Shown here piece by piece: positions 1-35,869 of a stretch of DNA of 35,869 nucleotides. The notes under the pieces are model-generated. The model saw nothing but the letters and a program-made list of their open reading frames with translations. It searched no databases and was not told the origin of the DNA. Within the stretch, counting starts at the first letter, position 1. Every line of letters starts with the position of its first letter. The translations under genes and the position numbers were made by a program. Source of the stretch: Deltaproteobacteria bacterium (lineage in GTDB: Bacteria; SAR324; NAC60-12); NCBI GenBank assembly GCA_011522845.1, contig WTIF01000164.1, positions 1 to 35,869 on the forward strand. Direction: 5' to 3'.

Positions 1-267
1 GTCCTCAACCGCGCACTAGACCCCCTCTTTGCGGTGGCTGATATGCTGGTGATGCCTTCGGCTCCAGATCATGCACCCCGAGACCGCAACACTACCGGAG
101 ATCCCGTCTTCAACGGAATCTGGACCCTCTGCGGTACCCCCTCGTTGACCCTTCCTCTCTTTCAGGCGGAAAACGGCATGCCAATCGGGATGCAGTTGGT
201 TGCTCCTCGTGGAGCCGATGCTCGGCTACTGCGTGTCGCCCAATGGCTCTGGGAGCAACAGAGTTGA
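1..267 (+). CDS. Amidase signature family protein, C-terminal part (5' truncated by window edge)
   Basis: Frame is open from base 1 (VLNRALDPLFAVADMLVMPSAP...). FNGIWTLCGTPSLTLP and NGMPIGMQLVAPRGADARLL are the typical amidase/GatA-like C-terminus. Confidence 0.85.
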   Translation, partial: VLNRALDPLFAVADMLVMPSAPDHAPRDRNTTGDPVFNGIWTLCGTPSLTLPLFQAENGMPIGMQLVAPRGADARLLRVAQWLWEQQS

Positions 268-359
268 GTTTGCGCAGGGATTTCAGGCGGGTGTAGTAAT
301 CAAAGCAGTGAGACCGTTTACTTTGAGTACGCTAAGATGCAGGGAAAGTTTCAGAAAAT

Positions 360-896
360 TCAGTTGGCAGTGAGCGCTTTGCGTGCTCCAGCGTGAAGCA
401 TGTTGTTGGCGATGACTTCTTCAGTAGGCTTGGCTTCGGGCAGGGATTCCAGGCTTTCCAGCACACCATGAGCAACAACTGCTACCAGATCCTCTGGAAA
501 ATCAGGCTGAACAACAAACTCCAAGTCCCCAAACTCGTAGATCGTTTTCAGGTCAACCTTGTTCTTGCCCTGGAATTGATCGGAGGCGTTGCGCATCATC
601 TCAACGTTGGTCTTGCTGAGCAACGCAAACTGGAATTGGTTGGTACGTAGCAGGTTGTAAGCCCGCTCCAAATTGATAGCCCGGGCTGGCCGAGCTTTGG
701 ACTCTGGAACGGACCTATTGAGAGCTTCCACAAGCTTCTTGGAGTAGGGATAACTTTGTAGGTCATCCCTAGAACGAAAGACCAGCAGATGCTTTTGACG
801 ATATACTTGGTATTGCCCCCAAGGCGAGTGGGCTAGTGCCAATACGGGACATAGCGCCAGTAGGATCAGGATCAGTAATCTGCGTGATAGCATCAT
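360..896 (-). CDS. Hypothetical exported protein, possibly a short solute-binding (TAXI/PBP2-like) protein, downstream of formamidase
   Basis: N-terminal signal-like segment (MMLSRRLLILILLALCPVLALA-H). NLERAYNLLRTNQFQFALL and FVVQPDFPEDLVAVVA resemble TAXI-type binding-protein motifs. Lies 45 nt after the formamidase stop. Confidence 0.55.
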   Translation of the reverse strand: MMLSRRLLILILLALCPVLALAHSPWGQYQVYRQKHLLVFRSRDDLQSYPYSKKLVEALNRSVPESKARPARAINLERAYNLLRTNQFQFALLSKTNVEMMRNASDQFQGKNKVDLKTIYEFGDLEFVVQPDFPEDLVAVVAHGVLESLESLPEAKPTEEVIANNMLHAGARKALTAN

Positions 897-941
897 GAAT
901 CCAGAGTTTTCCAGTTCACATTGGGGGAGAACGTCCGCAAC

Positions 942-2204
942 TCAGTAGTGCCGGAACTTGTCGAAGACATCGAGATTGAGCGTGGCCGTCACTACGTAGT
1001 TGGGAATGTCCACCACTTGGCCAACTCTCAGGTCAACAGCTACAGAACTCAGAATGTAGGCCTGCTCCCGAGTCAAACCATGTTCATCCGTCAGGTAATC
1101 AATCATCTGCATGAGTGCATGCCGGGCAGCAATTGATAGATCTTCGTTCAAGTTGGCCAGATTCTCAATCTTGGTGCCAGTCAGGTACTGGTGGGTCGGT
1201 GGCACTTCACCCACACCCTTCAGTGGGATACCCACAGTTTGGTAGTACCGTGTTGGCTCCATGTCGATAATCTGATCATTACCTTTGGTAGCCGGCATGG
1301 AGAGATCTTTTGCTTTGCCCGGGTGGATCTTAACGACTCGCAGGGTGGTCACCGAACCCATCTCAATGGCTGTTCCCGAGACCTCGCCATCTCCCTGTGC
1401 ATAGTGGACGTCTCCAACGAAGAGACCACAGCCGTCAATGAAGCAGGGAAATAGCATTCGTGTACCGATTTGTTGCTGCTGAACATCCATGTTTCCACCA
1501 TTTTCTCTTGGTGGAATGGTGCGTAGACAACGAGACTCTTCTGTACCCCCTTCACCACAGAGATCTGCAGGTAAAGCACCGGGGCCAGACGGAGTCAAAA
1601 CTGCTCCCCCAGCTCCTGCCAGATTAGCTTCCCGCTCCAAGATCTTATCAATCTCTGGGTTACCCGGCATGACACCAATCGACCCAGGAAATGCTTCATA
1701 GGGTACCGTCACACCAGGCATTTCCGGTGAAACTGCTCCATTTCGAGTTAGACGCCAGTTGACAATGTAGGGCTCCGTGTAGACATCCCGCAGAAATCCG
1801 AAACCTGGTGCGATGACCGTGTAGCCATATTCATCAGGAGCAATATCCACAATCTCTACCTCAATTGCATCCCCTCGCTTGGCTCCATTGATGTGAACTG
1901 GACCAGTCATTGGATGCACGAGACCCAAGTCTACAGTGGCTAAATCATCAGGAGTTGAATCTAGTCGAAACTCGGTATCTAAGGCATCTCGAGTGTGGTA
2001 GATAATCATGTCACCCACGTTAGCATCTGCCTTGGATGGAATATCCGGGTGGTAGCGGTTGAAACAGTTGGGATCATCTGCACAGTGCATCCCTCTTTTA
2101 GTAAGCTCGACCTTGGTCATCCACCGTTGGTCAGTAGTGTCGGCGAATGCCTGGAAACCAGCCATAGATAGTGCGCTGGCTAGCATCAACACGATTTTCT
2201 TCAT
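942..2204 (-). CDS. Acetamidase/formamidase family protein (FmdA/AmdA) with N-terminal signal peptide
   Basis: Motifs NRYHPDIP, HPMTGPVHINGA..GD, PPRENGGNMD, GDVHYAQGDGEVSGTAIE and AYILSSVAVDLRV. SD-like GAGGA upstream. Signal MKKIVLMLASALSMAGFQAFA. Confidence 0.92.
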   Translation of the reverse strand: MKKIVLMLASALSMAGFQAFADTTDQRWMTKVELTKRGMHCADDPNCFNRYHPDIPSKADANVGDMIIYHTRDALDTEFRLDSTPDDLATVDLGLVHPMTGPVHINGAKRGDAIEVEIVDIAPDEYGYTVIAPGFGFLRDVYTEPYIVNWRLTRNGAVSPEMPGVTVPYEAFPGSIGVMPGNPEIDKILEREANLAGAGGAVLTPSGPGALPADLCGEGGTEESRCLRTIPPRENGGNMDVQQQQIGTRMLFPCFIDGCGLFVGDVHYAQGDGEVSGTAIEMGSVTTLRVVKIHPGKAKDLSMPATKGNDQIIDMEPTRYYQTVGIPLKGVGEVPPTHQYLTGTKIENLANLNEDLSIAARHALMQMIDYLTDEHGLTREQAYILSSVAVDLRVGQVVDIPNYVVTATLNLDVFDKFRHY

Positions 2205-2459
2205 ATATTCCTCTGGGAAGTGATTAGAGCTCCAGATACTTCGCCAAATTGTAAAGTATTTATAGAGCAGTCCAATTGCGAATCATTTCATTGCGAACGA
2301 AGGTTCATTAGAGCAAGAAGAAACTCTGGATGTCCTTGCCGACTTCACAGCCAGAGTATGCCAAGGATTTACAGAGTTTATAAGCGGATCATTAAAGCAC
2401 TTTATTCAGGAAAATGAATGCTTTTGTAAAGCGCAAAATCCACTCATACACCACAAATT

Positions 2460-2489
2460 AATCTAGTTTGGCTTTGCTCTGGGTGTCAA
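2460..2489 (-). promoter_or_regulatory. Putative sigma70 promoter for the formamidase operon
   Basis: Minus strand reads TTGACA (2489-2484), 18 nt, TAGATT (2465-2460). Confidence 0.35.
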
Positions 2490-2597
2490 GCAAATCCTTG
2501 TTGAGAGATAGTTTCCACTGCTCCAGCTATCAAGCATTCTACGATCAAACTTATTTATACCTGGAAAGTTGGAGAGAGGTTTAGCCACGGAACATTT

Positions 2598-4607
2598 TCA
2601 GACTGCTTCGATTCGTAGCAATTGAGCCACCTGTCGCATTTTTTCCGGTGGACCAATCAGAAACAGTTCGTCATCTGCTTGAAGGATTGTTTCGCCTGAC
2701 AAATCCAGCAGCATTTTCCCCTGTCGGCGAAGAGCCACCAAGCTCACTCCATGCTCTGCACGAAGATGAATTTTCTGTAGCGACTGGCCGGTCCAGGAGC
2801 AGGCAGCATCCAGCAGCAAGGTCGTTACTTGAATTTCTGGATGAAGGTTGGGTTCCTGGGAAACCTCAGTGGTTTCAGGAAGAGCTTCCTGACGCAATAG
2901 GTCATAATTCCCAGAGCGCATTTCCTCGACAAGATGATCGATCTCTGGACGAGGTACGAGGTACTGCGTCAATACTCGATCAAAGATTTCCAGTGCCGTT
3001 TCAAATTCTTCAGGAACAACCTCATTGGCGCCCAGGCGGCGTAGTTCTTCCACCTCGCGCACATAACGTGTTCGAGCAATCAGGTAAACACTAGGATTAA
3101 GTTCTCTGACTGCTGAGACGATCCGTCGAGTTGCCGTTGCTTCTGCGATCACCACCACAACCGTTCTTGCCTGCCGAATTCCTACACGGTTCAACACCGC
3201 TTTCTGGGTAGCATCACCATAGACCAATGGCTCACCCAGGGCCTGCTCACTACGAACCGTATCGGGGTTAGTTTCCAATACCACGTAGGGTACCTGTGCT
3301 CGTTTGGCGGCTCGAGCCACGTTGCGCCCATTGATTCCATAACCAACAATCACTAGGTGATCCTGCAGATCATAGCGAGAAGAACGAATCTGTAGACGTA
3401 GGCCCTTGTAAAGCCCAGCTCGCAAACGTCGAGGCCAGGGTAGATGTAGCAGGGATTGCGTCAACTGAGGGGCTCCAGCAATCAGGAAAGAGGTGAGCAT
3501 CATCGTTAGGACGATCACAGTCAGGAAGAGTTGTTCGTTGTCCGGACTCAACAACTGGAAGCGGCTACCCGTTGTGTTGAGCACAAAGGCAAATTCACCC
3601 ACCTGACACAAACTAAATCCTGCAATCCAAGCTGTGCGAAGCGGCATTCCCAGTACAATCGCTACCCCCAAAAGTATGAACAACTTGAAGACTAAGACAG
3701 CCAGCAAGACAGCCAGCACCAGCCCAAGATGTTCCCAGAGATAACCAATATCCAGCAGCATGCCGGCGGAAACAAAGAAAATGCTGGTGAAAATCTCCCG
3801 GAACGGCAACACGTGCTCAAAGGCTTCGTGGCTGTACTCGGACTCTGAAATCACCAAACCCGCCAAAAAGGCACCCAGCGCCAAGGAAATACCGACCTGT
3901 GAGAATCCCCAGGCTACTGCAAAGCAGATGCTGACAATGCTCAATAGAAACAATTCCGGACTACGGGTACTGACCACCCGGTGCAACATCCAGGGGAGAA
4001 CATACTGAGATCCCAGCCAGATGAATAACGGTAAACCAAGGCCAATCAATACCAGGCGAAACACATCAAGGCTCGATGTATCGAGAACTTCTCCTCCCAA
4101 CATCGGGGTCACCAGAATCATCAGCACCGCCGCAATATCTTGAAAAATGAGGACTCCCAAGGCTAGGCGCCCCTGCATTGTCTCCATCTCTCCGCGTTCC
4201 TGGTAAAGCTTGAGCACAATAGCGGTGCTAGACAACGATAACAGCATCCCAAGAAACCAAGCCTGTGTGGTTGCCCATCCCAGCAGGTAGTGCGTCACAG
4301 CAAAGGTTCCCAACATCGTCAGGCCGACTTGTAGGGTTCCACCGACCAGGACGAGTGTGCGAATCTGCCAGAGCTTCTTCAGGGAGAACTCAATTCCGAT
4401 TGAGAAAAGCAGCAGGATGACACCAATCTCTGCCATCACTTCGACCAGATGCACCTCGTGAATCAGCCCGAAGCTTCTGGGGCCAACCAGCATCCCAGTA
4501 ACCAGCAAACCGACCAGAATCGGTAAATTCACCTGTCGGCAGCCATAGATTACCACCACCGACAGACTGAAAATGATTACAAGATCTCGCAACAGAGGAA
4601 TTTCCAT
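2598..4607 (-). CDS. CPA2-family (Kef-like) cation:proton antiporter with TrkA-N and TrkA-C domains
   Basis: AEIGVILLLFSIGIEFS, LSSTAIV, GVLIFQDI, GAFLAG, QVGEFAFV, then RCK-N (IVGYGINGR) and C-terminal RCK-C. Likely ATG at 4607 (MEIPLL) rather than 4643. Confidence 0.93.
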   Translation of the reverse strand: MEIPLLRDLVIIFSLSVVVIYGCRQVNLPILVGLLVTGMLVGPRSFGLIHEVHLVEVMAEIGVILLLFSIGIEFSLKKLWQIRTLVLVGGTLQVGLTMLGTFAVTHYLLGWATTQAWFLGMLLSLSSTAIVLKLYQERGEMETMQGRLALGVLIFQDIAAVLMILVTPMLGGEVLDTSSLDVFRLVLIGLGLPLFIWLGSQYVLPWMLHRVVSTRSPELFLLSIVSICFAVAWGFSQVGISLALGAFLAGLVISESEYSHEAFEHVLPFREIFTSIFFVSAGMLLDIGYLWEHLGLVLAVLLAVLVFKLFILLGVAIVLGMPLRTAWIAGFSLCQVGEFAFVLNTTGSRFQLLSPDNEQLFLTVIVLTMMLTSFLIAGAPQLTQSLLHLPWPRRLRAGLYKGLRLQIRSSRYDLQDHLVIVGYGINGRNVARAAKRAQVPYVVLETNPDTVRSEQALGEPLVYGDATQKAVLNRVGIRQARTVVVVIAEATATRRIVSAVRELNPSVYLIARTRYVREVEELRRLGANEVVPEEFETALEIFDRVLTQYLVPRPEIDHLVEEMRSGNYDLLRQEALPETTEVSQEPNLHPEIQVTTLLLDAACSWTGQSLQKIHLRAEHGVSLVALRRQGKMLLDLSGETILQADDELFLIGPPEKMRQVAQLLRIEAV

Positions 4608-4696
4608 CCCGAAATAGCCAAAAATGTTGGAAAGGAGAAACAAGAAACTCTTGCTCAGAGCCTCTTGTGATGCCTAGAAAGCGTGAACGGACTGCG

Positions 4697-6019
4697 CTAT
4701 GGCAGCATAGACTTTGGCTTGTGAGCCTTTGCTCGCTGCAGCAATTGTTGAGTTTGCTGAGAAGCCTGTTCCAGCAAGGAGGATTGATCTAGGGTTTGCA
4801 GGACATGATCTTCAAGCAGGATCTGCCCATTGACCATGACCGTGCAGACATCTGAAGCCTGAGCAGAGTAGACAAGCAACGCAATTGGATCATGGCGTGG
4901 AGCGAGATGCGGCTGGGATGTGTTGATCATGATCAGGTCGGCCTGCTTGCCAACTTCCAGTGATCCGATCTGGTGACCTAATCCCAAGGCCTGAGCACCG
5001 CGAATCGTAGCCATTCTTAGGACCTCTGAAGCAGGGAGAGCCTGAGCATCGTGATTTTTCCACTTCTGGAGCAAGGCTGCCAAGTGCATTTCCTCAAACA
5101 GGTTGAGATTGTTGTTGCTGGCAGCTCCATCCGTTCCTAAGCAAACGTTCACTCCCTGATGCAAAAGAGACTGGATGGGCGCAATGCCATTGGCGAGCTT
5201 GAGGTTACTGCTCGGATTGTGGGCGATGCTCACCTTTCCTTCCCGTAACAAGTACTGATCCTGCTCATCAACATAGATTCCATGAGCCGCTACTACGGGA
5301 ACCTCAAAGCAATCAAGATCAGCCAATAATTGCACAGGGGTTTTGCCATGCTGCTGTCGACAGTTCTCCACCTCTTGCTCTGTTTCACAGAGATGCGTGT
5401 GCCATCCACATTGTAGCCGCAAGGATTCCTGCAGAATTTCACGCAAGTAACCCGGACTGCAGAGATAGATTGAGTGAGGGGCCATTGCAACACGGATCCG
5501 GCCTTCTGCTTGGCCATCCCAGTGTTGATGCAGTTCAACCGCATCACGGAGCATTTGTTCGCCCTGACCAGCATTATCAAACAATGTTTCACAGAGGCAG
5601 GCTCTTATACCAGCAGCTTCCACCTCTTCAGCAACCTGATCCAGATGGAAATACATGTCATGAAAACAGGTTGTTCCGCCTCTGATCAATTCTGCTAGAC
5701 CTAAACGGGCACCGATTCGTACGTCCTCTAGAATCAGGTGGTCCTCCAGCGGCTTGATCCGTTCCATCAACCAGGGCCAGAAGTCCAGATCGTCCGCATA
5801 GTTGCGCATCAGCGTCATCGACAAATGCGTGTGGCTATTGACTAACCCGGGTAGCACGATACAGTCCTGTCCTTCAAGAATTCGGTCCGGCACAAAGTCT
5901 TCTGGGATTTCACCAATCGCAGCGATTTTATCATCAACAATCGCTAGGTCGGCCTGTTCCAAGACCTCGTCTTTCTCGTTGACGGTGACCAGGGTGGTTT
6001 GTCGTATCAGTAGCTTCAT
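4697..6019 (-). CDS. mtaD: Amidohydrolase, 5'-methylthioadenosine/S-adenosylhomocysteine deaminase (MtaD/DadD-like)
   Basis: PGLVNSHTH (HxH), GTTCFHDMYF, APHSIY, HTHLCET, HNPSSNLKLANG and LGTDGAASNNNL. Adjacent to the SAH hydrolase gene. Confidence 0.85.
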   Translation of the reverse strand: MKLLIRQTTLVTVNEKDEVLEQADLAIVDDKIAAIGEIPEDFVPDRILEGQDCIVLPGLVNSHTHLSMTLMRNYADDLDFWPWLMERIKPLEDHLILEDVRIGARLGLAELIRGGTTCFHDMYFHLDQVAEEVEAAGIRACLCETLFDNAGQGEQMLRDAVELHQHWDGQAEGRIRVAMAPHSIYLCSPGYLREILQESLRLQCGWHTHLCETEQEVENCRQQHGKTPVQLLADLDCFEVPVVAAHGIYVDEQDQYLLREGKVSIAHNPSSNLKLANGIAPIQSLLHQGVNVCLGTDGAASNNNLNLFEEMHLAALLQKWKNHDAQALPASEVLRMATIRGAQALGLGHQIGSLEVGKQADLIMINTSQPHLAPRHDPIALLVYSAQASDVCTVMVNGQILLEDHVLQTLDQSSLLEQASQQTQQLLQRAKAHKPKSMLP

Positions 6020-6026
6020 GAATTGC

Positions 6027-7277
6027 TCAGACTTGCCAGTTTGCCAGATAATCCTGCTGCTCTTGGGTCAGCGTATCAATCGAAACTCCTGCTGCTTTTA
6101 GTTTCAAACGGGCCACCTGCTCATCAATCTCTGTGGGCACCGGATGACAATCTACGACCAGCCTATTCCCCTGCTGCACCACATAGCGTGCGGAAAGAGC
6201 CTGCAGGGCAAAGCTGGTGTCCATGATTTCCGCTGGGTGACCATCTCCACAAGCAATATTGACGATGTTGCCACCTCCCAGCAGATTCAGCCAATTCCCG
6301 TTGGAGAGATGGAATCCTTCAATGTTAGCGCGTAACTCTCGACGCTCTGTCGACATTTCCGCCAAGCTCTCCACATCAATTTCTTCCCAGAAATGACCAG
6401 CATTGGCCAGCAGGACGTTGTTCTTCAACAAGGGGAAGTGTTCCCTGCGCAAGGCGTGACGCCCTCCGGTAACGGTTAATACGACATCAGCAATTGGACA
6501 GGCCTCTCTGAGTGGTAAGACTCGACAGCCATTCATCATGGCATCGGCTGCCTTGATCGGATCAACCTCACAAACCACTACGTTTGCACCCAGTCCTTGT
6601 GCCCGCAGTGCACACCCTTTCCCACACCAGCCGTAACCGATGATCACCACTGTTTTACCAGCCAATACCAGGTTGGTGGAGCGCATCACTGCATCCCAAG
6701 CCGACTGCCCCGTGCCGTGTACGTTATCGAAGAGATACTTACAACGTGCATCATTGACCAGCATCACTGGGAAATGTAGTTGTCCAGCTCCGGCACGGGC
6801 TCTGGCACGGAGTACTCCAGAAGTTGTTTCTTCGCAAGCTCCAAGCATCTGTTCTCCGTGTTGCCGCTGCGACTCATGGAGTAGCTCGACTAGATCTCCT
6901 CCGTCGTCAATTACTACATGCGGTTGTAGCTCCAGCGCAATGCTCATGTACCGGCGCATCTCCTCCGGACTAGCACCATGACGAGCATAGACATGCAGTC
7001 CCTCTGCAGCGAGTGCGGCCACCACATCGTCCTTGGTCGATTCAGGATTACTACCTGTCACGGAAACCGTTGCCCCACCGGCTCGAAGTACCAGTGCCAG
7101 GTAGGCGGTCTTGGCTTCCAGATGAATACAAACCGTCACCCGCTTGCCCGCGAAAGGACGTTCCTGAGCAAATTGATCCTCCAACTGACTCAGGATCGGC
7201 ATGTTGCGTCGTACCCACTCAATCTTTTGATGACCCTGACTGGCCAATTCTGGCGAAGAGATGATGTTGGACTGCAT
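6027..7277 (-). CDS. ahcY: Adenosylhomocysteinase family (short, archaeal/Thermotoga-like SAHH/SIHH)
   Basis: HLEAKTA, DDGGDL, EETTSG, KYLFDNVHGTGQS, GYGWCGKG, NAGHF and GHPAEIMDTSF. At 416 aa it lacks the ~40-aa insert of typical proteobacterial AhcY. Confidence 0.93.
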   Translation of the reverse strand: MQSNIISSPELASQGHQKIEWVRRNMPILSQLEDQFAQERPFAGKRVTVCIHLEAKTAYLALVLRAGGATVSVTGSNPESTKDDVVAALAAEGLHVYARHGASPEEMRRYMSIALELQPHVVIDDGGDLVELLHESQRQHGEQMLGACEETTSGVLRARARAGAGQLHFPVMLVNDARCKYLFDNVHGTGQSAWDAVMRSTNLVLAGKTVVIIGYGWCGKGCALRAQGLGANVVVCEVDPIKAADAMMNGCRVLPLREACPIADVVLTVTGGRHALRREHFPLLKNNVLLANAGHFWEEIDVESLAEMSTERRELRANIEGFHLSNGNWLNLLGGGNIVNIACGDGHPAEIMDTSFALQALSARYVVQQGNRLVVDCHPVPTEIDEQVARLKLKAAGVSIDTLTQEQQDYLANWQV

Positions 7278-7451
7278 AATGATTTTTAGTATATTTATTC
7301 AATCAGAAATATGGGTAGTATTTTGCCTTTTCCAAAGCCTGCAAAATGTTGAATGATTCCAGTTTGTGACTTGTCTTTTCAGTGCTTCCTTTACATATTC
7401 GTGCCGTTTTGCACATTTTTGTTCGCTATCCAATCCCAGGTAGAGCCTCGC

Positions 7452-8909
7452 ATGCCCAACTTCATTTCACTGGTCGATTTACTACCACTGATTCCGGAAC
7501 TGATCCTATTTCTGACCTTGGTGGTCGCGATGTTGGCAGATCTCTTTGTTCCGTCCAACCGCCGCAACGACGTACTCGTCAGCGTTTCACTGGGGGGCAT
7601 TGTGCTGACCATGCTTGCTGAGTTGCAGTTGTATGGCGCCGGTTACACAGGTTTCTACGGCACCGTGGTAGCAGATAACTACTCGATCTTGCTGGAATTG
7701 GTGTACCTGCTAATCGGACTGATGACCATCCTGCTCTCGCGGCACTACATCACCGAAAACGAGATGAACTTCGGTGAGTATTATATCCTATTGTTGAGTG
7801 CGTTGATTGGGATGATGCTGATGTCTTCGAGTCTCGAGTTGTTAGTGATCTTCATCGGGCTCGAAATCATGTCGATTTCCAGCTACATCCTGGTTGGCAT
7901 GAAACGCAAGGTGCCTGAATCAGGTGAGGCTGCACTAAAGTACCTATTGTTGGGCGCTTTCTCCACTGGATTTCTACTATACGGCATCTCGCTGCTCTAT
8001 GGCGCAACCGGAAGTACCTATCTTCCGGACATGCTGCAGCAACTACGCCTGGGGGCTGTGGAGACTCCGCTGGCTCTTGCAGGTATTGCACTGCTGACTA
8101 TCGGCCTGAGTTTCAAGGTGGCGATCGTTCCTTTCCACATGTGGACACCGGATGTCTACAGTGGCGCACCAACACCAGTCACCGGGTTTATGTCTGCAGC
8201 TGCTAAAGCCGCAGGGTTTGCAATCATGATCCGAATTTTGCTGGTTGGAATTCCCTTGGAGCAAGTTGAGGGCTGGGAAACCATCCTTGGTTGGCTTGCC
8301 ATGCTCACGATGACCATCGGCAATCTGGTTGCCTTGCAGCAACAAAACGTGAAACGCATGCTGGCTTATTCTTCTATTGCACATGCCGGGTACATGATGG
8401 TAGCCATTGCTGTAGGCACAACTGCTGCGATTGGTAGTGTTCTCTTTTACGCGCTGGCTTATGCAGTGGTCAGCACTGGTGCTTTCGGTATTCTGGCTAT
8501 TCGCAATCGTGGACGGATTCTGGAGACTTACGAAGATCTGCACGGCTATGCGCGAACCAATCCGATGCTTGCACTGGGCATGAGCTTGATGATGCTCTCG
8601 CTGATCGGCTTGCCTCTGACGGGTGGCTTTGTTGGCAAACTACGGATCTTCGGTGCTGCCTTGGAAGCCGATTGGATTCTACTGACAGTCGTTGCGGTTC
8701 TCAACAGTGCACTTTCAGTTTACTATTACCTGAGAGTCATCGCCTGCATGTATCTGAAGGCAGGCGAAGAAACCTCTGCAGTTGTAGAAACTCCACCACG
8801 ACTGGCTTCTTTCGGAGTCGGTTTGACCGTCTTCGCTACGCTGTACTTGGGGATCTTCCCTGATGACTTTCTCCTACTCATCAACGAGTCCGTGAGGTCT
8901 CTGCTCTGA
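7452..8909 (+). CDS. nuoN: NADH-quinone oxidoreductase subunit N
   Basis: Many TM helices. [84 protein letters not shown]. Likely start ATG 7452. Confidence 0.93.
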
Positions 8910-8916
8910 GGTGTCT

Positions 8917-9327
8917 ATGCCAATCAGAGGTCGATATCTTGCATACGGTGCCCATCAACCCAAGGGATTTAGCCTGATTGAGGTGATGATCGTTGTTGCG
9001 ATCATCGGCATTCTTGCAACCCTGGCTTATCCCAGCCTGGAAGGCTATCTGCAACGAGCCAAGCAAAGCGAAGTCAAGACCAATTTAGCAGCAATCCATA
9101 CGGCAGAAAAACTCTATCATGCCAGTAATGGAAGCTACACCGATGACTTCGCAGCTCTTGGAGTCGGCATTGCAGACGATGCCATTTATAGCTACGGCAT
9201 CACGGCCACCGCCAGTACCTTCACCGCCACGGCAACTGCCAACCTGGATGACGATGCAACTGAAGACACCTGGACCATCAACCAAGACAAGCAATTGGTA
9301 CAAACCACAGACGACCTCGCTGACTAA
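8917..9327 (+). CDS. Type IV pilin-like protein (class III signal peptide)
   Basis: KG|[22 protein letters not shown] prepilin cleavage/methylation motif with E5. [11 protein letters not shown] is typical of PilA/PilE-like pilins. SD GAGGT overlaps the nuoN stop. Confidence 0.92.
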
Positions 9328-10699
9328 TTTTTTATTTCTCCTGTCACTACCGCTACTGCTCTCTGGCTGTCTGGCAAAAACTGTCTACTACTCCGATCCA
9401 CCCAATTCCGAAGCACTACTGCGCACGTCTGCCTTCTCACTAGAGCGTTTCACAGGACGTCAAGCCGGTTTGTTTCGTGATATATTTATTCAAGAAGTCT
9501 ATCGAATCCCTAATTTTGACTATCTGGATGAAGTAAGCGAGACACAACGCGAATACACCGCCCTGGTTGCAGCAGAGGTTGAAATTTTTTCTGTCCGTGA
9601 TGAAGAAGAGACTCGTGGGAATACCAGAATTAATCTACGATCGCGAAATGTGATGGTTCAGGAGCCTGGTCAAGAAATCGCGATCCCCCGACAGGCTTTT
9701 GAGTTCGAAGAAATTCCCTTCAGTGAACGGGTGATGCATCGCACCTTGGATTTGGAGATTCACTTCTCTTTCCTAAACGCTGGGAGCCGACAAGAGCTGT
9801 ACCAGGGAAATGAAAAGATTTCTTTTCAGCAGAGTTACGTAGGAGAAGCAGAGATTTTAGCAATGCCTCCTGCTGACAGCGAAATGATGCGGCTTGGGCG
9901 CTTGCTTGTGCAGCGTATGTTGGATCGACTGAATCCTGTGCAAAAAAATCGCACTCTTGAACTGGAGGTCGGCACCTCTCCTTTGCCTTGGAGTGGTGAT
10001 ACTGTGGACTTGGGGCATCCGGGAATCCTGCAGGCTAACCGCTATGCTGTCAGTGGAGATTATGACCGTGCGCTGAAAGGCTGGAGTTACGTTGTCTTTG
10101 AGCCTGTATCCTTTGGCGAATCCGAACGTTTCACCTTCGGTAGTGAACTCTACACACGATTACGCCAGGCAAGATTACCCCAAGATACGCTCAAAGCTCT
10201 ATTGCGCTTGTATGGAAAATCCTATTCACTGAAAGAGATAGATCCTGTACTGATTGCCCTGCTAGAACGTCAGGACTTTCAGCGCTACAGCGCGATCATC
10301 AAGTTCTACGCCCGCACCTCGCGGCCTCAAGATGGCCAGAATCTAGCGGCTGCACACTTCAACTTGGGCTCTGTGTATCGATTGCAGCAACGGTGGTCAT
10401 TGGCAGCTTATCATTTTGCACAAGCCAACGCCTATCAGCCAGGAATCAAGTATGCGCAAGCCTGGACCGACATGCAAATAGCCGCTGGCAGCTACAATCC
10501 ACTGGATAATTTGGCAGAAAATACTATCGAAGCCGCAGGGACTACATCGCCACCTGAAGATGCCTTGGTGCAGCCTCGTGCTGCCAGCGCTATCATTCAG
10601 CCTGCCAGCCAACCTGCAGAAATGGAGCCCACTCGTATTGAACCAGTGGAACTGCCCTTTCTTTCTGAAGATCCTGAATTTGGTTTGGAAATCAATTAA
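9248..10699 (+). CDS. Hypothetical lipoprotein with C-terminal TPR-like helices and an inserted ~60-aa module
   Basis: Hydrophobic stretch plus lipobox LLLSG|C. TPR-like [27 protein letters not shown]. Start is uncertain (ATG 9248/9254 or CTG 9320); 9119 is unlikely. Confidence 0.75.
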
Positions 10700-10716
10700 A
10701 TCATCCAAGGAGGAAT

Positions 10717-11922
10717 ATGCGTTACCTGATCCTGTTACTGATAGCGACTCTATGTACGAATTTTACGGCATTGGCACGCGAAATCACAGTGACTGGAGTG
10801 GCAACGATTTATGACGAAAATATTGGTGGTGCACGAACTCAGGCCTTGAAAAACGCACAGCGTGAGGCTGTTGAGCAGGGCGTTGGGGCCTATGTTGATG
10901 CAACAACGCTGACCCAGAATTTTGAGGTCATCCGTGATGAAATCTTCAGTGCTAGTCAAGGATTCATCAGGGAATTTCAAGTCTTGCGTGAAGGGCGCTC
11001 CAGTGGGGGGTCAGCCTACGAAGTGGTGATCCGAGCAGATGTCCAGGATAGCCGAATTGTTGATACTCTGACGGCACTCCGGGTGTTGCACCAGAAAATG
11101 GGCAACAAGCGTGTGATGATCGTGTATGCGCCAACCGATCCGAATGCTTTACCCCGCGACATTGGGCCTGTTAGCACAACCTTGTCTGTGATTCGAGATG
11201 AATTCAACCGCATGGGCTTTCGTGTTTTCAATGAGCAGGCGATGGAAGAGGTTTACCGGACGATTGAACAAGCTGCATTGGTAGATCGCCCCGTAGACAA
11301 CCTGATTGCCCTAGCGTTGGATCAGCAGGCGGAAATCCTCGTACGCTTTGAACTAGTCGGTGGCAAACGAGATCAGCGGGGTGGTGTATTCTATGCGACC
11401 AAGGCGACCGTGAGACTCAGTGTCTACGATGCGAACACAGGCCGACAAATTGCTGACGTAGTCACTTATGGTAAGGAACTCTCCGCTAACCGGCCTGGTT
11501 CCTACGACTGGTTCAACATGCTGGGCAAGGCAGGCACTCGAGCTGGTAAAGATGCTGCTCAGGAAGCTATTGATCGAGTGCTGTCCTACTACCAGAGCAT
11601 TGGCGATATCGGCAACGCCTATCTGCTGGTCTTCCGAAATTACAGTATCGAGGAAGAAGATATGATCCTCGACTATCTTGAAAACACTCCGGGATACCAG
11701 CAACTCAGCGAACTCAAAAACACGAATCGCTACATTGAGATCGAGCTATTCTCTTCTGAGGACAAAAGCCGGCTACGACGTCAGATGCGCCGTGATTTAC
11801 AAGAGAGGAATATTCCTCTGGTAGCCCAAGAAGCTACGGGTAACCGCATCGTCTTCCTCAATCCTCGAGCCCCCGCCATCGAAGAAGTAGCTGCACCAGA
11901 GCAGTTGGAAGTACGCCAGTAG
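10717..11922 (+). CDS. Exported protein with FlgT N-terminal/LPP20-like domain
   Basis: SD AAGGAGG and a signal peptide. VTGVA...ARTQALKNAQREAVEQGVGAYV...SQGFIREFQVL...YEVVIRADV is the FlgT-N-like pattern. Confidence 0.7.
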   Translation: MRYLILLLIATLCTNFTALAREITVTGVATIYDENIGGARTQALKNAQREAVEQGVGAYVDATTLTQNFEVIRDEIFSASQGFIREFQVLREGRSSGGSAYEVVIRADVQDSRIVDTLTALRVLHQKMGNKRVMIVYAPTDPNALPRDIGPVSTTLSVIRDEFNRMGFRVFNEQAMEEVYRTIEQAALVDRPVDNLIALALDQQAEILVRFELVGGKRDQRGGVFYATKATVRLSVYDANTGRQIADVVTYGKELSANRPGSYDWFNMLGKAGTRAGKDAAQEAIDRVLSYYQSIGDIGNAYLLVFRNYSIEEEDMILDYLENTPGYQQLSELKNTNRYIEIELFSSEDKSRLRRQMRRDLQERNIPLVAQEATGNRIVFLNPRAPAIEEVAAPEQLEVRQ

Positions 11923-11961
11923 CTCACCCTATCTTCATTTTGATCGATTTCCTTCTGAATG

Positions 11962-12011
11962 AGGCGGTAGGGATTTTAGTTTGCAACATCAATCCAGTCC
12001 GCCTAGTTTTT
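11962..12011 (+). terminator. Putative intrinsic terminator after the FlgT-like gene
   Basis: AGGCGG...GGATT...AATCC...CCGCCT imperfect stem followed by AGTTTTT. Confidence 0.45.
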
Positions 12012-12090
12012 CCCTCATCATCTACAAGCTTTACTCACCGGACTTCGCTATGTCCGGTCATCCACTTTTCTTAGACTTTCTGGAGAACTC

Positions 12091-13494
12091 ATGAGCCAAT
12101 TTGATGTCGTTGTGATTGGCGCAGGACCTGGTGGCTATGTCGCTGCAATTCGTTCATCGCAGCTCGGACTGAAAACTGCCCTGATCGAAAAATCATCCAC
12201 CCTTGGGGGAACCTGCCTCAATGTGGGCTGCATTCCTTCCAAGGCCCTTCTCGATTCAACCGAGCACTACTACAACGCCAAAAATCACTTTGCGACCCAT
12301 GGAATCGATGTCTCAGGACTGAGCCTCAACTGGGACAACATGAAGAAGCGCAAAGACGAGGTAGTTTCTCAGACTTGTGACGGTGTGATGTATCTGATGA
12401 ACAAGAATCAAATCGAGGTGTACCAAGGCCATGGCAGCTTTGTGGATGCCAATACAATTCAAGTTCGCAAGGCAGATGGCGGTACAGAAAATATTCAGAC
12501 GAAAAACACCATCATTGCCACTGGTTCTGAGCCTTCTTCACTGCCCAATGTGCCAATCGACGGTAAACGTATTATCACCTCTACTGAGGCGTTGTCCTTG
12601 CCCAGCGTCCCGGAAACTATGCTCGTGATTGGTGGAGGAATCATTGGTTTGGAAATGGGTTCTGTCTACGCTCGCATGGGTACCAAGGTCGCTGTGATTG
12701 AATTCATGGATCGCCTGATTCCCACCATGGATCTCTCACTGGGTAAGGAAATGCAGAGAATTCTGCGTAAGCTCGGCATCAAGTTTCACCTGAACCACGC
12801 TGTCCAGCAGGCTGTTGCCAGTGATGACAAGGTCGTGGTGACTGCCAAGAATAAAAAGGGTGAAGAAGTGAGCTTTGAGGGTGAATACTGCCTGGTCGCT
12901 GTCGGGCGTAAACCCTTCACAAACAGCTTGGGCCTCGATAAGATCGGCCTGCAAACCGATGAGCGAGGTAGAATCCCTGTCAACGATCAGCTACAGACCA
13001 CCGTACCCGGAGTTTATGGGATTGGTGACGTTATCCGTGGAGCAATGCTGGCACACAAAGCAGAGGAAGAGGGAGTGTTCGCCGCAGAAGTCATTGCTGG
13101 ACAGCGTCCCCACATGAACTATCGGGCAATTCCCAGCGTGCTCTATACCTGGCCAGAAGCCGCAGGTGTTGGCTACACAGAGCAGGAGTTGCAGGAGGCC
13201 GGACGAAGCTTCAAAATTGGTTCCTTCCCATTTAAAGCCTTGGGACGTGCCCGGGCAGCGATGGAAACTGATGGGTTGGTCAAGGTGATTGCTGATCAGG
13301 AAACCGATGAAGTGCTCGGTATCCACATGGTTGGAGCCCGGATCGCAGACCTGATTGCAGAGGCTGTCGTAGCTTTTGAATATCGTTGCAGTGCAGAGGA
13401 TATTGCAAGAATGTCCCACGCTCACCCAACCTTTGCAGAAGCGATCAAGGAAGCTGCTCTGGATGCCACAGACAAGCGAGCGATCCATATTTGA
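12091..13494 (+). CDS. lpdA: Dihydrolipoamide dehydrogenase (E3)
   Basis: GAGPGGYVAA, GGTCLNVGCIPSK redox disulfide, GGGIIGLE, MLAHKAEEEG and HAHPTFAE. SD GGAG. Confidence 0.97.
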   Translation: MSQFDVVVIGAGPGGYVAAIRSSQLGLKTALIEKSSTLGGTCLNVGCIPSKALLDSTEHYYNAKNHFATHGIDVSGLSLNWDNMKKRKDEVVSQTCDGVMYLMNKNQIEVYQGHGSFVDANTIQVRKADGGTENIQTKNTIIATGSEPSSLPNVPIDGKRIITSTEALSLPSVPETMLVIGGGIIGLEMGSVYARMGTKVAVIEFMDRLIPTMDLSLGKEMQRILRKLGIKFHLNHAVQQAVASDDKVVVTAKNKKGEEVSFEGEYCLVAVGRKPFTNSLGLDKIGLQTDERGRIPVNDQLQTTVPGVYGIGDVIRGAMLAHKAEEEGVFAAEVIAGQRPHMNYRAIPSVLYTWPEAAGVGYTEQELQEAGRSFKIGSFPFKALGRARAAMETDGLVKVIADQETDEVLGIHMVGARIADLIAEAVVAFEYRCSAEDIARMSHAHPTFAEAIKEAALDATDKRAIHI

Positions 13495-13561
13495 TTGATT
13501 ATCCAGACGATCTTTTGGTCGTCTTCCCCCTTTGTCAAGAATGCCGGTTCAAGGAGGCCAA

Positions 13562-16500
13562 ATGCTGCTGTGCCAACGAGCCTTTATCGTGCTCTGTGCC
13601 AGTTATTTGCTGACCCATAGTTGGGCAATTGCACAAGAAAATGAGCAAAGTGAAAAAGCTCTGTCAGAGACCCAGAATGCATTACAGCAGGTTGAGGATG
13701 CGCTTCAGCGTACTGAATCCACAGTACAGGAGGCAGAAACCCAGGCTGCATCTGTACAGTCTGAACTACCAGACACTGCAGCCACTGAAGAGGCCACCAT
13801 TGATCCTGTTGAACTGGCTCGTGATTGGAAAAAAATCTTTGATCAGGCGATGCAGGAATATGAATTTGGAGAACTGGAAAACAGCCTGAACAAGGCTCTA
13901 CAAGCTCGTGAGTTAGCAGATCAACACTTCGGACTGCGAGATGAGCGAACCCTTCGGGCGTATTTACTCCAGGCACTGCTGTATGGAGAACTTGGAGAGC
14001 TGGAAATTGCCAATGAACTCTACCAGGAAACTCTGGTCATCGCCATGGAGCAGCAGGGAACCAACTCCAACATCGTGTTGCAGATTCTTGATCAGTACGG
14101 TGGATTCTTTGCCGAGTTGGGTGAATACGAAATGGCCGATGTCGTTTATGAAAAAGCCTATCTTTTATCTACTGAAGCCTTGGGAGCACAGGATCCCCGA
14201 ACCACTCTGCGCTTACAAACCTTGGCAAACAATGATGCGGAATTGCAGCGCTATGAACTGGCAGAGCAGCGCTTACAGGATGCTCAAGCAACCCTTGTGA
14301 CAGCAGTTGGGGCAGAAGCGTTACCCACAATCAATGTCTTGGAAGACCTAGCGCAGCTCTATCAGCGCCAAGGCAAATTACGTCCTGCTCTAGAACCACT
14401 GGAGCAGAGTTATGCCCTACGCACAAAGGTTCAGGGACCGGAGGAGACACAGACGCTGGAAACCAAGGAACGATTGGCAGAGTTGTATCGACAGTTGGGA
14501 CGTCTCGACGAAGCCGAGCCAATGTTCCTGGAAGTGATCGCAACAGCAGAGCAACTGCTTGGAATTGCAGATCCACTAGTCATCGACGCAAAAAGTCATC
14601 TTGCTCAACTCTACGAAAATACGAATAACTTTGTTGCATCCCTTCGCTATTACCAAGAAGTCTACGAAATCGACCAACAAATTCTTGGTGATGCCCATCC
14701 AAACACAGCAGGTGATCTGAACAATCTGGCTGGCATTTACCGTCGACTTGGCCAGTTGCAGCAATCTGAAGCCACCTATCGGCAGGCACTGCAAGCAATG
14801 AGCGCTGCACTTGGTGAAGGCGCACCTCAGACCATCTCTATCATGAACAACTTGGCTCTTGTTCTAGAAAGCCAAGGACTCTATGACGAAGCAGAACCAC
14901 TCTACCAGAAAGCACTAGCCCTTTCCCAAGTGGAGCAAGGTACAGAGCACCCAACCTCACTGGCGCTCAACAACAACATTGCCATGCTCTATGAAGCACA
15001 GGGAGACTTCAGCCGAGCGGAGCGGACCTATCAGCAAGTCATTGAGCTCAACAAGAAGGTCTTCGGTCCAACTCATCCAAATACGGTTGCCAGCATTAAC
15101 AACTTGGCCTACCTCTACCTGATTGACCAAAAACCAGAACAAGCAGAAACCAATTTTCTCGAAGCTTACGAAATCTGGAAGGAACTCTACGGAGAAAAGC
15201 ACCAGGACACACTCAAGGCGCTTAACAATAGTGGCCGAGTTCAAACACAACTTGGCGAACTGGACCAAGCAGAAGAAACTCTGATTCGCGCCCTTGAACT
15301 GCGTACTGAACTATTCGGAGGGCAGGAACATGAAGATGTGCTACGCAGTATGAATGATCTCGCCTTGCTCTACGCTGAACAAGGTCGTGAAGACGAGGCT
15401 TTGGAACTTTTCCAGGAAACACTTGAGCTACAAGGCCAAGTCCTTGGAGAATTGCATCCTTACACCTTCGAAACTTTGAATAATCTGGCCAATCTCCAAC
15501 AGGAGATGGGAGACCTGGATGATGCCTATGAAACACGGCAGCTGGGCTATCAGCGACGTAACGAATTTCTGAACCGAATCCTCTGGGTAGCTGGTGACAA
15601 TACTCGTCAGTCCTATATCAATCTCTATCGTCCTGAGTTAGATGCTTACATTCGGTTGCTGATTGAATTAGATGACGAACGCACTGCTCGAGATATTTTT
15701 GATATCAGCCTCCGGCGCAAGGGACTGCTACTGAAGATTACCAGTGAAACTCAGCAGGTAGTTCAGATGGCAGACTCTCCCGAGTTGCAAGTTATCACGG
15801 AAGAGTTAACCGCTGCCCGCAAGGAGTTGGCTGCCTTGACACTCTCTGGTCCTACTCCGGAAACTCGTAACAACTTTCCTCAGTTGATCAACGATCTCGA
15901 AAATAAGGTCAACAGCCTTCAACTACGTCTAGGAGAAGCGAGCGCTGTCTTTCGGCAGGCAATTCAGCAGGTCAGTGTTGAAGATGTGCTTGATGCTGTC
16001 GGTGAGGAACACGCACTGGCTGATTTTTTCGCCTATCGTGATGAAAATGATGAGTGGTCACTCTGTGTCATCATCCTGAATGATGGTGAACTCTATTTCT
16101 ACAATTACGAGGAAATGGAGCCATTCAAAGACATGATCATGGAGTTGCGTGACTACATGATGGACGTCACTGTCATTGAGGATGATATCAAACCGATTGC
16201 CCAGGAACTCTATGAACCCCTCTGGGATCCAATCACTGAATTCCTGGAAGACAAAGATTCGATCTTCCTGATCCCGGACAGCGTGCTGAATGTGTTGCCC
16301 TTTGACGCATTGGTTGATTTTGAGGACCAGTATCTGATTGAGACCCTGAATCTGCGGTTAATCAGTTCTGCTCGAGATTTGGTCATCGATCCGCTGGAAC
16401 CTGCTGAGGGCGATGTGCTCATCATTGCGGGCCCAGACTATGATTCCGATGAGATCAGCAACTCTCCAGAAGCTCGTATGGTTGCTTCCAGTAAGCGCTC

Positions 16501-17236
16501 GGCAACAGTAAACTCTGGCATTCGCATGGGTAACGGTCTGCGCGGACTAAACTTCAGTCCTCTTCCTGGAGCTGAGAAGGAAGGTGAAGTGATTGAAGAA
16601 GTTGTGGGCGACAAGGAGCGTAGTACAACCTTTGTCACTCGGGCTGCCGCTGAAGAGAAAGAGTTACGTAGTTACAATGCTGAGAAGGTTCCTGAAATTC
16701 TTCATATTGCGACTCATGGTTTTTTTCTGAAAGAACAGGAACGTCTGGCCAAGCGCATCATGGGCATGCAGCGTGGTAGTCAAAATCCAATCCCACCTCC
16801 AGCAGATAACCCCTTGTTACGCGCTGGCTTGGCCTTCGCCGGTTTGAATCCGAATGCTCCGCTGTTGGGTGAAATCGATACGGACAATGACGGAGTTTTG
16901 ACTGCGATGGAGGTACTCAGCCTAAACTTGACTGGTACTCGACTTGTCATTCTATCCGCTTGTGAGACGGGCCTCGGTGAGATTCATGAAGGTGAAGGGG
17001 TCTATGGTCTACGCCGCTCCTTTCAGGAAGCTGGTGTCGACTCCGTAATCAATTCCTTTTGGGAAGTCTCTGACGATGGTACTCAGCTTCTGATGACCAA
17101 GTTCTACGACAAATACCTGGATGGTATTCCCCCACGGGAAGCCATGCGAGAGGCTCGTCTTGAAATGGTCGAGGACTTCCGCTGGAGCAGCCCTTTCTAT
17201 TGGGGTGCTTTCGCCATGGTTGGTCGTCGCGAATAG
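13562..17236 (+). CDS. Exported TPR-repeat / CHAT (caspase-like) domain protein
   Basis: SD AAGGAGG before ATG 13562, signal peptide ending WAIA|QE, a coiled coil, then more than 10 ~42-aa TPR repeats (LNNLA..Y...G...EAEPLY..AL....G..HP.T). CHAT motifs LPFDAL, LPGAEKE, LHIATHG, LSACETG and PFYWGAF. Confidence 0.93.
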   Translation: MLLCQRAFIVLCASYLLTHSWAIAQENEQSEKALSETQNALQQVEDALQRTESTVQEAETQAASVQSELPDTAATEEATIDPVELARDWKKIFDQAMQEYEFGELENSLNKALQARELADQHFGLRDERTLRAYLLQALLYGELGELEIANELYQETLVIAMEQQGTNSNIVLQILDQYGGFFAELGEYEMADVVYEKAYLLSTEALGAQDPRTTLRLQTLANNDAELQRYELAEQRLQDAQATLVTAVGAEALPTINVLEDLAQLYQRQGKLRPALEPLEQSYALRTKVQGPEETQTLETKERLAELYRQLGRLDEAEPMFLEVIATAEQLLGIADPLVIDAKSHLAQLYENTNNFVASLRYYQEVYEIDQQILGDAHPNTAGDLNNLAGIYRRLGQLQQSEATYRQALQAMSAALGEGAPQTISIMNNLALVLESQGLYDEAEPLYQKALALSQVEQGTEHPTSLALNNNIAMLYEAQGDFSRAERTYQQVIELNKKVFGPTHPNTVASINNLAYLYLIDQKPEQAETNFLEAYEIWKELYGEKHQDTLKALNNSGRVQTQLGELDQAEETLIRALELRTELFGGQEHEDVLRSMNDLALLYAEQGREDEALELFQETLELQGQVLGELHPYTFETLNNLANLQQEMGDLDDAYETRQLGYQRRNEFLNRILWVAGDNTRQSYINLYRPELDAYIRLLIELDDERTARDIFDISLRRKGLLLKITSETQQVVQMADSPELQVITEELTAARKELAALTLSGPTPETRNNFPQLINDLENKVNSLQLRLGEASAVFRQAIQQVSVEDVLDAVGEEHALADFFAYRDENDEWSLCVIILNDGELYFYNYEEMEPFKDMIMELRDYMMDVTVIEDDIKPIAQELYEPLWDPITEFLEDKDSIFLIPDSVLNVLPFDALVDFEDQYLIETLNLRLISSARDLVIDPLEPAEGDVLIIAGPDYDSDEISNSPEARMVASSKRSATVNSGIRMGNGLRGLNFSPLPGAEKEGEVIEEVVGDKERSTTFVTRAAAEEKELRSYNAEKVPEILHIATHGFFLKEQERLAKRIMGMQRGSQNPIPPPADNPLLRAGLAFAGLNPNAPLLGEIDTDNDGVLTAMEVLSLNLTGTRLVILSACETGLGEIHEGEGVYGLRRSFQEAGVDSVINSFWEVSDDGTQLLMTKFYDKYLDGIPPREAMREARLEMVEDFRWSSPFYWGAFAMVGRRE

Positions 17237-17251
17237 CTCGTCACTTCTAAT

Positions 17252-17281
17252 ACAGGGAGTACCCTCCACTCCCTGTTTTTC
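17252..17281 (+). terminator. Intrinsic terminator
   Basis: ACAGGGAGT, 7-nt loop, ACTCCCTGT (perfect 9-bp stem) followed by a T tract, 15 nt after the CHAT gene stop. Confidence 0.8.
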
Positions 17282-17433
17282 TCTTCTCAGTCGGCCTCCT
17301 CAGACTCCTGTTGTCATCTTCTACAGTTCACACATCCTGCGACAAAAGGCCAAAAACTTGCTCAAAATGTTGCTGGAAACAGGCAATCCTGTGATTGTCT
17401 GAAGGCATCGCTCAATCATCACTTGGAATCGTA

Positions 17434-18444
17434 ATGCTGCGCTGGATTGGGAGGATATTGCTACTGGGGCTGATTTCCTTTTTGGGACTAAGCTACTGGA
17501 AACTGGAGCAAATTCGTCAACCCATCAAACCTGAAGAAATCCCACGTTGGCAAGTTCGTGAACTTGATACCGAGCAGTGGGAAATCCAATCTATCAGCGA
17601 TCCTGAACGAAAAACCATTGCCTGGTTTCGAGGAAATCCCCGAGGCCTGCGTTGTGACACTTCCATACTACTCACCGGAGTGAAGCAGGGTAAGAATCTG
17701 CTGGATGGAAGCGCTGTCCTCAATGATCCAGCCAACACTGTAGCGATGGAGCACCCGATTCGGGAGTATGTCAGTAAACAGGTCTGGCTGAGCTATGGGG
17801 CTGCTGAATGGTGGAATGTAGGAGAGTTGATTCGTCTGGAAATGCTCCATACTCTTGGTGCCTTACAAGCGCTGCTTCGTCATACCAACGGCTCTCTAGA
17901 CGGAGATGCTCGCTTCACAGAGCAAGTCGTGCTAGCTGGAGGTAGCTTTGGCGCTCCCTTCACTGCGGCTCTCGCCAGCTTGGAGAATGAGAACGTTTCG
18001 GGACTATTGCTGATTTATGCGTTCACAGATTTTGAAGGACTCTTTAACCGTGAGTTTGTCCGTCAAGGCCGCATTCATTACAAAATGCCTTCGGAACCGG
18101 AAGGACTGGTCGCTTGGAGTAAGGATCTTGGACTACGAGCGCTGGCAGGCAGCCTTGCCTGGTTCCTCTCAACGCTTTTAGAATACGGTGAAATGGAAGC
18201 CTATCTACCCAATATTCGGAATACTCCCATCCACTTCATCAATGGTCGTGACGACCGCCTTGCCCCGCAAGCCTCCTACGATCTACTCTGGAGTGCTGCA
18301 CCAGAACCAAAGTCTGAACTCTGGCTGCCAGGAGACCACATCAATCCTGGAGATCCTGTGGCGCTGCTGCAGGTCTCTGAATATATGTACGAATGGGGGA
18401 AGGCTCAAGGTCTGCGAGATTGTGAGGAATTCGACTCCCAATGA
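17434..18444 (+). CDS. Membrane-anchored alpha/beta hydrolase-fold protein
   Basis: N-terminal TM segment, nucleophile elbow VVLAGGSFG (GxSxG), acid motif FINGRDDRL and His motif LWLPGDH. Start is 17434 (ATG) or 17395 (TTG). Confidence 0.75.
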   Translation: MLRWIGRILLLGLISFLGLSYWKLEQIRQPIKPEEIPRWQVRELDTEQWEIQSISDPERKTIAWFRGNPRGLRCDTSILLTGVKQGKNLLDGSAVLNDPANTVAMEHPIREYVSKQVWLSYGAAEWWNVGELIRLEMLHTLGALQALLRHTNGSLDGDARFTEQVVLAGGSFGAPFTAALASLENENVSGLLLIYAFTDFEGLFNREFVRQGRIHYKMPSEPEGLVAWSKDLGLRALAGSLAWFLSTLLEYGEMEAYLPNIRNTPIHFINGRDDRLAPQASYDLLWSAAPEPKSELWLPGDHINPGDPVALLQVSEYMYEWGKAQGLRDCEEFDSQ

Positions 18445-18921
18445 TCACTGGTCAAGAAATTCACCAGGTAGGGTTGTGAACTGGAGTAGTACACCAGGGT
18501 GACCCTGTGCATCGGGGATGATGGAGAAGGAAAATTCCTGATTACGAAAGACCTGAATTCGGCTTAGTGGTTGTTCTTCCTGAACCCAATTGGTCAGATT
18601 CCAGAAATCAGGACTGAAGCGTGATCCATAATGCACCGAGATTCCTTGCAGTAGGTTGTCCATCAGGGAACGTTGCCAGGAATCTAGGCGTAGTTCAAAA
18701 CCAGAAAATTCACAGTTGCCTGTCTGGTCATCAAATTGGTAGCGGAAGCGCAAGTCCTTCCACATCGGATCAGAGCGTAATTCTGAAAAGCCTTCTCCTT
18801 GACGCAGAGAATCACAGGTTTTGCGTGACTCATCCAGTAGCGAGAGTTCCACAGCAACTACGGGTACAGCGCAAAACTTCAATACACTCATCAAGAGCAC
18901 GAAAGCCCTGCAAATTCTCAT
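18445..18921 (-). CDS. Hypothetical exported protein
   Basis: 158-aa ORF with a signal-like N-terminus and SD-like GGAG upstream. Its stop abuts the convergent hydrolase stop. No family recognised. Confidence 0.6.
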   Translation of the reverse strand: MRICRAFVLLMSVLKFCAVPVVAVELSLLDESRKTCDSLRQGEGFSELRSDPMWKDLRFRYQFDDQTGNCEFSGFELRLDSWQRSLMDNLLQGISVHYGSRFSPDFWNLTNWVQEEQPLSRIQVFRNQEFSFSIIPDAQGHPGVLLQFTTLPGEFLDQ

Positions 18922-18992
18922 TATTCTCCGTCTTGAATATCCAAAAAAGTTGAAAGAACTCCTACATACTCACATCTGGTATTGCCAAGATC

Positions 18993-19022
18993 TTGACACT
19001 CGGCGACAAAGTAAGGGATAGT
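18993..19022 (+). promoter_or_regulatory. Putative sigma70 promoter of the LapA-like gene
   Basis: TTGACA (18993-18998), 18 nt, GATAGT. Confidence 0.3.
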
Positions 19023-19126
19023 ACCCTGATTTCCAGAGACGGTCGGTGTTCCCAGAGCACTCATAGTGTCGGCTCTGGTGGAAGTGAATACCACCACTGT
19101 AACCTACTCCCAGCCCCAAGGAGGCT

Positions 19127-19543
19127 ATGCGCTATCTCTGGCTCGTATTCTTCGCCGGATTTCTTTACCTGAGTATCGTTTTCATCACCCAGAATCTAGA
19201 TCCGATTGTGATCCGGTTCAACCTTGATGAACTCGGTCTGAATTTCCGGTTCGAGCGCCCAGTTTTTGTACCGATCTTTGTAACGTTGGCGCTGGGTATC
19301 CTTTTCTGTGTGGCCTACTTCTTCACTTATCACTCTCAACTCAGAGTCTTGCACCGCAACCAAGTGATGGAAGTCAAGCGCCTCAAGCGCCTGGTCCTGC
19401 TGGAGCGCAACAAGAACCAGTCTCTCGAGCAACGTAATCACGAGCTACAGCAAATCGTTGAGCGTATGCAATACCTGCTTGATGACAAGGAGTGGTCAGA
19501 GGAACCACGCCGCTTACCAGAAAAGACTGCAGAACCTGCCTGA
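19127..19543 (+). CDS. LapA-like (DUF1049) two-TM membrane protein with C-terminal coiled coil
   Basis: TM1, FITQNLDPIVIRF, P(hydrophobic), TM2 (LALGIL), then a coiled coil: the LapA architecture. SD AAGGAGG. Confidence 0.65.
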   Translation: MRYLWLVFFAGFLYLSIVFITQNLDPIVIRFNLDELGLNFRFERPVFVPIFVTLALGILFCVAYFFTYHSQLRVLHRNQVMEVKRLKRLVLLERNKNQSLEQRNHELQQIVERMQYLLDDKEWSEEPRRLPEKTAEPA

Positions 19544-19556
19544 TTCTCTCTACACT

Positions 19557-20144
19557 TCAGAACACGAAGTCGTGGTCCACTGTGACCATGACTTCAAGCC
19601 TTTGCTTACTATACTCTACCACGCCTCTAACCGGACGATGGATCTCATCCATGATCCCCAATTCAAATGGATCTTTTGTCATCACTGTCCGGCGGAGCGT
19701 GTGCTTGAGGCAGGCGTTTTTCCAGCCACCTGTAAAGACTAACTGTTTCAGACCTCTCTGCCTCACCAAGTACTCACTTAGTCGTTCAGCCTGTGCATTG
19801 ACTGAGTCCTGCTCTAGTGAAGGAATCACGGTCACTTGGCTCCCTAAGGATCTTAGGAATTTTGGTGGTTGCTGCTCCGTCTTTTGCAGATTCAACAAAA
19901 TCACATTGACCTGTTCCTGCAATAGTTTTTGTAGATGCCGCTGAAGACTTTTCTGAAAATCCTGTGAGTTCTTGACTAGCCTGCTGGCCTGAATCGCATA
20001 TTCATCTGCGTGGACCACTACGTAGGCGATTTCTGAACCGCTTATCAAACCGAAGGAACTCACTGTACTCGTACACATAAACTTCGCTAAAGCATGGATC
20101 GCTAAATGATTTTCTTCTACAGTGGTGTGGAGGAGACTCCGCAT
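19557..20144 (-). CDS. Hypothetical protein, possibly a divergent isochorismatase-like cysteine hydrolase fold
   Basis: AYVVVHAD near the N-terminus and LSEYL.....KQLVFTGGWKNACLKHT resemble the isochorismatase 'lvvtG..tn.CV..T' motif. Confidence 0.45.
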   Translation of the reverse strand: MRSLLHTTVEENHLAIHALAKFMCTSTVSSFGLISGSEIAYVVVHADEYAIQASRLVKNSQDFQKSLQRHLQKLLQEQVNVILLNLQKTEQQPPKFLRSLGSQVTVIPSLEQDSVNAQAERLSEYLVRQRGLKQLVFTGGWKNACLKHTLRRTVMTKDPFELGIMDEIHRPVRGVVEYSKQRLEVMVTVDHDFVF

Positions 20145-20256
20145 ATTTTTGAGAAATTCAGACGGACCTCACTAACTCAAATCAAGAAGGCTTTTCTACT
20201 TATTTTCAAAATCACATCGGCTGGATGCTTCGGATAGTTGCCAATAAATATTGCTC

Positions 20257-20418
20257 TCACAAGAAACCAGCTTCTCGTGCCTCTTGTTCGACTTCTTCGA
20301 AATCCTGCATCACTTTGATCTCAGCATCTTTCTCCGTATAGTTACAGTGTTCCGTCAGGTAACGCTGTAAGGCATAAGTCAGATACGCTTGGTATTCACG
20401 ACTGTACTGATTATCCAT
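20257..20418 (-). CDS. Small acidic hypothetical protein (53 aa), not in the ORF track
   Basis: Manual translation gives MDNQYSREYQAYLTYALQRYLTEHCNYTEKDAEIKVMQDFEEVEQEAREAGFL*. Protein-like composition, weak SD (AGAGA), fills an otherwise empty gap. Confidence 0.65.
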   Translation of the reverse strand: MDNQYSREYQAYLTYALQRYLTEHCNYTEKDAEIKVMQDFEEVEQEAREAGFL

Positions 20419-20881
20419 AAATATTCTCTAATTTTGTTTTTCATATTAGAAAACGTTCCATCTCTTTTACCCCAATTCGGAACTACAGGCACTTGAATTA
20501 ACTAGATACAGCAATTTTCTTCGTATTGAACTATTCAATTAGGTATCGAATTACCAACCAACAAACATTACGTTGCTAAATTAAGTTTTGGAGTTTAACT
20601 GGTTGAGTTTGTGTAACCTGGGTACTCAGGCTGACATCATTCGCTGTTGCCAATCAAAAAAGTTTCTTTTGCATTCATTTCATGAACTGGATAGAATCAT
20701 TAAAATTAGTAGTTTAAAACTGCTATAACTAAGAGAAAGCAGGTTGCAGAATAAAAGTTATTGATTCTGTAATGATTGTTTACGAACGCTCTTTGCACTA
20801 ACTTGCAGAGGATAGCGTACTATCTTAGAAGCGAAGCAAAGTTTACTTTGCTAATTGATCAACAGCTAACTGAGGAAGACC

Positions 20882-21064
20882 ATGCCCAGCGTACAAGAAC
20901 TTGAGAATCAAATTGCAGAACTGCAAAAGCAAAGAAAAACCGCGTTACGGGATGAAAGAAACAAGGATCTGTCTCTCGTCAAGGAAATGTGCAAGAAGCA
21001 CGGGTTTACTGCGCGGATGCTGAAAGGATACTTGGCGGAAGGAAGAAACAGAAGGAAGAAGTAA
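20882..21064 (+). CDS. Small H-NS-like protein (N-terminal oligomerisation region only)
   Basis: SD GAGGA. SVQELENQIAELQKQ.....RDER...LSLVKEMCKKHGFTARML matches the N-terminal pattern of H-NS-family proteins. No TWTGxGRxP DNA-binding domain. Confidence 0.7.
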   Translation: MPSVQELENQIAELQKQRKTALRDERNKDLSLVKEMCKKHGFTARMLKGYLAEGRNRRKK

Positions 21065-21074
21065 AGATTACGCT

Positions 21075-21135
21075 AGTAGATTAAAGCTATCTGAATTTGA
21101 TCACATTGAATAAGGGCAGCTTTGATCTACTTTTT
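21075..21135 (+). terminator. Intrinsic terminator after the H-NS-like gene
   Basis: AGTAGATTAAAGCT (21075-21088) pairs with AGCTTTGATCTACT (21118-21131) with one G-U pair, followed by TTTT. Confidence 0.65.
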
Positions 21136-21199
21136 CTCCAGCTAGTGGCTCAGATCAGTGACCTCAACCAGGCCCAACTCACCCATAATCAATCCACCT

Positions 21200-21733
21200 T
21201 CAGGCGTAAAGATTTACCGAGTTTGGTGATTTTTTCGAATCTTCTACTGGCTTCTCTGCTGCTAATATTTCTAGTTTGAAGATCAGATCTGCGTTGGGAG
21301 GAATACCAGCTCCAGCCATTCCAGAAGGACCATAGGCTAGCTTGGCAGGAATTTTCAGTTGTAGCTTAGTACCAACCCGCATTCCCTCCATGGCTTTTTC
21401 CCAGCCCTTGATGACCATGCCTTCGCCATGGTTATATTCAAAAGGCCGCCCCTTGTCGATGCTGCTGTCGAACTTGGTGAAGTCGCTAGCTAGCCAGCCT
21501 TCATAATGAACGCTGAGCTTACTGCCCGTTTCAACTTTCTCCCCCTTGCCCAACTTCTCCACGTAGACCATCAACCCACCGGGTAACTTCTTGAAAGAAG
21601 CATCCATCGCCAGTTCAGGAGGTGGATTTTCTTCCTTTACACCACTGGCTTCTTCCCCTTGCTTGCCTTCATCCGTGACAGGGGGGGTATACTTGGTGCG
21701 CAGGTTGGTAAAGGTGTTATTGCTGATATTCAT
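21200..21733 (-). CDS. FKBP-type peptidyl-prolyl cis-trans isomerase
   Basis: VHYEGWL...KFDSS, VIKGWEKA, IPAKLAYG and IPPNADLIFKLEIL. ATGA overlap with the upstream gene. Confidence 0.93.
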   Translation of the reverse strand: MNISNNTFTNLRTKYTPPVTDEGKQGEEASGVKEENPPPELAMDASFKKLPGGLMVYVEKLGKGEKVETGSKLSVHYEGWLASDFTKFDSSIDKGRPFEYNHGEGMVIKGWEKAMEGMRVGTKLQLKIPAKLAYGPSGMAGAGIPPNADLIFKLEILAAEKPVEDSKKSPNSVNLYA

Positions 21734-22908
21734 CTACACCGAAATGCGTTGCTTGCCGAATTGGGCTGATCCATCAAAATAGTAACCCGAATCGGAGAAT
21801 TGTCATCACCTTGAGCCACTCCTTGGCTGACATCCGTATAAAGCTTGATCGACTCACCTTGCAGGTTGTACTGATCGGTTTGCACTTGGGCGTTGCCTTC
21901 CAACAAGATCAGTTGGGTTGCCTGCTCCATCCTGACAGAATCAGCACGGGCTACTCGCCCAGGCTGCTCGAAGCATACCGCTCGTTCCGCATAGACCGTT
22001 TGAATCTGCTGGGTTGCATCAAACTCTACCTGGACCCGACCACCATAGATCCGTAGCTGTTCCGGCGACTTGAAAAGTTCTACCGCTCCTTCCAGCAAAA
22101 GACGCCGAACTTGGTTATTGAGCGTTGCCTGGGCCGCTTGCAGCGTCACCGTCTCTGGAGAGTCACTGGTTGGTGGCAATTCCTCTAGACTATTGAACGC
22201 TTGCTGTCGGCGAATTTCATCAAGGTCTAATTCTATCCGAGCGGGCTCTGCTTCACTGCGTCCCTGTAGGAGAACCTGTTGTCGCAGCAGGTCGGCCTGC
22301 ATCAAATTACCACTGATTTTTCCTTGCTTAGCGCTAGCACGGAACTCTTCGTTGAAGCGCAAGATCTGGACCGGTCCTCGCACATCTTCGTTCGCGAATC
22401 CTTCTTCTGCACGCTCATAGAATAGAAACCCGGCCTGCAAGGTTCGATCCCACTGTTCCACCTCCACAGACCCCTCACTGCGCATTTTCTCGTACTTTTC
22501 TTGGCGCACCAAGTTGAGCAACTCAGAGCGGAAGCGTAGCTGTTCTCGTGGCAATTCCCCCTCAACTTCCCCACGAAATACCAACTCTCCCTTCTTCTGA
22601 TCACCACTGAATTCCTGGGCTTGCAGTTGTAGACGTCGCATCTCAGCAAACTGTTCAATCTGCTCCAGGGCTTCAGTTGTCGGGGAACGCGGCAACTTCT
22701 GCAGTGCAGCACGCAGATCTTCTTTCGTGTCAAAACGAATTCCTACCAAAGATCGCAGATCCCTGAGAATTTCTAATGGCAAACCCGCCTGACGCAAATG
22801 GATCAGGGTGTTGCTGGAAAGTTCATAAGCATTGCTACCCTGTGCCCAGACAAAATTAGTGAGGCAGCAGAAGATCAGCGACAGCAAGCCGATTCGGAAG
22901 CGCATCAT
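21730..22908 (-). CDS. LptA/OstA-family beta-jellyroll protein (multi-repeat) with an extra N-terminal module
   Basis: Signal peptide and repeated OstA-like motifs (LVFRGEV, SEGSVEVEQ, LLEGAVEL, ARADS...ILLEGNAQV...LQGESIKL, IRVTI). Directly downstream of pyrG. Confidence 0.75.
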   Translation of the reverse strand: MMRFRIGLLSLIFCCLTNFVWAQGSNAYELSSNTLIHLRQAGLPLEILRDLRSLVGIRFDTKEDLRAALQKLPRSPTTEALEQIEQFAEMRRLQLQAQEFSGDQKKGELVFRGEVEGELPREQLRFRSELLNLVRQEKYEKMRSEGSVEVEQWDRTLQAGFLFYERAEEGFANEDVRGPVQILRFNEEFRASAKQGKISGNLMQADLLRQQVLLQGRSEAEPARIELDLDEIRRQQAFNSLEELPPTSDSPETVTLQAAQATLNNQVRRLLLEGAVELFKSPEQLRIYGGRVQVEFDATQQIQTVYAERAVCFEQPGRVARADSVRMEQATQLILLEGNAQVQTDQYNLQGESIKLYTDVSQGVAQGDDNSPIRVTILMDQPNSASNAFRCR

Positions 22909-22912
22909 GGTG

Positions 22913-24517
22913 TCACCTTATGGAGGAGTTTTGCTTGTAGTGCAGAGCTGCACGTGAGAAGGAAACAAACAACGGATGTGGGGCGAAGGGCTTTGATTTC
23001 AACTCTGGATGGTACTGGCAGCCAATGAACCAGGGGTGATCTGCCAACTCAATGGTTTCTACCAGGTCTCGATCCGGATTTCTGCCAGAAATCACTAACC
23101 CTGCAGATTCTAGTTGAGGAACAAATTCGTTCATCACTTCATAGCGATGACGATGACGCTCACGAATCTCTGGCTTAGCATAGATTTGCGCAATCTGAGT
23201 TCCTTCCCGCAAGTGGGCCGTATATGCTCCAAGACGCATTGATCCGCCAGTATTTTGTTGTCCTTGCTGCTCTGGCATTAAATCAATCACATTTTCATCA
23301 TGGGGACTCCGGAATTCTCCAGAATTGGCGTCCTTCAGATTGGCAACATTGCGCGCAAATTCAATCACAGCCATCTGCATTCCCAGACAAATGCCAAAGA
23401 AAGGAATTTGCTGTTCTCGTGCGTGCTGAACAGCCAAAATTTTTCCTTCTGTACCACGTTCTCCAAAGCCTGGTGCAACCAACACCGCATGAGCAGGAGC
23501 CAGCATCGGCCCAACGGTTTTTTCCGTGATTTCCTCGGAGTTGATATAGATCAGGTTCAGACGCAGGTTGCAGGCAATACAGCCATGCACGAGCGCTTCG
23601 TTGAGGCTTTCATAGGTGTCCCGCTGATTGACATACTTTCCAACAAAGGCAATGGTAATTTCATCAATTGGCTCTTTGTAGGCTTCCACAATATCTACCC
23701 AATTCTGCAACTTGGGGCGTCGTGTCCACATCTGCAGCAACTCAATGATTTTGTCATCAAGCTTCTGCTTGTGATAGACGAGCGGAATCTCGTAGAGAAA
23801 ATCAACATCCAGCCCATCAATCACCGCATCAACAGGGACATTGGTGAACAAGGCGATCTTCTCACGCAACTTATCCGGCAAAGGCTCTGGTGTCCTGCAG
23901 ATCAGCATATCTGGTTGAATTCCAATTTCCCGTAGTTTGCCAACACTGTGCTGGGTCGGCTTGGTCTTCATCTCTGTTGTATAAATGATCAGCGTGAGAT
24001 GAATGTAAAGTGTGTTTTCACGACCATAATCATGACGAAACTGACGGATCGCCTCCAGAAAGGGTAAGGACTCAATGTCACCGACGGTGCCGCCGATTTC
24101 CACGATAGCGATATCTACATTATCACTAGCCCGAAGCACTGCCTCCTTGATCTCATCAATCACATGAGGCACAACCTGAACAGTTGCCCCCAGGTATTCA
24201 CCGGCTCGTTCCTTGCGAATGATTTTATCGTAGATCTGCCCCGTTGTGCAGTTGTGAACTCGAGACACGACGGCATTGGTATAGCGCTCATAATGTCCCA
24301 AATCCAAATCAGTCTCTGCCCCATCCTCGGTAACGTAAACCTCACCGTGTTGGAAGGGATTCATAGTTCCTGCATCAATATTGATGTAAGGATCGAGTTT
24401 CATCAGACTGACGGTTAGGCCGCGACTCTCGAGCAAGGCACCAATGGAGGCTCCGGCAATGCCTTTGCCCAGGCCCGAAACAACGCCACCGGTGATGAAG
24501 ATAAATTTGGTCTGCAT
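22913..24517 (-). CDS. pyrG: CTP synthase
   Basis: KFIFITGGVVSGLGKG, KLDPYINID.GTMNPFQHGEV, KTKPTQHSV, GICLGMQ, ERHRHRYE and QYHPE. Confidence 0.98.
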   Translation of the reverse strand: MQTKFIFITGGVVSGLGKGIAGASIGALLESRGLTVSLMKLDPYINIDAGTMNPFQHGEVYVTEDGAETDLDLGHYERYTNAVVSRVHNCTTGQIYDKIIRKERAGEYLGATVQVVPHVIDEIKEAVLRASDNVDIAIVEIGGTVGDIESLPFLEAIRQFRHDYGRENTLYIHLTLIIYTTEMKTKPTQHSVGKLREIGIQPDMLICRTPEPLPDKLREKIALFTNVPVDAVIDGLDVDFLYEIPLVYHKQKLDDKIIELLQMWTRRPKLQNWVDIVEAYKEPIDEITIAFVGKYVNQRDTYESLNEALVHGCIACNLRLNLIYINSEEITEKTVGPMLAPAHAVLVAPGFGERGTEGKILAVQHAREQQIPFFGICLGMQMAVIEFARNVANLKDANSGEFRSPHDENVIDLMPEQQGQQNTGGSMRLGAYTAHLREGTQIAQIYAKPEIRERHRHRYEVMNEFVPQLESAGLVISGRNPDRDLVETIELADHPWFIGCQYHPELKSKPFAPHPLFVSFSRAALHYKQNSSIR

Positions 24518-24703
24518 AGTTGAATATCGACTGGTAATGGACGCTATCGGCAGGAAATCTGTTATTGAGAGGAGCTTGGCAGGACACTCCGGCCCATTGC
24601 CATGAAGAGCAAGTCAGCGAGGTCTGCGGCTTGCGAATCGCAAGGCTTCTCTATATACAGTCTAGTTGTTGATTTGCAAATCTCTTCTGCCTAAAAAATC
24701 TGC

Positions 24704-25078
24704 ATGCCCAATCTGCTTTACGTTGATCACGATCTGACACGCTTGGGTGAGATTCAACACCAACTTTCGGAACACTTCCAGTTGGAAGTCGCTTTCAATG
24801 GCTGGGAAGGCTTCGCCAACTCCGTCATGAACAAACCGGATGTTGTTTTGCTGAACTTGGAACTGCCTGTGATGGACGGATTGGAAATGGTGCGCTTGGT
24901 TCGTACAGAAACTGATTGTGCGCATTTGATCCTGCTTGGTTTTTCTTTGATAGAACTTTCCTCAGAATTTGCCGAAACAGCCGAAAGACTCGGTTTGAAT
25001 CAGTTGGTTGAATACCCTTTCGCTCAGCAACTACCAGCAGAACTATTCAAAATGCTGCCTGTTGCCACACAGGGCTGA
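24704..25078 (+). CDS. Single-domain CheY-like receiver, atypical (phospho-acceptor Asp replaced by Asn)
   Basis: LYVDHD...AFNGWEG...KPDVVLLNLELPVMDGLE. The conserved Lys of the KP motif is also absent (VEYPF). Confidence 0.8.
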   Translation: MPNLLYVDHDLTRLGEIQHQLSEHFQLEVAFNGWEGFANSVMNKPDVVLLNLELPVMDGLEMVRLVRTETDCAHLILLGFSLIELSSEFAETAERLGLNQLVEYPFAQQLPAELFKMLPVATQG

Positions 25079-26588
25079 TTCCTTCGATCAACCTGCCAGC
25101 TGTCAACCCAACTTCGCCCGACCGTTTCGCCTGCCAATCTCCAGCAGATCCATGCCACCAACAACCAACTAAGGTTGCCTCCAAAGGATTCAAGCCTTGC
25201 GCCAGTAGTCCGCCAATCATCCCACTGAGTACATCTCCAGAACCTGCCGTTGCCATTCCTGGATTGCCTGTAGGATTGATGAAGACCTGCCCATCTGGCG
25301 TACCAATCACCGTGAGTGCTCCCTTGAGCAGCAGGACGACCCCCCACATCTGTGCCCAGTGACGTACAGTAGCCACGCGTTGTTGCTGAAATTCCGAGAC
25401 CGGCTTATCGATCAAGCGTGATAACTCTCCCGGATGTGGTGTTAGTACAGCCGGAATTTCTCTTTCACGAAGCCAATTCGGATCAAGCGCATTCAATCCA
25501 TCGGCATCAATCAGAACAGGCAACTCTCTCACTTCCAGTAAAATCCCCTCCAACAATGCTGGGATTTCTTCGCTGGTACCGATTCCACAGCCAACAACCA
25601 GCGCATTGTAGCGTGGTAATTGGGGCCTCAGTTCGGATAGCGTACTCACTTGCCAGACGTCTTTTGTCTGAGACGCTGACCAAGTCATCACTTCTGGCAC
25701 ACCAAGAAGTCGATCTCGCAAAGCACCGGGCACTGCTGCAGTGACTAGTCCAGTTCCTACCTGCAAGGCTGCTTGACTCGCCAACTGCACCGCACCTGCC
25801 ATTCCTACCTGACCACCCAGCACCAGCAAATGCCCAAAAGTTCCCTTGTGGGCTGTGATCGGACGTTTGGGAAGAGCTTGTCGAAAAAAGTTCTTTGTCA
25901 GCAGGTAAGTGGACTTCTCCCCAGTGGGCCAATGCGGTGGGATGCAGACATCGACAACATGAATTTCTCCAGCTTGTTCACGGCCAGGCTGTTGCCACAA
26001 CCCAATCTTAGGAACCTGAAAAGTGACCGTAGACTCACAGCGTGTTGCTGTTCCCAGTATCCGACTGTCATCTGCCGAAATCCCCGAAGGTAGGTCCACA
26101 CCGATTACTTCTGCAGGACTAGCATTGATGGCTGCAATCCAATCTGCATATAGACCAACAATAGGACGTTGCAGACCAACTCCAAAGATAGCATCTAACA
26201 CTACCTCTGCTGCTTCAATGGCTTGTGCTGCAGCAGGTTCTGGGAAAGTTAGAGTGGGACCAAAATTTTGCCAAAGACGGAAGTTCTGCTGAGCATCTGG
26301 AGTGTTAGGCTCCTGAAGGCAGACTACCGAAACAGAATAGCCTCGGTTGGCCAATAGACGGGCTGCTGCATAACCATCTCCTCCATTGTTACCGCTTCCA
26401 CAACAGACACAGATTCTTCTGGAGTTTGGATAGCGTTGTTCCACCCAATCTGCGACAGCCCGAGCCGCATTCTCCATTAGTAGTAGGCCAGGTAGCCCGA
26501 GTTCCTCAATCGCTCGGCGATCCATCGCCTGCATGCTCATAGCATCTGTCAAGCGATCACAGCAATCGAGGAGTTTGGCTTCTATCAT
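25047..26588 (-). CDS. nnr: Bifunctional NAD(P)H-hydrate epimerase/dehydratase (YjeF)
   Basis: LMENAA, CGSGNNGGDG, DAIFGVG, DLPSG, HKGTFG, IDADGLN, LTPHPGE and MATAGSGDVLSG. Confidence 0.95.
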   Translation of the reverse strand: MIEAKLLDCCDRLTDAMSMQAMDRRAIEELGLPGLLLMENAARAVADWVEQRYPNSRRICVCCGSGNNGGDGYAAARLLANRGYSVSVVCLQEPNTPDAQQNFRLWQNFGPTLTFPEPAAAQAIEAAEVVLDAIFGVGLQRPIVGLYADWIAAINASPAEVIGVDLPSGISADDSRILGTATRCESTVTFQVPKIGLWQQPGREQAGEIHVVDVCIPPHWPTGEKSTYLLTKNFFRQALPKRPITAHKGTFGHLLVLGGQVGMAGAVQLASQAALQVGTGLVTAAVPGALRDRLLGVPEVMTWSASQTKDVWQVSTLSELRPQLPRYNALVVGCGIGTSEEIPALLEGILLEVRELPVLIDADGLNALDPNWLREREIPAVLTPHPGELSRLIDKPVSEFQQQRVATVRHWAQMWGVVLLLKGALTVIGTPDGQVFINPTGNPGMATAGSGDVLSGMIGGLLAQGLNPLEATLVGCWWHGSAGDWQAKRSGEVGLTAGRLIEGISPVWQQAAF

Positions 26589-26687
26589 TTTGGCTTAGTG
26601 CGTCTTCAATAGTGGCAGGTCGGCACCCAGTCTGTCCTGAAATGGTCAATCAAATGGTCTAGTGGGTATTTTTACTGATCACATATC

Positions 26688-29465
26688 TCAGCGCGCCAGT
26701 AAATCTGCTACAGCTTGCAGAACCTGTTTGAGTTCTTTCTCTAGAGCAGCCATTGAATCTGGGATCACGTTGCCTTCCCGCAGTTGTGCTTCAGCAGTGC
26801 GAGACGCTGTCTCCAGTCCCTTGGCTCCCAGACTTCCAGCAATTCCCTTCAGGGTGTGGGCGAGACGAGCAGCTTCTACCAGGTTTTCTTCTGCAAGTAA
26901 TTCCTGCATCTTTTCCGCTGTGTTGGACTGGTTACGCTGAAAGACATCCAACAGACGCAGGTACAGCGAGGTATTTTGGTTCAGACGATTCAGAGCGGTT
27001 GCGATCGCTAGCCCAGGAACATTGGCCGGCAATTCTTTTGGTGGTGACTCCAGTGGTTGATTGGTCGACACGGTTGTCTCATTTTTCTTGGGTGGAATCC
27101 ATTGGAGCAGTTTGCTCAACAACAACTGCAACTCAATGGGCTTGGGAATATGATCATTCATCCCCACTTCTAGCGCCTGCTCACGGTCTGTATGAAGAGC
27201 ATTGGCGGTCATGGCGATGATGGGTAATTCCTTGAATTGTGGTAAGCGTCGTAAGAAGCGAGTTGCTTCATAGCCATCCATCACGGGCATCTGCACGTCC
27301 ATCAATACTAGATCATAGGACTGGCGTCGTAGAACATTGAGAGCCTCCTGACCATTCGGAGCTACATCTACCGCGAAATTACGCTGCCGGAGCAGTTCGG
27401 TAGCCAGTTGCTGATTGAGTTCGTTGTCCTCAACCAATAGGATTCGTGATCCACGAATTTTGCTGAGATCCGGCTCCGTCATCTTGTTACTTTGGAAAGG
27501 ATCTGTGCCATCAGACTCTGCATTCGGCTGAAGTAGGTTGTTGAGAGCCGTGTGCAGGGCCAGCTTTTGAATCGGCTTGATCAGCATCCCACCGACTCCT
27601 GCCTGCTGCGCCCGAGGCCAAAGATCGTCACGACCGTAGGCTGTCACCAGCAGAAGTTTTGGCAACTTTTCCAACTCCAATTCGCTCCCAATCAGTTTAG
27701 CTGTACGAATGCCATCCATCCCTCCACCGAGGCGCCAGTCAATCAACACCAAATCAAAAGCTCCCCGTCCTACTCTTCGTAGAGCTTCCTCACCAGAATG
27801 CACCGACTCCGTTTGTAATTCCAGTGCCTGTAGTTGTTGCTCCAGGATCTGGCACGAGGTCCGATTATCATCCACAATGAGAGCACGCAGATTTCTACAG
27901 TTAGCAATCATCTGACGGGAAACTGGACGGGAAGAAGCCATTCTCAGGCTCAACTCAAAAGAAAATGAAGTCCCTTGGTGCACGGTACTCTGAACACGAA
28001 TCTCTCCTCCCATCATCTCCACAAGTCGCTTACAGATCGCTAGACCTAGCCCTGTACCACCGTATTTCCGAGTAGTCGATGAATCGACCTGGGTGAAGGA
28101 TCGGAACAATTGAGACAGCTGCTCTGCGGGAATACCAATACCCGTGTCCCGAACCGTAAAGCGTAACCGGATGATGTCTGTAGCACGCTCCAGCTCTTCA
28201 ACGGCAATGACTACCTCACCCCGTTCGGTGAACTTGACTGCATTATTGGTCAGGTTTGTCAGAATCTGACCAAGCCGCAAGGGATCCCCAACCAGTTGTT
28301 CTGGAAGACTTGGTGGTACGTCGAAAAGCAACTCGATATTTTTTTCCAACGCTCGGATCGAGAGCATCGTTGAGACATTCTTGAACACTGAGTCGAGGCT
28401 GAAGTTTGTTTCTTCCAACTCCAGCTTGTTGGCTTCAATTTTAGAGAAGTCCAGAATATCGTTGATGATGCCAAGCAGTGACTGTGCTGAGCTCGCAATC
28501 TTGTCCAGATAGTCACGTTGCTGTGGATTCAGACGGGTTTGGATACACAGTTGAGCCAGTCCGATAACTGCATTTAGCGGTGTGCGGATTTCGTGGCTCA
28601 TATTGGCAAGAAACTCACTCTTGGCTGCATTGGCAGCCTTGGCCGCTTCCATCGCTTCGTGCAGACTTTGCTCATACTGTTTCTGGACTGTGATATCTTC
28701 CTGCATCACAACCACACTGCTAAGATCTCCGTTATCCTCCAGCACAGGAGCTACCAACATTCTTGCCCAGTAGTCCTGATTGTTTTTGCGGCGAGCCTGG
28801 AGTTCTCCTTGCCATTCTTGTCCTACAGTGACTGTCTCCCAGAGTTCTTCATACGCATTGTTTGTCGAGTCTGTCTGATAGAATTGCACCATCTGCTGAC
28901 CACAAACATCTTCCTCCACAAAACCGGTGACTTCAGTGAACTTCCGATTCACGTATTCAATACAACCGTTACGATCCGCAATGATCGTCATCGCTGAGCT
29001 GAAGCGAACCGCATGTGAGAGTTTGCGCATGGTCTGCTCAGCCTGCTTTCGAGCACTGATCTCCCTCACAGAAACCATGATCATCGTACCCTGACTGGTT
29101 TGGGAACGAACTGCACTGATTTCTACTGGGAGAACGTTTCCAGACTGATGTCTTGCAAAGCACTCAACACTCCGGCCCTGACCATCTGGAGGCAACAGTG
29201 TGATTTCCTGGATCTTTGGCATTGCCTGCGTTGGCTGGATCAGGAGGTCAGCAAGACTCCGCAGATCTAAATCCTCCCGGCTATAGCCAAAGATTTCCTC
29301 AGCCCAAGTATTGGCAAAGGTGATCTTCCACTCGGTATTCAGGACAAACAGGGCATCCGGTACGTTCTCCAACAAAACCCGATAATAGGAGGCCATGTTG
29401 GCCAGCGTGATCTCACGGTTTTGCTGATCCTGGGAAAGTGCGGATTCCTCTGAATTCATGGGCAT
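26688..29465 (-). CDS. Cytoplasmic hybrid sensor histidine kinase (PAS-PAS-HisKA-HATPase-REC-REC-HPt)
   Basis: Two PAS domains, [37 protein letters not shown], two intact receivers (LIDW, LMDVQMP) and HPt AHTLKG. No TM segment. Confidence 0.95.
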
Positions 29466-29562
29466 AACTCCACGAAGGCTAACGAAAAGTCACAAAAATC
29501 ATCATCATCTAAGAAGCACTAGCAGAGAGCAATATTTTTGTGGCAAAAATGAGGCAGGAAGA

Positions 29563-29585
29563 GGCTGGCCTGTGATCAGCCAGCC
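29563..29585 (-). terminator. Hairpin downstream of hppA (possible terminator)
   Basis: GGCTGGC, 9 nt, GCCAGCC perfect stem. The U tract on the minus strand is weak (TCTTCC). Confidence 0.45.
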
Positions 29586-29612
29586 CGAAAAGAGGGAATC
29601 CGGTAGTTGGTC

Positions 29613-31739
29613 TCAGTTGACCAATAATCCACCGTATTCTACAAAGAAAGGAACAAAGACAAGGCTGAGAATCGCTGACAGCTTGATCAGAATATTCAGC
29701 GAAGGACCAGAAGTGTCTTTCAAGGGATCACCCACAGTGTCACCGACAACTGCGGCTTTGTGAGTATCGGTTCCCTTTCCACCCAGGTTCCCAGCTTCAA
29801 TGTACTTCTTGGCATTGTCCCAGGCTCCCCCAGAGTTGGCTGAGGAGATTGCCAAAACCCCACCAGCGACCAGTGAACCTGCTAATACTCCGGCCAGTGC
29901 AGGAATACCAAAGAGGAAGCCCACAACGATTGGAGTACCCAAGATCAGGATACCGGGAGGAATCATCTCGCGGACAGCGGCCTTGGTCGAAATGGCTACG
30001 CACTGTGCATAGTCGGGCTCAGCCTTGCCCTCCATGATGCCATCAATCGTACGGAACTGACGGCGTACTTCCTCAATCATGTCAAAGGCTGCTTTTCCAA
30101 CAGACTTCATGGTCATTGCCGAAAAGAGGAAGGGCAGCATGGCACCGACGAAGAGACCGGTCAGTACCAATGGATCCAGCAAGCTGATGCTAGCCATCAG
30201 GTCAACATCCGGCTGTAGATAGTCAGCACGGGTCAGGAAGGCAGCAAACAGAGCTAAGGCCGTCAGGATCGCGGAACCAATAGCGAAGCCCTTGCCAATC
30301 GCAGCGGTCGTGTTACCAGCAGCATCCAGCACATCAGTGCGCTTTCGCACACCCTCTTCCATTCCGCTCATCTCAGCAATACCACCGGCGTTATCAGCCA
30401 CCGGCCCGTAGGCGTCAATTGCCAAACCAATGATTAGTGTGCTGAGCATACCCAAAGCTGCAATCGCTACTCCGTACATTCCACCAAAGTAGAATGGCAC
30501 ATAAATACTGACCGCGATCGCCAGGATTGATCCGACAGAGCTGTGGTAGCCAAGGGCCAGACCAAAAATGATGTTGGTAGCTGAACCTGTTTCTGAGGCT
30601 TTGGCGACTTCCCGCACAGGCGCAAAATCATGAGACGTATAGTATTCCGTCAGTAGTCCCACCGCCAGACCAGCTACTGCTCCAGCGAAGTAGCACCAGT
30701 AGATACCAAGATTGGTGTATTCTGAACCACTGATCACAAAGGTCGCCGGCAGAGCCCACTTGGTCACGAAGAACATCACAACCACGCTGAGGATCGTAGA
30801 GACAACCAGCAGCTTCTTCAGAGTAGGAGCTACATCTTTTTCTTCCTGAACCCGAGCCGTGAACATCGTGGCTAGCGCCAGTGGAATCCCAATAGCTGTG
30901 ACCAGAATCGGGAAGAGTAAGGCCTCCAAGTTGGTGGCAAAGGCCACAGCACCAATCACTAACGCAGCGCAGGTACTTTCGGCACAGGAGCCGAAGAGGT
31001 CTGCTCCCATCCCTGCTACGTCACCAACGTTGTCACCAACGTTGTCAGCGATGACCGCTGGGTTGCGAGGATCATCCTCCGGAATTCCCTGTTCCACCTT
31101 CCCAACTAGATCAGCTCCAACGTCTGCTGCCTTGGTGAAGATTCCACCGCCTACACGACCGAACAACGCAATCGAAGAACCTCCCAGACCAAAGCCAGCC
31201 ATGACTTCCATTAAGATGTGCGTATCTACTCCGGAAGGTAGCAAGCCCACCAACATCAGGTACACACCGATCAGCCCGAACACGGCCAAGCCAACCAAGC
31301 CGAAACCCATCACTGCACCAGATTGCAAGGCAACCTGAAATGCCTTAGAAATCGAAGTTTTGGCAGAAACGGTTGTGCGTGCATTGCCAATCGTCGCAAT
31401 CTTCATCCCAATAAAGCCGGATACCATAGACACACCGGCTCCAAGCAGGAATGAGAGCGCTGTATACATACCCTCGTTCAGATTGGCAGTGTGTGGATCA
31501 TCCACTAAAAATGAGATCAGAACTGCGAATGCCACCATGAAGTAGATCATGTAGCGATACTCTTGGGTCAGGAAGGCCATCGCCCCCTTGGAGATCGCAC
31601 CGTGAATCTTGCGCAGGCGTTCTGCTTCAGCAGAGTCAGAAATGCCTTGGGTCAATGGAATTTGCGAGACCTGACGAGCATAGTACAGGGCGATCAGCAG
31701 TCCAAAGACCGACAGGACCAAAATGAGCGAAATGGTCAT
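29613..31739 (-). CDS. hppA: Membrane-bound pyrophosphatase, K+-dependent type
   Basis: [61 protein letters not shown] and [14 protein letters not shown]. Confidence 0.97.
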
Positions 31740-31946
31740 GAGAGACTTACTCCGTTGAGAAATGAGGTGGAAACAGAAGGAAAGGAGTGAAGGCTAGACG
31801 CGCTTGTAGCGTGTTCCGGACTTCTCTGGTGCAGGCCACGCCTCCGAGGCTCCATGCTCTTCCAGAGGAGGAGTTGCCAAATGGAAAGCCGCTAAGTGTA
31901 AGAAACTGCTATTGAAATTGCAAGGATTGATTTGCCGCGAGCGGAG

Positions 31947-31974
31947 GCAGACCGCAGCAGCAAAAGCGGTCTGC
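31947..31974 (-). terminator. Hairpin immediately downstream of sodB
   Basis: GCAGACCGC, 10 nt, GCGGTCTGC perfect 9-bp stem. No U tract in the sodB direction, so it may be a stabilising hairpin. Confidence 0.45.
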
Positions 31975-31988
31975 AAAGGAGAGATCGA

Positions 31989-32567
31989 TCAGCTCATGTT
32001 GTCTGTGACAAAGTCCCAGTTCACGAGATTCCAGAAGGCGTCCAGATACTTTGGACGAGCGTTGCGATAGTCAATGTAGTAGGCGTGCTCCCAGACATCA
32101 CAGGTCAGCAATGGTGTGCTTGCTCCGGTCAGAGGAGTTGCTGCGTTGCTGGTGTTCTCCAGCGCCAGCTTGCCATCGGAATTCTGCACCAGCCAGGTCC
32201 ACCCAGAACCGAAGTTGTTGACCGCCGAATTGGTGAACTGCTCTTTGAACGCATCAACAGAACCGAACGAACCCTGCAGGGCTGAGGCTAGTTTGTCATT
32301 GGGCGCTCCACCTCCATTGGGGCTCAGGCAGTTCCAGTAGAAGGTATGATTCCAAACTTGGGCTGCATTATTGAAAACACCACCACTGGACTTACCGACA
32401 ATATCTTCTAGGGACATGTTCTCGAATTCTGTACCCGGAATCAGGCCATTAAGCTTGGTCACATAGGTTTGATGATGCTTGCCATAGTGAAACTCCAGGG
32501 TCTCAGCAGAAATGTGTGGTGCAAGGGCATCCATGGCATAGGGCAGGGCGGGGAGTTGGTGTTCCAT
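31989..32567 (-). CDS. sodB: Superoxide dismutase [Fe]
   Basis: [27 protein letters not shown] (Fe-type AAQ), FGSGWTWL and DVWEHAYY. Confidence 0.96.
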
Positions 32568-32827
32568 TGAGATCCTTTCAGAAAGACTCGTGTTAGTAAT
32601 CCCTCGACAACCGCGTCGAAGGCGGTGGCGAAGCGTTGCTTCCCATCAGATGAACAGAAGTGTAGCAGAAACCGCCCAAAGTCCAAGTTTGAGTCGATCA
32701 GCACTCAAAACTTGTTGTATCAACCGTGGGGAAAAGTTTCGGCGAAGCTCCCAAGATTGTGATGGGGGATTGTTTAGTCTGTGGAAGAAAAGACATTTGT
32801 TGAATATCTGGGGAGCGCTTAAGCCAA

Positions 32828-34105
32828 TCAGCGAAGCCCGATCACTGGTAATTCCGACCATTGAGTGGTGTAACGTGGGGATCGATGTTGCTGGAGCGGC
32901 AAACCTTTGGTCGCCGTCAGGGTGTGAGCCAACTGTAGCACACTACGTCCCCAACGTTGCTGGAGCCCTGTGATGGCTTGCTGAAGTTCTGCTCTCGGTT
33001 GCCACGCCGTGTCCATATTCCAGGAAGGCTGATCGGGTTCCAGACCAAAGAGCATTACCCCGCAGCGGGTATAGGCCACACCCGAGCGATAGGCTTGTTG
33101 CAATAATGTAAAGGCACAACGTTGGAGTTCCCACAGATCATCTGTTGGCTCGATGACCGCTTGTCGGCTACCGAAATAGCGAACTTCTCTGTGAAAACGA
33201 CTGGTGTGTAGAAAGACCTGGATTCCACTTGCCCTCAAATGATGCCTACGCAAATGCTCCCAGCCACGTTGCAGATATCGTCCAAGAGCTGGACGCAATT
33301 CTGTCAGCTGGTACAGCGGTTGACCAAAGGAACGACTACGCACCAGTGAACGCGGTGGTGGGCTAGTTTCTTCCAAGGAGAGGCAGGACTCTCCACGTAG
33401 TTCCAAAGCGATTCGCTGCAATACCACATTGGCGACAAGCCGGATCATTGCAGGATCAGCAGCTGCCAAGTCTGCAGCATTCTGCCAACCTTCGGTTTCC
33501 AAACGTCTTGCCCAACGCCTGCCAATGCCCCAGACGTCGGTCAATGGGGTCACTGAAAGCTGCTGTTGACGGGTTTCTGGATCTTCTGGCATGGACCAAA
33601 TCCCTGCGGCTTCCTTGCGCCGTTTGGCCTGTCGATTGGCCAACTTGGCCAGTACCTTCGTTGATGCTAACCCAATCGAAACGGGGATACCAGTATCGCG
33701 CAGGACACGAGCCCGCAATTGTCGAGCGAAGGCTTCTCGCTCTGTCTGTTTCCTACCGGGAATTTCGACGAAGGCTTCATCGATTGAGTAACGTTCCACT
33801 CGTGGACACTGAGCCTCCAGCGTTTGCATCACCCGCTGGCTGAAATCTCCGTAGAGTGGATAGTTGCTGCTGAAAACAACAGCCCCAGCCCGACGCAACT
33901 CTGGTCCACACTGAAAGTAGGGAGTCCCCATCGCTACCCCCAATTGCTTGACCTCCTCACTGCGGGCGATCACGCAACCATCGTTGTTGCTGAGGACAGC
34001 TACTGGAACTTTTGCTAAGTCGGGCCGAAAGACTCGCTCACAGGAAACGTAGAAATTGTTACAATCAACCAGCGCTAGGCAGGGATCAGAGCTTGTGGAT
34101 GACAT
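32828..34105 (-). CDS. umuC: Y-family DNA polymerase V catalytic subunit UmuC
   Basis: LVDCNNFYVSCERVFRPDL, VLSNNDGC, FSSNYPLYGD, YSIDEAF, SRSFG and SPRYTTQW. Confidence 0.95.
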   Translation of the reverse strand: MSSTSSDPCLALVDCNNFYVSCERVFRPDLAKVPVAVLSNNDGCVIARSEEVKQLGVAMGTPYFQCGPELRRAGAVVFSSNYPLYGDFSQRVMQTLEAQCPRVERYSIDEAFVEIPGRKQTEREAFARQLRARVLRDTGIPVSIGLASTKVLAKLANRQAKRRKEAAGIWSMPEDPETRQQQLSVTPLTDVWGIGRRWARRLETEGWQNAADLAAADPAMIRLVANVVLQRIALELRGESCLSLEETSPPPRSLVRSRSFGQPLYQLTELRPALGRYLQRGWEHLRRHHLRASGIQVFLHTSRFHREVRYFGSRQAVIEPTDDLWELQRCAFTLLQQAYRSGVAYTRCGVMLFGLEPDQPSWNMDTAWQPRAELQQAITGLQQRWGRSVLQLAHTLTATKGLPLQQHRSPRYTTQWSELPVIGLR

Positions 34106-34556
34106 AGGTCACCACCCCCCAGACAGCAAAGGCATCATCCACCGTCACTTGGATGGATTCATAATTTTCGTTTTCTGGACGCAACTCGATCTGACCTCCA
34201 TCCTGCCAAAGCCGCTTGAGGGTAAATTCTCCATGCAGCGAAGCGATCACAATCCGGCCTTTACGTTGCTCGATTGACCGATCCACTACCAGCAGGTCTC
34301 CATCGAAGATTCCAGCTTGGATCATTGAATCTCCAGCTGCTCGGACAAAGAATGTTGAGGTGGGATGGGGAATCAGGTGCTCATTTAGATCCAAGCGTCC
34401 TTCCAGATGATCTTCTGCCGGTGAAGGAAAACCTGCAGAGACTCCCATACTGAAGATGGGCAGTGAGCGTTCGGCACCAATTTCCAAGCCATGTATTGAA
34501 GCGATGCTACCATCCGTGACCAATGGACGACGGCGTGGAAGAACGGAAATCGACAT
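34086..34556 (-). CDS. umuD: UmuD (S24 autopeptidase)
   Basis: Cleavage site VSAGFPSPAED, catalytic GDSM and FTLKRL. Overlaps the umuC start. Confidence 0.95.
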   Translation of the reverse strand: MSISVLPRRRPLVTDGSIASIHGLEIGAERSLPIFSMGVSAGFPSPAEDHLEGRLDLNEHLIPHPTSTFFVRAAGDSMIQAGIFDGDLLVVDRSIEQRKGRIVIASLHGEFTLKRLWQDGGQIELRPENENYESIQVTVDDAFAVWGVVTYVIHKL

Positions 34557-34775
34557 CGGGGCAACTCCTTCCTGAATCAGGTTTCAAACAAATCCGCACC
34601 TAGCAATGAAAAGAGTTTGCCAGGCAACTGTTATGATCAACTACAATTGTTGAATGCGCCCGTTGATCTAACAAACAAATTCTCATCTCACTCAAAAATC
34701 CTAGAATTTTGTAGAGAGTGCGGTAGGGTTGGGAGAATAATATTTTTGAAAAAAGTCTTCCTCCCCAACAGGTGC

Positions 34776-35159
34776 ATGAGCACAAGTTATCGTTCCAGAA
34801 ACCTTCGTAGTTTGGCTGGAGCACTGGCTGTATTGCTGCTGATCTGGCTCAGTGTGATCCCAGTGCATGTGCAGCACACGAACGGGTTCCGCACACCAAC
34901 AGGTGCTTTTGTCTCCGCAGACCTGGCAGAGCATCTGGACTGTCTGCCCTTCCCATTGACTCCCGTTTCTACGGATACAGAACCTTGCCCCGCCCTACTA
35001 GCTTGGAACTCTGGGAGCGCCACATTTGTTCTACCTCCCATGGCTCCTATCCTAGGGCAGTTTCTGGCCCACATACTTGGTACTCTCCCCTACCAATCTC
35101 CTTTCATTGTCAAAGCCTGGCTGAGTCTAGCTTCCCTGCGGGCTCCACCTCTATTCTGA
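34776..35159 (+). CDS. DUF2946-like exported/membrane leader protein ending in RAPP
   Basis: 127 aa from ATG 34776: N-terminal TM/signal, HVQH, HLDC...EPC, a Pro-rich tail and C-terminal RAPPLF*. Lies upstream of a copper chaperone. Confidence 0.7.
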   Translation: MSTSYRSRNLRSLAGALAVLLLIWLSVIPVHVQHTNGFRTPTGAFVSADLAEHLDCLPFPLTPVSTDTEPCPALLAWNSGSATFVLPPMAPILGQFLAHILGTLPYQSPFIVKAWLSLASLRAPPLF

Positions 35160-35402
35160 TCCATTCTTGCCAAAATTACTGAGCGTCTGTTGTTTTCCTT
35201 GAAACTCTGAAGAACATCGGACGTTTCGAACTACTCTCTGCGTCAATAGCTACCTGTGATTCGATTACCTTGGACCGGTAATCATCTAGGCAGAACGTGG
35301 AGAGAGCGCAATTTGTCTCTACAGTGAGATCGGAGGACTGAGCTTTAGTGCTCTGGCTACATTCAAACTGTGGAGCAACTACTCCTGGAGAAAGAATCAA
35401 CA

Positions 35403-35869
35403 ATGAAACAAATTTCAAAAATATTTGGCTTATTCATCGGTTTGTTGTCCATACTAAGTATTAGTGTTGTGTTCGCACAGTCCATGGCTGAAATGGGAGT
35501 CACCAATGGTTGGATTCGAGCGACACCTCCCAATGCCAAGATGGGGGCTGCCTACCTGACCATGATGAATCATCAGGATCAGGCAGATGCCCTGATTGGG
35601 GCCAGTTCACCTCTGGCTGAAGTGGTGGAAATCCACAACGTCAAGGAAGAGAACGGTATGATGAAGATGTACCCTGTGGATTCCCTTGAAGTTCCAGCAA
35701 AGGGCATGGTGATGCTCAAACCCGGAGGCTATCACATCATGCTGATCAACTTGAAACAGGCACCTAAACTTGGAGAATCACACTCGCTGACTCTCCGGTT
35801 TCGGCAGGCCCCAGACGTAGTCGTAGAGTTGCCTGTACAGCAGAGTGGGGCTACTTCTGGAGATGATGA
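35403..35869 (+). CDS. Periplasmic copper chaperone PCu(A)C (3' truncated by window edge; missing from the ORF track)
   Basis: Manual translation gives MKQISKIFGLFIG...WIRATPPNAKMGAAYLTMMN...VEIHNVKEENGMMKM...LKPGGYHIML, containing the H-x10-M-x21-HxM Cu(I) motif. SD GGAG. Confidence 0.93.
   Translation, partial: MKQISKIFGLFIGLLSILSISVVFAQSMAEMGVTNGWIRATPPNAKMGAAYLTMMNHQDQADALIGASSPLAEVVEIHNVKEENGMMKMYPVDSLEVPAKGMVMLKPGGYHIMLINLKQAPKLGESHSLTLRFRQAPDVVVELPVQQSGATSGDD

Follow-up and report, generated by a model that had tools for sequence, protein, structure and literature searches.

Near the end of the window (the whole 35,869-nucleotide stretch of DNA analysed) lies a small open reading frame (ORF) of 127 amino acids, which is probably a cis-acting arrest-type leader of the RAPP/RGPP kind that controls the downstream gene for a PCu(A)C copper chaperone. 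Leader peptides of this copper-sensing kind have already been described, and the window ORF looks like one that has diverged in sequence.

The leader ORF occupies 34776..35159 on the forward (+) strand and consists of 127 codons and a TGA stop. It is a real gene under purifying selection, because variable sites are in excess at the third codon position (20, 19 and 50 sites at positions 1, 2 and 3) and dN/dS is 0.226, against 0.166 for PCuAC. The lowest value within the leader (0.11) is found for residues 36-80, and the open frame is kept in 26 of 27 near-full-length relatives. Since the stop-to-stop frame of related locus L004 comprises exactly the same 127 codons and opens with a methionine, ATG 34776 is the conserved start. 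An upstream TTG start at 34617, giving 180 amino acids, was rejected; the corresponding stretch has lost 1 nt at two places in L003 and contains a stop immediately ahead of the ATG in L004. A promoter-like site at 34680..34707 (+), with a -35 element TTCTCA, a 16-nt spacer and a -10 element TAGAAT, lies inside a block that is almost invariant across the five loci. It scored 9 of 12 matches in a consensus scan and on that match is the putative leader promoter.

Relatives were sought with phmmer (1.84 billion representatives), a word-indexed search and a profile search. These returned 26 close relatives and one distant protein, P0028 (36% identity, E 1.8e-8), and none outside the one tight clade and P0028. 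The conservation of the motifs has little phylogenetic depth, since the family consists of this clade and one distant sequence. A further candidate, P0029, is a 604-residue repeat protein matched in 8 stretches and was rejected as spurious. Pfam gave no match at E<=10 for the window ORF, for P0026, for P0028 or for any of 21 family members, NCBIfam assigned the leader ORF to no family, and tblastn of the window ORF against plasmids gave no match. The search against the DUF2946 profile suggested in a preliminary description of this DNA thus failed (0 of 21 family members at E<=10). Profile-profile alignment (hhalign) against DUF2946-like PCuAC leaders gave a probability of 0.47% and E 0.13, covering only 11 C-terminal columns, i.e. 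the RAPP tail; the reference profile held just 5 sequences, each below the Pfam cut-off. Among the matches listed by the ESM Atlas, 26 of the 30 nearest named clusters are of the DUF6769 or DUF2946 type, with scores of 0.94-0.95 among the rows listed.

The leader begins with a predicted signal anchor or transmembrane segment (34809..34865, +), formed by residues 12-30 and preceded by R6, R8 and R11. The Kyte-Doolittle 19-residue mean for this segment is 2.38, and by inspection there is no obvious AxA cleavage site after it. In the AlphaFold2 model the helix at residues 7-27 is the sole confident part (pLDDT 72-81); the mean pLDDT is 50.9, and the model consists of the anchor followed by a disordered chain. 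The anchor is followed by a putative periplasmic sensor region (34866..34988, +) containing H31, H34, H53, C56 and C71. These residues are arranged as H31-V-Q-H34, H53-L-D-C56 and, 15 residues past C56, C71 in the context C-P-A-L. The protein also contains two proline-rich stretches, LPFPLTPV and LPPMAP. In an 11-sequence alignment that includes the 36%-identity relative, H31, H34, C56 and C71 are invariant; H53 is replaced by proline in P0012 and by arginine in P0028, so the His/Cys conservation proposed as a check stands for four of the residues and is incomplete for H53. CxxC is absent from the window ORF and all 28 relatives, which have HxxC at positions 53-56 and the single C71 instead. 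The ORF of 127 residues with its transmembrane or signal segment, the HVQH and HLDC motifs, the second cysteine 15 residues on, the proline-rich linker and the lack of a canonical CxxC had all been named in the preliminary description, and each is borne out.

The C-terminal part of the leader carries an arrest-type module, F110-x4-W115-L-x3-S120-L-R122-A-P-P125 (35103..35150, +). Seven positions (F110, W115, S120, R122, P124, P125 and F127) do not vary in the 11-sequence alignment, distant relative included; among the 28 database proteins, three have S or L in place of W115. The RAPP codons (residues 122-125; 35139..35150, +) are followed by L-F-stop, so the motif, described earlier as terminal, is present near the C-terminus two residues before the stop. 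R[AG]PP is found within the last 10 residues of 26 of the 28 database proteins, the exceptions being a frameshifted copy and a fragment, and the expected conservation of RAPP therefore holds among the relatives. P0028 has RGPP four residues before its end and retains HVQH, both cysteines, F110, W115 and S120. At the nucleotide level, variation is lowest in the 60 nt of 35127-35186, which hold 6 variable sites. The placement of RAPP is more than chance, because, of the 312 stop-to-stop ORFs of 50 or more amino acids in the window, just one has R[AG]PP in its last 15 residues. When the window and 11 fetched loci are taken together, R[AG][PG]P turns up that close to the C-terminus in 7 ORFs only, every one of them immediately upstream of a PCuAC gene. 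C71 and R122 are separated by 50 residues, and their counterparts in P0028 by 49; counted from the last cysteine to the arginine, the distance is 51 residues in the window ORF, 50 in P0028, 49 in the leaders from Aquibium, and 49/46 both in CruR and in the leader from Tistrella.

According to the available text of PMC12992588, RAPP and RGPP are the strongest arrest cores; proteomes exclude them, but they are over-represented at the C-terminal ends of small secretory ORFs that precede certain genes, PCu(A)C among them. The same text states that RAPP by itself is insufficient for arrest when a suitable upstream context is lacking. At the expected stall, Pro124 (35145-35147) would occupy the P site and Pro125 (35148-35150) the A site, which is where the CruR toeprint in PMC12992588 would place them by analogy.

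The gene behind the leader, which is cut by the window end (35403..35869, +), encodes a PCu(A)C copper chaperone (PF04314, E 2.2e-39, spanning profile positions 1-107 of 109). By inspection its signal peptide is MKQISKIFGLFIGLLSILSISVVFA. The protein bears H78-x10-M89-x21-H111-x-M113, and these four residues fit H(M)x10Mx21HxM, the copper site of PCu(A)C. A full-length copy in locus L001 has 170 residues and a His-rich tail. The leader is divergent from umuD and heads the gene order, with PCuAC behind it. As the preliminary description had it, the leader is directly upstream of PCu(A)C, and this order is syntenic in all five loci, with the two genes 243-246 nt apart.

The spacer between the two genes (35160..35402, +) is conserved and structured. 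It is 243 nt long in the window and 244-246 nt in the four related loci. The RNAalifold consensus contains hairpins at 35181-35226, 35234-35304 and 35317-35375, with 95.2% of cells paired; the MFE z-score is -2.2. Compensatory changes affect 3 spacer pairs, against 1.0+-0.7 in shuffled alignments, of which 5 of 500 reach 3. The Jukes-Cantor (JC) distance of the spacer is 0.122 compared with a dS of 0.295, a rate some 2.4-fold slower than that of synonymous sites, and mean pairwise identity is 0.886 in the spacer and 0.889 in the leader. A search of 34400-35869 against Rfam at E<=1 gave no match, and a consensus scan found neither terminator-like nor promoter-like sites within 35160..35402.

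At the downstream end of the spacer lies a purine-rich putative ribosome-binding region, UGGAGAAAGAAU (35386..35397, +). In the RNAalifold consensus it forms the 3' arm of a possible closing helix with 35153-35163, which shows no covariation; by single-sequence folding this helix is predicted (probability ~0.8) in the window alone, i.e. in one of the five loci, and the GGAG upstream of the PCuAC start is not conserved among them. Masking of the ribosome-binding region by this helix is thus a possibility of the folding model that is not robust. A perfect 9-bp complementarity between 35102-35110, within the leader, and 35399-35407, over the PCuAC AUG, has a pairing probability of 0.85 in the window. 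It was rejected as a conserved feature, since in L001-L004 the probability of being unpaired is 0.7-0.98 for these bases and the part inside the leader varies. The C/G ratio is 1.5-1.9 over 35100-35237, and this bias is weak evidence for a rut site.

The closest described counterpart is CruR (Bp2923) of Bordetella pertussis, a DUF2946 (PF11162) protein. As far as the available sections of PMC9426467 describe it, CruR is, like the window ORF, a small exported ORF that comes first in a copper-related operon and is predicted to have little structure, with RAPP 2-3 residues before the stop, a cysteine ~50 residues upstream of RAPP, and a long intergenic region behind it (162 nt in CruR, 243 nt here). 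The two differ in that the window ORF has neither a PF11162 match nor a CxxC, its single cysteine at that place being accompanied by HxxC and HxxH. They also differ in the gene that follows (PCu(A)C here, a TonB-dependent transporter in CruR), in the composition of the spacer, which at 45% G+C is not G+C-rich here, and in spacing, with 50 residues between C71 and RAPP compared with 45+-2 from CXXC to RAPP in DUF2946. The same sections report that adding five residues impaired CruR regulation and that expression of the downstream gene requires the RAPP motif. CruR loses copper control when its CxxC, termed invariant in DUF2946, is mutated. C56 was considered as the 'semiconserved Cys' of DUF2946 and rejected, as C51 of CruR lies 88 residues before R139 and C56 only 66 before R122.

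In length (below 150 residues), in having PP in its last 15 residues, in its predicted N-terminal export signal and in the presence of a same-strand gene within 1000 nt downstream, the window ORF agrees with the filters given for CutF-like proteins in the available text of PMC9973294. Ligand sets in the CutF-like clusters reported there are Cys, His or both. The possible helix of the window, which would pair the leader stop region with the downstream ribosome-binding region, would resemble the arrangement in CutF of Rhodobacter capsulatus as described in the same text. CutF differs in its PPP motif and CxxxC (RAPP here), its cleavable signal peptide, and a short stem-loop that directly shields the Shine-Dalgarno sequence, where the window has a 243-nt spacer with three hairpins.

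The preliminary description had counted the PCu(A)C target and the long structured spacer as departures from these systems. The first does not hold up in the available parts of the literature: PCuAC is among the genes downstream of cruR homologues (PMC9426467), PCuAC-like chaperones are the next most frequent neighbours of CutF-like proteins after OEP, alongside TonB-like proteins (PMC9973294), and PCu(A)C figures among the classes of gene enriched behind RAPP/RGPP leaders (PMC12992588). The second is right in that the spacer is structured and conserved, but its length is typical, long intergenic regions being general for cruR homologues in the available text of PMC9426467. Altogether, as those parts of the three papers report them, RAPP/RGPP leaders upstream of PCu(A)C usually have long spacers (PMC9426467, PMC9973294, PMC12992588). 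The earlier assignment to a variant of the arrest-leader class stands for the architecture, which is real, conserved and fits the published class; membership of DUF2946 is not recognisable in the ORF.

ApdA, ApdP and the Streptomyces RAPP/RGPP set, in the available text of PMC12992588, PMC10951233 and PMC7897499, are likewise small transmembrane or secretory proteins that carry R[AG]PP close to the C-terminus and are followed by a gene on the same strand. Their similarity to the window ORF is confined to the four-residue core, and arrest in the window ORF is predicted only. SecM, given in the available text of PMC10951299 as F150xxxxWIxxxxGIRAGP166, shares an F followed five residues on by W-[IL] and then by R-A-x-P, and both leaders are exported (the window ORF by prediction). 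In the window FxxxxWLxxxSLRAPP, W[IL] and R are closer together by one residue, PP stands in place of the GP of the core, W is replaced in three members, and the ORF is not upstream of secA; judged on sequence, the likeness is a resemblance only.

By analogy with these systems, stalling, export, metal binding and coupling at this locus may proceed as follows. The N-terminal anchor would bring the nascent chain to the Sec translocon, and the ribosome would pause at R122-A-P-P125, two codons before the stop. During this pause H31, H34, H53 and C56 (68-93 residues from the P site) would already be periplasmic, and C71 (53 residues from the P site) would lie at the periplasmic mouth of SecY. The duration of the stall could then be set by copper binding to these residues or by a C56-C71 disulfide, and PCu(A)C expression would stay on while the ribosome is stalled. 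Coupling might be achieved in one of two ways: the ribosome may cover the C-rich stretch around the stop codon and block Rho loading, following the logic of CruR and TnaC, or it may hold open the possible closing helix, whose arms lie at the stop codon and in the purine-rich stretch ahead of PCu(A)C, following that of CutF and SecM. We lean towards the CruR direction, in which copper would shorten the stall and less PCu(A)C would be made when copper is plentiful, because of the RAPP motif, the long spacer and the copper-starvation induction of the pcu operon of B. japonicum. That operon is headed by a cruR homologue.

It is also conceivable, although we regard it as unlikely, that the leader evolved independently as a copper or redox leader, convergent with DUF2946 and not a diverged member of it, combining a SecM-like tunnel module with a minimal periplasmic sensor of two cysteines and HxxH. 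Here C56 and C71 would leave SecY as the ribosome reaches the RAPP of the F-x4-W-[IL]-x3-S-x-R-[AG]-P-P module. A C56-C71 disulfide would pull on the chain and free the stall, and Cu(I) bound to the thiols and histidines would block that disulfide, such that periplasmic copper and thiol redox state together might set PCu(A)C synthesis without a CxxC.

The selection on the leader acts over its whole length rather than on the tail alone, which would also be expected from a stable functional protein. The ORF could accordingly encode a membrane-anchored periplasmic His/Cys copper protein that partners PCu(A)C, for example as donor or acceptor of copper, with RAPP at most slowing translation to no regulatory effect. 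Selection strongest in the His/Cys region, the strong anchor, the four invariant ligands and the adjoining chaperone gene in every locus would suit such a protein. We nevertheless consider it improbable, given that AlphaFold2 gives no folded domain past the anchor and that a conserved, structured 243-nt spacer is unexpected between plain operon partners. RAPP/RGPP is moreover reported (PMC12992588, available text) to be strongly avoided in ordinary proteins, but the 36%-identity relative preserves it at the equivalent position close to the C-terminus, and CruR and CutF, of the same layout, are unstable and act in cis only according to the available parts of PMC9426467 and PMC9973294.

An arrest leader that senses something other than copper (Sec export, membrane insertion or a periplasmic C56-C71 disulfide, in the manner of SecM-type monitoring substrates), its F-x4-W-[IL] being an independent SecM-like tunnel element, appears more doubtful still. 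F110-x4-W115-[LI]-x3-S-x-R-[AG]-P-P is common to the clade and P0028 and resembles the SecM sequence, there are exactly two conserved cysteines and no CxxC, and DUF2946 homology is undetectable; disulfide formation has been proposed as a stall-relieving force for CutF in the available text of bioRxiv 10.1101/2025.02.05.636593. The gene downstream, however, encodes a copper chaperone and no part of the Sec, YidC or Dsb machinery, the distance from W to R is one residue off that of SecM, and W115 is S or L in three members. HxxH and HxxC are typical metal ligand sets, and His/Cys mixes are known from the CutF-like clusters (PMC9973294, available text). That the ORF is untranslated, its conservation stemming from an RNA or DNA element such as a long PCuAC 5' UTR and its RAPP being coincidental, is very improbable: the neighbouring non-coding DNA shows roughly the same degree of conservation as the ORF and, on inspection, a good Shine-Dalgarno sequence at normal distance is lacking before ATG 34776, but the third-position excess, the low dN/dS, the frame kept open among relatives, the motifs preserved at only 36% protein identity and the rarity of an R[AG]PP tail among the window ORFs all speak against it.

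Should the ORF indeed be a cis-acting arrest leader for PCu(A)C, it would be a natural copper-leader variant that works without CxxC, and would help to delimit a minimal sensor of one cysteine at about -50 from the arrest site together with HxxC and HxxH. Current HMMs would then miss some such leaders, and surveys based on PF11162 would undercount them. In an uncultured marine lineage, the assembly of cuproenzymes would then also be adjusted at a step later than transcription initiation. No experimental test of any PCu(A)C-linked leader was found in the literature searched, and either the window locus or the Tistrella plasmid locus described below may offer a simple test case.

Leaders directly upstream of PCu(A)C are also found on pTM4 of Tistrella mobilis (L006:3518-3856) and on a plasmid of Aquibium oceanicum (L007:3391-3858). 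They end in ARAPPLSES or EARGPPHFSI, and the order of leader, PCuAC and GNAT in Tistrella is that of locus L001. A shared leader-PCuAC-GNAT module was considered and is unsupported, the two GNATs sharing only a generic 46-residue match. Both plasmid leaders differ from the window ORF in having CHDC or CCxxxC, in matching PF11162 weakly and short of the cut-off (E 1.7 and 0.0055), and in short spacers of 54 and 67 nt by annotated coordinates. The Tistrella leader found itself alone by tblastn, and a search with the Aquibium leader returned 4 proteins only. Among the plasmid PCuAC loci inspected, two of seven have the same layout with a canonical CxxC or CxxxC.

The best reading of the 127-aa leader ORF ahead of the PCuAC gene (34776–35159, + strand) is that it adds a new, sequence-orphan member to the known copper-related RAPP/RGPP leader-peptide class. 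Its N-terminus is positively charged (R6, R8, R11) and continues into a strong hydrophobic segment (residues 12–30, Kyte-Doolittle mean 2.38); the analysis indicates that the leader is near-certainly exported. The His/Cys motifs H31-V-Q-H34, H53-L-D-C56 and C71 follow, then two Pro-rich stretches, a weak second hydrophobic stretch (residues 83–102, mean 1.43) and the tail F110-IVKA-W115-L-SLA-S120-L-R122-A-P-P125-L-F-stop. All elements named in the preliminary description were seen, namely the TM/signal segment, HVQH, HLDC, a second Cys, the Pro-rich part and RAPP, with PCu(A)C behind. The RAPP (35139–35150, + strand), there called terminal, lies near the end but two residues before it, L-F-stop coming after.

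The leader is a real small ORF, and both it and its RAPP/RGPP tail are conserved. Its start is fixed by L004, one of four related MAG loci (L001–L004), where the frame between stops spans these 127 codons and no more. Variable sites number 20/19/50 at codon positions 1/2/3, and dN/dS averages 0.226 (PCuAC: 0.166), the lowest value falling in the His/Cys region (0.11, residues 36–80); the tail has 0.19 and residues 81–108 have 0.54. Of the window's 312 stop-to-stop ORFs (≥50 aa), just one has R[AG]PP within its last 15 residues, and across the window and 11 loci only 7 ORFs are R[AG][PG]P-tailed, each directly upstream of a PCuAC gene.

A word-indexed search gave 27 relatives, 26 at 74–98% identity and one fragment, all from metagenomes or MAGs (Deltaproteobacteria, proteobacterium or bacterium). 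Searching 1.84 billion representatives exhaustively yielded just one additional, distant relative, P0028 (36% identity, E 1.8e-8); a second extra match, a repeat protein, was judged spurious, and a profile search found no further relatives. The expected conservation of RAPP and the His/Cys residues held in large part: R[AG]PP lies within the last 10 residues of 26 of the 28 database proteins, the exceptions being P0024 (frameshifted C-terminus) and P0027 (the fragment), and H31, H34, C56 and C71 are kept. P0028 ends in RGPPSFHF and retains HVQH, both Cys, F110, W115 and S120; W115 is S or L in three family members. As H53 is replaced by Arg in P0028 and by P in one family member, the firmly conserved candidate ligands in the alignment are H31, H34, C56 and C71. 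The family is shallow, and conservation is therefore weaker evidence than the counts suggest. In P0024, one of the 26 close relatives (170-kb contig), the C-terminus reads in the +1 frame (…LLPISFHCQSLAES…), corresponding to window 34985–35182, and RAPP is lost; either natural loss of the leader or an error in assembly could account for this.

On sequence grounds the leader is not assigned to DUF2946: the HMM comparison failed, PF11162 being matched by 0 of 21 family members even at E ≤ 10, and any other relevant family was likewise unmatched in these 21. It stands outside Pfam family PF11162 and without its CxxC hallmark, the reported absence of a canonical CxxC being confirmed. For reference, 322 plasmid records gave a PCuAC match; of the 7 regions inspected among them, two have a leader directly upstream of PCuAC. 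That of Tistrella mobilis pTM4 (L006:3518–3856) has CHDC, the C-terminus ARAPPLSES and a sub-threshold PF11162 match (E 1.7); that of the Aquibium oceanicum plasmid (L007:3391–3858) has CCxxxC, EARGPPHFSI and E 0.0055, also sub-threshold, and carries DUF2946 in a UniRef name. Both are annotated ‘hypothetical protein’ and score below the PF11162 threshold; leaders of this kind are therefore under-annotated. P0031, noted with them, has an internal RAPP at about residues 134–137 whose conservation among its relatives is only partial: P0033 has RGPP, and P0034 and P0035 have lost the motif.

Despite the failed homology tests, the architecture of the leader, as read from sequence, agrees with that of DUF2946-type leaders. 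Profile–profile alignment of the window family with the Tistrella/Aquibium-type leaders covered the last 11 columns only (probability 0.5%). The last Cys precedes the R[AG]PP Arg by 51 residues in the window leader and by 50 in P0028, compared with 49/46 in CruR and the Tistrella leader and 49 in the Aquibium family. Counted as intervening residues, the window leader has 50 against 45±2 in DUF2946, a spacing reported as conserved across >2000 DUF2946 proteins (PMC9426467). Among the 30 nearest named clusters of a language-model search, 19 are DUF6769 (several auto-named DUF2946) and 7 DUF2946; scores were 0.94–0.95 among the matches listed, with few shared features (110–129 of 256), and these neighbours are an independent lead to the DUF6769/DUF2946 type. 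The leader also passes every sequence-independent filter of the CutF-like definition (PMC9973294).

According to published accounts, CutF-like proteins form 29 clusters with Cys, His or mixed sites (PMC9973294), and among arrest cores RAPP and RGPP tolerate the widest range of contexts, being excluded from proteomes and enriched at the C-termini of small secretory/TM ORFs (EMBO J 2025, PMC12992588). Genes downstream of such ORFs include TonB receptors, YcnI, the copper chaperone PCu(A)C and PepSY (PMC12992588), and CruR homologues head operons including PcuAC and Sco, long intergenic regions being general (PMC9426467). Since published leaders already show both, the PCu(A)C target and long spacer are typical of the class rather than the differences first supposed. 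A literature search on PCuAC and stalling turned up the two mBio papers alone, and no leader linked to PCuAC that had been tested by experiment. The tail consensus F-x4-W-[LI]-x3-S-x-R-[AG]-P-P is close to SecM FxxxxWIxxxxGIRAGP (PMC10951299), although SecM has one residue more before Arg. This SecM-like tail is common to the window family and P0028, and the leaders of Tistrella and Aquibium lack it; the resemblance may serve as a pointer, not a test.

The 243-nt spacer ahead of PCu(A)C (35160–35402) is, on comparative evidence, conserved and structured. Its mean JC distance is 0.122 against a leader dS of 0.295 (five loci), and the least variable stretch is 60 nt that take in RAPP, the stop codon and the opening 27 bases of the spacer. 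The RNAalifold consensus, in which 95.2% of cells pair, places hairpins at 35181–35226, 35234–35304 and 35317–35375, and a predicted closing helix joins 35153–35163 (the final codons, the stop and the next four bases) to 35386–35397, the purine-rich stretch ahead of the PCuAC AUG. Compensatory changes occur in 3 pairs against 1.0±0.7 in shuffles (reached by 5/500), all in the middle hairpin; covariation is missing from the closing helix. When the five loci are folded singly by partition function, this helix reaches a probability of ~0.8 in the window only; in L002 and L003 the purine-rich stretch pairs preferentially with a UUUUUCUCU segment 157–165 nt past the stop, and L001 and L004 are different again. 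The spacer MFE z-score is −2.2, no Rfam family matched, and no promoter-like or terminator-like sites lie inside it. A 9-nt perfect complementarity between 35102–35110 in the leader (UUUCAUUGU) and 35399–35407 at the PCuAC start codon region (ACAAUGAAA), predicted to pair in the window (p=0.85), was rejected as a conserved feature since L001–L004 do not keep it.

The function of the leader is inferred solely from analogy: a ribosome stalled on it would keep PCuAC on, because both characterised systems, CruR and CutF, agree in this. By the reported toeprint, the ribosome on CruR stops with one Pro codon in the P site and the other in the A site (PMC12992588). Once Pro124 occupies the P site, C71 lies 53 residues from the peptidyl-transferase centre, C56 68, and H53, H34 and H31 71–93. 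From general tunnel and channel lengths, H31, H34, H53 and C56 would then be outside SecY with C71 at its mouth, a geometry that fits a periplasmic sensor. Copper might lengthen the stall, following the logic of CutF, which is exported co-translationally (Öztürk et al. 2023, PMC9973294; 2025 preprint bioRxiv 10.1101/2025.02.05.636593). Alternatively it might shorten the stall, as for CruR, where stalling at RAPP is described as blocking Rho termination and copper sensed via CxxC as relieving it (Roy et al. 2022, PMC9426467). We lean towards CruR logic because the motif is RAPP, the spacer is long and the B. japonicum oxidase-biogenesis operon with a cruR homologue at its head is reported as induced by copper starvation (PMC9426467). 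Coupling to PCuAC could proceed via RBS unmasking or via Rho; the C/G ratio is 1.5–1.9 over 35100–35237 and <1 over 35240–35400, and the C-rich part is weak evidence of a site where Rho could load unless a stalled ribosome covered it.

The PCuAC gene (from 35403, + strand, cut by the window end; PF04314, E 2.2e-39) encodes a classical signal peptide and the H78-x10-M89-x21-H111-x-M113 arrangement. L001–L004 (84–91% protein identity) share the order umuC-umuD on the opposite strand, leader, PCuAC. The full-length PCuAC of L001 (10631–11143) has a His-rich C-terminal tail (…SSMHHHQSHKSQ), and a GNAT acetyltransferase (PF13523, L001:11174–11650) begins 30 nt past it; this order recurs on Tistrella pTM4, the GNAT pair sharing just a generic 46-residue match. 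Oxidative-stress genes neighbour the PCuAC/umuDC region: a Fur-family regulator followed by a 733-aa ORF, catalase-peroxidase KatG-like by eye (L001:14635–17390, ~4 kb downstream of PCuAC), and an Fe/Mn superoxide dismutase upstream of umuDC (window 31989–32567). In the divergent umuD–leader intergenic region a 16-bp imperfect palindrome, AAAATCCTAGAATTTT (34695–34710, 14/16 symmetric, invariant in 5/5 loci), shares bases with the −10 in the promoter-like site of the leader and could be an operator for the umuDC SOS regulator or for a leader regulator. Unrelated to the leader, the protein encoded at window 13532–17236 (1234 aa) combines many TPR repeats with a CHAT protease domain at its C-terminus (PF12770, E 1e-69).
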